Shown here: positions 1 through 64,000 of the stretch, piece after piece
How the letters are laid out: the number at the start of each line of letters is the position of its first letter
Numbering within the stretch: the stretch's first letter is position 1
Source: Rubrivivax sp.
GTDB taxonomy: Bacteria; Pseudomonadota; Gammaproteobacteria; Burkholderiales; Burkholderiaceae_C
Length of the DNA: 64,000 nucleotides
Direction of reading: 5' to 3'
NCBI GenBank assembly: GCA_030680415.1
Contig: JAUXVE010000066.1
Location: 30,899 to 94,898 of the forward strand
Notes under the pieces: model-generated
Seen by the model: the letters and a program-made list of their open reading frames with translations, nothing else
What the model was told of the DNA's origin: nothing
Database searches by the model: none
Translations under genes and position numbers: made by a program

Positions 1-1
1 G

Positions 2-607
2 GCGAATGCCTTGCTCAAGACACTGGAAGAACCGCCGGCGGGCACGCGGCTGGTGCTGACCGCCGGCGACCCGGCGCTGCTGCTGCCCACGGTGCGCAGC
101 CGCTGCCAGCGCCTGCGCCTGGCTGCCCCCGCGCCCGAGGTGGCGGCCCGCTGGCTGCTGGCGCAGGGTGTGGCGCAGCCGGAGGTGTTGCTGGCGGCCA
201 GCAGTGGCCGCCCGCTCGACGCACTGGCTCTGGCCCAGGCCGGCATCGACGCCGAGGCCTGGTCGGCGCTGCCGGCTGCCGTGGCCGGTGGCCGCGCCGC
301 GGCGCTGGCCGGCTGGCCGGTGCCGCAAGTCGTGGACGCGTTGCAGAAGCTGTGCCATGACGCCATGGCCCGCGCGTGTGGCGGCCCGGCGCTGTACTTT
401 CCGACCGATCGCGTGCCCGCCGGCAGCAGTGGGCCAGCGCTGGCGTCGTGGTCGCGTGAGCTCGCGCGCATCGCCCGCCAGGAAGACCACCCCTGGCAGG
501 AAGCGCTGATGATCGATGCGCTGGTGTCGCTGGGCCGGCTTGCGCTGGCAGCGGCCGCGCAACGCAGCGCTGCGCCGCGGCGGAGCTTCGTTACACTTGA
601 GCCATGA
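2..607 (+). CDS. holB: DNA polymerase III delta' subunit, 5'-truncated by window edge
   Basis: Reads ANALLKTLEEP...LLPTVRSRCQ (clamp-loader signature) from base 2; followed by pilZ and tatD, the usual proteobacterial synteny. Confidence 0.88.
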   Translation, partial: ANALLKTLEEPPAGTRLVLTAGDPALLLPTVRSRCQRLRLAAPAPEVAARWLLAQGVAQPEVLLAASSGRPLDALALAQAGIDAEAWSALPAAVAGGRAAALAGWPVPQVVDALQKLCHDAMARACGGPALYFPTDRVPAGSSGPALASWSRELARIARQEDHPWQEALMIDALVSLGRLALAAAAQRSAAPRRSFVTLEP

Positions 608-1005
608 GCGAATCCCCGCTGACACGGTCGGGAGGTCTCGGCCCGGCGCTGGTGCCGGGCGGGGCCGCGCGGCCGAGCGTGATCCAGCTCGTGTTCCGCG
701 AAAAGGGCGCGCTGTACGCTGCATACATTCCATTGCTGACCGACGGCGGGCTGTTCGTGCCGACGACGCGCGAGTACCGGCTCGGCGACGACATCTACCT
801 GCTGCTGTCACTGCCCGACGACCCGCAGCGCTTTCCGGTCGCCGGCAAGGTGGCGTGGATCACGCCGGCGAACGCCTCCGGCGGCCGCACCCAGGGCGTG
901 GGTGTGCGCTTCCCCAACGACGAGAAGTCGCGCCAGGTCAAGCTGAAGATCGAGGAAGCGCTGGGCACGAGCATCTCGTCGGCCAAGCCGACGCAGACAC
1001 TCTGA
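604..1005 (+). CDS. pilZ: Type IV pilus assembly PilZ-domain protein
   Basis: LYAAYIPLLTDGGLFVPT...VAGKVAWITP...QGVGVRF matches the PilZ family; start overlaps the holB stop (ATGA). Confidence 0.88.
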   Translation: MSESPLTRSGGLGPALVPGGAARPSVIQLVFREKGALYAAYIPLLTDGGLFVPTTREYRLGDDIYLLLSLPDDPQRFPVAGKVAWITPANASGGRTQGVGVRFPNDEKSRQVKLKIEEALGTSISSAKPTQTL

Positions 1006-1042
1006 GACCGGGCTTGAGGCCGGGGGGCCGTACAGTCGCTGC

Positions 1043-1837
1043 ATGTACGTCGACTCGCATTGCCACCTCAGCTTGCCTGAACTGCACGACCGCATTGCCG
1101 AGTTGCGGCGCGAGATGGCGGCCGCCCAGGTCGACCGCGCGCTGTGCATCTGCACCACGCTGGAGGAGTTCGAGCGTGTGCATGCACTGGCCATGGCGCA
1201 CGACAACTTCTGGTGCACGGTGGGCGTGCACCCCGACAACGAAGGGGTGCAGGAGCCCGCCGTCGACGATCTCGTCTCGCGCGCGCGCCTGCCGCGCGTG
1301 GTGGCGCTGGGCGAGACCGGGCTCGACTACTACCGCCTGAACGGCCGCAGCGTAGAACAGATGGCATGGCAGCGCGAGCGTTTCCGCGTCCACATCCGGG
1401 CCGCACGCGCCAGCGGGCTGCCACTGGTGGTGCACACGCGCAGCGCCAGCCAGGACACCGTGGCGCTGTTGCGCGAAGAGGGGCAGGGCACCGTGCGCGG
1501 GGTGTTCCACTGCTTCACCGAAACGCGCGAGGTGGCCAGGCAGGCGCTGGAACTCGGATTCGACATCTCGTTTTCAGGCATCCTGACCTTCCGCAGCGCA
1601 GAGGAGTTGCGCGAGGTGGCGCGCTTCGTGCCGCTGGATCGCTGCCTGATCGAAACCGACAGCCCCTACCTGGCGCCCATGCCTTACCGCGGCAAGACCA
1701 ATCACCCGGCGCTGGTGCCTTACGTGGCAGCCGGGCTGGCCGAGGTCAAGGGCTTGCCGGTGGCCGATGTCGCGCGTGCCACGAGCGCCAATTTCGAGCG
1801 TCTGTTCGGCCTGCCGGCGCTCTGCGAGGAATCCTGA
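1043..1837 (+). CDS. tatD: TatD-family metal-dependent hydrolase/DNase
   Basis: Motifs DSHCHL, GVHP, GETGLDYY, VVHTR, HCF, ETDSPYLAP. Confidence 0.92.
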   Translation: MYVDSHCHLSLPELHDRIAELRREMAAAQVDRALCICTTLEEFERVHALAMAHDNFWCTVGVHPDNEGVQEPAVDDLVSRARLPRVVALGETGLDYYRLNGRSVEQMAWQRERFRVHIRAARASGLPLVVHTRSASQDTVALLREEGQGTVRGVFHCFTETREVARQALELGFDISFSGILTFRSAEELREVARFVPLDRCLIETDSPYLAPMPYRGKTNHPALVPYVAAGLAEVKGLPVADVARATSANFERLFGLPALCEES

Positions 1838-1841
1838 GGAC

Positions 1842-2477
1842 ATGAAGTATTACTTTAGATTCGTGTTCTATCTTGTTTTGGCATTTGGGATTTCTTCTTC
1901 AATTGCCGGCTCCTACGAGGACTACTTCCGTGCTCTCGAGGTTGACGATGCGGGCACGGTGTCAGGGTTGCTCGAACGCGGCTTCGATCCCAACGCGCCC
2001 GACGAGAACGGCCAGGTCGGCCTGTACCTGGCGCTGCGCGACGGCGCCTTGAAGGTGGCGGCGACGCTGCTCGCACACCCAGAACTCAAGGTCGACGCCG
2101 TCAACGCGGCCGACGAGACGCCGCTGATGATGGCTGCGCTGCGCGGCAACCGGGAGTGGACGCAGCGGCTGCTCGACCGTGGCGCGCAGCTCAACCGCAG
2201 CGGCTGGACGCCATTGCACTACGCCGCCAGCGGCCCCGAGCCGAAGCTGCTGACGCTGCTGCTGGACCGCGGCGCGCTGATCGAGGCGGCCTCGCCCAAC
2301 CGCACGACGCCACTGATGATGGCCGCACGCTATGGCGCGCCGGGCGCCGCCGAAGCGCTGCTGGCGCGTGGCGCCGACCCGCGGGCACGCAACGATCTCG
2401 GTCTGACGGCGGCGGATTTCGCACGTCAGGCTGGCCGCGAGGCACTGGCCGCCAGCTTGCAGGCAGCGGGCCGCTGA
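1842..2477 (+). CDS. Exported ankyrin-repeat protein
   Basis: Hydrophobic N-terminus (MKYYFRFVFYLVLAFGISSSIA) then repeated TPLMMAA / TPLHYAA ankyrin motifs. ATG at 1842 preferred over the ORF-track start at 1767. Confidence 0.85.
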   Translation: MKYYFRFVFYLVLAFGISSSIAGSYEDYFRALEVDDAGTVSGLLERGFDPNAPDENGQVGLYLALRDGALKVAATLLAHPELKVDAVNAADETPLMMAALRGNREWTQRLLDRGAQLNRSGWTPLHYAASGPEPKLLTLLLDRGALIEAASPNRTTPLMMAARYGAPGAAEALLARGADPRARNDLGLTAADFARQAGREALAASLQAAGR

Positions 2478-2496
2478 GGCGGGATGGGAGCGATCC

Positions 2497-2561
2497 GTGT
2501 CGGAAGTCGTCCGACACTCCGATTGGCGCGGCGCCGACTTGGCCGGCGATCAGTCGGCGCC
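2497..2561. other. Two tandem inverted repeats (hairpins) in an intergenic leader
   Basis: GTGTCGGA-agtcg-TCCGACAC (2497-2517) and GGCGCCGACT-N12-AGTCGGCGCC (2530-2561); no U-tract. Confidence 0.45.
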
Positions 2562-2609
2562 TAGAGTTGCCGATAAGGGCGTTGCATCCCCAACCCCAGG
2601 AGTATGGAA

Positions 2610-2819
2610 ATGGCCCAGTCGACTGCGCAGCACAATCCGTTCATGCTGATGATCAACCCGGAGGTGGTGTTTGCCGCCATGGAAAAATCAGAGCGGCTGG
2701 GGCAGCTCAACCGGCACCTGTGCCGCCCGCTGGACCGTATCTCGCCCACGGACGCCGGCATCCCGCCAGCCGTCGTCGATGACGAGGATGCGGAGCCGAA
2801 CGGGGATTCGCTGGCCTGA
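2610..2819 (+). CDS. Small hypothetical protein (about 69 aa)
   Basis: AGGAG RBS at 2598-2602 before ATG 2610 (alternative start 2604); protein-like sequence with an acidic tail; no family recognised. Confidence 0.55.
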   Translation: MAQSTAQHNPFMLMINPEVVFAAMEKSERLGQLNRHLCRPLDRISPTDAGIPPAVVDDEDAEPNGDSLA

Positions 2820-2928
2820 CGCGGCCAGCGGCGGTGCGCGGCTTGCGTGGCCGCACCCACGGTGAAGCGTGACTCTCAGCGGTGCACCGGCTGAAGTCCC
2901 ATCGCCACCGATCTGCCCATCACTATTT

Positions 2929-2956
2929 ATTGTGCACAATGTATATTATGTTAACT
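2929..2956 (+). other. dif: Probable chromosomal dif site (XerC/XerD recombination site)
   Basis: ATTGTGCACAA-TGTATA-TTATGTTAACT. Spacer identical to E. coli dif and XerD arm matches TTATGTTAAAT at 10/11. AT-rich patch between convergent genes. Confidence 0.75.
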
Positions 2957-3046
2957 TGCGAGTACGCTAGCGCCTGAGGAGTGAGCTGGCGACCCGCTCG
3001 CCCCGCCGCAGGATCGAGCGTGCAGCCTGCGTTCAGCGGACCCCGC

Positions 3047-5779
3047 TCAACCGGCCCGACGGTCGGCGCCCGGGTTGCCAGCGCCAGCCGCCGGCTGGCC
3101 CGCCACGCCGCCGATGGGCCCGCGTTGGCGCAAGGCGGCCAAGACGACGCCCAAGCGCTGGCGTTGCAGCACATCGAGCCCACGACGGCCGAGCAGCGCC
3201 GCCAGCACAAACTCAGGCGTCGAGGGTGTCGCCGTGGTCGGCCGGCGGCCTTCCATCGCCGCCTTCATCGCCTGCAGCTTCAGCAGCCGCCGCGCCGCGT
3301 CGAACGCGGCCGGCGATTGCAGGCCCCAAGCGGCCTCTGCCTGAAGCAGCAACTCGTCGGTGCCCAGCGCGCCCGGCGCCTTGCCGGCCGCGGCAACGCC
3401 GGACAGTCCGGCGCGTGCAGCCAAGGCCTGCTCCCACGGCGCCGGCAGTGCCGGTACTGCCGACCAGCGCTCAGTGAGCACAGCGCGTGCGTCGGCCGGG
3501 TCGGCGCCGGATTCCAGTTCCTCGCACAACGCGAGCTTGGCAGCCAGCGCGTCGCACGTGGCGTGCCAGCGGCGCTGCGCGCTGCTGCCCAAGTACTGGA
3601 CCGCCGCTTCGCGCGCATTGCGGAACCGCGCATCGAGCGCTGCCGCGTCGCTGCGAGGCGCCGGCCCCGCACGCTGCCACGCGGCATCGACCTCGGCCAG
3701 TGCGCGCTTGAGCTCGGCCGGCGCCGTGTCGGCGGACAAGGCCTCCAGGCGTCCGATCAAGGCCAGGCGCTCGGCGCCGTGAGCCCTGAACTCGGCGTCG
3801 CGGGCGCTGAAGACCGCGTCACGGGCGCTGAAGATCGCGTCGATCGCGGTCTTGAATTCCGCCCACAGCGCGTTCTCGTCGCCGCGCGCCAGCGGCAGGG
3901 CCCTGGCCTGCTGCTGCCAATCGGCCTGCAGTTCGCGTACGCGGTCGACCAGTTCGCGGCCCTGGCCACCGGCCAGCGCCTCGGCACCCAGCGCGCTGGC
4001 GCGGGCGATGAGTCGCTCACGCGCGACCCGGGCGCCGCGTCGGGCTTCTTGAAGCGGTGATTCGAGCCGCGCCACCGCGGCGTGCATGCGTTCGACCAGC
4101 TTGTCCTGCGCCTTGTGAGGCACGGTGTGCTCGAGCGGCCCGAGCTTGCGCCACTCGGTCCGGAAGTGATCGAGCGCGCCGGCCAGCTTCCTCCAGTCGG
4201 GCGTCGCATCCCCACCGTCCACCTCGGGCAGTACAAGCATGTCCAGGGCCGCGATGAGCTGTTGCCGCGACTGCAGGTTCTGCTCGCGTGCCGCCCGCTG
4301 TGCCGCCACGTGCGCGGCCACGGGCTGGTATGCCGCCTTGAGTGCCGCTTCGAAGCGCTGCCACAGCGAGCGGCTGGTGGCGCCGCCCAGGCGGTCGAGC
4401 TCCTTCCAGCGCGCGCGCATGTCGTCGATGACTTCGGCCTGTTGTCGCGTCGTCAGCTTCACGGTGCGGGCATCGCCTGGGCTGTTCGTCGCCGCGGCCA
4501 GGGCCTCGGCCTGCAGCACGAGTTCGTCGCGTGCGCGGCCGCCGCCCCAGTGCTGCCAGCCCTTGAGCTGCGCGTAGCCGGCCTGCAGCGCGTCGATGCG
4601 CGCCCGCAGCGTGCCGGCCGACGCGCCGCCGTGCAGCCACTCGTCGATCTCGACCAGGTGTTTGTGGGTATCGGCCAGATGCCCGTCGGCCAGCGCGACT
4701 TCGGCCCGTTCCAGGACGCTGGCCAGGGTCTCGATGCGCTCGTTGCGCGCCGCATGCTGCCGCGCCCTGGCTTGATCGCGCCGCTGCGCCTTGCGCGCCT
4801 GGCGCGCATCCTCCTGGGCCTGCTGCCATTGCTCGAAGCGCCGGTTCAGCAAATCGCCGAGCCGGGCATCGGCCAGCGGCGCAAGCTGCTGCCAGCGCAG
4901 TGCAGCGTCCTGCCGTGGTGCAGCGCGACCGGCCGGGTCGCCGGGCGGATCCGCGTCGGTGGACGCCACCGGCTCGTCCACCGAGGAGGCCTGCAGCAAC
5001 TCGTCGAGAACGGCCAGACGCTCGTCGAGCTGGGCCCAGGTCTGCAGCGCGCCGGCCAGGGCGTCGCGCAGCACAGCGCTGTCATCGCCCGCCGCTGCGC
5101 CGTCGCCGGCCTGGCGCGCCGCAGCGCTGGCCGCGGCCAGGCCGCTGCGGCCATGCGTGCCCGCGGCGGCCTCGAAGCAGGCGGCCTGCAGGCCGGACAG
5201 CGCGAGCTGCGCCTGCGCTGTCCAACGCTTGCGCTTCAGCGCCTCGTCGGCACGCTCGCGCGTCAGCGTCGACAGCTGCGTCAGCAGGGTCTCGAACTCG
5301 ACCCGCTGTGCGGCGTCGAGCGCGCCTGCGTCCAGGGCCTGCCATGCGCGGTCGAGCTCCACCAGGCGGTTGACGGCGAGCAGCGGCTCATCGAGCAGCG
5401 CCTTGGCAGCCTCGATCAAGCGGGCCGCTTTCTCGCCGGTTTCGCGCAGCGCCACCAGCACCCCGAGGCGCTGCTTGGCCAGGCGGTGAACGCGGCGGTC
5501 ATGGTCGCGGAATTCGCGCTCGGCCAGCTTCAGCGCCGCCTCGGTGGCGAGCGCGCCGACGGCAGCCAGTTTCACGTCCAGCGGCGCACCCGCGAGCGCC
5601 AGCGTCAGCAGCGCGGTGTCGTCGCCCATGGCCGCTTGCAGCTTCAGCGACCAATCGCCGAACGCTGGCACGGCCCCACCGCCCTTCGCGGCGGCGCCGG
5701 TCGTGGCCGTCGTCCCCGCGGCACTTGCCGAGGTGTCGGCGGCGAGCGCCTCGTCATTCTTGAAGATCCAGCCGATCAT
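3047..5779 (-). CDS. Long alpha-helical repeat protein, probably DUF349 family
   Basis: 910 aa from MIGWIFK; repeated W-x-x-L/A-G-P helical blocks (RARWKELDRLG, RTEWRKLGPL, DAAWQRAGPA). The ORF-track extension to 6316 overlaps the WYL gene and was rejected. Confidence 0.65.
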   Translation of the reverse strand: MIGWIFKNDEALAADTSASAAGTTATTGAAAKGGGAVPAFGDWSLKLQAAMGDDTALLTLALAGAPLDVKLAAVGALATEAALKLAEREFRDHDRRVHRLAKQRLGVLVALRETGEKAARLIEAAKALLDEPLLAVNRLVELDRAWQALDAGALDAAQRVEFETLLTQLSTLTRERADEALKRKRWTAQAQLALSGLQAACFEAAAGTHGRSGLAAASAAARQAGDGAAAGDDSAVLRDALAGALQTWAQLDERLAVLDELLQASSVDEPVASTDADPPGDPAGRAAPRQDAALRWQQLAPLADARLGDLLNRRFEQWQQAQEDARQARKAQRRDQARARQHAARNERIETLASVLERAEVALADGHLADTHKHLVEIDEWLHGGASAGTLRARIDALQAGYAQLKGWQHWGGGRARDELVLQAEALAAATNSPGDARTVKLTTRQQAEVIDDMRARWKELDRLGGATSRSLWQRFEAALKAAYQPVAAHVAAQRAAREQNLQSRQQLIAALDMLVLPEVDGGDATPDWRKLAGALDHFRTEWRKLGPLEHTVPHKAQDKLVERMHAAVARLESPLQEARRGARVARERLIARASALGAEALAGGQGRELVDRVRELQADWQQQARALPLARGDENALWAEFKTAIDAIFSARDAVFSARDAEFRAHGAERLALIGRLEALSADTAPAELKRALAEVDAAWQRAGPAPRSDAAALDARFRNAREAAVQYLGSSAQRRWHATCDALAAKLALCEELESGADPADARAVLTERWSAVPALPAPWEQALAARAGLSGVAAAGKAPGALGTDELLLQAEAAWGLQSPAAFDAARRLLKLQAMKAAMEGRRPTTATPSTPEFVLAALLGRRGLDVLQRQRLGVVLAALRQRGPIGGVAGQPAAGAGNPGADRRAG

Positions 5780-5922
5780 GTTCAGGTGCAGGCTCGAGTG
5801 ATGGGGAACGGAGCCCGCATTGTGCGGGGAAGACCGAGATGCACCTTTCACTGCGTGCAGCGAGTCAGTTGACTCCCGGCGTGGCGTGTTGGTCGTGTCA
5901 GGAGTCGATCGTCGCCCCGGCA

Positions 5923-6900
5923 TCATGCGTAGAGCGCCGCCGCCGCCTGCAGCCGCGCACGCACCGCAGCCACCAGCGCCGGCGGTGCCAGCACCCTCAC
6001 CTGCTCGCCCTGGCGCAGCACGTCCATCACCAGTTCGGTGTCGTCGACGTAGGGCAGGCGCAGCTCGTAGCGTCCGTCGCCCAGCCAGCGGCCCTGCTGC
6101 TCGGGGTGCCATTCCTCCCGGCTGGCCCACGGCGCAGCGCGGGCGTCGAAGGCCAGCACGGCCCAGCGCCGCCGGCCGCCGGCATAGATGCCGTAGCCGG
6201 CGTCCATCCGGGCCTGCACCTCGGCCAGCGGCACGTCGTCGGCCGCGTCGTCGAGCACCGTCGCCGCCTCCATCGCATCCAGCGCGAAGCGCCGCAGCGC
6301 ATGGGCGCGGTGGCACCAGGCGTCCAGGTACCAGGTGTTGCGGTAGTGCACCAGGCGCTGCGGCGAAACGTCGCGCTCGCTGAGCTCGCTGCGGCCGCGC
6401 GTGAGGTAGCGGAGGTGCAGCCTGCGCCGTGCCAGCAGCGCGGCGCTGACACGCTCGAAGAACTGGCTCGGCACCGGGCGCCGCAGCGCCGTGACGACCT
6501 TCACGCGCTGCATCAGCGTTGCCGCCGCCGCACCCTCACCGCTGCCCAGCAGCTGGTGGATGCGTCCGAGCAGGGGCTGCAGGTGGCGGCTGAGCAGGCC
6601 GTCGCCGCCCAGGCTGCTCAACAGCTGGTTGGCCATCAGCAGCGAATACAGCTCGGCCTCGTCGAACCACAGCCCCGGCAGTTCGTGCCGGCCGCCGGCA
6701 TGGGCAGAGCCGAAGCGGTAGGCGTTGAGGTCGCGGTCGTATTCGATTGGCGCGCCCAGGCGGCTGCGCAGAAACTCGAGGTCACGCTTGAGCGTGGCCG
6801 GCGAGACCTCGAGCTCGGCCAGCAGGGCCGCAAAGCTGACGTGCCCGCGCGAGCGGATCAGCGTCTCGATGCGGCACAGGCGCGCGGTGTTGTTGGCCAT
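5923..6900 (-). CDS. WYL-domain transcriptional regulator (wHTH + WYL + WCX; PafB/C-like)
   Basis: N-terminal LLAELEVSPATLKRDLEFLR helix-turn-helix; VSPQRLVHYRNTWYLDAWCH...LRRFALD WYL motif. Confidence 0.9.
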   Translation of the reverse strand: MANNTARLCRIETLIRSRGHVSFAALLAELEVSPATLKRDLEFLRSRLGAPIEYDRDLNAYRFGSAHAGGRHELPGLWFDEAELYSLLMANQLLSSLGGDGLLSRHLQPLLGRIHQLLGSGEGAAAATLMQRVKVVTALRRPVPSQFFERVSAALLARRRLHLRYLTRGRSELSERDVSPQRLVHYRNTWYLDAWCHRAHALRRFALDAMEAATVLDDAADDVPLAEVQARMDAGYGIYAGGRRRWAVLAFDARAAPWASREEWHPEQQGRWLGDGRYELRLPYVDDTELVMDVLRQGEQVRVLAPPALVAAVRARLQAAAALYA

Positions 6901-6937
6901 CTGCGCGGGCTCTCCGAGAGCGTGAGGCCCTTGAGCC

Positions 6938-9374
<2,437 letters not shown>

Positions 9375-9443
9375 CTGAAGAGCCACACTGCCACGCCTGC
9401 AACAGCGCGTGGCCTGCAGCGCGCCTGCGGCGGGGCGAAGGGC

Positions 9444-9457
9444 TTGACCCAGATCAA
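9444..9457. promoter_or_regulatory. FNR/CRP-family (AcpR/AadR-like) box upstream of hcrC
   Basis: TTGACCCAGATCAA versus consensus TTGAT-N4-ATCAA (1 mismatch); possible -10 CAGAAT at 9480-9485. Confidence 0.7.
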
Positions 9458-9465
9458 TTCTTTTA

Positions 9466-9481
9466 TGGTATTGCGGTACCA
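9466..9481. promoter_or_regulatory. Putative operator TGGTA-N6-TACCA, shared with 63745-63760
   Basis: TGGTATTGCGGTACCA; the core GGTATTGYGGTACC recurs upstream of the bcr remnant operon. Confidence 0.5.
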
Positions 9482-9588
9482 GAATAGCGATTCAGGACGT
9501 GAGCCATGCGTCCCGACCGTGCGAACAGGCCGTTCCGGCGCTCCGCCGCGCAGGGGTCGAACGGCGCCGCCCCGAGGAACACGACACC

Positions 9589-10059
9589 GTGAACAAGCGC
9601 CTGCTGACCCTGACCGTCAACGAACGCGTCGAGCAACATGCGGTGGCCGACAACGCATTGCTGCTGGACGTGCTGCGCGACACGCTGGGCCTGACCGGCA
9701 CCATGCAGGGCTGCGACGGCGGCGAATGCGGCGCCTGCACGGTGCTCGTCGACGACCAGCCGCAGCTGGCCTGCCTGACGCTCGCCGCCACCTGCGCCGG
9801 GCGGCGCATCGAGACCATTGAACACCTCACGCGCAACGGCCGCATGAGCCTCTTGCAGCAAGCCTTTCACGAGCACCTGGGCACCCAGTGCGGCTACTGC
9901 ACGCCGGGCATGGTGATGGCCGCCGAGGCGCTGCTGCGCCGCGTGCCGCAGCCCAGCGACGCGCAGATCCGCGACGGGCTGGCGGGCAACCTGTGCCGCT
10001 GCACCGGCTACGTGAAGATCATCGAGTCCGTGCGCGCGGCGGCGGGAGTGGCGCGATGA
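9589..10059 (+). CDS. hcrC: 4-hydroxybenzoyl-CoA reductase gamma subunit (2x[2Fe-2S])
   Basis: GCDGGECGACT and QCGYCTPG...NLCRCTGY clusters; GAGGA before GTG 9589; first gene of a C-A-B operon. Confidence 0.85.
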   Translation: MNKRLLTLTVNERVEQHAVADNALLLDVLRDTLGLTGTMQGCDGGECGACTVLVDDQPQLACLTLAATCAGRRIETIEHLTRNGRMSLLQQAFHEHLGTQCGYCTPGMVMAAEALLRRVPQPSDAQIRDGLAGNLCRCTGYVKIIESVRAAAGVAR

Positions 10060-12440
10060 GCGGCACCAACACCACCACGCCGGTGCGCGGTGCGGTCGGC
10101 CGGCGCACGCCACTGATCGACGGCATCGAGAAGGTCACCGGCCGCGCGCGCTACACCGCCGACCTGCCGCTGGGCCCGGCGCTGATCGGGCGCATCCTGC
10201 GCAGCCCCGTCGCGCACGGCATCATCCGCGGCATCGACACCACGAAGGCGCGCGCCATCCCGGGGGTGCGGGCCGTCGTCACCGGCGAGGATTTCGCCGC
10301 TCCCTACGGCGTGATCCCGATCGCGCAGAACGAATGGCCGCTGGCGCGCGACAAGGTGCGCTACCGCGGCGAGCCGGTGGCCGCGGTGGCGGCTGTCGAC
10401 GAAGCCACCGCCGAAGCGGCGCTGCGGGCGATCGTGCTCGACATCGAGCCCTTGCCGGCGTACTTCGCCGCCGCCGATGCGCGCGCCGAAGGCGCGGTGC
10501 TGCTGCACGACAACAAGGCCGGCAACATCGAACGCCGCGTCGATCAGGCCTTCGGCGATGTCGACGCCGGCTTTGCAGCGGCCGACCTGGTGCTCGAGCG
10601 CAGCACGAGCTATGCCGAGGTCGCGCACGGTCAGATCGAGCTCAACGCCGCCGTGGCCTGCTACGAGCCCGAGGCCGATCGCCTGACCACGCATTCGGTG
10701 ACGCAGGTGCCCTACTACCTGCACCTGACGCTGGCGCAAGTGCTGGGCATGGACGCCTCGCGCATCCGCGTCGTCAAGCCCTTCGTCGGCGGCGGCTTCG
10801 GCCACCGCGTCGAGCCCTTGAACTTCGAGATGGTCACCGCCGCGCTGGCGCGGGCGGCCGGCGGCACGGTGAGGACGCAGCTCACGCGCGAGGAAGGTTT
10901 CCTCACGCACCGCGGCCGGCCGGCGACCGACATCCGGCTCAGGATCGGCATCAAGCGCTCGGGCGAGATCACCGCCGTCGATTGCGAGATCGTGCAGCGC
11001 GGCGGCGCCTACGGCGGCTACGGGCTGGTGACCATCCTCTACGCCGGCGCGCTGCTGCACGCGCTGTACCGCGTCGGCGCGGTGCGTTACCAGGGCTTTC
11101 GCGTCTACACCAACCTGCCGCCCTGCGGCGCCATGCGCGGCCATGGTGCCGTCGACGCGCGCCACGCCTTCGAGTCGCTGCTCGACGAGATGGCGGGCCA
11201 GCTCGGGCTGGACCCGTTCGCGGTGCGGCGCGCCAACCTGATCGACACGCCCTACCGCACGCTCAACGACCTGCAAGTCAACTCCTACGGCATCCCCGCC
11301 TGCCTGGACTGGGCCGAGCAGGCTTCGGGCTGGGCCACGCGGCGCGGCAGGCCCCCGCGCAGCGACGGTCTCAAGCGCGGCCTGGGCCTGGCCTGCTCTC
11401 ACTACGTCTCGGGGTCGGCCAAGCCGGTGCACTGGAGCGGCGAGCCGCACGCGGTGATCAACCTCAAGCTCGACTTCGACGCCAGTATCACCATTCTCAC
11501 CGGCGCATCCGACATCGGCCAGGGCTCGTCGACGCTGCTGACGCAGGTGGTGGCCGAGGTGCTGATGTTGCCGATGGCGCGCATCCGCGTCGTCGCCACC
11601 GACAGCGTGCTGACGCCCAAGGACAACGGCTCGTACTCGTCGCGCGTGTCGTTCATGGTCGGCAACGCGGCGCTGCGCGCGGCCGAGGCCCTGAAGCGCG
11701 TGCTCGTCGCGGCCGCGGCGCGCAAGCTGGAAGTCACGCCCGACGAGGTCGACTGGGCCGGTGAGCGCTGCGCCGTCGTCGGCACCGACAAGACGCTCGA
11801 CTTCGCGCAGGTCGTCGAGGCCGCGCTGATCGACAGCGGCACGCTCACGGTCAAGGGCGTGTGGTCGACGCCGAAGGAAACGCAGGGCGGCACCTTCCGC
11901 GGCGCCGCGGTCGGTTCGACCGCCGGTTTCTCCTACGCCGCGCAGGTGGTCGAAGTCAGCGTCGACGAGGACACCGGCGTCGTCAAGGTCGAGCAGGTCT
12001 GGGTGGCGCACGACTGCGGTTTCGCGATCAACCCGCTGGCCGTCGAAGGCCAGGTGCAGGGCGCCGTCTGGATGGGCATGGGGCAGGCCCTGTGCGAGGA
12101 GACGCAGTACCACGAGGGCCTGCCGATGCGGCCCAACTTCCTCGACTACCGCGTCCCGACCATCGCCGAGTCGCCACCGATCGAGGTCAAGCTGATCGAG
12201 AGCATGGACCCGCTCGGCCCCTTCGGCGCCAAGGAGGCGAGCGAAGGCGCGCTGCACGGTTTCCCGCCGGCCTTGACGAACGCGATCTGCGACGCCATCG
12301 GCATTCGCCTGACGGCGCTGCCGGCGACACCCGATCGTGTGCTCGACGCGATCCACACCCGCCGGCGCGAGCAGCGGCTGCAGGCACGCCGCGCGGCGGC
12401 GACGACGACGCCGCAGGCCGCCACCAGCGCAGCGAAATAG
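10056..12440 (+). CDS. hcrA: 4-hydroxybenzoyl-CoA reductase alpha (molybdenum cofactor) subunit
   Basis: Xanthine-oxidase-family Mo subunit: VGGGFG, AMRGHG, SYSSRV, GAKEASEG (Hcr-type rather than KGVGE); ATGA overlap with hcrC. Confidence 0.85.
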   Translation: MSGTNTTTPVRGAVGRRTPLIDGIEKVTGRARYTADLPLGPALIGRILRSPVAHGIIRGIDTTKARAIPGVRAVVTGEDFAAPYGVIPIAQNEWPLARDKVRYRGEPVAAVAAVDEATAEAALRAIVLDIEPLPAYFAAADARAEGAVLLHDNKAGNIERRVDQAFGDVDAGFAAADLVLERSTSYAEVAHGQIELNAAVACYEPEADRLTTHSVTQVPYYLHLTLAQVLGMDASRIRVVKPFVGGGFGHRVEPLNFEMVTAALARAAGGTVRTQLTREEGFLTHRGRPATDIRLRIGIKRSGEITAVDCEIVQRGGAYGGYGLVTILYAGALLHALYRVGAVRYQGFRVYTNLPPCGAMRGHGAVDARHAFESLLDEMAGQLGLDPFAVRRANLIDTPYRTLNDLQVNSYGIPACLDWAEQASGWATRRGRPPRSDGLKRGLGLACSHYVSGSAKPVHWSGEPHAVINLKLDFDASITILTGASDIGQGSSTLLTQVVAEVLMLPMARIRVVATDSVLTPKDNGSYSSRVSFMVGNAALRAAEALKRVLVAAAARKLEVTPDEVDWAGERCAVVGTDKTLDFAQVVEAALIDSGTLTVKGVWSTPKETQGGTFRGAAVGSTAGFSYAAQVVEVSVDEDTGVVKVEQVWVAHDCGFAINPLAVEGQVQGAVWMGMGQALCEETQYHEGLPMRPNFLDYRVPTIAESPPIEVKLIESMDPLGPFGAKEASEGALHGFPPALTNAICDAIGIRLTALPATPDRVLDAIHTRRREQRLQARRAAATTTPQAATSAAK

Positions 12441-12442
12441 CC

Positions 12443-13432
12443 ATGGAACGTTTGCCCGACTTCCGCCTGTTGCGCCCGACGACCTACGGCGAGGCGGCGG
12501 CGCTGCTGGCTGCCGAGCCCGGCGCACGGCTGCTGGCCGGCGGCACCGACCTCGTGCCCAACCTGCGGCGGGGGCTCGAGAGCCCGCCGGTGCTGGTCGA
12601 TCTGGGCGCTGTGCAGGGCCGCGCCGACCTCGAGTTCGAGGCCGAGGGGCTGGTGCTCGGCGCCGGCGTCACGCTGGCCCGGCTGGCGGCGGACGAACGC
12701 ATCGCCAGCGAATACGCCGCCATCGGCCAGGCCGCCCAGGCCGCGGCGGGCCCGGGCCACCGCAGCGTGGCCACGCTGGGCGGCAACCTGTGCCTGGACA
12801 CGCGCTGCGTGTTCTACAACCAGAGTGCCTGGTGGCGCCAGGCCAACGACCACTGCCTCAAGCGCGGCGGCGACACCTGCCATGTCGCACCGCAGGGCCG
12901 GCGCTGCCATGCCGCGTTCAGCGGCGATCTGGCGCCGGCGCTGATCGCCCTGGCCGCCGAGGTCGAAGTGCTGTCGTGCCGCGGCACGCGCCGCGTCGCG
13001 CTGGCCGACTGCTACCGCGACGACGGCGCCGCGCCGTTGACCATCGAACGCGACGAGGTCCTGACCCGGGTGCACCTGCCGGCGCCTGCAGCCGGGCTGG
13101 CCAGTGGCTATCGCAAGGCGCGCGTGCGCGGGGCGATGGATTTCCCCCTCGCCGGCGTGGCCTGCGCGCTGCGCATGGACGGTGGCGCCATCGCCGAGCT
13201 GCGCATCGCGCTGACCGGAACCAACTCGCACCCGCTGCTGCTGCAAGGCACCGCGGCGCTGCTCGGCAAACCGCTGGACGAGGCCGCACTGGCGGCGCTG
13301 GGCAAGCTGGTGCACAAGCAGGTGAGCCCCATGCGCACGACGGTGACGCCCTCCAATTACCGGCGCCTGGTAGCCGCCGTGCACGTGCAACGCCTGCTGC
13401 GCGACCTGGCCGCCATACCGGCGTCGAACTGA
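12443..13432 (+). CDS. hcrB: 4-hydroxybenzoyl-CoA reductase beta subunit (FAD + [4Fe-4S])
   Basis: AGGTDL and ATLGGNLC FAD motifs plus the HcrB-specific Cys insert CVFYNQS...CLKRGGDTCHVAPQGRRCHA. Confidence 0.88.
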   Translation: MERLPDFRLLRPTTYGEAAALLAAEPGARLLAGGTDLVPNLRRGLESPPVLVDLGAVQGRADLEFEAEGLVLGAGVTLARLAADERIASEYAAIGQAAQAAAGPGHRSVATLGGNLCLDTRCVFYNQSAWWRQANDHCLKRGGDTCHVAPQGRRCHAAFSGDLAPALIALAAEVEVLSCRGTRRVALADCYRDDGAAPLTIERDEVLTRVHLPAPAAGLASGYRKARVRGAMDFPLAGVACALRMDGGAIAELRIALTGTNSHPLLLQGTAALLGKPLDEAALAALGKLVHKQVSPMRTTVTPSNYRRLVAAVHVQRLLRDLAAIPASN

Positions 13433-13433
13433 G

Positions 13434-15575
13434 ATGGCCATCTCCCCGGCCACACCTGCCGGCGAGGCTCTTTCCTGTGCAGGCGCCGGCGGCGTCTGGC
13501 AGTGCGACAGCTGCGGCCGGACCAGCGAGGGTTTCGCCTTTCCCTTCGGCCTGTGCCCGCACTGCAGCGGCCAGCTTCGCCGTGTCGACGCCGCGCCACA
13601 GGCCAGCGGCCGGGCGGCGGCGGTCGAAGGCGTGCGCATGGCCTTCGAGATCGAACTCGGTGGCCGCGCCTACTACCAGCGCGCCGCCGCCGAAACCGGC
13701 GACCGCGAACTGCAGCAGCTGTTCGGCCGCTTCGCCCTCATGGAGGGCGAGCACATGGAAACGCTGACGCGCCGCTACCACCTCGACGTGCCGCCGCCGT
13801 CGCCGGCGTTGCGCCGCGAGGTGGCGGCGATCTATGCCGGCGTCGAAGACCAGCCGCACGACCCGGCCAACCTGTTCCGCATCGCGATCGCGCTGGAGCA
13901 GCGGGCGGCGCAGTTCTTCGGCAGCCGCGCCGGGCTCGCCGCCGCCGGCTCGGCCGAGCAGCAGCTGTACCAGGAGCTGGCGGCCGAGGAACACGAACAC
14001 GCCAGCCTGCTGGCCAGCGAACTGGAGCGCTGGCGCAGTGGCCAGGCCGGGCGCTTCAGCACCGCCACGCCGGGGTCCGCGGCGTGGCCGGCCGCCACCG
14101 CCGGCACGCCGCAGGCGGCGGCACCAAGTGCCTCGGCGAACGCGGCCGTGCTGCTGCTCGCCGCGGCCGACACGCAGCACACCGCGCTCGTCTGCGGCAC
14201 CGCCAGCGTCAGTTACGGCGAGCTGCGCGAGCAGGTGGCACGCGCGGCGGCCTGCTGGCGCGCGCGTGGCCTGCACCCCGGCGACCGCATCGCCATCAAG
14301 CTGCCCGACGGCATCGACTGGGTCACGGCCTTCCTGGGTGCGCTGTGGGCCGGCGCGGTGGCGGTGCCGGTCAACCCGCGCGTGCCGGCACCGGAATGGC
14401 AGTACATCCTGGACGAGGCCGGTTTCAGCGTCATCCTGGCCGAGTCGAACGACGACACGCCGACGCCGTGGCGCGAACGCACGCTGCTGGTCGAGGACTT
14501 CCGCCGCGGCGTGCAGGGCGCCGCAGCCGTTGCGGCCTGTGCCGTGGCGCCGAGTGCGCCGGCCTTCTGGTGCCATTCGTCGGGCACTTCGGGCAAGCCC
14601 AAGGCGGTGGTGCACGCGCACGCCTTCGCCCGCCACATCGAACAGGTGTCGAGCGAGGCGCTGGGCATCCGCGCCGACGACCGTCTGTACGCCAGCTCCA
14701 GGCTGTTCTTCTCCTACCCGCAGACGAACAGCCTGTGGGCCGGCCTGAAGCTTGGCGCCTGCGTCATCCTCGACCCGCAGTGGCCCACCGCCGCCGGCGT
14801 GGCTGCCACGGTCGCGGCGCAGCGCCCGACGGTGTTGTTCAGCGTGCCCTCGCTGTACCGCAACCTGCTGCACGAAGGGCTGGCGCCGGCCATTGCCCGG
14901 GCCGGCGTGCGCCTGTGTGTCTCGGCCGGCGAAGCGCTGCCGCCCAGCCTGCGCGACGAGTGGCGGCGGCAGACCGGCCTGGCCATCGCCAACGGCTACG
15001 GTGCGTCGGAGACGCTGGTGCTGGTGATGATCGACCGCGGCGACGCACACGGCTTTGCGCCCTCGCCCGGCGTCGACATCCAGCCGCTGGACGAGGTGCC
15101 TGTCGGCCTGCCGTCGCGCCTGTGCATCCGCGCGCCGACGCTGGCCCTGGGCTACCTCGACCGGCCGCAGGCCCAGGCCGAGAACTTCCGCGACGGCGCC
15201 TTCTGCCCGGCCGACCTCTTCGCCCGCGACGCAAGCGGCGGCTGGCGCTTCGCCGGCCGCGAGGACTCGCTGGTGAAGATCCATGGCCGCTGGGTCAACC
15301 TGGTCGAACTCGAAGAACGCCTGGCGTCGAAGGCGCCCGGCCTGAAGGAGGCGGCCGCGGTGCTGGTGCCCGACGCCGACGGTGTCGACGCCGTGGCCTT
15401 CTTCTTCGCCGCCGCCGACGACGCTGCCGCCCGCGCCGCCTTGCAGGCCTGCGCCAGCGCCCTGCCCCCGCACCAGCGGCCGCGCTGGTGGCATGCGGTG
15501 GAAACCCTGCCGCGCGGCCCCACCGGCAAGTTGCTGCGGCGCAAGTTGCGCGAACTGCACGACCTCATGGGCTGA
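13434..15575 (+). CDS. Fusion: Zn-ribbon + ferritin/rubrerythrin-like domain + aryl-CoA ligase (AMP-binding)
   Basis: CDSC...CPHC; EIELGGRAYY...EGEH and ALEQRAAQFF...EEHEH di-iron helices; then SSGTSGKPKAVVH, YGASET, GREDSLVK, PRGPTGK. Confidence 0.8.
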   Translation: MAISPATPAGEALSCAGAGGVWQCDSCGRTSEGFAFPFGLCPHCSGQLRRVDAAPQASGRAAAVEGVRMAFEIELGGRAYYQRAAAETGDRELQQLFGRFALMEGEHMETLTRRYHLDVPPPSPALRREVAAIYAGVEDQPHDPANLFRIAIALEQRAAQFFGSRAGLAAAGSAEQQLYQELAAEEHEHASLLASELERWRSGQAGRFSTATPGSAAWPAATAGTPQAAAPSASANAAVLLLAAADTQHTALVCGTASVSYGELREQVARAAACWRARGLHPGDRIAIKLPDGIDWVTAFLGALWAGAVAVPVNPRVPAPEWQYILDEAGFSVILAESNDDTPTPWRERTLLVEDFRRGVQGAAAVAACAVAPSAPAFWCHSSGTSGKPKAVVHAHAFARHIEQVSSEALGIRADDRLYASSRLFFSYPQTNSLWAGLKLGACVILDPQWPTAAGVAATVAAQRPTVLFSVPSLYRNLLHEGLAPAIARAGVRLCVSAGEALPPSLRDEWRRQTGLAIANGYGASETLVLVMIDRGDAHGFAPSPGVDIQPLDEVPVGLPSRLCIRAPTLALGYLDRPQAQAENFRDGAFCPADLFARDASGGWRFAGREDSLVKIHGRWVNLVELEERLASKAPGLKEAAAVLVPDADGVDAVAFFFAAADDAAARAALQACASALPPHQRPRWWHAVETLPRGPTGKLLRRKLRELHDLMG

Positions 15576-15579
15576 CGAG

Positions 15580-16350
15580 ATGGCCTCCTTCGTCGGCGTC
15601 GAGAGAATCGGCCGCGTGCTCGTGGCCACGCTGTCGCGGCCGCCGGTGAATGCCATCGACGACGCGCTGGTGGCCGAACTCGACGCCGTGCTCGAGCGCG
15701 CCATCGCGGACGCCGATATCGCCGTGCTGCACCTGCGCAGCGACCAGCGCGCATTCAGCGCGGGCGCCGACCTGGCCCTCATCGAGTCCTGCTTCGCCAC
15801 GCCGCAGGGGCCCGATGCGATGACCGAGGTCGTGCGCAAGATGCAGGGCCTGTACCGGCGGCTCGAAGCGGCGCCGCTGGTGACGCTGGCCGAGATTGCG
15901 ACCACCGCGCTGGGCGGCGGGCTCGAACTGGCGCTGGCCTGCGACCTGCGCGTGGCCGCCCTGGAAGCCAGGCTGGGTCTGCCGGAAGCGCGGCTCGGGC
16001 TGGTGCCCGGCGCCGGCGGCACGCAGCGCCTGACGCGGCTGTGCGGTCCGGGTGTGGCCAAGCGCCTGATCCTCGGCGCCGAAGTGATCGACGGTGCCAC
16101 GGCCGAGCGGCTGGGTGTCGTGCAGTGGGCCCGGCCCGGGCCCGAGTTGGCTGACTTCGCATGCCGGTTGGCGGCGCAGTTGGCCGAGATGCCCAAGGCG
16201 GCGCTGGCCGCCAACAAGCGTTGCATCGCCGCCGCCACCGACGCCGCCAGCGACGGCTACGCGGCCGAGATCAGCGAAACGCGCCGCCTTTACGATCACC
16301 CCGAAACGCGAGGCAAGGTCGCAGAATTCCTGGCCCGGCGCGCGCATTGA
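15580..16350 (+). CDS. Enoyl-CoA hydratase/isomerase family protein
   Basis: PPVNAID, AFSAGADL, ALGGGLELALACD, PEARLGLVPGAGGTQRL. Confidence 0.88.
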   Translation: MASFVGVERIGRVLVATLSRPPVNAIDDALVAELDAVLERAIADADIAVLHLRSDQRAFSAGADLALIESCFATPQGPDAMTEVVRKMQGLYRRLEAAPLVTLAEIATTALGGGLELALACDLRVAALEARLGLPEARLGLVPGAGGTQRLTRLCGPGVAKRLILGAEVIDGATAERLGVVQWARPGPELADFACRLAAQLAEMPKAALAANKRCIAAATDAASDGYAAEISETRRLYDHPETRGKVAEFLARRAH

Positions 16351-16369
16351 CCCCCAGAAAGGACACGCC

Positions 16370-17116
16370 ATGGAGTTCAAGGACAAGACCGCGGTCGTCA
16401 CCGGTGCCGGCTCCGGCATCGGCCGCGCGACGGCACAGGCACTGGCCCGCGAGGGCGCGCAGGTGATCGTCGCCGACATCGACCCCGCCGGCGGCGAGGC
16501 CACCGCCAACGCCATTCGCGAGCAGGGCCAGCGGGCCACCTTCATGCCCGTCGACATGACCGACCCGGCGTCGATCAGGGCTTTCGCAGCGGCGGCGCAG
16601 GCGCAGTTCGGTGCCGTCGATGTGCTCGTCAACGCCGCCGGCTGGGGCCGCACCGCACCTTTCGTCGACGGCACGCCGGAGTTCTGGAACAAGCTCGTCG
16701 CGCTCAATTTCGTCGGCCCGATGCAGCTGACCCAGGCCCTGCTGCCGGCGATGATCGAGCGCGCCAGCGGGCGCATCGTCAACATCGCCAGCGACGCCGG
16801 GCGCGTGGGCAGCCTGGGCGAGACCGTCTACGCCGGCGCCAAGGGCGGCCTGATCGCGTTCACCAAGTCGCTGGCACGCGAGACGGCGCGCTACCAGATC
16901 AACGTCAACTGCGTCTGCCCCGGCCCCACCGACACGCCGCTGATGGCGGCGGTGCCCGACAAGGTCAAGGAAGCGCTGATCAAGGCAATCCCGTTTCGCC
17001 GCCTGGGCAAACCGGAGGAGGTGGCCGAGGCGGTGCTGTTCTTCGCCAGCGGCCGCGCCGCCTACATCACCGGCCAGGTGCTCAGCGTCAGCGGCGGACT
17101 GACGATGGCCGGCTGA
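16370..17116 (+). CDS. SDR dehydrogenase, BadH-like (hydroxyacyl-CoA dehydrogenase)
   Basis: TGAGSGIG, NAAGWG, SDAGRVGS, YAGAK, CPGPTDTPL; AGAAAGGA RBS. Confidence 0.85.
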   Translation: MEFKDKTAVVTGAGSGIGRATAQALAREGAQVIVADIDPAGGEATANAIREQGQRATFMPVDMTDPASIRAFAAAAQAQFGAVDVLVNAAGWGRTAPFVDGTPEFWNKLVALNFVGPMQLTQALLPAMIERASGRIVNIASDAGRVGSLGETVYAGAKGGLIAFTKSLARETARYQINVNCVCPGPTDTPLMAAVPDKVKEALIKAIPFRRLGKPEEVAEAVLFFASGRAAYITGQVLSVSGGLTMAG

Positions 17117-17141
17117 GACGACAGACTCCGGAGCCCGCACC

Positions 17142-17639
17142 ATGGACTACACCCTGCCCGAATTCCTGGCCCATGCGATCGCGCTCGAGCACGAGGCCGC
17201 CGAACGCTACCTCGAGCTGGCCGACATGATGGAGGCGCACCGCAACGACGAGGTGTCGGCGCTGTTTCGCGACATGGTGCGCTTTTCGCGCCTGCACCAC
17301 GACTCGATCGTCGAGCGCGCCCGCGGCGTTGCGCTGCCCGTGCTGCGCTCGTGGCAGTACCGCTGGACCCACCCGCCCGAAGCCGGCGGCGAGGAGGCCT
17401 TCGACTACACGCTCGATGCCTACAGCGCGCTGTGCTATGCGCGCGAGAACGAGGCGCGGGCGTTGGACTACTACAGCACGGTCGGCCAGCAGTCCTCCGA
17501 TCCCGAGGTACACCGGCTGGCGGCCGAATTCGCGGCCGAGGAAACCGAGCACGTGCAGGCACTGGACGACTGGCTAGCCCGCACGCCGCGGCCGTCGACG
17601 CCGTGGCGCGACGACCCGCAGCAGCCGCCGTCGGACTGA
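17142..17639 (+). CDS. Stand-alone ferritin-like/rubrerythrin-family protein
   Basis: AIALEHEAAERY...SRLHH and ARENEARALDYY...AAEETEHV helix pairs. Confidence 0.8.
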   Translation: MDYTLPEFLAHAIALEHEAAERYLELADMMEAHRNDEVSALFRDMVRFSRLHHDSIVERARGVALPVLRSWQYRWTHPPEAGGEEAFDYTLDAYSALCYARENEARALDYYSTVGQQSSDPEVHRLAAEFAAEETEHVQALDDWLARTPRPSTPWRDDPQQPPSD

Positions 17640-17657
17640 GCTGCGATGCGGCCCGCG

Positions 17658-18077
17658 CTACTCACACAGGCGGCGGATGTCCTCGGGCACCGGGATGGCA
17701 TGGATGCGCCGCCGGTCCTGGGCATCACGCACGCAGAAGACACGCGTCTCGGTGCTCTCGCAGATCAGCTCGTCGCCGCGCGTGACGGTGTGCTTCTGGA
17801 TGAAGACCTTGGCGCGCCACTCCTCGACGCAGGTGCTGATCGTGATGCGCTCGCCGTAGGTGGCGCTCTTGACGAAACGCGCGTGGTGCTCCAGCAGCGG
17901 CGTACCGATGATGCCGTTGGTGTGTTCGAGAACATGCCACGGCGGCACGCCGCAGGTCATAAAGAAATGCAGCGACGACGCATCCATCCAGCGGTGGTAG
18001 CGCGGAAAGAACACGATGCCCGCCGGGTCGCAGTCGCCGAAGCGGATCTCGACGTTCATCGTTGTCGTCTTGCTCAT
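17658..18077 (-). CDS. Hotdog-fold acyl-CoA thioesterase (4-hydroxybenzoyl-CoA thioesterase family)
   Basis: [17 protein letters not shown] motif. Confidence 0.88.
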
Positions 18078-18190
18078 GGCCGGCCTTTGAAGATGCGAGC
18101 GGAATTTTACGGTGCCGCGCCGTCGCCGCTGGCCGCCGCACACACGCCGCGACCCTGCAACCCATTCAACCACCCCCAAGGAACACCTCG

Positions 18191-19009
18191 ATGAAACGAG
18201 TCCAACTCGCCGGCTACCAGGCCACCCATTTCGGCTACTCGGCGGCAGGCAAGGTCGCCACCATCCGGCTCAACCGCCCCGATCGCAAGAACCCGCTGAC
18301 TTTCGACTCCTACGGCGAGTTGCGCGACCTGTTCCGCGAGATGGTCTACGCCACCGACATCAAGGCCATCGTGTTCACCGGTGAAGGCGGCAACTTCTGC
18401 TCCGGCGGCGACGTGCACGAGATCATCGGCCCGCTGGTCAGGATGGACATGCCCGAGCTGCTCGAGTTCACGCGCATGACCGGCGACATGGTCAAGGCCA
18501 TGCGTGCCTGCCCGCAACCGATCATCGCCGCCATCGACGGCGTGTGCACCGGGGCCGGCGCGATGATCGCCTGCGGCTCGGACATGCGGCTGGCCACCGC
18601 GCGCAGCAAGCTGGCCTTCCTGTTCGTGCGCGTCGGCCTGGCCGGTGCCGACATGGGAGCGTGCACGCTGCTGCCGCGGCTGATCGGGCTGTCGCGCGCG
18701 GCCGACCTGCTCTTCACCGGCCGCGTCGTCGGCGGTGAGGAAGCCGAACGCTTCGGCTTCTACAACCGCCTGGTCGATCCCGACCAGCTCCTGGCCGAGG
18801 CCACGGCGCTGGCGCAGAGCCTGGCCGACGGCCCGACCTTCGGCCATGCGATGACCAAGACGATGCTGTGGCAGGAATGGAGTTCTGGCCTGGGCGAATG
18901 CATCGAGGCCGAGGCGCAGGCGCAGGCCATCTGCATGCAGACGAATGACTTCGAGCGTGCCTACCACGCCTTCGCCGCCAAGCACAAGCCGGTCTTCGAG
19001 GGCAATTGA
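18191..19009 (+). CDS. Enoyl-CoA hydratase family protein (abm-cluster type)
   Basis: [38 protein letters not shown]. Confidence 0.85.
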
Positions 19010-19173
19010 TGAGCGCCGCACGGCCGTTCCGAAGGCGCTCTGCCTTGCAGGCCGCGACGTCGCGGGACGCGACGTCTCCTCGGTCCGTCCCTGCCCGCGC
19101 AGGCGGGCACGGAGCCGCGGACCTCGGCCCCCTTGGGGGGCAGCGAGTGCAGCGAGCCTGGGGGCGGCCATGA
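19009..19173 (+). repeat. REP-like intergenic element E1 with nested hairpins; encodes a 54-aa mini-ORF bridging both flanking genes
   Basis: Shares CGCACGGCCGT(T)CCGAAG, CCCCC-NN-GGGGGGCAG and GGGGGC with 30233-30313; ATG overlaps the upstream TGA and its TGA overlaps the downstream ATG. Confidence 0.7.
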
Positions 19174-20393
19174 CCACCCCCGGCGATCTGGCCTGGCCGT
19201 TCTTCGACGACGGCCACCGCGCCCTGGCGCGCGAGCTGGAGCAATGGACGGCGGACCGCCTGCCGCCCCTGCTCGAGCACGCCGAAGACGACCTCGACGC
19301 GGTCTACGCCTGCGTGCGCAGGCTGGTCGCCGAACTGGGCCGCGCCGGGCTGCTGCGCGTGTGCGTGCCGGCGGCCTATGGCGGCCTGCGTGAAAGGCTC
19401 GACGTGCGCAGCCTGAGCCTGGCGCGCGAAACGCTCGGCCGCGCCTCGGGCCTGGCCGACTTCGCGCTTGCCATGCAGGGCCTGGGCAGCGCACCGGTGA
19501 CGCTGTTCGGCAGCCACGAGCAGAAGCTCGCACTGCTGCCCGGCGTGGCTGCGGGCCGCACGGTGGCCGCGTTCGCGCTCTCCGAGCCCGATGCCGGGTC
19601 GGACGTCGCAGCCGTCGCCACCACGGCCACGCGCGTGAGCGGCGGCTGGCGCCTGGACGGCATCAAGACCTGGATCTCCAATGCCGGCCTGGCCGACAGC
19701 TACGTCATCTTCGCGCGCAGCGGCGAAGGTCCGGGCACCAAGGGGTTGTCGGCCTTCATCGTCGACGCCGAAACAAAGGGGCTCGACGCCAGCGAGCGCA
19801 TCGACGTCATCGCACCGCACCCGCTGGGCACGCTGAAGCTCGACGACTGCCGCGTCGGCGACGAGCAGTTGCTGGGCGAACCCGGCCAGGGTTTCAAGAT
19901 CGCGATGGGCACGCTCGACACCTTCCGCACCACGGTGGGCGCCGCGGCGCTGGGTTTCGCGCGACGCGCGCTCGACGAGTCCGTGCAGCGGGCGCACGCC
20001 CGGCGACTGTTCGGCCGCACACTGGCCGAGTTCCAGCTCACGCAGATGAAGCTCGGCGAGATGGCGATGGCCATCGACGCTTCGGCGCTGATGGTCTACC
20101 GCGCCGCCTGGACCAAGGACGTGCGCGGCGGTCGCGTCACGCGCGAGGCGTCGATGGCCAAGCTGTTTGCCACCGAATCGGCGCAGCAGGTGATCGACGC
20201 CGCAGTGCAGCTGTTCGGCGGCCTGGGCGTGGTGCGCGGCGTGACGGTGGAGCGGCTGTACCGCGAGATCCGCGCGCTGCGCATCTACGAAGGCGCCAGC
20301 GAAGTGCTCAAGCTGATCATCGGCGGCCTCGCGCTCGCGCCGGCCGCGCCGGCCGTGGCGCCGCCAGCCCGGCCGCCGGTCCCTTCGGCCTGA
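19170..20393 (+). CDS. Acyl-CoA dehydrogenase (abm-cluster type)
   Basis: [39 protein letters not shown]. Confidence 0.9.
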
Positions 20394-20447
20394 CCCTGGA
20401 GTGAGCCTGCAAGGTCGCCAACCGCCGCCACCCCACCGGCATCGTGC

Positions 20448-21035
20448 TCACCCGCGCTTCCAGTCAGGCGGCGTCTGCAGCCGCGGCCGCTGCGCCTCGG
20501 CGGCGCGCAGCGGTGCCACCTCTTTCATGGAGGCCAGGCAACGCCGCGTCAGGTCGTGATAGATGGCCGTGCCTTCGCGCTTGCGGACCACTTCTTCGTC
20601 GCTCAGCTGGCGCAGGTTCTTCGCCGGCACACCGGCGGCCAGCCAACGTGCCGGCACCCGCATCCCGGCGCGTACGAAGGCGCAGGCAGCGACCATGGCC
20701 TGCTCGCCGATCTCGGCCTCGTCCATCACGACCGCATTGATGCCCACCAACGCACCACCCCGCACGACGCAGGCATGCAGCACGGCGCCATGCCCGATGT
20801 GCCCGTTCTCTTCGATCAAGGTATCGGCAAACGGGAACCCGTGCACGACGCAGGTGTCCTGCACGTTCGCCCCGGCCTGCAACACGATGCGGCCGAAGTC
20901 ACCGCGCAGCGAGGCGTTCGGCCCGACATAGCAGCCCGGGCCGATGAAGACGTCACCGATCAGCACGGCACTGGGGTGCACGTAGGCGGCGGCGTCGACG
21001 ACGGGCGTCACACCTTCGACTGAATAGCAGGGCAC
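20448..21035 (-). CDS. Gamma-carbonic-anhydrase-like hexapeptide-repeat protein (PaaY/CaiE-like)
   Basis: HPSAVLIGDV, LRGDFG, ANVQDTCVVHGF, GHIGHGAVLHAC. Confidence 0.85.
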   Translation of the reverse strand: MPCYSVEGVTPVVDAAAYVHPSAVLIGDVFIGPGCYVGPNASLRGDFGRIVLQAGANVQDTCVVHGFPFADTLIEENGHIGHGAVLHACVVRGGALVGINAVVMDEAEIGEQAMVAACAFVRAGMRVPARWLAAGVPAKNLRQLSDEEVVRKREGTAIYHDLTRRCLASMKEVAPLRAAEAQRPRLQTPPDWKRG

Positions 21036-21292
21036 GACGATCTCCTGGAGATACGGCGCGGAGGCGCCCGCGCCCGCTCAGCCGCTCGGCGGCCTGTCCC
21101 CGGGGTATCGATACGCCGGGCGACGACTGGCAGCCGCGATTCTGACCGATGCCGTGCAGCCGACGCCGCGGCGTGCGCCAGGCGCAGTCGCCGCTGACAG
21201 GCGGCGCTGGACGCCGACCCGCCGCGAGGAGAATTGATCTGGTTCAACAAAGCCGCAGAACCTCGGAGAAACCCGGTGGCGCGCGGCGCTCT

Positions 21293-21310
21293 CTGTATAC
21301 AGTATGCACA
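21293..21310. promoter_or_regulatory. Putative GntR/FadR-family operator
   Basis: Perfect palindrome CTGTATACAG (21293-21302) followed by a related TATGCACA, about 45 bp upstream of the gntR start. Confidence 0.6.
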
Positions 21311-21347
21311 GGATCCCGGCAGCTCACGCCGGGCATGGAGGTTGCGG

Positions 21348-22055
21348 GTGTCCAGCCGTTCGCTCAAGCCCCTCGAGCGCCAACCCGTGCTGGTCGAGCA
21401 GGTCTACGACGCGCTGCGCCTGCAGTTGCGCAATGGCGGCGTGCGCCCGGGTCAAGCCCTGCAGGAAGTGCGGATCGCCGAGCAACTGGGTGTCTCGCGC
21501 ACGCCGGTGCGCGAAGCGATGGCGCGGCTGGCCAGCGAGGGCCTGCTCGCCACCGATCGACGCAGCTTCACGGTGCCTGCGCTCACGCTGGCCGACGTCG
21601 ACGACATCTACGAGCTGCGCTGCCTGATCGAACCGGCCGCTCTGCGCCGCGTCGCGCAACTGGCCGGCGACGCCACGCTGCGACAGGACATCGACCGCGC
21701 CCTGGTCGACGCGGCGGGGGCCCATCGCGCGGGCGACAGCCAGGCCTTCCAGGACGCCAACGTGCGCTACCGCGCGGCGTGGCTGGCCCTGGTGCCCAAC
21801 CAGCGCTGGGTGCGCATGATCGAGCTGTACGCCGACCACATGCAGCACATCCGTGCCGTCACGCTCGGCAGCTCCAGCGTGCGCACGATCGTGCTGCGGG
21901 GCCTGAAGCGCATCACCGCCGCGCTGAGCACCGGCGACGGCGACGCCGCGGCCGCGGCCATGCACGAGCACCTGCTGCAGGCACGCCACGCCTTCATCCG
22001 TGCCGTCGGGCTCGACGGCCAGGCTGCGGTTCAACGAAGGAGCAAGGGCTCGTGA
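21348..22055 (+). CDS. GntR-family regulator (HTH + FCD) heading the iaa-like operon
   Basis: IAEQLGVSRTPVREAMARL HTH; GGAGG RBS near 21337; start at GTG 21348 or TTG 21342. Confidence 0.88.
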   Translation: MSSRSLKPLERQPVLVEQVYDALRLQLRNGGVRPGQALQEVRIAEQLGVSRTPVREAMARLASEGLLATDRRSFTVPALTLADVDDIYELRCLIEPAALRRVAQLAGDATLRQDIDRALVDAAGAHRAGDSQAFQDANVRYRAAWLALVPNQRWVRMIELYADHMQHIRAVTLGSSSVRTIVLRGLKRITAALSTGDGDAAAAAMHEHLLQARHAFIRAVGLDGQAAVQRRSKGS

Positions 22056-23263
22056 ACTACCTCGCCGCGATCCCCTACGGTGCCTACTGGTGCACGCCCT
22101 TCGCGCGCTGGCAGGGCAGTTTCGCCCACCTCCACAGCGTGGAGTTCGCGGCCCACGTGGCGCGGCGCGAGCTGGCGCGCCGCGGTATCGACGCGGCGCG
22201 CTTCGACTACGGCGTGCTCGGCTTTTCGGTGCCGCAGAAGCACTCGTTCTACGGCCTGCCTTGGCTGACGGGCCTGGTCGGCGCCACGCAGGCCGGCGGC
22301 CCGACCCTGATGCAGGCCTGCGCCACCGGCGTGCGCACGCTGCTCGCCGCCGCGCAGGAGATCGAGGTCGGCCTGGCCACCACGGCGCTGGTGATCAACT
22401 GCGACCGCACCTCCAACGGCCCGCACCTGTACTACCCCAACCCGCGCGGCCCCGGCGGCACTGGCGTGGCCGAGGACTGGGTGCTGGACAACTTCGGCTG
22501 CGATCCGCTGGGCGGGCACTCGATGCTCGCCACCGCGGAAAACGTCGCAATGCGACACGGCATCGACACGGCACAGCAGCACGAGGTGGTGCTGCACCGC
22601 GAAGCCCAGTACACGCAGGCCCTGGCCGACAACTCGGCCTTCCTGCGGCGCTTCATGACCCTGCCCTTCGAGGTGCCCGGGCCCGGCTTCAGGAAGACCG
22701 TGGCCGTGCTCGAAGGCGACGAGGGCATCTCGCACTCGACCGCCGCGGGGCTGGCCGCACTCAAGCCCGTCACTCCAGGCGGCAGCGTCACCTTCGGTGG
22801 CCAGACGCACCCGGCCGACGGCAACGCGGGCCTGCTGGTGACCACCCGCGAGCAGGCACGCGAGCTGGCGGTCAACCCGAAGATTGCGGTGCGCCTGCTC
22901 GGCTTCGGCCTGGCGCGCGCCGAACTGGCCTACATGCCCGAGGCCACGGTGCCGGCAGCGCAGCGCGCGCTCGCGCAGGCCGGACAGCGCATCGAGCAGA
23001 TGGCAGCCGTCAAGACGCACAACCCGTTCGCCCTCAACGACCTTCTTTTCGCGCGCAGCACCGGCATCGACTGGCGGACCATGAACAACTACGGGTGTTC
23101 GCTCGTCTGGGGTCACCCGCAAGCGCCGATGGGCACGCGCGCGATCATCGAACTGATCGAGGAGCTCGCGCTGCGTGGCGGCGGCTTCGGCCTGTTCACG
23201 GGCTGTGCGGCCGGCGACACCGCGATGGCGGTCGTGCTCGAGGTCTGCGATGCCGCGGCCTGA
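22052..23263 (+). CDS. iaaA: Thiolase (IaaA-like)
   Basis: Catalytic motifs QACATG, THNPFA, WGHPQ, GCAAG; symbol assigned from position in an iaa-type gene order. Confidence 0.72.
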   Translation: MNYLAAIPYGAYWCTPFARWQGSFAHLHSVEFAAHVARRELARRGIDAARFDYGVLGFSVPQKHSFYGLPWLTGLVGATQAGGPTLMQACATGVRTLLAAAQEIEVGLATTALVINCDRTSNGPHLYYPNPRGPGGTGVAEDWVLDNFGCDPLGGHSMLATAENVAMRHGIDTAQQHEVVLHREAQYTQALADNSAFLRRFMTLPFEVPGPGFRKTVAVLEGDEGISHSTAAGLAALKPVTPGGSVTFGGQTHPADGNAGLLVTTREQARELAVNPKIAVRLLGFGLARAELAYMPEATVPAAQRALAQAGQRIEQMAAVKTHNPFALNDLLFARSTGIDWRTMNNYGCSLVWGHPQAPMGTRAIIELIEELALRGGGFGLFTGCAAGDTAMAVVLEVCDAAA

Positions 23264-23346
23264 AGCGAGCCGAACCATGCGGCCGAAGCCGCGCGCCGAT
23301 GCCTGCCGGGCGAGTGGCGCGCCAGGCTGAGCCGGAGGCCGATGCG

Positions 23347-24897
23347 ATGCCGCTCGCCGACTGGATTGCCGCCCATGCCAGGCGCACGCCGGCCCGGGTC
23401 GCCGTTCGTTTCGAAGACCAGACCCTGAGCTACGGCGGCCTCGCGGCGCGTTGCGAACAGATCGCCGGCGCCCTGTGTGCGGCCGGGGTGGCGCGCGGCG
23501 AGCGTGTCGCCTGGCTGGGCCTGAACTGCCCGGCGATGCTCGCCACGCTGTTCGCCTGCGCCAGACTCGGCGCGATCTTCATGCCCCTGAACTGGCGCCT
23601 TGCGCCGGCCGAGCACAAGGCGATGCTGCACGACTGCCTGCCCGCGGTGCTGTGTGCCGACGACGCCTACGCCGCCGCCAGCGCCGCCGCAGGCATCGCG
23701 CCGGCAGGCACACGCTGCGTCGCACGCAGCGCCGCCCCTGCCGGCTGGACACGCTGGGACGCTTTCCTCGCCGCGGCGCGGCCGCCGGCAGCGAGCGAGG
23801 CGGCGGTGGACAACAGCGCGCCGCTGCTGCTGTGCTACACCTCGGGCTCGACGGGGCGGCCCAAAGGCGTGCTGCTGAGCCAGGACGCCCTGGCCGCCAA
23901 CGCCGACGCCAGCGTCGACATGCACGCGATGACCAGCGACGACCGCGTGCTGACGACGCTGCCGCTGTTTCACGTCGGCGGCCTGAACATCCAGACCACG
24001 CCGGCGCTGCGCACCGGTTGCACCGTCGTGCTGCACGCCCGCTTCGACCCCGATGCCGTGTTCGACGCCATCGAGCGCGAACGCATCACGCTGACCGTGC
24101 TGGTGCCGGCGCAACTCGACGCGATGATCGCGCACCCGCGCTGGGCCCACGCCGACCTCTCGAGCCTGCGCATGATCAGCACCGGTTCGACGATGGTGCC
24201 CGAGCGCCTGATCCGCACCGTGCACGCACGCGGCGTGCCGCTGGTGCTGGTCTGGGGCGCCACCGAAACCGCGCCCATCGCGGCCTGCCTGCATGCCGAC
24301 GAGGCCATGCGCAAGGTCGGCTCGACCGGTCGCGCCGCCGCCGGGTGCGAACTGCGCATCGTCGACGCCGCCGGCCGCGACGCCGCACCGGGCAGCAGCG
24401 GCGAGATCCTCGTGCGCGGGCGCACCGTGATGAGCGGCTACTGGCGCGATGCGCCCGCCACCGCCAGGGCGCTGGCCGGAGGCTGGTACCACTCGGGCGA
24501 CAGCGGTCACTTCGACGACGACGGCTATCTCCATGTCGATGGCCGGCTCAAGGACATGATCATTTCGGGCGGCGAGAACGTCAGTCCGGCCGAAGTCGAA
24601 GCGGTGCTGCTCGAGTGCCCGGCCGTGGCCGAGGCGGCCGTCGTCGGCCGCGCCGACGAGCGCTGGGGCGAGGCGGTCGTCGCCGTCGTCACGGCGGCGC
24701 CCGGCGCGACGCTCACCGCCGAGCGCGTGATGGCCCTGTTCGACGGCCGGCTCGCGCGCTTCAAGCAACCCAAGCAGGTGTTCGTCGTCGACGCGCTGCC
24801 GCGCACGGCGCTGGGCAAGGTGCGCAAGGAAGAGGTGCGGCAGCTCGTCGCCCGTCTGGGCGCAGCGGCGCCCATCCACGTGGGGCGTATCGAATGA
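23347..24897 (+). CDS. iaaB: Acyl-CoA ligase (IaaB-like indoleacetate-CoA ligase)
   Basis: YTSGSTGRPKG, WGATET, SGDSG, DGRLKDMIISGGEN, PRTALGK; symbol from synteny. Confidence 0.7.
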   Translation: MPLADWIAAHARRTPARVAVRFEDQTLSYGGLAARCEQIAGALCAAGVARGERVAWLGLNCPAMLATLFACARLGAIFMPLNWRLAPAEHKAMLHDCLPAVLCADDAYAAASAAAGIAPAGTRCVARSAAPAGWTRWDAFLAAARPPAASEAAVDNSAPLLLCYTSGSTGRPKGVLLSQDALAANADASVDMHAMTSDDRVLTTLPLFHVGGLNIQTTPALRTGCTVVLHARFDPDAVFDAIERERITLTVLVPAQLDAMIAHPRWAHADLSSLRMISTGSTMVPERLIRTVHARGVPLVLVWGATETAPIAACLHADEAMRKVGSTGRAAAGCELRIVDAAGRDAAPGSSGEILVRGRTVMSGYWRDAPATARALAGGWYHSGDSGHFDDDGYLHVDGRLKDMIISGGENVSPAEVEAVLLECPAVAEAAVVGRADERWGEAVVAVVTAAPGATLTAERVMALFDGRLARFKQPKQVFVVDALPRTALGKVRKEEVRQLVARLGAAAPIHVGRIE

Positions 24898-27023
24898 GTC
24901 TCAAGATCGGCATCGACGTCGGCGGCACCTTCACCGACTTCGTCGTCGCCCGCGACGGCGAGCCGCCGCGCATCCACAAGACCCTGTCGACGCCGGCCGA
25001 CCCGTCGATCGCCGTCGTCGAGGGGCTGGCGCAGATCGCCGCGGGCATGCACCCGCCGCCGACCTTGCAGGAGTTCGCGCGCTCGATCGGCACCATCGTG
25101 CACGGCACGACCGTGACCACCAACGCCACGCTCACCAGCAGCGGCGCGCGCTGCGCGCTGCTGACCACCGAGGGCGTGCGCGATGCGCTGGAGATGCGCC
25201 GCGGCGTGCGCGAGGAGCAGTACAACAACCGCTATACCAACGTGCGCCCGCTGGTGCCACGCGAGCGCCGCATCGGCATCCGCGGCCGCATCGACCGCGA
25301 CGGCGCCCAGACCACGCCGCTCGACCTCGACGCAGTGCGCGCGGCGCTGGCGCTGTGGCGCGCCGACGGTGTGCAGGCCGTCGCGCTGTGTTTCATGAAC
25401 GCCTACGCCAACCCGGCGCATGAGCAGGCGGCGGCCGAGATCGTGCGGCGCGAGCTGCCCGACGCGTACTTGTCGGTGTCCACCGACGTGTTGCCGTCGA
25501 TCCGCTTCTACGACCGCGTCAGCACCACGGCGCTGAATGCCTACGTCGGCCCCAAGCTCGAGCATTACCTCGACCAGCTGGTCGAGCGGCTCGCCGGCAT
25601 CGGCTTCGGCGGGCTGCTGCTGATCATGCAGTCCAACGGCGGCGTGATCTCGCCGCAGGCGGCGCGCGACAAGGCAGCCTTGACGCTGCTGTCGGGGCCG
25701 GCCGGCGGGCCCGGCGCGGGGCTGTTCTATGTCGCTGCGCACGGGCAGCGGCGCTGCATCACCACCGACATGGGCGGCACCAGTTTCGAGGCCTCGGTCG
25801 CGGTGGGTGCGCCGATGGTCAAGAACGACGGCGAGATCGCGCGCCACCGGATCGCGCTGCCGATGCTCGACATCCACACCATCGGCGCCGGTGGCGGCTC
25901 GATCGGCTGGCTCGACGAAGGAGGCCTGCTGCGCATGGGCCCGCACAGCGCCGGCGCCGACCCCGGCCCGGCCTGCTATGGCCGCGGCGGCCGGCTGCCC
26001 ACCACCACCGACGCCAATGCCGTGCTCGGCTACCTCGACCCGGCGTTCTTTGCCGGCGGCCGCATGACGCTGGACGTGCAGGCGGCGCGGCGCGCGATCG
26101 AAGAGCACATCGCGCAGCCGATGGGGCTGAGCATCGAGCAGGCGGCCGCCGGCATGTACCGCGTGGCCTGCAACAACATGGCACAGGGCGTGCGTGAGGT
26201 GACCATCAAGCGCGGTTTCGACCCGCGCGAGTTCCCGCTCATTCCCGGCGGCGGCGCCGGCCCGATCCACGGCTGCCTGATCTGCAGCGAGCTCGGCATC
26301 CCGCTGCAGATCGTGCCGCGCGAGGCCTCGGTGCTGTGCGCCTTCGGCATGCTGATGAGCGAGCTGCGGCACGACTTCGTGCGCACCTTCGTCGCCCGCC
26401 TGGAAGGCATCGACTGGGCGCGTCTGTCGGCGCTGGTCGCGGCGATGGCGGCCGAGGGCACACGCCTGCTCGCCGCAGAGGGCATCGAAGCCGCACGCCG
26501 GCGCGTCGACCTGCGGCTGGATTGCCGCTACGTCAAGCAGTACCACGAGGTCTCGGTGGCGGTGCCGGGGGATCTGGTCGAGCGCCGCGACGCCGGCGCC
26601 ATCGCGGCCGCGTTCCATGCCGAACACCTGCGTCTGTACGGCTACTCGCTGCAGGCCGAGGGCTCGGCGGTCGAGATCATCAACGTGCGGCTGCAGGCGA
26701 TCGGCGCCACCGAGCGCCCAACCTACCGCAGCGAGGCGGCAGGCGACGCCGACGCCAGCCCGGCGCTGAAGGGCCGACGCCGCGTCTACGTTCCCGAGCG
26801 CGACGCCTACGCCGAGGTGGCGGTCTACGACGGCCACCGCATGCGCAGCGGCCAGCGCCTCGCCGGGCCGGCGCTGATCGAACAGGAGACCACCGCGATC
26901 CTGGTCAGCGACTCCTTCGACTGCGTGGTCGACGCGCTCGGCTCGTTCGTGCTCTACGCCAAGGGCCGGGAAGACCTGGTGGCCGCCAGCCTGCAGCAAG
27001 GGCAAGAGGAGGTGTGCAAGTGA
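24894..27023 (+). CDS. iaaC: Hydantoinase A/oxoprolinase-family ATP-dependent amidohydrolase subunit (IaaC-like)
   Basis: IDVGGTFTD, HGTTVTTNA, MQSNGG, LSGPAGG, DMGGTS, IGAGGGS, AGADPGPACYG. Confidence 0.78.
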   Translation: MSLKIGIDVGGTFTDFVVARDGEPPRIHKTLSTPADPSIAVVEGLAQIAAGMHPPPTLQEFARSIGTIVHGTTVTTNATLTSSGARCALLTTEGVRDALEMRRGVREEQYNNRYTNVRPLVPRERRIGIRGRIDRDGAQTTPLDLDAVRAALALWRADGVQAVALCFMNAYANPAHEQAAAEIVRRELPDAYLSVSTDVLPSIRFYDRVSTTALNAYVGPKLEHYLDQLVERLAGIGFGGLLLIMQSNGGVISPQAARDKAALTLLSGPAGGPGAGLFYVAAHGQRRCITTDMGGTSFEASVAVGAPMVKNDGEIARHRIALPMLDIHTIGAGGGSIGWLDEGGLLRMGPHSAGADPGPACYGRGGRLPTTTDANAVLGYLDPAFFAGGRMTLDVQAARRAIEEHIAQPMGLSIEQAAAGMYRVACNNMAQGVREVTIKRGFDPREFPLIPGGGAGPIHGCLICSELGIPLQIVPREASVLCAFGMLMSELRHDFVRTFVARLEGIDWARLSALVAAMAAEGTRLLAAEGIEAARRRVDLRLDCRYVKQYHEVSVAVPGDLVERRDAGAIAAAFHAEHLRLYGYSLQAEGSAVEIINVRLQAIGATERPTYRSEAAGDADASPALKGRRRVYVPERDAYAEVAVYDGHRMRSGQRLAGPALIEQETTAILVSDSFDCVVDALGSFVLYAKGREDLVAASLQQGQEEVCK

Positions 27024-28711
27024 CGACCATCGACCCGATCCTGTTGACCGTCTACGCGCGCACCTTCAAGTCGATCACCGACGAGATGAGCATCTCGATG
27101 GCGCAGACCACGCGCAGCCCGATCCTGTGCGAGGCCAAGGACTACGTCACCGGCCTCTACGACGCCGAAGGGCGCATGCTCGAGCAGACCGAGAACCTGC
27201 CGATCCTGGCCTTCTCGCTGGCGCCCGTGTGCAAGCACATCCGCAAGACCTTCGACGGCGAGATCTATCCCGGCGACGTCTTCTTTCACAACGACGTCTT
27301 CACGCTGGGCAATCAGAACAACGATGTCGCAGCCTTCAAGCCGGTGTTCGTCGACGACGAACTGGTGGGCTGGACGGCGGTCAAGGGCCACCAGGCCGAC
27401 ATCGGCGGCGCGGTCGCCGGCGGCTACAACCCGAACGCGGTCGAGGTCTGGCAAGAGGCGCTGCGCATCCCGGCGGTCAAGATCGTCGAGCGCGGCCGGC
27501 TGCGCCAGGACGTGTGGAACCTGATCTTCGCCAACGTGCGGCTGGACATCGTGCAGCACGACATGAAGGCCGAGATGGGCGCCTGCACGGTGGGCGAGCG
27601 GCGCCTGGTCGAGCTGCTGCGCAAGTACGGCGTGGCCAGCTACACCGCGCACAAGCAGGCCTTGTTCGATGCCACGCGGCGCATGATGGAAGCCGAGATC
27701 GCCAAGATCCCGAACGGCCGCTACAGCGGCGAAGGCCGTGTCTACTACGACGGCCGCCACGAAGGCAGCAAGTTCACGATCCGCGTCGACATCGAGGTCC
27801 AGGACAAGCGCATCAGGTTCGACTACTCGCGCACCGACGCGCAGACCAACGGCTTCGTCAACGGCACCTTCACGTCCAGCGCCTCGGCCACCATCCTGAC
27901 GCTGCTGCAGATGGTCAACCCCGACATCCCGCACAACGAGGGCATGGTCGAGCCGATCGAGATCGTGATCCCCGAAGGCACGATCCTCAACGCCGCGTAC
28001 CCGAAGGCGACGACCTTCGGCAACCACCTGTGCCCGCCGAATGCCGACGCCATCCAGCGCGCCCTGGCGCCAGTGCTGCCGGACCGGGGGACGGCCGGCT
28101 GGAACAACCTGCTGGCCGCGCTGACCACCGGCATCGACCCCAGGACGGGCGAGAAGTACGTCGACATCGGCTTCATGGGCTTGAAGGGCGGCTCCGGCGC
28201 GATGCAGGGCTGCGACGGCTACGACCACATCGGCATGATCGACGCTTCGGGTGGTGTGCTCGACCAGGACTACGAGATGTTCGAGCAGCAGACGCCGCAC
28301 CGCCTGATCAAGCACGAGTTGCTCACCGATACGGCCGGCGCCGGCCAGTGGCGCGGCGGCCTGGGCGTGGAGACGATCTTCGAGATCGGCTCGCACGACA
28401 CCCAGCTCGTGACCTTCGGCGATGGCGATTTCGAAGGCGCCTTCGGTCTCGCGGGCGGCCACGGCGCGGGCCTGAACTTCATCCGCCTTCACTATCCCGA
28501 TGGCCACACCGAGGTGCCGCGCAACAAGGACCTCATCACCGGCGTGCCGTGCGGCACGGTCTACCACCAGGTGGCCAATGGCGGCGGCGGCTGGGGCGAT
28601 CCCTTGCTGCGCGACCGCAAGGTGCTGGCCGAAGAAGTGCGCAATGGCGTGATTTCGCGCGCCGCGGCAATGCGCGACTACGGCATGACCGAGCCGGACT
28701 TCGATCGATGA
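27020..28711 (+). CDS. iaaE: Hydantoinase B/oxoprolinase-family subunit (IaaE-like)
   Basis: TTRSPILCEAKD, KGHQADIGG, GAGQWRGGLG, GGGGWGDP; GTGA overlap with the hydantoinase A gene. Confidence 0.78.
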   Translation: MTTIDPILLTVYARTFKSITDEMSISMAQTTRSPILCEAKDYVTGLYDAEGRMLEQTENLPILAFSLAPVCKHIRKTFDGEIYPGDVFFHNDVFTLGNQNNDVAAFKPVFVDDELVGWTAVKGHQADIGGAVAGGYNPNAVEVWQEALRIPAVKIVERGRLRQDVWNLIFANVRLDIVQHDMKAEMGACTVGERRLVELLRKYGVASYTAHKQALFDATRRMMEAEIAKIPNGRYSGEGRVYYDGRHEGSKFTIRVDIEVQDKRIRFDYSRTDAQTNGFVNGTFTSSASATILTLLQMVNPDIPHNEGMVEPIEIVIPEGTILNAAYPKATTFGNHLCPPNADAIQRALAPVLPDRGTAGWNNLLAALTTGIDPRTGEKYVDIGFMGLKGGSGAMQGCDGYDHIGMIDASGGVLDQDYEMFEQQTPHRLIKHELLTDTAGAGQWRGGLGVETIFEIGSHDTQLVTFGDGDFEGAFGLAGGHGAGLNFIRLHYPDGHTEVPRNKDLITGVPCGTVYHQVANGGGGWGDPLLRDRKVLAEEVRNGVISRAAAMRDYGMTEPDFDR

Positions 28712-29841
28712 ACTTCGACCTCAGCGAAGACCAGCGCGCGATCCGCGACACCTTCGCGCGCTTCAGCGACCAGCGCATCGCGCCGCAGGCGGCGGCGCTC
28801 GACGAGGCGCGAACCTTTCCGCGCCAGCTCTTCGGCGAACTGGCCGCGCTCGGCTTCTTCGGCATGCGTTACCCCGAGGACGTCGGCGGCAGCGGCGCCG
28901 GCCTGCTGGAGTACTCGCTCGCGCTGGCGGAGATCGCACGCGGCTCGATGTCGCTGGCTGGCGCCGCGGCGATGCAGTCGCTGATGGGAACCAAGTTCCT
29001 GCACATGCTCGGCAACGCCGACATCGTCGAACGGCTGTTCAAGCCCGCGCTGCAGGGCCGCAAGATCGGCGCCATCTGCATGACCGAGCCCGACGCCGGC
29101 TCGGACCTGGACGCCATCGCCACCACGGCACGCAAGGTCGATGGCGGCTATGTGCTGAACGGCCGCAAGACCTGGATCACCTCGGCGCCGGTGGCCGACT
29201 TCTTCACCGTCTTCGCCAAGGCCGGTGCGGAAAACAAGCTCACCATCTTCCTGGTCGAGAAGCACTTCGCGGGTTTCAGCGTCGGGCGCGAGATCCACAA
29301 GATGGGTGTGTGGGCGCTGCCGACCTCTGAGGTCGGGTTCGCTGAATGCTTCGTGCCCGACAGCCACCGCCTGTCGAAAACCGAAGGCGACGGCGAGGCG
29401 CATCTGCGCAAGACGCTGGCCGAGATACGCATCATCACCGGCGCCATGGCGCTGGGCGTGGCGCGCGCGGCGCTGGCGGCGGCGCTGGCATATGCCGGCG
29501 AGCGCAAGCAATTCGGCAAGCCGATCAACCGCTTTCAGGCCATCCAGTTCAAGCTCGCCGAGATGGCCACCGACCTCGAAGCCGCGGTGCACCTGGTGCA
29601 CTACGCGGCCTGGCTGCATGGCGCCGGGCGGCCGCACCACAAGGAAGCGGCGATGGCCAAGCTCAACGCCAGCGAGGCCGCGGCGCGCATCTGCGACCAG
29701 GCCGCACGTGTGCTGGCCAGCTACGGCTACGCGATGGAGTACCCGGTGCAGCGCCACCTGCGCGACGTGCGCTTCACGCTTATCGGTGGCGGCACCAGCG
29801 AGATCCTCAAACTCATCATCGCCAAGGAAGTGTCGTCATGA
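28708..29841 (+). CDS. iaaF: Acyl-CoA dehydrogenase (IaaF-like)
   Basis: CMTEPDAGSD, LNGRKTWIT, RKQFGKPI, IGGGTSEI; symbol from synteny. Confidence 0.75.
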   Translation: MNFDLSEDQRAIRDTFARFSDQRIAPQAAALDEARTFPRQLFGELAALGFFGMRYPEDVGGSGAGLLEYSLALAEIARGSMSLAGAAAMQSLMGTKFLHMLGNADIVERLFKPALQGRKIGAICMTEPDAGSDLDAIATTARKVDGGYVLNGRKTWITSAPVADFFTVFAKAGAENKLTIFLVEKHFAGFSVGREIHKMGVWALPTSEVGFAECFVPDSHRLSKTEGDGEAHLRKTLAEIRIITGAMALGVARAALAAALAYAGERKQFGKPINRFQAIQFKLAEMATDLEAAVHLVHYAAWLHGAGRPHHKEAAMAKLNASEAAARICDQAARVLASYGYAMEYPVQRHLRDVRFTLIGGGTSEILKLIIAKEVSS

Positions 29842-30236
29842 ACCACGGCAAACCCATCAAGGTGCTGCTCGCCAAACCCGGCCTGGACGGCCACGACCAG
29901 GGGGCCAAGGTGGTCGCGCGTGCCATGCTCGACGCGGGTTTCGACGTCCACTACACCGGTCTGCGGCAGACGCCCGAGCAGGTGGTCGATGCCGCGCGGC
30001 GCGACGACGCCGACGTCATCGCGCTGTCCAGCATGGCCGGCTCGCATCTGTCGTTCTGCTCCCGGCTCAAGCCGCTGCTCGAAGCGGCGGGCTTGGGCGG
30101 CAAGCTCTGGATCATCGGCGGCAACCTGCCGGCGCAGGACCACGACGCGCTGCGCGCGCTCGGCTTCAAGGGCGTCTTCCAGACCGGCTCGCGGCTGGAC
30201 GCGATCTGCGATTTCATCGAGGCGAATCGACCATGA
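29838..30236 (+). CDS. iaaG: Cobalamin-binding small subunit of an acyl-CoA mutase (IaaG-like)
   Basis: KPGLDGHDQG (DxHxxG B12 motif), YTGLRQTPE, LSSMAG. Confidence 0.78.
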   Translation: MNHGKPIKVLLAKPGLDGHDQGAKVVARAMLDAGFDVHYTGLRQTPEQVVDAARRDDADVIALSSMAGSHLSFCSRLKPLLEAAGLGGKLWIIGGNLPAQDHDALRALGFKGVFQTGSRLDAICDFIEANRP

Positions 30237-30313
30237 ACCATCGCACGGCCGTCCGAAGACGGTTCACGCCCCCGCGGGGGGCAGGCGCGGCACGCGCCAA
30301 GGGGGCCATTTGA
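30233..30313 (+). repeat. REP-like intergenic element E2; 26-aa mini-ORF bridging iaaG stop and iaaH start
   Basis: ATGA overlap at 30233-30236 and TTGA overlap at 30310-30313; same core motifs as E1. Confidence 0.7.
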
Positions 30314-31944
30314 AACGCGACATCGAAGGGCGCGCCCTGCGCAACGAGTCCGGCATCGTCATCCAGCCGCTCTACACGGCGGCCGATGTCCAGGCCAGCG
30401 GCGGCCTGGACATGCTGGGCGAACCCGGCGCCTACCCGTTCACGCGCGGCATCCACCCGCTGATGTACCGCAAGCAGCCGTTCACGATGCGTCAGTACAC
30501 GGGTTTCGGCAACGCTGCCGACACCAACCGGCGCTTCAAGTTCCTGATCGACAACGGCCAGACCGGATTGAACGTCGCCTTCGACCTGCCCACCCAGTGC
30601 GGCATCGACTCCGACGACCCGCAGGCCGAAGGCGAGATCGGGCGCGTGGGCATGGCGGTGGACACGCTGCACGACTTCGAGACCGCTTTCGACGGCATCG
30701 ACCTGGACAAGATCACCGTCTCGCTGACCATCAACGGCGCGGCGGCGATCCTGATCGCGATGTACCTGGCGATGGCCGAAAAGCGCGGGTTCGACGTCGA
30801 GCGCCTGCGCGGCACGGCGCAAAACGACATCCTGAAGGAGTTCGTCGGCCGCGGCACCTGGGTCTTTCCGGTCCAGCCGTCGATCCGGCTGGTGGGCGAC
30901 ACGATCGAGTACTGCGCCGAGCACGCGCCCAAGTACAGCCCGGTGTCGGTGTGCGGCTATCACATCCGCGAATCGGGCGCCACGCCGACGCAGGAAATGG
31001 CCTGGGCCTTCTGCATTGCGCGCGCCTATGCCGACGAGGTCATCAAGCGCGGCCTGCCGGTGGACGAGTTTGCCGGGCGGCTGTCGTACAACTTCAACAT
31101 CTTCGGCAACCTCTTCGAGCAGGTCGCCAAGTTCCGCGCCGGCCGCAGCCTGTGGGCCAGGATCATGAAGGAGGACTACGGCGCGACGAAGCCGGGTTCG
31201 ATGTGGCTGCGCATGATCGCCGGCGGGGGCGGCGGCGGCCTGACGCTCGAGCAGCCCGAGAACAACATCGTCCGCGGCGCCTATTACGCGCTGATCGCCG
31301 CCTTGTCGGGCGCGCAGACGATGGCGCTGTGCTGCTTCGACGAGGCCTACACCATACCGAGCGAACATGCGCAGCGCATCTCGCTGCGCACGATGCAGTT
31401 GCTGGTCGAGGAAATGGGGCTGGCCGAGACCGTGGATCCGCTCGGCGGCTCGTTCTACGTCGAGACGCTGACCAACCAGATGCGCGCCGAGATGCAGCGC
31501 GTCATCGAAGAGACGGACGCGGCGGGCGGCATCGTCAAGCTCATTGCCGAAGGCACCATCCAGTCGCGCGTGTCGGCGCAAGCCTATCGCATGCAGCGGG
31601 CCATCGAAGCGGGCGCCTTTCCCAAGGTCGGCGTCAACCGCTACCGCAGCGACGCAGACGCGGCGCCTCAGGTCGAGATGCATCCCTACCGGATCGACGA
31701 CGCGCGCTCGCAGATCGTCGCGTTGCAGCGCGTGCGCGCCGAACGCGATGCGGCCAGCGTGGCCCGCGCGCTCGACCGCGTCGAGTCGGATGCGCGCAGC
31801 GGCAGCAACCTGATGCCGGCCATCGTCGACGCCGTCAAGGCCTATGCCAGCGTCGGCGAGATCACGCAGCGCATGGTCGGAGTGTTCGGCCGCTACGTCG
31901 AGCCGGTGCGCTTCGACCATCGCGAGAGCGAGGCGACCGCATGA
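30310..31944 (+). CDS. iaaH: B12-dependent acyl-CoA mutase large subunit (IaaH-like)
   Basis: PGAYPFTRG, MRQYTGF, QNDILKEF, CGYHIRE, VDPLGGS; TTG start. Confidence 0.75.
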   Translation: MKRDIEGRALRNESGIVIQPLYTAADVQASGGLDMLGEPGAYPFTRGIHPLMYRKQPFTMRQYTGFGNAADTNRRFKFLIDNGQTGLNVAFDLPTQCGIDSDDPQAEGEIGRVGMAVDTLHDFETAFDGIDLDKITVSLTINGAAAILIAMYLAMAEKRGFDVERLRGTAQNDILKEFVGRGTWVFPVQPSIRLVGDTIEYCAEHAPKYSPVSVCGYHIRESGATPTQEMAWAFCIARAYADEVIKRGLPVDEFAGRLSYNFNIFGNLFEQVAKFRAGRSLWARIMKEDYGATKPGSMWLRMIAGGGGGGLTLEQPENNIVRGAYYALIAALSGAQTMALCCFDEAYTIPSEHAQRISLRTMQLLVEEMGLAETVDPLGGSFYVETLTNQMRAEMQRVIEETDAAGGIVKLIAEGTIQSRVSAQAYRMQRAIEAGAFPKVGVNRYRSDADAAPQVEMHPYRIDDARSQIVALQRVRAERDAASVARALDRVESDARSGSNLMPAIVDAVKAYASVGEITQRMVGVFGRYVEPVRFDHRESEATA

Positions 31945-32852
31945 ACGCGCAAGCAAGCGCCGCAGCGGCCGCGCCGGCGGCCGCCTTCGAACACTACCTG
32001 GCGCCCGCCAGCCTGGCGCAAGCGCTGGCGGCGCTGGCCGCCAGCGGTGGCGCCACGGTGCTGGCTGGTGGTACCGACCTGATGCCCCAACTCCACGCCG
32101 GGCGCCTGCGCCCGGCCGCCACGCTGCTCAACATCCGCCGCGTGCCGGGTCTCGACACGGTGCACGCCGCTGGCGGCACGCTGTGCCTGGGCGCCCTGAG
32201 CACCGTGGCCACGCTGCTGACACACCCGCTGGTGCGAGCCCATGCGCCGCTGCTCAGGCAAGCCGCAGACCACTTCGCCAGCGACCAGATCCGCAACGCC
32301 GCCACCGTGGGCGGCAACATCTGCAACGCCTCGCCCGCCGGCGACCTGCTGACGCCGTTGCTGGCGCTCGATGCCGTGGTCGAGCTGGCCTCGCTGGCCG
32401 CCGACGGCTCGGTCACGCTGCGCGCCATGCCGCTGGACGGCTTCTTCACCGCGCCCGGACGCACAAGGCGCGAAGCGCACGAACTGCTGACCGCGGTGCG
32501 GCTGCCGCTGGCGCCGCCCGGGCAGCGGGCGCGCTTCTACAAGACAGGCACGCGGCCGGCGCTGGACATCGCGACGATCTCGATCGCGTTCGCCGCCCGC
32601 CGCGACGAGGCCGGCCGGCTGTGCGACGTGCGCCTGGCGTTCGGCGCCCTGGGGCCGACGCCATTGCGCGCGCTGCGCACCGAAGCCCTGCTCGAAGGGG
32701 GACGGCTCGATGCCAGCCTGGCGGCGCAGGCCGCCGCTTGCGCCGCCAGCGAGGTGACACCAATCGACGACGTGCGCGCCAGCGCCTGGTACCGCCTGGA
32801 ACTGGTGCGCAACATGACACGAAGGATGCTCGACGATGTCGCTCACGCATGA
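31941..32852 (+). CDS. iaaI: Xanthine-dehydrogenase-family FAD subunit (IaaI-like)
   Basis: LAGGTDL, IRNAATVGGN, PIDDVRASAWYR; no [4Fe-4S] insert. Confidence 0.75.
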   Translation: MNAQASAAAAAPAAAFEHYLAPASLAQALAALAASGGATVLAGGTDLMPQLHAGRLRPAATLLNIRRVPGLDTVHAAGGTLCLGALSTVATLLTHPLVRAHAPLLRQAADHFASDQIRNAATVGGNICNASPAGDLLTPLLALDAVVELASLAADGSVTLRAMPLDGFFTAPGRTRREAHELLTAVRLPLAPPGQRARFYKTGTRPALDIATISIAFAARRDEAGRLCDVRLAFGALGPTPLRALRTEALLEGGRLDASLAAQAAACAASEVTPIDDVRASAWYRLELVRNMTRRMLDDVAHA

Positions 32853-33324
32853 AATCCGCTTCACGCTGAACGGCGTGCAACGCAGCGCCACGGTCGGCAT
32901 CGAGATCAGTGCGCTGCAGCTGCTGCGTGAGGTGATCGGCCTGACCGGCACCAAGTACGGTTGCGGCGAAGGCGAATGCGGCGCCTGCACGATCATCGTC
33001 GACGGCCGCTCGGTCAATGCCTGCCTGCTGTTCGCCGTCGATTGCGACGGCCGCGAGCTGACCACCGTCGAAGGCCTGAGCGGCAACGCGCGGGCGCAGG
33101 CGCTGCAACAAGCCTTCGTCGCGCATGGCGCCGTGCAGTGCGGCTTTTGCACGCCGGGCATGATGGTGCAGGCCACGCACCTGTTGGCCACGCAGCCGCG
33201 GCCCGACGCGGCTGCCGCCAAACGCGCCATCGAGGGCAACCTGTGCCGCTGCACCGGCTACCAGAAGATCGTCGAGGCGATCGTCCAGGCCGGTGAGTCG
33301 CTGGCGGCAGGAGATGCGGCATGA
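32836..33324 (+). CDS. iaaJ: Xanthine-dehydrogenase-family 2x[2Fe-2S] subunit (IaaJ-like)
   Basis: GCGEGECGACT, QCGFCTPG, NLCRCTGY. Confidence 0.78.
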   Translation: MSLTHEIRFTLNGVQRSATVGIEISALQLLREVIGLTGTKYGCGEGECGACTIIVDGRSVNACLLFAVDCDGRELTTVEGLSGNARAQALQQAFVAHGAVQCGFCTPGMMVQATHLLATQPRPDAAAAKRAIEGNLCRCTGYQKIVEAIVQAGESLAAGDAA

Positions 33325-35720
33325 GCGATACCCTGACACGCCCAGCGGCAGGCGCCAGCCTGATCGGCCAGCGCATCCCGAAGATGGATGCGCCGGAAAA
33401 GGCCAGCGGCAAGACGCGTTACATCCACGACATCAGCCTGCCGGGCCAGTTGCACGCGGCGATCCTGCGCTCGGCCAGGGTGCACGCGCGCATCGTTCGC
33501 ATCGACACCACGGCCGCGCGCGCACTGCCTGGCGTGCACTGCGTGCTCACCGCGGCCGATGTACCCGACCAGCGGCCGATCGGCGTGGCCAAGGATCACT
33601 TGCCGCTGAAAAGCGACCGCGTGCGCAGCGAGCGCGACGAGATCGCTGCGGTGGCCGCCGACAGCGAGGCCATTGCGCTGCAGGCGCTGCGCCTGATCGA
33701 GGTCGAGTACGAAGACCTGCCCGTGGTGCTTGATGCCCAAGCCGCGCTCGCCCCCGGTGCGCCGTTGGTGCATCCGCCGATCGCAGGCGCCGCCCCGGGC
33801 GGGCCGGTGGGGCTGGCCGGCAAGGCCGACAACATCGCGATGCGCTTCGACTACAGCCATGGCGACGTGGTGCAGGCCGAAAGCCAGTCCGACCTGGTGG
33901 TCGAAGACGTCTTCGAGCTGCACTACGTGACGCACTGCTGCATGGGTGTGTCGGGCGTGATCGCCGAATTCGACGCCAAGGGCAACCTGCTGCTGTATTC
34001 GAACACCCAGGTGCCGTTCCTGCACAAGCGCGAGTTCGCCGAGATCCTGGGCATGGACCCGGCGCGCATCCGCATCATCCAGCCGCCGATCGGCGGCGGC
34101 TTCGGCTCCAAGCTCGACATCTACCCTTTCGAGGTGATCTGCGTGTACTTGGCGCGCGCCACCGGCCGGCCGGTGCGACTGGTGTTCAGCCGCGAGGAGG
34201 AATTCCTGGCCTCGCCGACCCGGCAAACGGTGCGGCTGACGCTGCGCTCGGGCTGCAAGCGCGACGGCACCTTGAGCTTCCGCACGGTGCACACGCTGCA
34301 CGACAACGGCGCCTATACCTCGTGGGGCGCCACCACGCCGTTCGTGATGATGCAGACCTTCTCCTCGCTGTACCGGGTGCCGCACTGCGACTACCACACG
34401 GTGGCGGTGTATTCGAACAACCCCTACGCCGGCTCGTTCCGCGGCTACGGCAACCTGCAGGCCACCTTTGCCGTCGAGGCGCACATGGACCGCATGGCCG
34501 AAGCCTTGGCGCTGGACCCGCTCGAGTTTCGGCTCAAGAACGCGCAGCTGGCGGGCGAAGTGACCGGGCAGGGCATGGTGTTTCGCAGCTGCGGCTTCCA
34601 GGATTGCCTGCGCACTGCAGCCGGGCGCAGCGACTTCCAGCGCCTGCACCGCGAGTACGCAGCGCGCTGCCATGAATCCGGCCCGATCAAGCGCGGCATC
34701 GGCGTCGCTTCGATGCTGCATGTGGGCGGCGGCGCGAAGATCTACCCGTCCGACGGCTGCGGCACCATCCTCAAGCTCGACGACTTCGGCCATGTCACGC
34801 TGATCACCGGCGCGTCCGAGATCGGCCAGGGCTCGGAGACCGTGCTGTCGCAGCTGGTGTGCGAGGAGCTGGGGCTGCCGATGTCGGCGGTGACGGTGGT
34901 CAACAACGACACCGACATCACGCCCTGGGACGTCGGCGTTCACGCCAGCCGCACCACCTTCATCGCCGGCAACTCGGCGATCGGCGCAGCGCGCAAGGCC
35001 AGGGCCAAGATCCTGTCGGCTGCAGCCACGCGGTTCGAGTGCCCGGCCGAGTCGCTGGCCATGCGTGGTGGCCGCATCGTGCGTGCGCAGAGCGGCGAGC
35101 CACTGATCGATCTGGCGCGTTTCCTGCGCGGGCTGCACTTCAGCGACCGCGCCGAGCTGGTGATGACCAGCTTCTATTACGAGCCGCCCAGCGTGCACCA
35201 GGACAAGAACTACAAGGGCGATGTCTCGGCCGCCTACGCCTGGGCGGCACAGGTGGTCGAGGTCGAGGTCGACAGCGACACCGGGGTCGTGCGCATGATC
35301 AAGGTCACAGCGGCGCACGATGTCGGCCGCGTGCTCAACCGGCTGGGCATCGAAGGCCAGATCGAAGGCGGCATCGTGATGGGCCAGGGTTACGCGCTGA
35401 CCGAGAACCTGCAGGTCGAAGGCGGCCGCATCCGCAACCCCAACTTCCGCGACTACAAGCTGATCACGGCGCCCGAGATCCCCGAGATGGACATCGCCTT
35501 CATCGAGTCGATGGATGGCGAAGGCCCGCAGGGAGCCAAGGGCGTCGGCGAGGCGCCGGCGATCTGCATCGCGGCAGCCACGGCGAACGCGATCTACAAC
35601 GCCACCGGGGTGCGCATCACCAGCCTGCCGTTCACGCCGGAGCGGGTCTATCGGGCGCTGCACGGCGCACTACCCGCGCTGCGGCCGACACCCAGGGCAC
35701 CCACAAGGGAGGCGCCGTGA
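33321..35720 (+). CDS. iaaK: Xanthine-dehydrogenase-family molybdenum subunit (IaaK-like)
   Basis: [31 protein letters not shown]. Confidence 0.78.
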
Positions 35721-36916
35721 AGCCACGCACAGTGCTGTCGATGGAACAGGCCCTGTCCTTGCCTTACGCGACGCTGCGCTTCGCCCAGCTCGGCTGGCGC
35801 GTCATCCGCATCGAGGCCACGCCGTCCGGCGCCGGCCTGCCCGGTGACCCGAACCGCTACATCGGCAGCCGCCTGAGCGACGACCACGACGACGACCGCC
35901 GCAGCTACTTCGTGGCACCGAATGTCGCCAAGGAAGCGATCGCGCTCAACCTGAAGGACGCCCGCGGCCAGCACTTGCTCGCACGCCTGATCAACGCCTT
36001 GGATGTCGACGTGTTCTGCTGCAATACGCTGCCGTCTCGCTACGGCAGTCTGGGCATCGCCCCGGCCACGCTGCGCGCCGTGCGCCCGCAACTCATCTGG
36101 GCCGGCATCTCGGCGCAGGGTCCGGCCTGGCCCGAGGCACCGGGCTACGACCCGGTGTTGCAGGCGATGGCCGGCTATATGGAAGTCACCGGCGACCGCA
36201 ACGGCCCGCCGATGCTGACCGGCATCCCGGTCATCGACCTCAAGGCCGGCGACGAACTCTTCGCGGGGGTGATGATGGCGCTGCTGGAGCGGCACGAGAC
36301 CGGCGCCGGCAAGGAGATCCATGTCTCCATGCTGCAGGCCGCGGCCTCGTGGCTGATCACCGTTTTGCCCTTGATCGATTTCGGCTGCCAGCCCGGCGAG
36401 ATCACGCGCGCCGGCAACGAGCACCGCAAGTTCATTCCCACCAACGTCTACCCGGCGCGCGACGGCTACCTGTTCATGGCCATCGGCAGCGACGTGCAAT
36501 GGCGGCGATTCACCGCGATCCCGAAGTTCACGTGCGTCGCCAACGAGCTGCGCAAGACCAACGAAGGACGCCACCAGGAGCGCGAGGCGATCCACCGCGA
36601 CATTGCCGCGGTGACCGCTGCGCACCCGGTCGACGAGACGCTGGCCGAGCTGCGCGGCGCCACCATCCCGGCCACGCGCATCAACGACATCCGCCAGGTG
36701 CGCGAGTTGCCCCAGCTGCGCGACAAGCTCACCCGCACCACGCTGCCCGAGGGGCGCAGCGTGCGCATGCAGCCGATGGCCGTGGACCTGCCGCAGGCGA
36801 GCGCCGAATTCGCTTTCGCACCGAAGTATGGCCAGCACACGCGCGAAGTGCTGGCCGAGGCCGGCTTGGGCAACGACGAGGTGCATGCGCTTTACGGCGC
36901 AGGCATCGTGGCCTGA
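35717..36916 (+). CDS. iaaL: Family III CoA-transferase (CaiB/BaiF; IaaL-like)
   Basis: [32 protein letters not shown]. Confidence 0.75.
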
Positions 36917-36972
36917 GCTGCACCTTGCCGTCGCAGCGCTGGATTCCCGTTCGCAACCCTACAGGAGACGTC

Positions 36973-38112
36973 ATGAGTCACAAAAACATCGCCGCCATCG
37001 CACTGGCCGGCGTCCTCGCCGTCGGCGCCGCCCAAGCCGAGATCACGATCGGGGTCTCGCTGGGCACCACCGGGCCTGGATCGTCGTTGGGTGTCCCCTA
37101 CAAGAACGCGTTCCAGCTGGTACCGAAGACGCTCGGCGGCGAGCCGGTGCGCTACATCATCCTGGACGACGAGTCCAAACCCGATGGCGCCGCGAAGAAT
37201 GCCCGCAAGTTCGTCAGCGAGGACAAGGTCGACGCGCTGATGGGCTCCAACGGCGTGCCCTCGGGGGTGGCGATCGCACAGGTCGCAGCCGAGTCGAAAA
37301 CGCCGATGATCTCGCTGACGCCACTGCCGCCGCTGGCACCCGAGCGAGCGCACTGGACCTTCATCGTGCCGCAGCCGACCGAACTCATGATGAGCGCGGT
37401 GGCGCAGCACATGAAGAGCAAGGGCGTCAAGAAGGTCGGCTTCATCGGCTTTTCCGACACCTGGGGCGACCTGGTCTACAACGCCGTGACCGCCCTGGCC
37501 CCCACCGGCGGCTACGAGGTCCAGAGCAACGAACGTTACGGCCGCGCCGACACCAGCGTCACCGGGCAGGTGCTGAAGGTCATGGCCGGATCGCCCGACG
37601 CGGTCATCGTCGGCGGCTCGGGTTCGCCCGGCGCCACGCCGCACATCGCCCTCGTCGAGCGAGGCTACAAGGGGCAGATCTACCACAACCACGGCACCGT
37701 CAACCTGCCCTTCATCCAGACCGGCAAGAAGGCGGTCGAAGGCGCGATCGCGCCGACCGGTGCACTGATCGTGGCCGAGGAACTGCCTGCCGACTTCCCG
37801 ACCAAGGCGGTGTCGCTGGACTTCGTGAAGCGCTACGAGGCCGCGTTCGGCGCCGGCAGCCGCAATGCGTTTGCCGGCTACAGCATCGACGGCGTGCTGG
37901 TTCTCGACGCCGCTGCCGGCGTGGCATTGAAGCGGGCCAAGCCCGGCACGCCGGAGTTTCGGGCGGCCCTGCGCGACGCGCTCGAGAACATCAAGAACGT
38001 CGTCGGCACGCACGGTGTCTACAACATGAGTCCGGCCAACCACAACGGGCTGGACGAACGCGCGCGCGTACTGGTGCAGGTGGTCAATGGCGAATGGCGG
38101 CTGTTGAAGTAG
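36973..38112 (+). CDS. iaaM: ABC transporter substrate-binding protein (Liv-type, aromatic acid; IaaM-like)
   Basis: Signal peptide; [31 protein letters not shown]. Confidence 0.72.
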
Positions 38113-38161
38113 GCGCGGCGGCGATGATGCGCTCCAAGGCGGCCGACGCCATGCGCGCGCC

Positions 38162-39208
38162 ATGACCGGCGACATCGCGCTCTGGCTGATCCAGGACGGT
38201 GTCACCACCGGCGCGATCTACGCGCTGCTGGCGCTGGCCCTGCTGCTGGTGTTCGCCGTCACGCGCATCATCTTCGTGCCGCAGGGTGACTTCATTTCCT
38301 ACGCCGGCCTCACCCTGGGCACGCTGCAGCTGGGGCAGTTGCCGGGCACGGTCTACCTGCTGGCAGGCGGCGGTGCGCTCGTCGCGACGATCGAAGCCGC
38401 GGCAGCGCTGCGCGCCAGGAAGCCTTTCCTGCTGCCGCGCATCCTGGTCTTCCACCTTGGCCTGCCGCTGTCGATCGTGGCGCTGGCCGTCTGGGCCGCG
38501 CCGCGCCAGCTCGGCCTCGCGCTGCAGATGGCCTTGACGCTGGCCATCGTGGTGCCCTTGGGGCCGATGCTGTACCGCCTCGCCTACCAGCCGCTGGCCA
38601 ACGCGTCGGTGCTGGTGCTGTTCATTGTTTCCATGGCTGCGCACTACGTCCTCACCGGCCTCGGCCTGGTCATCTTCGGCGGCGAGGGTTTGCGCTCGAA
38701 TCCCATCTCCGAACTGAAGTTCGACGTCGGTGTCCTGCACATCGGCGCACAGAGTCTGTGGGTCGTCGGCACGAGCGTGGTCTGCATGACCGCGCTGTGG
38801 CTGTTCTTCGGTCACTCGCTTTACGGCAAGGCGCTGCGCGCCACGGCGTTGAACCGCATCGGCGCCCGGCTGGTCGGCATCCCGGGCGCGCTGGCCGGAC
38901 GCCTGGCGTTCCTGCTCGCCGCAGCGATCGGCGCGCTGTCGGGCGTGCTGATCTCGGCGTTCACGACGATCTACTACGACACCGGGCTGATGATCGGCCT
39001 GAAGGGCTTCGTCGGCGCCATCCTCGGCGGCATGGCCAGCTACCCGTTGGCCGCACTCGGGGCCTTGGCGGTGGGTCTGATCGAGGCCTTTGCGTCGTAC
39101 TGGGCCAGCGCATTGAAGGAGAGCATCGTCTTCACCTTCATCATTCCGGTGCTGTTGTGGCGCTCGCTGGTCTCGCGCCATCCGGTGGTCGAGGACGAAG
39201 AGGAATGA
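38162..39208 (+). CDS. Branched-chain amino acid-type ABC permease (LivH-like)
   Basis: [36 protein letters not shown]. Confidence 0.88.
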
Positions 39209-40968
39209 CCCGGTCGCGTCACGTGCTGGCAGTCTGCCTCGTCGGCCTGGCTGCCGCGCCATTGCTGTTGCCGGAGTTCTACGTCACGCTGCTCAATTAC
39301 GTCGGCCTGGCGACCTTGGTGGTACTTGGGTTGGTGGTGATGACCGGCGTGGCCGGGATCGTCTCGTTCGGCCAGCAGGCCTTCGTCGGCGTGGCCGCCT
39401 ACGCCACCGCAGGCCTGACCACTCTGTTGGGCTGGTCGCCCTGGGCTTCGCTCGCAGCCAGTATTGCGCTCGTCGCCGCCACGGCGCTGCTGATCGGCCT
39501 CGTCACGCTGCGCCTGTCCGGGCACTACCTGTCGATCGCGACGATCGCCTGGGGCATCGCGATCTACTACCTGTTCGGCAACCTGCCGCTGCTGGGCCAG
39601 TACAGCGGCATCGACAACGTGCCCGCGGTGTCGATTGCAGGCTGGGCCTTCGACAGCGGACGCAAGTCCTGCTTCCTGATCTGGACCATCACCGCGGTCG
39701 CACTGCTTGCAGCGCACAACCTGCTCGATTCGCGCCCCGGCCGCGCGATCCGGGCGCTGCGTTTTCGCAGTGTCATGGCCGAAAGCTGCGGCGTCGACAC
39801 CTCGACGCTCAAGCTCGTCGTCTTTGTCTATGCCGCCGTGCTCGCCGGCATCGCGGGCTGGCTGCATGCCCACTACCTGCGCTTCGTCAGCCCGCATGCG
39901 TTCGGCGTCAACGCCGGAATCGACTACCTGTTCATGGCCGTCATCGGTGGCGCGAACCAGGTCTGGGGCGCAGTGGTCGGCGCGGCGATCATGACCGTGC
40001 TCAAGGAGTGGCTGAAGGACCTCACGCCGATCCTGTTCCAGACCACAGGCAACTACGAAATCATCGTCTTCGGCGTGCTCATGCTGCTGTTGTTGCATCG
40101 CACGCGCAATGGCATCGCACCCGCGCTTGCGCGTTGGCTTCCCGCCCGCCCAGCCCGCACGCGCCCGGCCGATGCACCCGAGCCACCGCCGCGCGAGCGC
40201 CCCGCCGCCGGCGTGCCGCTCTTGCTGGTGGCCGGTCTGCACAAGCGCTTCGGCGGTCTGGTTGCGGTGAAGGACCTGTCGTTCTCGCTCGACGCGGGCG
40301 AGATTCTGGGCCTCATCGGCCCCAACGGCGCTGGCAAGACCACCGTGTTCAATCTCCTGAGCGGCACACTGGCCGGCGACGGCGGCACGGTCCATCTGCT
40401 CGGGCAGCGCATCGACAGGCTGCCCTCGCGTGTGATCGCCCGGCGCGGGCTGGCGCGCAGCTTTCAGCATGTCAATCTGGTCTCGAGCATGAGCGTGCTC
40501 GACAACGTCGCGCTCGGCGCACACCTGCGCGGGCACAAGGGCAGCGTGGCGGCCATGCTGCGCACCGACCGCGACGAAGAGGCCCAGCTGCTGGCCGAGG
40601 CGGTGCGACAGATCGAGCGCGTGGGCCTGGCCGAGCACATGATGGCCGCGGCGGGCAGCCTGCCGCTGGGCCAACAGCGCGTGGTCGAGATCGCGCGCGC
40701 GCTGGCCGCCGACCCCTTGTTGCTGCTGCTGGACGAGCCGGCCGCCGGGCTGCGTTACGGCGAAAAGCGCGCGCTGGCAGAGCTGTTGCGGCGCCTGCGC
40801 GCCGAGGGGCTGACCATCCTGCTCGTCGAGCACGACATGGAATTCGTGATGGGCCTCGTCGACCGCCTGGTCGTGATGGATTTCGGCGAGAAACTGGCCG
40901 AGGGCCCGCCGCTGGACATCCAGCGCGACCCCGCGGTGGTCGAAGCCTACCTCGGGGGCATCGCATGA
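39205..40968 (+). CDS. ABC permease-ATPase fusion (LivM + LivG-like)
   Basis: Membrane domain ([15 protein letters not shown]) followed by GPNGAGKTT and LLLDEPAAG. Confidence 0.88.
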
Positions 40969-41066
40969 GTCCGCCGCGCCGCTCCAAGGGCGAAGTCCGG
41001 GCTGCGCAGCACGAAGGGTCAGCCGTCGGTCCGGCACGGCAAGCCCGACAAGGGTGCCCGCGATGA
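40965..41066 (+). repeat. Intergenic element E3 (related REP-like type); 33-aa mini-ORF bridging both genes
   Basis: ATGA overlaps at 40965-40968 and 41063-41066; [18 protein letters not shown]... Only one copy of this subtype is in the window. Confidence 0.5.
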
Positions 41067-41791
41067 CGCGTCTGCTCGAAGTACGTGACCTCGTCGTCCG
41101 CTACGGCAGGGTCGAGGCCCTGCACGGCGTGAACCTGGACGTCGATGCGGGCTCCATCGTCACCGTGATCGGCCCGAACGGCGCCGGCAAGACGACGCTG
41201 CTGGCCGCGCTCATGGGCCTGCTGCCCAGCAGGGGAACGGTGCGCTACGCCGGCGGCGAAGTGGCCGCGATGCCGGTCGAGGCGCGTGTGGCTGCTGGCG
41301 TGTCGCTGGTGCCCGAGCGGCGCGAGCTGTTCGGCGAGCTCTGCGTCGAGGACAACCTGCGCCTGGGCGCGTTCCATCGCGTGCGCCGCGGCGAGCGTGG
41401 CGCCGACATGGATCTGGCTCCGATCTACGCGCGTTTCCCGCGCCTGCAGGAACGCCGGCGCCAGCTCGCCGCCACTTTGTCGGGGGGCGAACGCCAGATG
41501 CTGGCGATCGGACGCGCGCTGATGGCCAAGCCCAGACTGCTGATGCTCGACGAACCCAGCCTCGGTCTGGCGCCGCGCATCGTGCGCGACATCCTGCATA
41601 TCGTCGGCGAGCTGCGCGAGACCGGCGTGGCGATCCTGCTGGTGGAGCAGAACGCGCGCGCCGCGTTGCAGATCGCCGACCGCGGCTATGTGCTCGAGAC
41701 CGGCGAGGTCGCGCTGGTGGGCACCTCGGCCGAACTCGCCGGCAACCCACGCGTGGTCGAGTCCTACCTTGGCTTTGGCGGCACGGCATGA
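41063..41791 (+). CDS. ABC transporter ATP-binding protein (LivF-like)
   Basis: [26 protein letters not shown]. Confidence 0.9.
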
Positions 41792-43335
41792 ACCTCGCAA
41801 CCAGAGCGCTGCCTTGCACCTGGCCGACGGTGGTCGAGATGCTCGCGGCTGCGGCGGCCGACGCACCGGCCAGCGAGGCGCTGGTCTGTGGCGAGCGCCG
41901 CATCGACTACGCCACCTACCTCGCCTGCGTTGCCGGCTTCGCGCGCGAGCTGGAGCCTCTGGGCGCGCGGGGCGGCCGCGTCGCCACGCTGGTCGGCAAC
42001 TCGATCGAGGCCTGTGTGGCCGCGTTCGCCGCCCTGGCCGCTGGCGCCCAGCAGGTGCCGCTGAACCCGCTGTACACCGAGCATGAACTCGGGCCGATCC
42101 TCGAGGACGCCGCACCGATCGTGCTGGTGGTCGACGAGGCGGCGGCGCGCATGGCCGAACCGGTCGCCCGGCGCGCCGGCGTCCGGCACGTGATCGTGGT
42201 TGGCGACCACACCCGGCGGCTCGACACCTGGCGCGCCGGCGAGGCCGGGTTGCCGCCCCTGCCCGACGCGCAGTCACTGGCCCTGCTGCAGTACACCGGT
42301 GGCACCACCGGCCGCGCCAAGGGCGTGGATCTGAGCCACCAGGCGATTGCGATCAACGTCGCGCAGCGCGAGGCCTTGCTGCCCAGCCACCGTGGCGACC
42401 GCATCCTGTGCATGATGCCGCTGTCGCACGCTTACGGCATGGCCATGGGCCTGTTCCTCGCTGCCTATTGCGGCGGCGTGCTGGTGATCCTGCCGCGCTA
42501 CCAGCCCGACGAGGTGCTCGCGGTGGTGCCGCGCGAGCGCATCGGCGTGTTTCCGGGCAGCCCGACGGTGTTCGTCGGGCTGATGGCGCACCCTGATTTC
42601 GGCCGCACCGATTGGCGCAGCGTGCACACCTGCTACTCGGGCGCGTCGGCGCTCGCGTCGGCCACGCTCGAACGCTGGCGCGAGGCCGTCGGCGCCCCCG
42701 TCTACGAGGGCTACGGCCTGACGGAGGCCGGGCCGGTGCTGTCGTTCAACCCCGCCGGCCGCCCGGCCAGGCCGGGCTCGGTGGGCGTGGCGGTGCCGTT
42801 GACCGAGATCGAGATCGTCGATGTCGAGAGCGGGCTCGCGGTGTTGCAAGCCGGGCAGCGCGGCGAGATCCGCGCCCGCGGCCCGCAATGCATGCGCGGT
42901 TACCGCAACCGCCCCGACGAGACCGCGCTGGCGCTGCGCGACGGCTGGCTCTACACCGGAGACATCGGCGAATTCGACGCCGATGGCTATCTGTACATCC
43001 GCGACCGCAAGAAGGACATGGTCATCGTCGGCGGCTACAACGTCTACCCGCGCGAAGTCGAAGACCTGCTGTTCAGCCACCCCGATGTGGCGGACGCGGC
43101 GGTGGTCGGCGTGCCCGACGCCTATCGCGGCGAGGTGCTCGTCGCCTTTGTCGTGCTGCGTGCCGGCGCGCTGGCCGATGTCGATGCGCTGCAGGCGCAT
43201 TGCCGCGCCAAGCTCGCCAGGTACAAGGTGCCGACGCGCCTGCGAATTGCCGATGCTTTGCCCAAAACCTTGGTCAACAAGACCGACAAGAGCGCGTTGC
43301 GGCGCGCGGCCGCGGCCGACGCCGAAGCCGATTGA
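41788..43335 (+). CDS. Second acyl-CoA ligase (AMP-binding)
   Basis: [37 protein letters not shown]. Confidence 0.88.
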
Positions 43336-43351
43336 ATCCCGGGAGCCAGCC

Positions 43352-45370
43352 TTGACCTCGACCCGCTTCGCCAATCCCCTGCTGCAGCCCGCGACACGGC
43401 CGCAGCCGCGTCACATCGGCGTCATCGGCGCGGGCACGATCGGCCCCGACATCGCCTACTACCTGAAGGGCGCGCTGCCGGGGCTGAAGCTGACGCTGGT
43501 CGACATCCGCCAGGCGGCAATCGATGCCGCACTGGCGCGGTTGCGCGAGTACACCGACAAGGCCTTGGCGCGCGGCAAGCTCACCGCCGCGGCCGCTCGA
43601 GAGCTGCCGCAGGGCCTGCACGGCAGCACCGACTACGGCACGCTGGCCGACTGCGACTGGGTGCTCGAGGCAGCGACCGAGGACCTGGCGCTCAAACGCC
43701 GCATCTTTGCCGAGGTCGAAGCGCGCGTTGCCAGCGACGCGGTGATCACCTCCAACACCAGCTCGTTGCCGGCGGCGCGCATCTTCGCCGCCCTGCGCCA
43801 CCCCGAGCGCGCGACCGTGACGCACTTTTTCGCGCCCGCCTGGCGCAACCCGGCGGTGGAAGTCATCGACTGGCCGCGCGCCGACCCCGCGCTCGTCGCC
43901 TGGTTGCGGCGCTTGTTCTGCGCCACCGGCAAGCTGCCGCTGGTGACGGCCGACGCGCCCTGCTTCATGCTCGACCGCGTGTTCGACAACTGGTGCAACG
44001 AGGCCGCCCTGCTGCTCGGCGACGCCACCGCGGCCGCGATCGACAGCGTCGCCGGCGAGTTCGTGCACGCCGGGCCGTTCTTCGTGCTCAACCTGGCGCA
44101 CGGCAACCCGATCATCATCGAGACCAACACGCTGCAAGCCGACGAGGAAGGCGAGCACTACCGGCCGGCCGCCATCTTCCGCTCGGTCGAGCGCTGGCTC
44201 ACCGGCGCCCCCAACCGGCCCGCCGAAGTGCCGGCCCCGACGCGGGCACGCATCCGTGACCGTCTGCTCGGCGTGCTGCTGTCGCAAACGGTGGACATCC
44301 TGGACCGCGGCATCGGCGGCGCGGCCGACCTCGACCTGGGCTGCCGCACGGCGCTCGGCTTCAAGCAGGGGCCGATCGAGCTGATGCGCGGGCTGGGCGA
44401 GGCCGAGGTCGCCCGTCTGCTCGAACGATTCGGACATGATCGGCCCGGCATGCCGGTGGCGCAGCGTGCCCTGGCCACCTACCTGCCGGCCGAGCGCCAC
44501 GTGCTGGTCGACCGCATCGACGACGTGCTCGTGATCACGCTGCGCCGGCCCGAGGCGCTGAACGCGTTGCACGACGAGATGACCGACGAGATCCTCGCGC
44601 TGCTGCGCCGGCACGAGGACGACGCGGCCGTCGCCGGTTTCGTCATCGTCGGCTACGGCACCAAGGCCTTCTGTGCCGGCGGCGACATCGGCCGCTTTCC
44701 GTCGCTGCTGGGCAACGCCGAGGCGGCGGCGCAATATGCGCGCGACTGCTCGCGGCTGCTGGTGCATCTGGACCGCAGCACCAAGCCGGTGGTCGCCGCG
44801 CTGAACGGCATGGCGCTCGGCGGTGGCCTGGAGCTGGCGATGCGCTGCCACGCCCTGGTGGCGCAGCGCAGCGCGTGGCTGCAAATGCCCGAAGTCACAC
44901 TCGGCATCCTGCCGGCCATCGGTGCGATGGTGGTGCCATTCCGCCGCTGGCCGGCGGCGGCCGCGGTCTTCTACGGCATGCTGACACGCGCCGAACGCGT
45001 CGACGCCGCCCAGGCCCATGGTCTGGGCATCGTCGACGAATTGGCCGAGGACTTCGATGCGCTGATCCGCCAGGCCGTGGCACGCGTGCACGCGCTGCAG
45101 GGGCGCGTGGGGCGCATCCCCGATGGCGCACAGACGCTGCCGCCCTTCGAGCCCGGTGAGGCGCGCACGGCCGAGGGTCGCGCACTCAGTCCGACCGTGG
45201 TGGGATTGATCGCCGGCGCGGTGCGCGACGCGGCGTCGTCGCCGACGCTGGAGCAGGCGCTCGAGATCGGCTATCGCGCGTTCGGCGTCGTCGCCTGCAC
45301 CGCCGCGGCGCATGAAGGCATAGCCGCCTTTCTGGCCAAGCGAGACGCCGACTTCAGCGCCACGGGGTAA
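43352..45370 (+). CDS. iaaP: 3-hydroxyacyl-CoA dehydrogenase / enoyl-CoA hydratase fusion (IaaP-like)
   Basis: GAGTIG, EAATEDLALK, TSNTSSL, HFFAP; then RPEALNAL, FCAGGDI, GGGLELA; GGGAG before TTG 43352. Confidence 0.72.
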   Translation: MTSTRFANPLLQPATRPQPRHIGVIGAGTIGPDIAYYLKGALPGLKLTLVDIRQAAIDAALARLREYTDKALARGKLTAAAARELPQGLHGSTDYGTLADCDWVLEAATEDLALKRRIFAEVEARVASDAVITSNTSSLPAARIFAALRHPERATVTHFFAPAWRNPAVEVIDWPRADPALVAWLRRLFCATGKLPLVTADAPCFMLDRVFDNWCNEAALLLGDATAAAIDSVAGEFVHAGPFFVLNLAHGNPIIIETNTLQADEEGEHYRPAAIFRSVERWLTGAPNRPAEVPAPTRARIRDRLLGVLLSQTVDILDRGIGGAADLDLGCRTALGFKQGPIELMRGLGEAEVARLLERFGHDRPGMPVAQRALATYLPAERHVLVDRIDDVLVITLRRPEALNALHDEMTDEILALLRRHEDDAAVAGFVIVGYGTKAFCAGGDIGRFPSLLGNAEAAAQYARDCSRLLVHLDRSTKPVVAALNGMALGGGLELAMRCHALVAQRSAWLQMPEVTLGILPAIGAMVVPFRRWPAAAAVFYGMLTRAERVDAAQAHGLGIVDELAEDFDALIRQAVARVHALQGRVGRIPDGAQTLPPFEPGEARTAEGRALSPTVVGLIAGAVRDAASSPTLEQALEIGYRAFGVVACTAAAHEGIAAFLAKRDADFSATG

Positions 45371-45420
45371 CGACCATGACGCGCTGCCGCCGCCTGAAAC
45401 CGCAGCTGCCGCCGTGGTGG

Positions 45421-46230
45421 TCAGCGCGCCGCGTCGATGAACGCCAGCACGGCAGCGGCGAACTCCTCGGGCAGTTGATCCGGCAGCGGCACCATGCCGT
45501 GCGGGATGTCGTGCCGGGTGGCCTGGGGCAACTGTGCGCACAGCGCTTGGGCGTGCGGCGATGCGAACGGGTCGGCACCGGCTCGAAGCACCAGCACCGG
45601 CTGCCTGACGCGCGCGATGCGGTCTTCCATGCGATAGCGGGCAACGGCACGGTGACCGTCTTCGGCCCGGCCACCGGCCTTCAAGGCATCGAGCACGAAG
45701 GCCGCCAGCAATTCAGGCCGCTGCTGCGGGTAGAACGGCTGGCGCCGTTGCCACAGCTGCGCCAGGTGGCTGCCATCGGCCTGCGTGGCCACCTCGTCGA
45801 TGGGCGGTCGGGCCGCGCGCTCGCGACGGAATGCCGCGTCCGTGAAGGGGGTCGACGACAGCACGAGGCGATCGACACGCCCGGGGTACGCGGCGGCCAA
45901 CTCGACCGCGATCACGCCGCCGGTGTGGTGCCCAACGACATGGGCGCGCGCGATGCCCAGCGCGTCGAGCAGTTCGACCGCCACCGCTGCCCAGCGCTCG
46001 ATGCTCGGCGGCCAGCGCGGCACGAACGAATCACCGAAGCCTGCGGTGTCCATGGCGATGGCGCGATAGCGCGCGCCGAGGATAGGCAGCACCGCGGCGT
46101 ACTCGGCCCAGCTGCGCGGCGTCTGGTGCAGCAGCAGCACGGCTTGCCCTTGCGGCGGGCCGCATGCGGCGAAGTGAACCTGGCCATCGCGCAGGCCAGC
46201 GAAGGCGCGGTGAACGGTGGGGTCCGGCAT
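45421..46230 (-). CDS. Alpha/beta-fold hydrolase with atypical nucleophile elbow (GHHTGG)
   Basis: LLHQTPRS, DTAGFGDS, VVGHHTGG, GADP. Confidence 0.82.
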   Translation of the reverse strand: MPDPTVHRAFAGLRDGQVHFAACGPPQGQAVLLLHQTPRSWAEYAAVLPILGARYRAIAMDTAGFGDSFVPRWPPSIERWAAVAVELLDALGIARAHVVGHHTGGVIAVELAAAYPGRVDRLVLSSTPFTDAAFRRERAARPPIDEVATQADGSHLAQLWQRRQPFYPQQRPELLAAFVLDALKAGGRAEDGHRAVARYRMEDRIARVRQPVLVLRAGADPFASPHAQALCAQLPQATRHDIPHGMVPLPDQLPEEFAAAVLAFIDAAR

Positions 46231-46301
46231 CCAAGCTCCCTACGCCGCACGGCAGGCAGGCAGCGCCTGCACGGCGCGAACGATAACCCGGTGAGAGCGA
46301 G

Positions 46302-49300
46302 ATGAGTCTGGCCAACGTCGCCCTCGACGACAAGTACGTTCTTGAACGCGGCCGCGTCTTCCTCACCGGCGTGCAGGCGCTGGCGCGGCTGCCGATGCTG
46401 CAGCGCCAGCGCGACCGTGCCGCGGGGCTGCACACCGCCGGCTATGTCTCAGGCTACCGCGGCTCGCCGCTGGGTGGTCTGGACACCGCGTTGCACGAGG
46501 CCGAACGCTTTCTGTCCGCACACGACGTGCGCTTTCGGCCCGGCGTCAACGAGGACCTCGCCGCCACCGCGATCTGGGGCACGCAGCAACTGCACCTGCT
46601 GCCGGGCGCCAGGCGTGACGGCATCTTCGCCATGTGGTACGGCAAGGGGCCCGGCGTGGACCGTTGCGGCGACGTCTTCAAGCACGCCAATTACGCCGGC
46701 ACGTCGGCCGCCGGCGGTGTGCTGGTGGTGGCCGGGGACGACCACGCCGCCCGTTCCTCGGCGGTGGCGCATCAGAGCGAGCACATCTTCTCGGCCTGTG
46801 CGATCCCGGTGCTGGCGCCGGCCGGGGTGCAGGACATCCTCGACTTCGGCTTGCACGGCTGGGCCATGTCGCGCTACACCGGCTGCTGGGTGGCGCTCAA
46901 GCTCAGCGCCGACGTCGTCGAGAGTTCGGCCACGGTGGAGATCGACACCACGCGCGTTCGGGTCCACACCCCCGATGACTTCGAACTGCCCGCCGACGGC
47001 CTGCACATCCGCTGGCCCGATCCGGTACTGGCGCAGGAACACCGGATGCAGGCCTACAAGATCTACGCCGCCGCTGCCTACGCGCGCGCCAACGGCCTGG
47101 ATCGGGTGGTCTACGACAGCCCGCGCGCGCGCCTGGGGCTGGTGGCCTGCGGCAAGGCCTGGCTGGACTTGCGCCAGGCCTTGCACGATCTCGGCATCGA
47201 CGCGGCGGCGGCCGCGCGCCTGGGCCTGCGCGTCTACAAGGTCGGCATGCCCTGGCCGCTCGAGGCCGACGGCGCGCGCCGCTTCGCCACCGGGCTCGAA
47301 GAGATCCTGGTCGTCGAGGAGAAACGCCAGATCATCGAGTACCAGCTCAAGGAGATGCTCTACAACTGGCGCGATGACGTGCGCCCGCGTGTCCTGGGCA
47401 AGTTCGACGAGACCGGTGAATGGCCGGCACCGCCGCACCAATGGCTGCTGCCGCCCACCGGCGAGTTGACGCCGGTGCTCGTCGCGCGCGCGGTCGCTGC
47501 GCGTCTGGCGCGTCTGGATGCCGCAGGCCACTGGATCGAGCGTGCCGACGCGCTGGCGGGCCGCACCGCCGCGCCGGCACGCTCGCCACTGCAGCGCACA
47601 CCGTACTTCTGCTCGGGCTGCCCGCACAACCGCTCGACGCTGGTGCCCGCGGGCTCGTGCGCGTTCGGCGGTGTCGGCTGCCACCTGATGGCGGTGACGA
47701 TGGAGCGCAACACGCTGACGATCAGCCAGATGGGCGGTGAAGGCACCACCTGGATCGGCATGGCCGAGCATGCCGGCGCCCCGCATGTGTTTGCCAACAT
47801 GGGCGACGGCACCTACTTCCACTCCGGGCTGCTGGCGATCCGTGCTGCGGTGGCGGCCGGCGTCAACATCACCTACAAGCTGCTCTACAACGACGCCGTC
47901 GCGATGACCGGCGGCCAGCCGGTGGACGGTTCGCTGACCGTGCCGCAGCTCACGCGCCAGATCGACGCCGAGGGTGTCGGGCGCATCGTCGTGCTCGCCG
48001 ATGACCCGGCCAAGTACCCGCCGGCTGCCGACTTCGCCCCTGGCGTCCAGGTCTTGCCGCGCGAACAGCTCGACGCGGTGCAGCGCGAGCTGCGCAGCCT
48101 GCCCGGTGTCACCGTGCTGGTCTACGACCAGGGCTGTGCCACCGCAGCACGGCGCCGGCGCAAGCGCGGCGACTTGCCGGCGCCGACGCGTCATGTCTTC
48201 ATCAACGAGGCCGTGTGCGAAGGCTGCGGCGACTGCAGCGTCAAGTCCAACTGCCTGTCGGTGGTGCCGGTGACCACCGAATTCGGGCCCAAGCGTGCGA
48301 TCGACCTCTACACCTGCAACCTCGACCTGAGCTGCCTCGAGGGCTGCTGCCCGGCCCTGGTCACCGTCGAAGGGGCCGTACCCAGGCGCGCGCAGGGGCT
48401 GCCGGTGGGCGACGAGGCTCTCCCCGAGCCGGTGCTGCCGGCACTCGAGGAACCGTATTCCCTGCTCATCGCCGGTGTCGGCGGCACCGGTGTCGTGACG
48501 CTCGGGGCGCTGCTCGGCATGGCCGCGCACCTGGAGGGCAAGGGGGTCACCGTGCTCGACCAGACCGGGCTGGCGCAAAAGGGCGGCGCGGTGCTGACGC
48601 ATGTGCGCATCGCCGCTGCGCCCGATGCGCTGCACGCGCCGCGCATCGTGCACGCCGACCTGCTGCTGGGCTGCGACCTGCTGGTGGCAGCGGCAGCCGA
48701 TACCCTGCAACGCCTGCGGCGCGACCGCACGCGCGCCGTCGTCAACACGGCGCAGGCCATCACGGGCGCATTCGTTCGCCACCCCGAGCAGACGTTCCCG
48801 GGTGATGCCACGCTGGCACTGCTGCGCGACACGGTGGCTGCCGCCGACGAGATCGATGCGACGCGGCTCGCCTCGCTGCTGGTCGGCCACTCGATCGCGA
48901 CCAACATGTTCATGCTCGGCTATGCCTGGCAACGTGGCTGGGTGCCGGTCGGGCACGCGGCGCTGATGCGCGCGGTCGAGCTCCATGGCGTCGCCGCGGC
49001 CGACAATCGGCACGCCTTTGCCTGGGGCCGGCACGCTGCCGTCGACCCCTCGCGCGTGGCGGGCCAGGCCGCTGCTGCCGAGGCGCTGCCGCCGTCGCGC
49101 CGGCTGTCGCGCGACCTCGACGAGGTCGTCGCGCGCCGGCGTGCCGATCTGGTGGCCTATCAGGGCGAGGCGCTCGCGCGCCACTACGGCGCTCTGGTCG
49201 AGCGTGTGCGCCGCGCCGAACAGCAGGCCGTGCCTGGCAGCGAGCGCTTGGCCCAGGCCGTGGCGCGGCAGGCCCACCGCCTGTTCGCGTACAAGGACGA

Positions 49301-49784
49301 GTACGAGGTCGCTCGCCTGTTCGGCGACCCCGCGTTCGCTGCCACGCTGGCCGCCACCTTCGAAGGCGAGTCCCGGGTTCGGTTCCATCTGGCGCTGCCG
49401 TGGCAACGCGCAGCGGTCGCTGGCGAGCCACGCAAGCAGACCTTCGGGCCCTGGATAGGGCCTGCGATGCGGCTGCTGGCGCATGGCAAGTGGCTGCGCG
49501 GCACGCCATGCGACCCCTTCGGGTGGGGCGCCGAGCGCCGTCTCGAACGTGCGCTGGCCGCCGAGTACGAGACCAGCGTCGAACGCCTGCTGCGCCGGCT
49601 CGACGCCGGACGGCTGGACGCGGCGGTGGCGATCGCCGAACTACCGGCGCGCATCCGTGGCTTCGGCCCGGTCAAGCAAGGCCAGGCACAGGCCGCGCGC
49701 GAGCGTCTGGCCGCGTTGCTGGCGGCCTACGAGGCCGACGCGCCACAGCCGCGGGCGGCCATGGCCGCGGCCCGGCCCGCATGA
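46302..49784 (+). CDS. Fused indolepyruvate:ferredoxin oxidoreductase-family protein (2-oxoacid oxidoreductase)
   Basis: SGYRGSPLG, FCSGCPH, TPP motif GDGTYFHSG...NDAVAMTGGQ, CEGCGDC ferredoxin, GVGGTGV, TGLAQKGG. Confidence 0.88.
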   Translation: MSLANVALDDKYVLERGRVFLTGVQALARLPMLQRQRDRAAGLHTAGYVSGYRGSPLGGLDTALHEAERFLSAHDVRFRPGVNEDLAATAIWGTQQLHLLPGARRDGIFAMWYGKGPGVDRCGDVFKHANYAGTSAAGGVLVVAGDDHAARSSAVAHQSEHIFSACAIPVLAPAGVQDILDFGLHGWAMSRYTGCWVALKLSADVVESSATVEIDTTRVRVHTPDDFELPADGLHIRWPDPVLAQEHRMQAYKIYAAAAYARANGLDRVVYDSPRARLGLVACGKAWLDLRQALHDLGIDAAAAARLGLRVYKVGMPWPLEADGARRFATGLEEILVVEEKRQIIEYQLKEMLYNWRDDVRPRVLGKFDETGEWPAPPHQWLLPPTGELTPVLVARAVAARLARLDAAGHWIERADALAGRTAAPARSPLQRTPYFCSGCPHNRSTLVPAGSCAFGGVGCHLMAVTMERNTLTISQMGGEGTTWIGMAEHAGAPHVFANMGDGTYFHSGLLAIRAAVAAGVNITYKLLYNDAVAMTGGQPVDGSLTVPQLTRQIDAEGVGRIVVLADDPAKYPPAADFAPGVQVLPREQLDAVQRELRSLPGVTVLVYDQGCATAARRRRKRGDLPAPTRHVFINEAVCEGCGDCSVKSNCLSVVPVTTEFGPKRAIDLYTCNLDLSCLEGCCPALVTVEGAVPRRAQGLPVGDEALPEPVLPALEEPYSLLIAGVGGTGVVTLGALLGMAAHLEGKGVTVLDQTGLAQKGGAVLTHVRIAAAPDALHAPRIVHADLLLGCDLLVAAAADTLQRLRRDRTRAVVNTAQAITGAFVRHPEQTFPGDATLALLRDTVAAADEIDATRLASLLVGHSIATNMFMLGYAWQRGWVPVGHAALMRAVELHGVAAADNRHAFAWGRHAAVDPSRVAGQAAAAEALPPSRRLSRDLDEVVARRRADLVAYQGEALARHYGALVERVRRAEQQAVPGSERLAQAVARQAHRLFAYKDEYEVARLFGDPAFAATLAATFEGESRVRFHLALPWQRAAVAGEPRKQTFGPWIGPAMRLLAHGKWLRGTPCDPFGWGAERRLERALAAEYETSVERLLRRLDAGRLDAAVAIAELPARIRGFGPVKQGQAQAARERLAALLAAYEADAPQPRAAMAAARPA

Positions 49785-50965
49785 CGCGCAGCTGGCGGCG
49801 GGCCGCGGCGGCCCCCCTGCTGGCGAGCGGCTTCCGCCCCTTCTACCTGCTGGGTGCGCTGTACGCGCCGCTGCTCGCCGTCGGTGGCATCGGCGCCTTC
49901 CTCGGCATCGTCGACCTCGCCGGGTCGCTCGGGCCCGCGCTGTGGCATGGGCACGAAATGCTGTTCGGCTTCGCCACCGCCATCGTCGTCGGCACCCTGC
50001 TGACGGCCTTGCCGAGCTGGGCCGGCATGCCCGAACTCCGCGGCCCGCCGCTGGCCTGGCTGACTGCGGCCTGGCTGCTCGGGCGCATCGCCTTCTGGGC
50101 CGCACCCTGGCTGCCGCCACTGGCGGTGGCGCTGGCCGACCTGCTGCTGTGGCCGCTGCTGGCCGCCGTTCTGGCGCCGGCACTGTGGCGGGTGCCGAAC
50201 CGGCTGTACCGCTTGCTGTTGCCGATCCTGCTCGCGCTCGTGGCGGCCAACCTGAGCTACCACGCAGCGGTGCTGGCCGGCGACGTGCCGCTCGCGCAGC
50301 GGGCACTGCACGCCGCGGTCTGGACGCTGGTGGTGCTGTTCACGCTCAAGGGCGGTCTGCTGACACCGATCTTCACCGGCAATGCGCTGCGCGAACTCGG
50401 GCGCGGCGAGCAGGCGCGTTTCCTGATGCCGCTGGAGGCGCTGGCCTTGCTGCTGCTGCTTGGGCTGGCGGTGGCCGACCTGGCTGGCGCACCAGCCACC
50501 GCCACCGGGGCGCTGGCCGCTGCCTGCGCGCTGGTGCATGGCGTGCGCGTGGCGCGCTGGCGCGGCTGGCGCGTCGCCGACCAGCCGCTGCTGCCGGCCA
50601 TGCACCTGGGCTTCGCATGGCTGCTGATCGCGCTCATGCTCAAGGCCGCGGCCGACCTCGGCAGCCCGGTACCGCAGGCCGCCTGGCTGCACGCCTTCAC
50701 GGTCGGTGCGCTGGGCATGATGATGCTCGGTCTGATGACACGGGTGTCGCTGCGTCACACCGGGCGCGCGCTCGCGGCGCCGGCGCCGATGCGCGCCGCT
50801 GCGGTCGCGATGTTCATCGCCGCGGCGCTGCGCTTGGCCACCACCGTGCACGGCCTGGGTCCCTGGGCGATGACGCTGGCCGCACTGCTGTGGGCTGCGG
50901 CCTTCGTCGTCTACCTGGTGCGCTTCGGCGCCGTGCTCGTCGCACCCAGCCTGCCGCGCGCCTGA
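49781..50965 (+). CDS. nnrS: NnrS-family membrane protein
   Basis: GFRPFYL, WHGHEMLFGF, HAFTVG, RVSLRHTGR; ATGA overlap with the oxidoreductase. Confidence 0.88.
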   Translation: MTRSWRRAAAAPLLASGFRPFYLLGALYAPLLAVGGIGAFLGIVDLAGSLGPALWHGHEMLFGFATAIVVGTLLTALPSWAGMPELRGPPLAWLTAAWLLGRIAFWAAPWLPPLAVALADLLLWPLLAAVLAPALWRVPNRLYRLLLPILLALVAANLSYHAAVLAGDVPLAQRALHAAVWTLVVLFTLKGGLLTPIFTGNALRELGRGEQARFLMPLEALALLLLLGLAVADLAGAPATATGALAAACALVHGVRVARWRGWRVADQPLLPAMHLGFAWLLIALMLKAAADLGSPVPQAAWLHAFTVGALGMMMLGLMTRVSLRHTGRALAAPAPMRAAAVAMFIAAALRLATTVHGLGPWAMTLAALLWAAAFVVYLVRFGAVLVAPSLPRA

Positions 50966-51002
50966 CCGGCGCCGTCGATCGCCGGCCAGGCCCGACGGCC
51001 TG

Positions 51003-52373
51003 CTAAGCCGTTTCCGCCACCGACGGCAAGCCGGCCAGCGCCATCGCCAGTTCGGCCTCGTCGTAGCTGAGATCCTGCAGCTTGCCGTCGAAGTAGTCGA
51101 TGTAGGCCTGCATGTCGAAGTGACCGTGGCCGCACAGGTTGAACAGGATCGTGCGCGACTGGCCTTCCTCGCGGCAGCGGATCGCCTCGACGATCGCCCC
51201 CTTGACGGCGTGGTTGGCCTCGGGTGCGGGAACGATGCCTTCGGCGCGTGCGAACTGCACGCCGGCGTCGAAGCAGGCGATCTGATGGTAGGCCGTGGCC
51301 TCGATCAGCCCCAGGTTCGAAAGATGGCTGACCAGCGGCGCCATGCCGTGGTAGCGCAGGCCACCGGCATGGAAGCCCGGTGGCGTGAAGGTCGAACCCA
51401 GCGTGTGCATCTTGGTCAGCGGCGTCAGGTGCGCGGTGTCGCCGAAGTCGTAGGCGTACTTGCCGCGCGTCAGGCTCGGGCACGCGGCCGGCTCGACGGC
51501 GACGATGCGCACCTTCTTGCCGCCACGCAGTTGCGCGCCCAGGAACGGAAATACGATGCCGGCGAAGTTCGAACCGCCGCCGGTGCAGCCGACGATCACG
51601 TCGGGAAAATCGCCGGCCATCTCCATCTGGACCATGGCTTCCTGGCCGATGATCGTCTGGTGCATCAACACGTGGTTCAGTACGCTGCCCAGCGCGTACT
51701 TGGTGTCGTCGCGCTGGGCCGCGATCTCGACCGCTTCGGAGATTGCGATGCCCAGGCTGCCCGGGTGATCGGCGCGTTGCGCGAGGATCGCGCGGCCCGA
51801 CTGCGTCTCGCTGGACGGTGAAGCCACGCAGCGCGCGCCATAGGTCTCCATCAGTGCGCGGCGGTACGGCTTCTGGTTGTACGACACACGCACCATGAAG
51901 ACCTCGACTTCGAGCCCGAACACGCAGCCGGCGAAAGCCAGCGACGAGCCCCATTGCCCGGCGCCGGTCTCGGTGACCAGGCGCTTGATGCCGGCCTCGC
52001 GGTTGTAGAAGGCCTGCGGGATCGCGGTGTTGGGCTTGTGGCTGCCCGACGGCGACACGCCCTCGTATTTGTAGTAGATCTTGGCCGGCGTCTGCAACGC
52101 CGCCTCGAGCCGGCGCGCCCGGTACAGGGGCGACGGCCGCCATTGCCGATAGACCTGGCGCACCGGCTCGGGGATGTCGATCTCGCGCTCGGTCGACACC
52201 TCCTGCATGATCAGTTCCATCGGAAACAGCGGTGCCAGATCGCCGGGACCGATGGGCTGGTGCGTGCCCGGGTGCAACACGGCCGGTGCCGGTTTCGGCA
52301 GGTCGGCCTGGATGTTGTACCAGGTCTTCGGCAGCTGCCCCTCGTCGAGCATGTACTTGATCGTGTCGCTCAT
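51003..52373 (-). CDS. trpB2: Tryptophan synthase beta chain 2 (TrpB2; indole-salvaging type)
   Basis: WYNIQADLP, YKYEGVSPSGSHKPNTA (PLP Lys), TETGAGQWG, GGGSNFAG, GLRYHG, NLCGHG; no trpA adjacent. Confidence 0.9.
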   Translation of the reverse strand: MSDTIKYMLDEGQLPKTWYNIQADLPKPAPAVLHPGTHQPIGPGDLAPLFPMELIMQEVSTEREIDIPEPVRQVYRQWRPSPLYRARRLEAALQTPAKIYYKYEGVSPSGSHKPNTAIPQAFYNREAGIKRLVTETGAGQWGSSLAFAGCVFGLEVEVFMVRVSYNQKPYRRALMETYGARCVASPSSETQSGRAILAQRADHPGSLGIAISEAVEIAAQRDDTKYALGSVLNHVLMHQTIIGQEAMVQMEMAGDFPDVIVGCTGGGSNFAGIVFPFLGAQLRGGKKVRIVAVEPAACPSLTRGKYAYDFGDTAHLTPLTKMHTLGSTFTPPGFHAGGLRYHGMAPLVSHLSNLGLIEATAYHQIACFDAGVQFARAEGIVPAPEANHAVKGAIVEAIRCREEGQSRTILFNLCGHGHFDMQAYIDYFDGKLQDLSYDEAELAMALAGLPSVAETA

Positions 52374-52458
52374 GTGTGCTCCTTCGGATTGCGGTTGAAG
52401 TCAACGGTCCACCCAATCAGGGCCGTCGCGCATGGTGCGGGGCGGACCTGCACTTGCC

Positions 52459-52472
52459 TTGATTTGCTTCAA
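52459..52472. promoter_or_regulatory. FNR/CRP-family box upstream of trpB2
   Basis: TTGATTTGCTTCAA (1 mismatch to TTGAT-N4-ATCAA), centre about 92 bp upstream of the ATG. Confidence 0.62.
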
Positions 52473-52530
52473 GGACATTCGACATCGGCCTGCGCCGAAC
52501 CGACTTGGGTATGGGGTCCGTGCACGGCGC

Positions 52531-53232
52531 TCATCCCGTGTGCAGGAAGTGCCGGCTCGTGCCGTCGAGGACGAGGCAGGTCAGCACGCCGCTGCGGTGG
52601 GCCCCGGTGTCGATGCCGATGCGATTCGGGCGCAGTTGTGGCCGTTCGGAGATGCTGTGCCCATGCACGACGACCGCGCCGTGATCGAGCGTCGACTCGA
52701 GGAACGGCGCGCGGATCCACATCAGGTCGTGCGCGGCCTGCCGTTCGAGTGGCACCCCCGGTCGGACCCCGGCGTGGACAAAGAAGTAGTCGCCGCAATG
52801 GTGGCAATAGTCGGTCGAGCGCAGGAAACTGAGGTGCGCCGACGGCAGCACCGCGTCGAAAGCGTCGCGCAGGGCAGCAACAGTTGCGTTCTCGCGTCGA
52901 CGGCGGCCGGCGACGTCGACGCCGTAGTCGGCCAGCGTGTCGAGACCGTCGTAGTCGAACCAATGGCGGCCGGCATCGAGGTCGCCGTCGAGAAAGCGCA
53001 GCCAGAGGTCCTCATGGTTGCCGCGCAGCGTGATGCGGGTAAAGCCCGGTGGCGGGGCGGCAACCATCGTCTCGACGACGCGCCTGGAGTCGGCGCCCCG
53101 GCTCACGTAGTCGCCCAGATAGACCAGGCGCCGCTGGCGCGCCGGCCGCCGCGCCGCGTCGGCTTCGATCGAGACCAGAAGGGCCTGCAGCAAGTCGAAG
53201 GGGCCATGGATGTCACCGATCGCGTAGATCAC
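52531..53232 (-). CDS. Calcineurin-like metallophosphoesterase (PPP/PrpA-like)
   Basis: GDIHG, GDYVSRG, RGNHE, VHAG, VHGH, GIDTG. Confidence 0.87.
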   Translation of the reverse strand: MIYAIGDIHGPFDLLQALLVSIEADAARRPARQRRLVYLGDYVSRGADSRRVVETMVAAPPPGFTRITLRGNHEDLWLRFLDGDLDAGRHWFDYDGLDTLADYGVDVAGRRRRENATVAALRDAFDAVLPSAHLSFLRSTDYCHHCGDYFFVHAGVRPGVPLERQAAHDLMWIRAPFLESTLDHGAVVVHGHSISERPQLRPNRIGIDTGAHRSGVLTCLVLDGTSRHFLHTG

Positions 53233-53255
53233 GGTCCCGGCCGCCGTGCTCGCGC

Positions 53256-53855
53256 CTATCTCGGCGTTCGTCGCGGCTCCTTCGTGTCGGCGCCGTGGCC
53301 GGTCCAGCGCTGGAACAGGTCGTGCTCGATGCCGACCTGGTCGAGCGCCTTGCCCAGGGTCTGGTGAATGAGGTCCATGATCGTGCGTGGCCGGTGGTAG
53401 AACGCGGGCATCGGCGGCAGCAGCACCGCGCCACAGTCGGCCGCGCGTGTCATCAACTCCAGGTGTCCCCTGTGCAGCGGTGTCTCGCGCACCAGCAGCA
53501 CCAGCTTGCGCCCCTCCTTGAGCTGTACGTCGGCGGCACGCACGACCAGGTTGTAGGTGAACGAATTGGCGATCGCCGACAGCGTCTTCACCGTGCAGGG
53601 CGCGACGATCATGCCGCGTGTGCGGAACGATCCGCTCGCCACCGCGGCGCCGATGTCCTTGTTGCTGTAGACGATGTCGGCCAGCGCACGCACCTCTTCC
53701 AGCGTGTCGTCGGTCTCGATCGTCAGGTTCATGCCGGCCGCCTCGCTGAGGATCAGGTGCGTCGGCTGGCCCAGGCTCTTGAGCACGCGCAGCAGTTCGA
53801 CGCCGTAGATGACGCCGGTGGCGCCGGTGATGGCCACGATCAGGGGCAAGGTCAT
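53256..53855 (-). CDS. ubiX: Flavin prenyltransferase
   Basis: VAITGATG, IASGSF-like VASGSF, APCTVKTL, RAADVQLKEGR, RETP, PPMPAFY. Confidence 0.92.
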   Translation of the reverse strand: MTLPLIVAITGATGVIYGVELLRVLKSLGQPTHLILSEAAGMNLTIETDDTLEEVRALADIVYSNKDIGAAVASGSFRTRGMIVAPCTVKTLSAIANSFTYNLVVRAADVQLKEGRKLVLLVRETPLHRGHLELMTRAADCGAVLLPPMPAFYHRPRTIMDLIHQTLGKALDQVGIEHDLFQRWTGHGADTKEPRRTPR

Positions 53856-53883
53856 GAGTGGATCCTGTGCACGGGCATGGGGT

Positions 53884-54570
53884 TCAGGTGGCGAGCGCGG
53901 GCTGCTGCGCATCGACCGACTCGATGACCGGAATCCCGGCCGCCGCCAGCGCCGCGGCGACCTCGAGCACGTCGGCAGCGTGGAAACGGACGATGATCTT
54001 GTGCTCGACGAGGTCGTTGTCGATCTCCGCGTCGTGGCGGCCCAGCATCGGGTAGATCGCCTGCAGGACGGCGCCGGCGCCCTCGGCCACTTCGGCGATG
54101 CGCCCGATGACGCCGGCTCCGAGCCTGACGGGCCCGGTGGTGATGCCGCTGCAGCGCTGCCAGGCGCCCAGGCAATGCGCCGCGATCTGGAAGATCTCGT
54201 TGGCCGAGATCACGCCGACGACCCGATCGCCCTCGAGCACCGGGAACTGCGCGACGCCGAGTTCCCGACCCTTGCGCAGGCAGTATTCGATGGTGTCGCC
54301 GGCCTGAACCGTGCCCGGGTTGCGCACCATGACGTCGCGAACCCGCAGCCGGGTGACGAAGTAGTTGAACTCGTCGCTGTCCTGCGTGCGCAGCACGAAG
54401 TGGCCCATGCGCAACAGGTTGGCGCGTGTGACGAGGCCGCGAAGCCGACCGTCGTCGACCACCGGCAAGGCATGCAGGTTGTTCTCGCTGAGGATGCGCT
54501 TGGCCTCGGAGACCAGCGTGTCGCTCGCGATCGTCAACGGATCGGTCTGCATCCAGGTGCGCACGATCAT
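53884..54570 (-). CDS. ppsC: Phenylphosphate synthase gamma subunit (CBS pair + ACT-like)
   Basis: MIVRTWMQTDP...SEAKRILSENNLHALPVVDDGRLRG closely resembles remembered Thauera PpsC. Confidence 0.85.
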   Translation of the reverse strand: MIVRTWMQTDPLTIASDTLVSEAKRILSENNLHALPVVDDGRLRGLVTRANLLRMGHFVLRTQDSDEFNYFVTRLRVRDVMVRNPGTVQAGDTIEYCLRKGRELGVAQFPVLEGDRVVGVISANEIFQIAAHCLGAWQRCSGITTGPVRLGAGVIGRIAEVAEGAGAVLQAIYPMLGRHDAEIDNDLVEHKIIVRFHAADVLEVAAALAAAGIPVIESVDAQQPALAT

Positions 54571-54582
54571 CGCCGGCTCCTT

Positions 54583-55824
54583 TCAGCCCAAGGCCCGCGA
54601 CAGGCGATACAGACGCACGAACTCGTCGACGGCGACGCGTGCGAACTCGGGTGTGTACAAGTGAAGGTCGAATTCCTTGATGCGGGCCCGATCGTCGATG
54701 CGCTCCTTCAGGCGCGCGACGAAAGCGGCGTTGGCCTGCGGGTCGTGGATCGGGCGGCCGGCGCGGTCGAGCGACGACCAGCCCTGCAGCGGCACGAGGA
54801 AGCTCCACTCGCCGCGCGCCGCGTTGAGCCGCTCGGCAATGACGTCGGCGGCCTGGCGCAGTTCGTCGGCAGTGGTGCGCACCTGCACCCGAAGTGCGTC
54901 CTGCACGTACTGCACGCGGTCCTTCGTCTTGTCCAGCATATCGGCGCGGCCGCCGTAGGACAGGATGTCCAGCCCGCAGGGCGCCAGCACGGTCGGGATG
55001 CCGGCGGCGGCCGCCGCCTTCAGCCGGTCCGGCCCCGGGTCGCGGTTGCCCTTGAACAGGTGCTCCATGACGCCGCCGATGCAGATGTCGACCACGCCCT
55101 GGAAGGCGCCGTCGCGGATCATCTCCTCCATCGCCTTGTCGCCCTTGCCCTGGGCATGGCAGACGATCGGCGTGAAGCCCGCCTGCTCGAGCATGCCAAT
55201 GGCGGCCTGCACCGCCATCTCGCCGAAGCCGAAGGACGAGATCGCCACGCAGGGCTGGTCGAAGCGGAAGTCGATGCCCAGCGTCATCTCGACCATGCCG
55301 CAGATGGCGCCCACCGCGTTGACGATCTGCGCCTTCAGCAGCGGGTTCATCTTGACGATGTCGAGCACCGTGTGGTGCATCGTGATGTCGCGCGTGCCGA
55401 CGTACTGGTCGATGTAGGCCGGGTGCGCGGCCATCGGCGAGGCCATCAGCTTCGGCAAGCCGAAGGGCAGCGTCTTCATGATCGACGTGGCCACCAGTGT
55501 CGCGGTGCCGCCGCCGATGCCGATGATGCCGTGTACCCGGCCCGCCTGCACCAGCTCGGCGACGATGGCCGCCGCGCCGCGGATCTGGTTGCGCGTGGCG
55601 GTGTCGCGGTCGCTGCGGTACTTCTCGCGCACCACCTCGATCGGCAGGCCGCCGCGCGCCGCCACGTCCTCGGTGCGGATGTCGCCCGGGAACGGCGGTG
55701 GCTCTTCCATGCTGAAGTCGAGCAGGATCGGCTCGTGCCCGCGCCCGGCGATGAGGTCCTTGACGAAGGCGATGTCTTCGCCGCGCGTGTCCAGGTTACA
55801 GACGATGACGATGCCTTTTCTCAT
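54583..55824 (-). CDS. Tm-1-like ATP-binding domain protein (UPF0261)
   Basis: NLDTRGED, GIGGGTAT, LPFGLPKLM, SSFG, HAQGKG, APCGLD, PLQGWSSLD; start at ATG 55824 or GTG 55836. Confidence 0.8.
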   Translation of the reverse strand: MRKGIVIVCNLDTRGEDIAFVKDLIAGRGHEPILLDFSMEEPPPFPGDIRTEDVAARGGLPIEVVREKYRSDRDTATRNQIRGAAAIVAELVQAGRVHGIIGIGGGTATLVATSIMKTLPFGLPKLMASPMAAHPAYIDQYVGTRDITMHHTVLDIVKMNPLLKAQIVNAVGAICGMVEMTLGIDFRFDQPCVAISSFGFGEMAVQAAIGMLEQAGFTPIVCHAQGKGDKAMEEMIRDGAFQGVVDICIGGVMEHLFKGNRDPGPDRLKAAAAAGIPTVLAPCGLDILSYGGRADMLDKTKDRVQYVQDALRVQVRTTADELRQAADVIAERLNAARGEWSFLVPLQGWSSLDRAGRPIHDPQANAAFVARLKERIDDRARIKEFDLHLYTPEFARVAVDEFVRLYRLSRALG

Positions 55825-55846
55825 GCCGACCGCCACCGGGTTCGCG

Positions 55847-57352
55847 TCACTTGGCCTTCTTGGCTTCGGGCCGCGTCAGCCGGTTGATCATGCCGGCCAC
55901 CGGGCTGGCGCCGGCAAAGCCGTACTCGCTCCAGCGATCCGACACCTTCTGCAGCACGGCGCGGTCCATGAAGATCTCGCTCGGCTTGTTCTTCCACTCG
56001 AACGGCGTGCAGGCGTCGAGGATGATGCGGCTGGTGATCTCGCGCGCCTCGATCGGCAGCCCGGGGTCGAGCGGCGTCGAGCGGCCGCGGTCGATGATCT
56101 GCGCCGAGCGCTTGGGGTCGAAGCGCGTGGCCAGCGCCCACCAGATGCGGTCCCAGTCGTCGGCCTCGATGTCGTGGTCGACCGTGATCACGCCCTTGAC
56201 GCCGTAGTGCCCGGTGGTGCTGGCGATGACGGCGTTGCCGACGTGGTTCGAGTGCCCCGGGTACATCTGCTTGACCGAGACCACGACCCAGAAGCGGCCG
56301 CAGGCCTCGGGCGGGATGTAGACGCTCTGGATGCCCGGCACCTTCATCGTCTCGAGGTCGTGCCACAGCGTGGCGGTGCGGTTGAGCGACTGGATCATGT
56401 GGATGTCGTTGATCGGCTTGCCCACCGTCGTCGACCACATCACCGGCTTGTTGCGATGCAGGATGCGCTTGATGCGCAGCACCGGCTTCGGATAGTCCTT
56501 GCCCTTGTTGCCGGAGTAGTAACCCGTGTACTCGCCGAACGGCCCTTCGTCCATCAGCTCGTTGGGGTCGATGAAACCCTCGGCGATGATCTCGGCGTTG
56601 GCCGGCAGCGTCAGGCCGGTGACCTCGGACTTGAACACCGGCACCGGCCGGCCGCGCAGCGAGCCGGCGATGTCGTATTCGTCGACCTGCGCGCTGACCA
56701 GCGTCGAGGCGGCCAGGAACAGCACCGGGTCGCAGCCGACGACAGCCGCCGCGGGCATCAGCTCGCCGCGCTCCTGGTATTTCTTCATGTGCATGTCGCC
56801 ATGCTTGCCCTTGATGATCTGCGAGCCCAGGATGTCCCTGGCGAGCACCTGCGAGCGGTAGGTGCCCAGGTTCGTCCAGCCGGTGTCGGGGTCTTGCGTG
56901 ACCAGGAAGCCGGAGGTGACGAAGAAGCGGCCGCCGTCGTCCGGATAGAACCAAGGCGAGGGGAATTTCTCGATGTCGATGTCGGCGCCGGTGATCTGGT
57001 TCTCCATCACCGGCGGGTTGTCCACATGCACCGGCTTGACCATCTGCTTGGTGGTCAGCTCCATCCACTTCTTCGACAGCTGGCTCATCGACAGCGAGGG
57101 GTCCTGCTCGAGCGCGATCGCCAGCCGCTGCGCGGTGGTGAAGGCGCTGGTGAAGACCGGGATGTCGTAGCCCTTGACGTTCTCGTACAGCAGCGCCGGG
57201 CCCTTCTGTTCCTCGTTGACCTTCGAGACGTGGCAGAGCTCGAACTTCCAGTCGACCTCGGTCTTCACGCGGTGCAGTTGCCCGCTGGCCTCGAGTGCCG
57301 CGATGTAGCTGCGCAGGTCGTCGATGGGCCGGATGTCGTGGCGTGCATTCAT
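55847..57352 (-). CDS. ppcB: UbiD-family prFMN (de)carboxylase, phenylphosphate carboxylase beta-like
   Basis: EVDWKFELCHVSK, NLGTYR, EGPFGEYTGYY, RTATLW, GRFWVVVSVKQMYPGH, GRSTPLDP resemble remembered PpcB; located in a pps operon. Confidence 0.78.
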   Translation of the reverse strand: MNARHDIRPIDDLRSYIAALEASGQLHRVKTEVDWKFELCHVSKVNEEQKGPALLYENVKGYDIPVFTSAFTTAQRLAIALEQDPSLSMSQLSKKWMELTTKQMVKPVHVDNPPVMENQITGADIDIEKFPSPWFYPDDGGRFFVTSGFLVTQDPDTGWTNLGTYRSQVLARDILGSQIIKGKHGDMHMKKYQERGELMPAAAVVGCDPVLFLAASTLVSAQVDEYDIAGSLRGRPVPVFKSEVTGLTLPANAEIIAEGFIDPNELMDEGPFGEYTGYYSGNKGKDYPKPVLRIKRILHRNKPVMWSTTVGKPINDIHMIQSLNRTATLWHDLETMKVPGIQSVYIPPEACGRFWVVVSVKQMYPGHSNHVGNAVIASTTGHYGVKGVITVDHDIEADDWDRIWWALATRFDPKRSAQIIDRGRSTPLDPGLPIEAREITSRIILDACTPFEWKNKPSEIFMDRAVLQKVSDRWSEYGFAGASPVAGMINRLTRPEAKKAK

Positions 57353-57400
57353 GTTCGCTCCGTTTCGGTGGGGGGTTCGTGAAGGGTGGGAGAGGGGCGC

Positions 57401-58537
<1,137 letters not shown>

Positions 58538-58538
58538 C

Positions 58539-60374
58539 TCAGCGCGTGATGGTGACGGCGCCGGTCGAACCGTCGACGCGGATCATCATGCCGGTCCTGA
58601 TGATCTTCGTCGCATGCCCGGTGCCCACCACCGCGGGCATGCCGTATTCGCGGCAGACGATCGCCGCGTGGCTCATCACGCCGCCAACGTCGGTGATGCA
58701 GGCGCCGATCTTGGCGAAGGCCGGTGCCCACGACGGCGAGGTCGTCGGCGCCACCAGGATCTCGCCTTCGAGCAGTTCACCCACTTCGCCGACCGTGCGG
58801 CACACCCTGGCCTTGCCTTCGGCGATGCCGGGGCTGCCGGCAAAGCCCTTCAGTTCGGTGATGGTGTCGGGGTCGGCCACCTCCTGCACCGAAGCCCAGT
58901 CGGCGAGCGACTTGTTGGTCACGCCCCAGAGCACGATGGTGAAAGGCTCTTGAATCACCTCGGGGGCGGTGCCGATGGCTGGCGGCGGGCTCCACTCCTT
59001 GAACTTCGCCATCACGCCCTTGCGCCACTCGATCTCGGCCGGCCAGGTCTGCGTGCCGCGCGGCGTGACACCGGTGGCCCAGGCGGTGACGATGTCCCAC
59101 AAGGCCGACTTGATCTCGTCGCGGCGCAGCAGCCAGATGTCCTCGACATCGGCGATGACGCCGTGCTCCTGCATGATCGCGCCGACCTCGCGCATCTTGT
59201 TCCAGAACACGGAGTGGAACCAGTGTTCGACGTAGAAGAGGTGGTTCTCGACGTACGGGAACACGGTCTTGGCGCAGCCCAGCAGCTCGTCGAACTGCGC
59301 CAGGTCCTCGGGCTTTTCGATCAGCGCGCGGTACTCGGCAGTGATGCGGTCGCGCTCGGCGCGCACCTTCTCGGTCGGGCGGTCGATCGAGGCGCCGGAC
59401 TTCAACTTGCCGATGTAGGTCTGGATGCCCGACAGCGGCACATCCATCTGGTCGTTCCACGAGCGGTCGTGGTGGAACCAGCCGGTGCCGGTGGAGATGT
59501 TGAACCAGGGTTCGCGGGCCAGGCTCAGCGAGCTCAGCCAGTCCATGCCCTTGGGCAGCTTCTTCAGCGCCTCCTCGACCACCGCGAAGCGCGGGCTGAA
59601 GGCCACGACCTCGTCGACGCCGAGTTCGATCGCCCGGCGCGCGAGCTTCTTGAGCTCCTCGTCGGGCTGGTACATGATGACGTCGATGCCCGAGATCATC
59701 TGCGTCACCCGCTGCGCCGGGATGTTGGGGAATAGCTTCTGGGCGAAGTCGAGGAAGAACACGTAAGCGGCGTAGCCGAGGTTCAGGAACTCGAAGTGGT
59801 ACTGCCAGCACTTGATGCCGAGGTTGATCAGGTCGTCGTAGTTCTTCAGCAGGTGGTAGCCCTTGGATTCGCCCAGTGCGTCGGTCACCACCGAGATGTC
59901 CTCCATCTCGGCCAGGCGCGGGATCTGCAGCGCCTCGAGCTCGCGGATGGTGGCCTCCATCTTGACCTTCCACCTGGCTTCGAGCGCGTCCCAGTTCTTG
60001 TAGTAGTGGCCGGCGCGCTCCATGAAGTGCGGCACCCGGGCGCCGATCTCGGCGCCGTCCTTGACCGGCACCGGCGAGATGTAGACGTAGCCGTTGATGA
60101 TGCGGTGGTCGACGCCGCGCACCGGTGGCACCATGAAAATGCGGTTGTTGAACTGCGACAGCGCCAGGAACCAGGCCTCGTCCCAGATGGTGTCGAAGGG
60201 ATAAAGCGGCTCCGGATAGTGCAGCCCGTCGTAGAACCAGAACGTGTCCTTCTCGTACTGCTGGCGCACCGCATCGTCGGTGACGAACTGGTATTGGTAT
60301 GGATACATCCGCTCCCAGCCTTCGGTGCCGGGGATCGTCTTGGCCTTCACGTCGTGCGGAACCGGAAATTTCAT
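58539..60374 (-). CDS. ppsA: Phenylphosphate synthase alpha subunit (phospho-His)
   Basis: MKFPVPHD...TIPGTEGWERMYPY, DGLHYPEP, GGVMSHAAIVCRE; very close to remembered Thauera PpsA, 611 aa. Confidence 0.92.
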   Translation of the reverse strand: MKFPVPHDVKAKTIPGTEGWERMYPYQYQFVTDDAVRQQYEKDTFWFYDGLHYPEPLYPFDTIWDEAWFLALSQFNNRIFMVPPVRGVDHRIINGYVYISPVPVKDGAEIGARVPHFMERAGHYYKNWDALEARWKVKMEATIRELEALQIPRLAEMEDISVVTDALGESKGYHLLKNYDDLINLGIKCWQYHFEFLNLGYAAYVFFLDFAQKLFPNIPAQRVTQMISGIDVIMYQPDEELKKLARRAIELGVDEVVAFSPRFAVVEEALKKLPKGMDWLSSLSLAREPWFNISTGTGWFHHDRSWNDQMDVPLSGIQTYIGKLKSGASIDRPTEKVRAERDRITAEYRALIEKPEDLAQFDELLGCAKTVFPYVENHLFYVEHWFHSVFWNKMREVGAIMQEHGVIADVEDIWLLRRDEIKSALWDIVTAWATGVTPRGTQTWPAEIEWRKGVMAKFKEWSPPPAIGTAPEVIQEPFTIVLWGVTNKSLADWASVQEVADPDTITELKGFAGSPGIAEGKARVCRTVGEVGELLEGEILVAPTTSPSWAPAFAKIGACITDVGGVMSHAAIVCREYGMPAVVGTGHATKIIRTGMMIRVDGSTGAVTITR

Positions 60375-60456
60375 GTCATGTCTCCTGGACTCGTCGGTGG
60401 CTGGCGCCGCAGGGCAGCGCAACGTTGGCGCGACCTGCCGGTCGTTGCGATTCCAT

Positions 60457-60472
60457 TGCATAGGCCGTGCCA
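60457..60472 (-). promoter_or_regulatory. sigma54 -24/-12 promoter of the pps/ppc operon
   Basis: Minus strand TGGCAC-GGCCT-ATGCA, 82 bp upstream of ppsA. Confidence 0.85.
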
Positions 60473-60599
60473 CGCCGCCTGCGCGCCTTGCCGACGGCGC
60501 ACGCGCAGGGGTCGAGTTGCCCGTGCAGGCACGGGCGACGAATCCGCGCGCAGGGCGGCCCGGTGCAGGCGTTGAGGGGCGGCGCGGCGCCATCGGCGC

Positions 60600-60655
60600 T
60601 TGATCACTTGGTGAGATTGGGCGCCTCGCATGGTGCGAACTGACCATTTGGTGAA
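60600..60655. promoter_or_regulatory. Paired XylR/DmpR-type upstream activating sequences
   Basis: TTGATCACTTGGTGAG (60600-60615) and CTGACCATTTGGTGAA (60640-60655); 12/16 and 11/16 matches to TTGATCAATTGATCAA; about 130-185 bp upstream of the -24. Confidence 0.6.
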
Positions 60656-60707
60656 CTGCGGCGCGGCCGCCGGGCCGTCGCACCACAAGGGCTGTTCGCA
60701 GAAAGCC

Positions 60708-60721
60708 TTGACCCACATCAA
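60708..60721. promoter_or_regulatory. FNR/CRP-family box upstream of the XylR-type regulator
   Basis: TTGACCCACATCAA, 13/14 identical to the hcr box; possible -10 TAGAAG at 60744-60749. Confidence 0.7.
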
Positions 60722-60776
60722 GGCGGCCCCCAGCGTCCGGGCCTAGAAGCGAATCCCTCGTGACGACAGTCCATCG

Positions 60777-62512
<1,736 letters not shown>

Positions 62513-62513
<1 letters not shown>

Positions 62514-62998
62514 TGTTGCCGAAGCTGCCGCTCCGGGTGGCGCAGTATCTGCAGCAGCATCACGTCATGACCTTGGCCAGCCAGGGCGCCGAGGGTCCCT
62601 GGGCCGCCGCCGTGTTCTACGCCAACGAGGGTCCGGAACTGCTCTTCCTGTCTGCGCCCACCAGCCGCCACTGCCGCCATCTGGCGCAGGACCCGCGCTG
62701 CGCGGCGACGATCCAGGACGATTGCAGCGACTGGACGCAGGTTCAGGGCATCCAGCTGGAGGGACAGGTGACGCAGCTGCAGGGCGAATCGCAGGCGCGC
62801 GCGCAGCGGCTCTACGGGCAGAAGTTTCCGTTCCTCGAACGCGCAGGCGCGATCCCGGCCGCGATCGCCGCAGCACTGGCCCGCGTGCGCTGGTATCGCC
62901 TGCAACCCCGGCGGCTGTACTTCGTCGACAACAGCCAGGGATTCGGTCACCGCGACGAGATCGAACTGGGTCGCGGCGCAGCGCTCCCGCCCGCGTAG
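62513..62998 (+). CDS. Pyridoxamine 5'-phosphate oxidase-like FMN-binding split-barrel protein
   Basis: HVMTLAS, WAAAVFYA, SRHCRHL, QGIQLEG; TGATG overlap with the regulator. Confidence 0.78.
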
Positions 62999-63035
62999 CG
63001 GCAGCTCAGCGTCGCAGCAGATCAGGGGCTGCCGC

Positions 63036-63281
63036 TCAGCCGTGCAGGCTCTCGTACTTGGCCATCAACTCGGCCGGACTTTCGGCGAAGTCCGGGTTCG
63101 GGACGATGCAATCGGCCGGGCACACCAGCATGCACTGCGGCTCGTCCTCGGCGCCGACACACTCGGTGCAGCGCAGGGCGTCGATGACGTAGATCGGGTC
63201 GCCGACGGCGATGGCTTCGTTGGGGCACACCGGCTTGCAGGCGTCGCAAGCGGTGCAGTCGTCGTTGATCAGCAGGGCCAT
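63036..63281 (-). CDS. fdx: 2[4Fe-4S] ferredoxin of the benzoyl-CoA pathway type
   Basis: CTACDAC...CP and CTEC-x8-C-x3-CP; MALLINDDCTACDAC is very close to remembered Thauera aromatica ferredoxin. Confidence 0.9.
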   Translation of the reverse strand: MALLINDDCTACDACKPVCPNEAIAVGDPIYVIDALRCTECVGAEDEPQCMLVCPADCIVPNPDFAESPAELMAKYESLHG

Positions 63282-63324
63282 CGTGGGTTGCTCCTGAGAA
63301 GGTTGTGTCAAAGGTGGGACGGGC

Positions 63325-63525
63325 TCAGACCGTGGCGGCGGTCTCGAGCTGGCGCAGTTTGCCGTGGCGGAACGCGCCCCACAGCGCCGCGCCGATGGCG
63401 CCGGCATAGATCGAGTCGGGGTGCGAGACGGCCGTCACGGCGTTGAGGTGCAGGTCCTCGAACGGCGCTTCGCAGCGCGCCACGAGGCGCAGGACTTCGG
63501 GGCCATCCGGTGTGTCGGTGCTCAT
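63325..63525 (-). pseudogene. bcrC/bcrD: Chimeric bcrC'-'bcrD deletion scar (benzoyl-CoA reductase remnant)
   Basis: N-terminal VARCEAPFEDLHLNAV resembles BcrC start (IIARCEALYEDLDF); C-terminal HPDSIYAGAIGAALWGAFRH resembles BcrD end; directly upstream of fdx. Confidence 0.8.
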
Positions 63526-63526
63526 G

Positions 63527-63619
63527 TCAACGGTGCTCCCATGCGGGTGTGCGGCGTTCGATGAAGGCGGCCATCGCCCGCTCGGCGCCCACGGCCGGCG
63601 GCAGGTGTGTTGACTGCGG
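63527..63619 (-). pseudogene. Crotonase-family (Dch-like) C-terminal remnant
   Basis: HLPPAVGAERAMAAFIERRTPAWEHR*; the frame is closed upstream by TGA and the stop lies 1 bp before the bcrC' ATG. Confidence 0.5.
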
Positions 63620-63744
63620 TCATCAGCCAGCGATGGGCGACCGTGTTCATCGGCATCGTCTTCACTTTGCGGGTCGTTCGGCAGGCAGTGGAGCGGGCTG
63701 TGACCGGTTGCCGAAGCGCTTGACGGGGGTGCTCGCCACTATTG

Positions 63745-63760
63745 CGGTATTGTGGTACCG
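63745..63760. promoter_or_regulatory. Putative operator CGGTA-N6-TACCG in an AT-richer promoter region
   Basis: CGGTATTGTGGTACCG; 13/14 core identity with 9467-9480. Confidence 0.5.
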
Positions 63761-64000
63761 AATTACGTCTTATGGCAAGTTGTTCCCCGCCATGATGTGC
63801 TTCTACTTGGGTTGCACGTTGTGGTCAGGGTCGGCTGCTGTCTCACCAGCTGCCGGCCCTCCGTGTCGCTGATCCGCAGCGGCCTCGGTGGCCAGCATGC
63901 CGGGCCGGGCGCGGTGTTCGGTCAGGCAGGTATCGGCTCAACGCGCCGGATCCCCGCGAACCTCTCCGGCTGCTGTCGAGCCTCCCACAGGTCTCGCGCT

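Follow-up and report, generated by a model that had tools for sequence, protein, structure and literature searches.

A motif-altered metallophosphoesterase at the end of anaerobic phenol degradation clusters

The anaerobic degradation of phenol is described in textbooks, and sequences of its gene clusters have been studied for 25 years. The cluster found in the window, a 64,000-nucleotide stretch of a Rubrivivax sp. contig (JAUXVE010000066.1), ends in a gene encoding a calcineurin-like metallophosphoesterase (MPE), which raises the question of what reaction such an enzyme serves behind the genes for phenylphosphate synthesis and carboxylation. An earlier interpretation made from the letters alone (the sequence-only reading) had offered two roles for it: a replacement for PpcD, the delta subunit of the Thauera-type phenylphosphate carboxylase, or a supplier of dimethylallyl monophosphate (DMAP), the substrate of UbiX in the synthesis of prFMN. 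An MPE belonging to a phenol cluster is not mentioned in the literature searched, and no paper joining phenylphosphate with a metallophosphoesterase was found in that search, which did not include the original description of the Thauera cluster. A search for UbiX or DMAP in combination with a phosphatase also returned nothing relevant. The MPE proves to be genuine and conserved, an accessory part of anaerobic phenol clusters that has so far gone undescribed. What had been a loose guess is now a defined, testable object, a single clade with a diagnostic Ser at the position of a catalytic Asp.

The operon and its terminal gene

The cluster is encoded on the minus strand in the order ppsA, ppsB, PpcB-like UbiD, UPF0261/Tm-1-like protein, two-CBS-domain protein, ubiX and MPE. 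The first two genes encode the phospho-His domain protein (ppsA, 58539..60398; NF006152 at 1214 bits, PF00391) and the ATP-binding part (ppsB, 57401..58537; PF01326 at 393 bits) of phenylphosphate synthase. The next gene encodes a PpcB-like UbiD carboxylase (55847..57352; TIGR02724 at 565.5 bits against a cut-off of 469), which is the sole ppc subunit in the genome of the window. This genome is 96% complete and contains neither PpcA nor PpcD above cut-off; its best PpcD match, encoded on a different contig, reaches 113 bits against 282. Following the carboxylase are the UPF0261/Tm-1-like protein (54583..55836; PF06792 and PF23189), a two-CBS-domain protein occupying the PpsC position (53884..54570; PF00571 twice) and the flavin prenyltransferase UbiX (53256..53912; NF004685 at 240.7 bits against 188, PF02441). 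The ubiX coordinates assume a start at the first ATG; the domain begins at residue 24, and a later ATG at 53855 is an alternative. Divergent from the cluster, on the plus strand, is a gene encoding a XylR/MobR-like sigma-54 activator (60777..62513) with XylR_N, V4R, Sigma54_activat and HTH_8 domains.

The MPE gene (52531..53232, minus strand) begins with a GTG start codon and encodes a protein of 233 aa. The distance of 23 bp from ubiX given by the sequence-only reading is exact: the TAG stop codon of ubiX occupies 53256-53258, and the spacer (53233..53255, minus strand) contains no terminator-like site. A short gap between ubiX and the MPE gene is also found in 26 related loci. The description of the MPE as the last gene of the operon holds in one respect, as no conserved gene lies beyond it in any cluster locus; it is less certain as a boundary within the window, where trpB2, encoded on the same strand, begins 157 bp further downstream and no terminator-like hairpin was identified in this 157-bp spacer by scanning and RNA folding (z -0.32). 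The adjacency of trpB2 and the MPE gene is seen elsewhere only in L003, the nearest relative. In its sources the MPE gene carries no name more specific than "serine/threonine protein phosphatase 1" or "metallophosphoesterase".

The originally read calcineurin-like ORF with an altered motif II, GDYVSRG where the family has GDxxDRG, is borne out by the translation and by a match to PF00149 (Metallophos) at 42.9 bits, above the gathering threshold of 21.5. Motif I (GDIHG, residues 6-10, 53203..53217, minus strand) contributes metal ligands and motif III is GNHE (residues 71-74, 53011..53022, minus strand). Within motif II (GDYVSRG, residues 40-46, 53095..53115, minus strand) the second Asp of GDxxDRG is replaced by Ser44, encoded by the AGC codon at 53103..53101. 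The translation also contains VHAG at residues 152-155 and HGH at residues 190-192, giving the protein the full set of GDxHG and GNH[ED] metal-binding motifs and downstream His residues. The residues G6, D7, H9, G10, D41, G71, N72, H73, H153 and H192 are invariant across an alignment of 46 sequences (A1). The top NCBIfam match is ApaH, far under cut-off (NF001204 at 46.3 bits against 176 and TIGR00668 at 23.7 against 222.85). The scores for PrpA and PrpB (29 bits against 332 and 21 against 326), PrpE (33 against 340) and PnkP (39 against 750) are likewise far under their cut-offs, and the PpcD model TIGR02726 gave no match to the MPE in the NCBIfam search.

The AlphaFold2 model of the MPE (pLDDT 96.4, pTM 0.92) is a PPP/calcineurin-like sandwich and PpcD is a KdsC-like HAD protein, which agrees with the earlier statement that the two differ in fold; the folds are unrelated. 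In structural comparison RLPH2 (5vjv; Z 24.1, rmsd 2.2 over 216 residues, 27% identity) ranks first, followed by the phosphatase domain of PnkP (Z 23.3), a putative Ap4A hydrolase (2qjc, Z 21.6), lambda phosphatase (Z 21.2), ApaH (Z 20.4) and then PP1, PP2A and calcineurin at a Z of about 17. The MPE is a PPP/RLPH-type binuclear metallophosphoesterase, and its clade is a motif-altered variant of the RLPH/PPP phosphoesterases that has not been described so far.

RLPH2, the Rhizobiales-like phosphatase 2 of Arabidopsis, is also the best match by sequence (phmmer E-value 3e-7) and has GDxHG, GNHE and a compact catalytic domain in common with the MPE. However, RLPH2 is a phosphotyrosine protein phosphatase that keeps the Asp (GDYCDRG), and the MPE clade, which carries Ser, is approximately 70 residues shorter and is encoded in a catabolic operon instead of a signalling context. 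The uncharacterised bacterial PPPs of RLPH type stand with RLPH2 among the systems closest to the MPE. The preference of this PPP enzyme for phosphotyrosine is attributed to a deeper pocket, able to accommodate the aryl phosphate group of this residue (PMC12817480). The lambda phosphatase/PrpA and PrpB/PnkP proteins likewise share the compact bacterial PPP fold and the metal motifs with the MPE but keep the Asp, and the residue is present in RLPH2, lambda phosphatase and PnkP when these are aligned with the MPE. An intact GDxxDRG is a mark of the canonical PPP protein phosphatases (PP1, PP2A, lambda and RLPH2), from which the MPE departs at Ser44. In PP1 and lambda phosphatase, the motif-II Asp pairs with the His of GNHE, the proposed general acid that protonates the leaving group.

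A neutral residue at this position is found in ApaH and the ApaH-like phosphatases (ALPHs), a group covering the symmetrical Ap4A hydrolase and mRNA and Np4 decapping enzymes, which has the fold in common with the MPE as well. In the ApaH-like phosphatases the second Asp of motif II is characteristically swapped for a neutral residue, and the ApaH and ALPH enzymes are phosphoanhydride cleavers (PMC8220851). The ApaH of the window's own genome (344 bits against 176), encoded elsewhere, has GDLVNRG as motif II with Asn aligned to Ser44. This protein contains GDVQG and GNHD where the MPE keeps GDIHG and GNHE. The MPE additionally keeps the motif-II Arg, unlike the ALPHs, and groups with RLPH-type proteins in the phylogenetic tree and not with ApaH.

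Neighbourhood and ancestry of the clade

Conservation of the neighbourhood, a check that the sequence-only reading had proposed, gave a strongly positive result, with the MPE as the terminal gene of pps/ppc-ubiX clusters. The loci comprised 80 from species-representative genomes and 80 from metagenome contigs, screened by tblastn with the proteins of the window operon and genes from related clusters as queries; loci retrieved with the MPE as the query are biased towards clusters that carry it. All homologues with at least 54% identity and available upstream sequence are located at the downstream end of pps/ppc clusters, with the exception of the Asp-type contigs L098, L100 and L104, and the same position is occupied by the homologue in L091 (50% identity). 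Members of the clade were seen only in phenol clusters and never beside other UbiX/UbiD systems.

The clusters follow several layouts. Type A, found in the window, Rubrivivax, some Rhodocyclaceae and three Myxococcota MAGs, consists of ppsAB, ppcB', UPF0261, CBS, ubiX and MPE. Type A', from Sulfuritalea-like genomes, has the same genes with a Nudix gene, a PNPOx-like gene and sometimes a PaaK-like ligase gene between ubiX and the MPE gene. The classical clusters (type B) encode ppsABC, ppcB, ppcD, ppcA, a third ubiD, ubiX, a CTP-dependent riboflavin kinase (ribK), Nudix and PNPOx-like proteins, an optional ligase and the MPE, so that ubiX, ribK, Nudix and PNPOx-like genes form a cofactor block just ahead of the MPE gene. 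Type C, from Comamonadaceae and Oxalobacteraceae, is composed of ppsAB, ppcB', an AMP-forming ligase gene, CBS, ubiX and MPE, with a convergent xylR. The CBS gene ahead of ubiX is kept in types A and C. Of 42 cluster loci, 26 have ubiX directly upstream of the MPE gene; in the others this place is taken by a PNPOx-like gene (8/42) or an aryl-CoA ligase gene (PaaK-like/AMP ligase, 8/42) located 3' of ubiX.

The residue at position 44 was compared across the 131 loci that had 700 bp or more of DNA upstream, L086 being counted as a cluster. All 37 proteins with Ser at this position are encoded in phenol clusters, and so are one of the 93 with Asp and the only one with Asn; the two independent locus collections are concordant on motif versus context. 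In alignment A1, position 44 is Ser in 18 of the 20 rows of the clade and Asp in all 26 outgroup rows. A maximum-likelihood tree of 157 sequences places all of the cluster-linked proteins in one clade (SH-aLRT 99) of 44 rows, 43 with cluster context and one lacking upstream DNA. Since the cluster-linked proteins form one clade, the association between Ser and the clusters is real, yet the 37 of 37 are best counted as one evolutionary event and not as 37 independent ones. The single Asp member, L007, is a reversal, as it is nested deep in the clade, and L091, the Asn member, is located near the base. His90, Phe92 and Leu121 are additional residues specific to the clade. The MPE lineage joined the pps/ppc-ubiX clusters once and then stayed as their terminal gene; it is linked to phenol clusters of Betaproteobacteria and, by transfer, of Myxococcota.

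The closest Asp-type relatives (53-54% identity) are encoded approximately 40 bp 3' of a gene for a signalling protein (PAS-HD_5, about 720 aa) at three loci, the outgroup context being drawn from four loci only (L100, L104, L110 and L116). This adjacency to signalling genes suggests that the lineage shifted from a signalling setting into catabolism. Whichever substrate the enzyme acts on, the clade would offer a clean case of a signalling-type phosphatase re-tooled for catabolism.

Relation to PpcD

PpcD belongs to the same kind of cluster and is also a phosphohydrolase, and phenylphosphate is a conceivable substrate for the MPE. The proposal that the MPE replaces PpcD is disfavoured, because the two co-occur in classical clusters and because the MPE was not found in three genomes whose clusters lack PpcD. 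True PpcD is found together with PpcA alongside the MPE in L012, where the KdsC-like HAD protein is encoded at 3963-4574 (TIGR02726 at 307 bits against 282), and in G145/L086 (305 bits). PpcD and PpcA were also identified alongside the MPE by tblastn in L013, L016, L027, L028 and L093. Two further genomes, G405 and G412, encode a classical PpcB with the MPE gene approximately 8 kb downstream on the same strand.

The genomes G013, G122 and G193 contain type-A clusters like that of the window which end at ubiX. No member of the MPE clade was found anywhere in these three genomes, and their PpcD matches are at the level of KdsC only. A clade member was also not found in G545 (83% complete, with a type-A-like PpcB), which was searched for PpcB and the MPE. 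Among the 401 sampled genomes of the order, PpcB is above cut-off in five, G013, G122 and G193 among them, and the MPE gene is present in two. The MPE is carried by four of eight PpcB-positive genomes, which is the sole unbiased estimate and comes from genomes related to each other. The distribution of the MPE is not complementary to that of PpcD, and the MPE is an accessory gene whose presence is independent of PpcD. A carboxylase lacking the delta subunit has precedent in D. anilini, where two PpcB-like subunits make up a working enzyme without gamma or delta subunits (PMC7500099).

Directly 3' of ubiX in G013 is an ORF of 302 aa that was rejected as spurious (GC3 0.55). The real genes at this position encode a DUF2390-like protein, named by eye from its translation, and a HAD-IA hydrolase; both recur only in G122, the one other genome of the genus examined.

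Candidate reactions

The position of the gene at the ubiX and cofactor end of the cluster, together with the loss of the Asp that the MPE shares with the phosphoanhydride-cleaving ApaH and ALPH enzymes, points tentatively to an accessory small-molecule phosphoanhydride hydrolase that would convert DMAPP to DMAP for UbiX (probability about 0.35). DMAP is the one UbiX input without an ordinary metabolic source, and its formation from DMAPP is a phosphoanhydride hydrolysis. Substrates with good leaving groups should be the least affected by loss of the motif-II Asp, and its loss in the MPE would suit a substrate of this kind. As an accessory phosphohydrolase of the anaerobic phenol (phenylphosphate) pathway, the MPE would catalyse the reaction of DMAPP and water to DMAP and Pi. 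The DMAP would feed UbiX for the production of prFMN, required by a highly expressed PpcB-type carboxylase, and the riboflavin kinase of the cofactor block would supply FMN. The genes around the MPE gene suggest cofactor supply as their common theme; among them, the PNPOx-like split-barrel protein recalls PhdC, a flavin-reductase-like prFMN maturase (PMC13040415).

The role proposed here for the MPE is filled in E. coli by other enzymes. One report (PMC12359138, citing Wang 2018) derives the DMAP used by UbiX from Nudix hydrolysis of DMAPP, with NudJ, NudB, NudF and NudI as the enzymes, or from ThiM. The fold and chemistry of these Nudix proteins are unrelated to those of the MPE, for which we infer the activity. 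Housekeeping Nudix enzymes are able to carry out this reaction too, which would account for a gene that is helpful yet dispensable. Should the clade produce DMAP, this would bear on the source of the UbiX substrate in prFMN biology. A DMAPP hydrolase would answer where bacteria with a high demand for prFMN obtain DMAP, and it would provide a one-gene tool to boost prFMN for engineered UbiD (de)carboxylases. That the clade is a dedicated DMAPP monophosphohydrolase, which would make it the first PPP enzyme shown to act on a prenyl diphosphate and the first operon-encoded, pathway-specific source of DMAP, is possible but doubtful.

Several observations weigh against DMAPP as the substrate. A Nudix gene accompanies the MPE gene in many type A' and type B clusters, and the MPE would be redundant if this Nudix protein were a DMAPP hydrolase; its best match is NudC-like, and it may therefore act on a dinucleotide instead. 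A generic prFMN helper might be expected beyond phenol clusters, although a single origin might explain the restriction. A member of the clade was not found in four of the eight genomes with PpcB-like genes, and the assignment rests on position and one residue. RLPH2, the nearest relative with a solved structure, dephosphorylates an aryl phosphate (pTyr), and we know of no PPP-family hydrolase of prenyl diphosphates.

It is unlikely, by comparison, that the MPE hydrolyses phenylphosphate or a related aryl phosphate, whether coupled in the manner of PpcD to the single-subunit PpcB-like carboxylase or uncoupled from it, in which case it would serve as a relief valve or proofreader, releasing phosphate from aryl phosphates unfit for carboxylation. 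Phenylphosphate resembles the side chain of pTyr, and the clade is confined to clusters that make phenylphosphate. The pocket of RLPH2, the best structural match (Z 24.1), takes the aryl phosphate of pTyr (PMC12817480), but RLPH2 keeps the Asp that the MPE clade has lost. The lack of PpcD and PpcA above cut-off in the window's genome speaks for an aryl-phosphate hydrolase; set against this are the true PpcD alongside the MPE in classical clusters, the clusters of G013, G122 and G193 in which neither protein was found, and the delta-less carboxylase of D. anilini (PMC7500099). An uncoupled phenylphosphate hydrolase would waste ATP in an operon that also encodes the synthase. Were phenylphosphate the substrate, the view of PpcD-less single-UbiD carboxylases would change.

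Action on a nucleotide-type phosphoanhydride is improbable. Here the MPE would clear Ap4A-like by-products of the adenylate-forming enzymes of the cluster (aryl-CoA ligases and Pps), or would cleave FAD to FMN and AMP with the FMN feeding UbiX. The change from Asp to a neutral residue is as in ApaH and ALPHs (PMC8220851), but the motif Arg is kept, unlike in ALPHs. The structural matches to ApaH and the putative Ap4A hydrolase are strong, and ApaH is the top NCBIfam match; both ApaH models nevertheless score far under their cut-offs, and a true ApaH is already present in the genome. The MPE gene lies directly 3' of an aryl-CoA ligase gene in the eight cluster loci noted above, whereas the cluster of the window contains no CoA ligase. 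Proteins with CBS domains, a type of domain that binds adenosine ligands, are encoded nearby throughout.

A regulatory protein phosphatase that tunes the phenol pathway by acting on phospho-His PpsA, or on a phosphorylated regulator or CBS protein, is likewise improbable, given that the pSer/pThr/pTyr phosphatases of the family keep the Asp lost in the clade, that the clusters encode no kinase, that discharge of phospho-PpsA would be futile, and that PpsA carries Met instead of Thr two positions ahead of its catalytic His, the regulated site of PEP synthase; in its favour are the PPP family membership, the protein phosphatases among the nearest solved relatives and an ancestral setting that looks like signalling, as the nearest Asp-type relatives directly follow PAS-HD_5 genes at three loci.

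Lineage of the metallophosphoesterase and its position 44

The nearest relatives of the operon metallophosphoesterase (MPE) with an Asp-type motif (canonical GDxxDRG) lie approximately 40 bp downstream of a gene encoding a PAS and HD_5 (HD-GYP-like) protein of approximately 720 aa, an arrangement identified at three loci (L100:3381–5567, L110:1457–3589 and L116:7700–9877). This adjacency points to a signalling origin of the MPE lineage. MmcB-like genes also adjoin the Asp-type relatives in L100 and L110.

The only MPE linked to a phenol cluster that features a canonical GDYIDRG motif is encoded by a Sterolibacterium MAG (L007:4279–4971). This protein is placed deep within the clade of cluster-linked MPEs that mostly carry Ser at position 44, and its Asp is therefore an apparent Ser-to-Asp reversal. 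The true ApaH of the window's genome (G000:C87:37543–38352, which is L167:1501–2310) contains the motifs GDVQG, GDLVNRG and GNHD, and thus differs from the operon MPE in having Asn at the site matching Ser44.

Genes following ubiX

In classical phenol clusters, which encode ppcD and ppcA, ubiX is followed by a three-gene block (L012:8357–9933; the same block is present in L013, L016, L028, L086 of genome G145, and L102). Its products are a CTP-dependent riboflavin kinase of the archaeal type (PF01982), a Nudix protein that is NudC-like and has a Zn ribbon at the N-terminus, and a PNPOx-like split-barrel protein. This type of riboflavin kinase is unusual in Betaproteobacteria. Together the three genes look like a dedicated block for the supply and maturation of prFMN, the UbiX-made flavin cofactor of UbiD-type carboxylases. 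In two of the clusters of the window's type (type A) that are without MPE, L083 of genome G013 and L084 of genome G122, two other genes come after ubiX (13258–14435 in L083). One is an ORF whose translation was judged by eye to be DUF2390-like; the other encodes a phosphoglycolate-phosphatase-like HAD-IA hydrolase, which scores 80 bits where the cut-off is 180.

Cluster composition, distribution and downstream boundary

The slot between the PpcB-like and CBS genes is filled by a UPF0261/Tm-1-like gene in type-A clusters (window 54583–55836) and by an AMP-forming ligase of approximately 580 aa in Comamonadaceae and Oxalobacteraceae clusters (L018:6839–8569; L024:7064–8833). Both groups are without ppcA, ppcC and ppcD.

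Type-A clusters that include MPE are also present in three Myxococcota MAGs (L014, L017, L019), with proteins 57–89% identical to those of the window; their occurrence in these bins suggests either cross-phylum transfer of the entire cluster or mis-binning.

The spacer from the MPE stop to the trpB2 start (window 52374–52530, 157 bp) exhibits no terminator-like hairpin (RNA fold z −0.32) and closes on the trpB2 side with a GGAG ribosome-binding site. Judged from the sequence, transcription of the phenol operon may read through into trpB2.

Follow-up and report, generated by a model that had tools for sequence, protein, structure and literature searches.

What does an open reading frame (ORF) of 66 codons represent, if it begins like BcrC, ends like BcrD and directly precedes a ferredoxin gene? 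The ORF lies near the end of a 64,000-nt stretch of DNA from Rubrivivax sp. (hereafter, the window), which corresponds to positions 30899-94898 of contig C13 in a MAG of 167 contigs (4.76 Mb, 96% complete, 4.2% contamination). Our analysis indicates that this ORF is very probably the scar of a 4,590-bp in-frame deletion in a decayed copy of a benzoyl-CoA reductase gene cluster, the junction being read from one MAG assembly. The relevant features are given below in the order of transcription; C20 and C66 are two other contigs of the same bin and MAG52 is a related genome.

63922..64000, minus strand, 3' part of higA, which continues on the contig to window coordinate 64233
63749..63778, minus strand, putative sigma-70-like promoter TTGCCA-18-CACAAT, about 100 nt upstream of had' (consensus match only)
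63522..63665, minus strand, 47-codon ORF in the had' frame, running through the scars and stopping at an ATGA that overlaps the bcrC' start
63616..63650, minus strand, had' head, start codon plus 11 codons, 35 nt (local alignment to C20 21613-21652, with the had start at 21618)
63606-63615, minus strand, 10-nt filler between had' and oah'
63565..63605, minus strand, internal oah' fragment, 41 nt, approximately Oah residues 184-197 (90% identical to C20 23261-23301)
63565..63573, minus strand, older junction oah'::'dch with the 9-bp microhomology TGGCCGCCT (same junction in MAG52 contig C155)
63527..63573, minus strand, 'dch tail, last 15 codons plus the TGA stop (63527-63529), 47 nt (part of the match to C20 24563-24699)
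63325..63525, minus strand, bcrC'::'bcrD chimeric ORF, 66 codons (DNA and protein matches, TIGR02261 fragment, ORF list)
63437..63525, minus strand, bcrC' head, start codon plus 29 codons (DNA and protein match to C20 bcrC)
63437..63442, minus strand, deletion junction, 6-bp microhomology CGCCGT, with one copy each in bcrC codons 28-30 and in bcrD
63325..63442, minus strand, 'bcrD tail from the junction to the native bcrD stop, last 37-38 codons (matches to C66 bcrD and MAG52 contig C372)
63282..63324, minus strand, native bcrD-fdx spacer of 43 nt with an AGGAG ribosome-binding site (read from the sequence)
63036..63281, minus strand, fdx, intact gene for an 81-aa YfhL-type 2[4Fe-4S] ferredoxin (NF033683, 113.8 bits, cut-off 86)

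The original prediction had assigned the two halves of the ORF (translation MSTDTPDGPEVLRLVARCEAPFEDLHLNAVTAVSHPDSIYAGAIGAALWGAFRHGKLRQLETAATV) to the start of BcrC and the end of BcrD, and had proposed to search each half against these proteins. Both assignments hold. In a tblastn search, residues 1-30 matched the N-terminus of the bin's own BcrC (C20:24611-25801) with 87% amino acid identity (E 4e-10), and residues 29-66 matched the C-terminus of BcrD (C66:15342-16193; BcrD residues 246-283) with 95% identity (E 3e-16). The whole-genome search at the DNA level gave the same picture. Window positions 63573 to 63437 correspond to C20 24563-24699 (94.9% over 137 nt, E 2.5e-55), a match that spans the last 48 nt of dch, the overlap between the dch stop and the bcrC start, and the first 89 nt of bcrC. 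Positions 63442 to 63323 correspond to C66 15459-15340 (95.8% over 120 nt, E 8e-49), which includes the last 118 nt of bcrD; this tail is also 96.7% identical to MAG52 contig C372. We considered the N-terminal half as a diverged BcrD and rejected this reading, because BcrD fragments align at residues 14-29 with scattered identities only, BcrC matches 26 of the 30 residues, and the DNA match continues into dch.

Resemblance of the halves does not make the ORF a member of either family. Membership in BcrD or BcrAD_BadFG asks for a complete acetate/sugar-kinase-type ATPase fold of ~260-280 residues and a score above the family cut-off. The chimeric ORF aligned with positions 241-262 of the 262 in NCBIfam TIGR02261 (benz_CoA_red_D; E 1.2e-6, 27.9 bits against a cut-off of 312.85) and scored 16.7 bits with PF01869 (BcrAD_BadFG), below the cut-off of 31.5; all but the last BcrD helix is absent. 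Likewise, BcrC membership asks for a full-length HGD-D domain of ~390 residues (intact BcrC has 396), while the ORF is BcrC-like over residues 1-30 only and gave no HGD-D (PF06050) match by Pfam. Since both the HGD-D domain of BcrC and the ATPase/cluster-binding domain of BcrD are missing, the ORF is not an enzyme, but a pseudogene scar, a by-product. The fusion as a whole has no homologue, being a singleton among 5.8 billion clustered proteins, and the same chimera was found in none of 60 related genomes, where all matches fall in intact clusters.

The DNA matches to C20 and C66 overlap by six nucleotides, CGCCGT, at 63437-63442, inside the interval 63435-63445 in which the join had been expected. 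A search with the neighbouring PNPOx-like protein identified the homologous locus in JACZKT010000545.1 of Rubrivivax sp. isolate MAG52. This contig (L034, or C73) aligns to window 52511-63442 with 97.1% identity over 10,934 bp and ends its match exactly at the junction; its last 21 nt (GGAAATGGTCAACGAGAAGGT, ..EMVNEKV) are genuine bcrD, identical to C66. In MAG52 (G061), contigs C155, C372 and C73 are chained by identical 141-nt overlaps. C155 carries lysC, tRNA-Ser, 254 nt, the had'::oah'::'dch scar region and the head of bcrC; C372 (4,841 bp) carries intact bcrC, bcrB, bcrA and bcrD; on C73 the bcrD tail is followed by fdx and further genes. In the intact C372 a distance of 4,590 bp (3 x 1530) separates the two CGCCGT copies, which explains why the reading frame is kept. 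In five further relatives the equivalent end-points lie 4.6-4.7 kb apart with intact genes between them. Because the MAG52 match ends at the junction and continues as bcrD, and because the repeats are 4,590 bp apart, the junction reads as an in-frame deletion at the present locus. MAG52 thus retains, between the counterparts of the two halves, the intact sequence expected for a deletion scar, its linkage being derived from the 141-nt contig overlaps. As to size, the original prediction of an in-frame deletion stands, but its estimate of 4-4.5 kb was slightly low compared with the 4,590 bp measured on the intact homologue of this 97%-identical relative. Neither join, bcrC'::'bcrD or oah'::'dch, turned up when JGI metagenome contigs were scanned with degenerate patterns.

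The two loci are otherwise much alike. Their flanks are 95-97% identical, with lysC and tRNA-Ser on one side and fdx, the PNPOx-like gene, the sigma-54 regulator and pps genes on the other, and the had'::oah'::'dch scar is common to both. They differ in the 4,590 bp of intact bcrCBAD between the CGCCGT copies of MAG52 and in a 2.39-kb integrase-higBA insert, which MAG52 lacks. The path from C155 through C372 to C73 appears in the overlap graph and agrees with the arrangement on C13. However, a second MAG52 contig with intact had-oah-dch, C544, also enters the C372 node, so that the upstream contig linked to fdx in MAG52 is ambiguous. This leaves some room for a different origin of a real junction, namely illegitimate recombination between two bcr loci as part of a larger rearrangement, in which the bcrC head came from the tRNA-Ser-linked copy and the bcrD tail from a separate, fdx-linked copy. 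The entry of both C155 and C544 into the single bcrCBAD contig of MAG52 would agree with such an event, as would the two diverged bcrA/bcrD lineages in the bin, and the ancestral linkage of the tRNA-Ser scar to fdx is itself a reconstruction. Yet this scenario needs both an inter-locus event and a chromosomal rearrangement where one 4,590-bp intra-locus deletion is enough; moreover, the sole exit contig from C372 is C73, which bears fdx, and on both sides the scar is flanked by sequence collinear with the MAG52 contigs linked via C372. We therefore regard it as quite improbable.

Somewhat less probable still is an assembly artefact, in which C13 would be chimeric at 63437-63442 and the real genome would have an intact bcrCBAD there, as MAG52 appears to have. 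The MAG is fragmented, C20 and C66 both end inside bcr genes, which indicates that the assembler had trouble with this gene family, and odd chimeras with BcrD tails, such as L23'::'bcrD, do occur on tiny metagenome contigs. On the other hand, the two sides share 6 bp only, and a de Bruijn (k-mer) assembler could make such a join only from reads that cross it. Relative to the bin's only other dch/bcrC copy, the head has 7 differences in 137 positions; relative to C66, the tail has 5 in 120; as the remnant differs by 4-5% from both copies, C13 is not a mis-join of C20 and C66. In addition, C13 is unbranched for 63 kb on one side of the junction and for 3.6 kb on the other, and the older scar 130 bp away was recovered independently in MAG52.

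With the deletion at the present locus as the preferred reading, the sequence upstream of the chimeric ORF reveals that the decay extends further. The original prediction of a collapsed operon is borne out for one copy of the cluster only, and there the collapse is larger than proposed: of had, oah and dch, too, only stubs remain (35, 41 and 47 nt). The oah' fragment maps inside C20 oah (22710..23837) and inside the oah genes of relatives; at the oah'::'dch junction 1,270 bp are missing relative to C20. MAG52 has the same had'::oah'::'dch scar on C155, which places those deletions before the two genomes diverged, whereas the bcrC'::'bcrD deletion, seen in the present genome only, is younger.

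The Thauera cluster belongs to the class I, ATP-dependent benzoyl-CoA reductase of the Thauera type. The order of the remnants (had', oah', 'dch, bcrC', 'bcrD, fdx) and their orientation are the same as in the clusters of Thauera aromatica and Thauera sp. MZ1T. The Thauera gene organisation is had-oah-dch-bcrCBAD-fdx (PMC6449761). All eight genes are intact in this order (had-oah-dch-bcrC-bcrB-bcrA-bcrD-fdx) in the five more distant relatives. Unlike the Thauera clusters, the present locus has only fdx whole among the eight genes, the stubs measuring 35-118 nt, and its host is a Rubrivivax-like Burkholderiales MAG. Eight collinear genes on one strand define a Thauera-type cluster; the locus conforms to this as a remnant, collinear with C20 and the five relatives, and not as a functional cluster. 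A literature search for bcr remnants, or for bcr in Rubrivivax, found no report.

In bacteria, deletions between short direct repeats arise by RecA-independent slipped-strand or illegitimate recombination and create fused pseudogene ORFs. Both mapped junctions here fit this type, with direct repeats of 6 and 9 bp of which one copy is kept in each case. Nothing mechanistically different is apparent, the mechanism being suggested by the junction sequences alone.

The remaining coding stub shows signs of relaxed constraint. Two substitutions in the bcrC' head, L21P and F27L, alter residues that do not vary among seven intact BcrC sequences (RCEALFEDLHFNAV). The identity of the head to MAG52 is 93.4%, and that of the upstream scar region 89.8%, compared with 97.1% (coding) and 95.2% in the flanks. 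This is the relaxation expected of a deletion-scar pseudogene, seen in a small sample of 30 codons. Least probable of all is a selected function for the 66-aa fusion, either as a small protein or as a leader peptide whose frame is maintained to control translation of fdx: the oah'::'dch and bcrC'::'bcrD joins both keep frame, the had'-frame ORF ends in ATGA on the bcrC' start, and the native bcrD stop and pre-fdx spacer are kept, but frame retention has a chance of 1/3, invariant BcrC positions are substituted, the fusion lacks any homologue, and fdx carries its own AGGAG site. Furthermore, read in either of its other two frames, the tail meets a stop codon immediately or 27 nt past the native one, in both cases ahead of the fdx ribosome-binding site, so that retention of the frame is of little consequence.

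The original prediction had also suggested searching the genome for other bcr genes, and these are indeed present. C20 carries had (21618..22685), oah (22710..23837), dch (23830..24609) and bcrC (24611..25801), followed by bcrB, bcrA and, where the contig ends, the first 68 codons of bcrD; of these bcr genes, bcrC, bcrB and bcrA are complete. On C66 lie the end of a bcrA and a full bcrD, whose 283-aa product scores above the TIGR02261 cut-off (424.5 bits). As judged from gene content, the benzoyl-CoA reductase pathway is not lost. With reductase genes present on other contigs of the bin, the locus represents ordinary gene decay in a redundant copy of a known cluster.

C20 and C66 overlap by ~750 nt (bcrA 3' end plus bcrD 5' end). 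We considered them as alleles of one bubble that could be merged into one operon, and rejected this because the identity is 84% and there are no shared exact ends. The end of C20 is about equally distant (75-83%) from all relatives. The first 3.6 kb of MAG52 C372 agree with C20 at 98-100% identity, and its last 0.85 kb agree with C66 at 97-100%. The bin, with its 4.2% contamination, contains all four subunit genes, and C20 and C66 both stop at contig ends. It is likely that the organism has one complete bcrCBAD operon. We also observed that C20 28349-28836 and C66 15976-16476 represent two versions of the bcrA 3'/bcrD 5' region (81-84% identical nucleotides), with BcrD N-termini 63.5% identical in amino acids; the two versions could correspond to two operon copies, to two strains or to recombination. 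A separate peculiarity of C20 is a stretch of ~130 nt between bcrC and bcrB (25801-25938) that is absent from MAG52, where the two genes abut. The stretch matches at least 12 other sites in the MAG52 genome with 79-91% identity, and in view of these many matches it looks like the insertion of a small REP/MITE-like repeat.

The one gene that survives whole at the scar is fdx. As originally noted, it occupies the position it has in bcrCBAD-fdx: it lies 43 nt downstream of the chimeric ORF, and the order is the same in five relatives. Its product belongs to the NF033683 ferredoxins by score, by the presence of all eight cysteines and by its position directly after bcrD, as in relatives. The gene is identical to that of MAG52 at 242 of 246 nt, and the 46 nt from the bcrD stop to the fdx start contain one mismatch. 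The protein is 95% identical to the product of the fdx that follows bcrD in one relative (G002) and 79-84% identical to those in four others. By orthology, Fdx would donate electrons to benzoyl-CoA reductase. No other ferredoxin gene in the bin is of the bcr type; two paralogues, with 70% and 57% amino acid identity, adjoin a PFOR-like gene (C126) and coaD (C102). Downstream of bcrD, C66 has a convergent methyltransferase gene in place of fdx. The putative promoter upstream of had' was the one site found where 0.0 were expected, and the block around it is conserved in MAG52; the original upstream region may thus still drive transcription of fdx.

These observations bring up a tentative reading, which we consider possible but unlikely, that two copies of the benzoyl-CoA cluster have decayed in a complementary manner, the enzymes residing on C20 and/or C66 without fdx, and fdx at the tRNA-Ser copy. 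The tRNA-Ser copy, for its part, has lost all seven enzyme genes and keeps the bin's only bcr-type fdx, with the original upstream region still ahead of it. If complementary decay were true, the reductase would depend on a ferredoxin from the scarred second locus, and such subfunctionalisation at the operon level would lock both loci and explain why every deletion stops short of fdx.

Returning to the deletion scar as the favoured interpretation, its history can be proposed as follows. A copy of a Thauera-type had-oah-dch-bcrCBAD-fdx cluster would have stood beside lysC and tRNA-Ser(GCT), and would have been taken apart stepwise by deletions at short repeats (microhomologies). The older events would have reduced had, oah and dch to their stubs, the oah'::'dch join forming at a 9-bp repeat, and this older state would be the one common to MAG52, where intact bcrCBAD-fdx still appear to follow. 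In the younger event, confined to the present genome, the 4,590 bp between the CGCCGT hexamers would have been lost, so that bcrC now breaks off at codon 30 and bcrD resumes 38 codons ahead of its stop. By chance the frame would have survived, and the resulting 66-codon ORF uses the native start of bcrC and the native stop of bcrD. With benzoyl-CoA reductase genes elsewhere in the genome, the loss was probably tolerated. Transcripts that begin upstream of had' and run through the two small coupled ORFs may still reach the spared fdx, and Fdx may supply the reductase in trans.

The scar reveals no new enzyme, pathway or mechanism. Its main importance lies in annotation and in the inference of metabolism from MAGs. 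An annotation pipeline could label the ORF 'benzoyl-CoA reductase subunit D' or score the locus as a bcr operon, although no reductase is encoded there, and the ferredoxin that the reductase would need sits at the scar, apart from the enzyme genes. It also provides a clean, datable case of stepwise operon erosion through deletions at 6-9-bp repeats, with an intermediate kept in a 97%-identical relative.

Beyond the scar, the insert that distinguishes the locus from that of MAG52 occupies C13 94678-97066 (window 63780-66168, mostly past the window end) and starts right after the 3' end of tRNA-Ser(GCT); MAG52 has 254 nt in its place. It codes for a P4-type integrase, a 95-aa ORF, HigB (PF05015, E 3e-18) and HigA (HTH_3). 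In the integrase, Pfam matched the arm-binding and central domains only; as its catalytic domain had no match at E<=0.01, the enzyme may be degenerate. No att direct repeat for the insert was found on C13. An insert backbone with 74-75% similarity, without higBA, is present at C11 12219-12495.

Short ORFs with a BcrD tail (..SHPDSIYAGAIGAALWGAFRH..) before fdx and with foreign heads were also seen on three metagenome contigs, L027, L028 and L029 (632, 625 and 811 bp). L027 has ribosomal L23'::'bcrD, then fdx; L028 has bcrD, then fdx'::'bcrD; L029 reads fdx, DUF59'::'bcrD, fdx, DUF59, its two fdx/DUF59 copies differing slightly. All of these joins lie 0-8 codons upstream of SHPDS. They may be assembly chimeras of tiny contigs, junctions of tandem duplications, or a bcrD 3' end that travels with fdx. 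Short BcrD-tail ORFs on long contigs were considered as further remnants and rejected, P0100 being a frameshift fragment from an error-rich long-read assembly.

On the fdx side, window 52511-63036, 97% identical to MAG52, carries the sigma-54 regulator (60777..62513), the PNPOx-like gene (~62516..62998) and phenylphosphate synthase-like genes. Given the latter, the scarred bcr locus directly adjoins a phenol-degradation cluster in both genomes.
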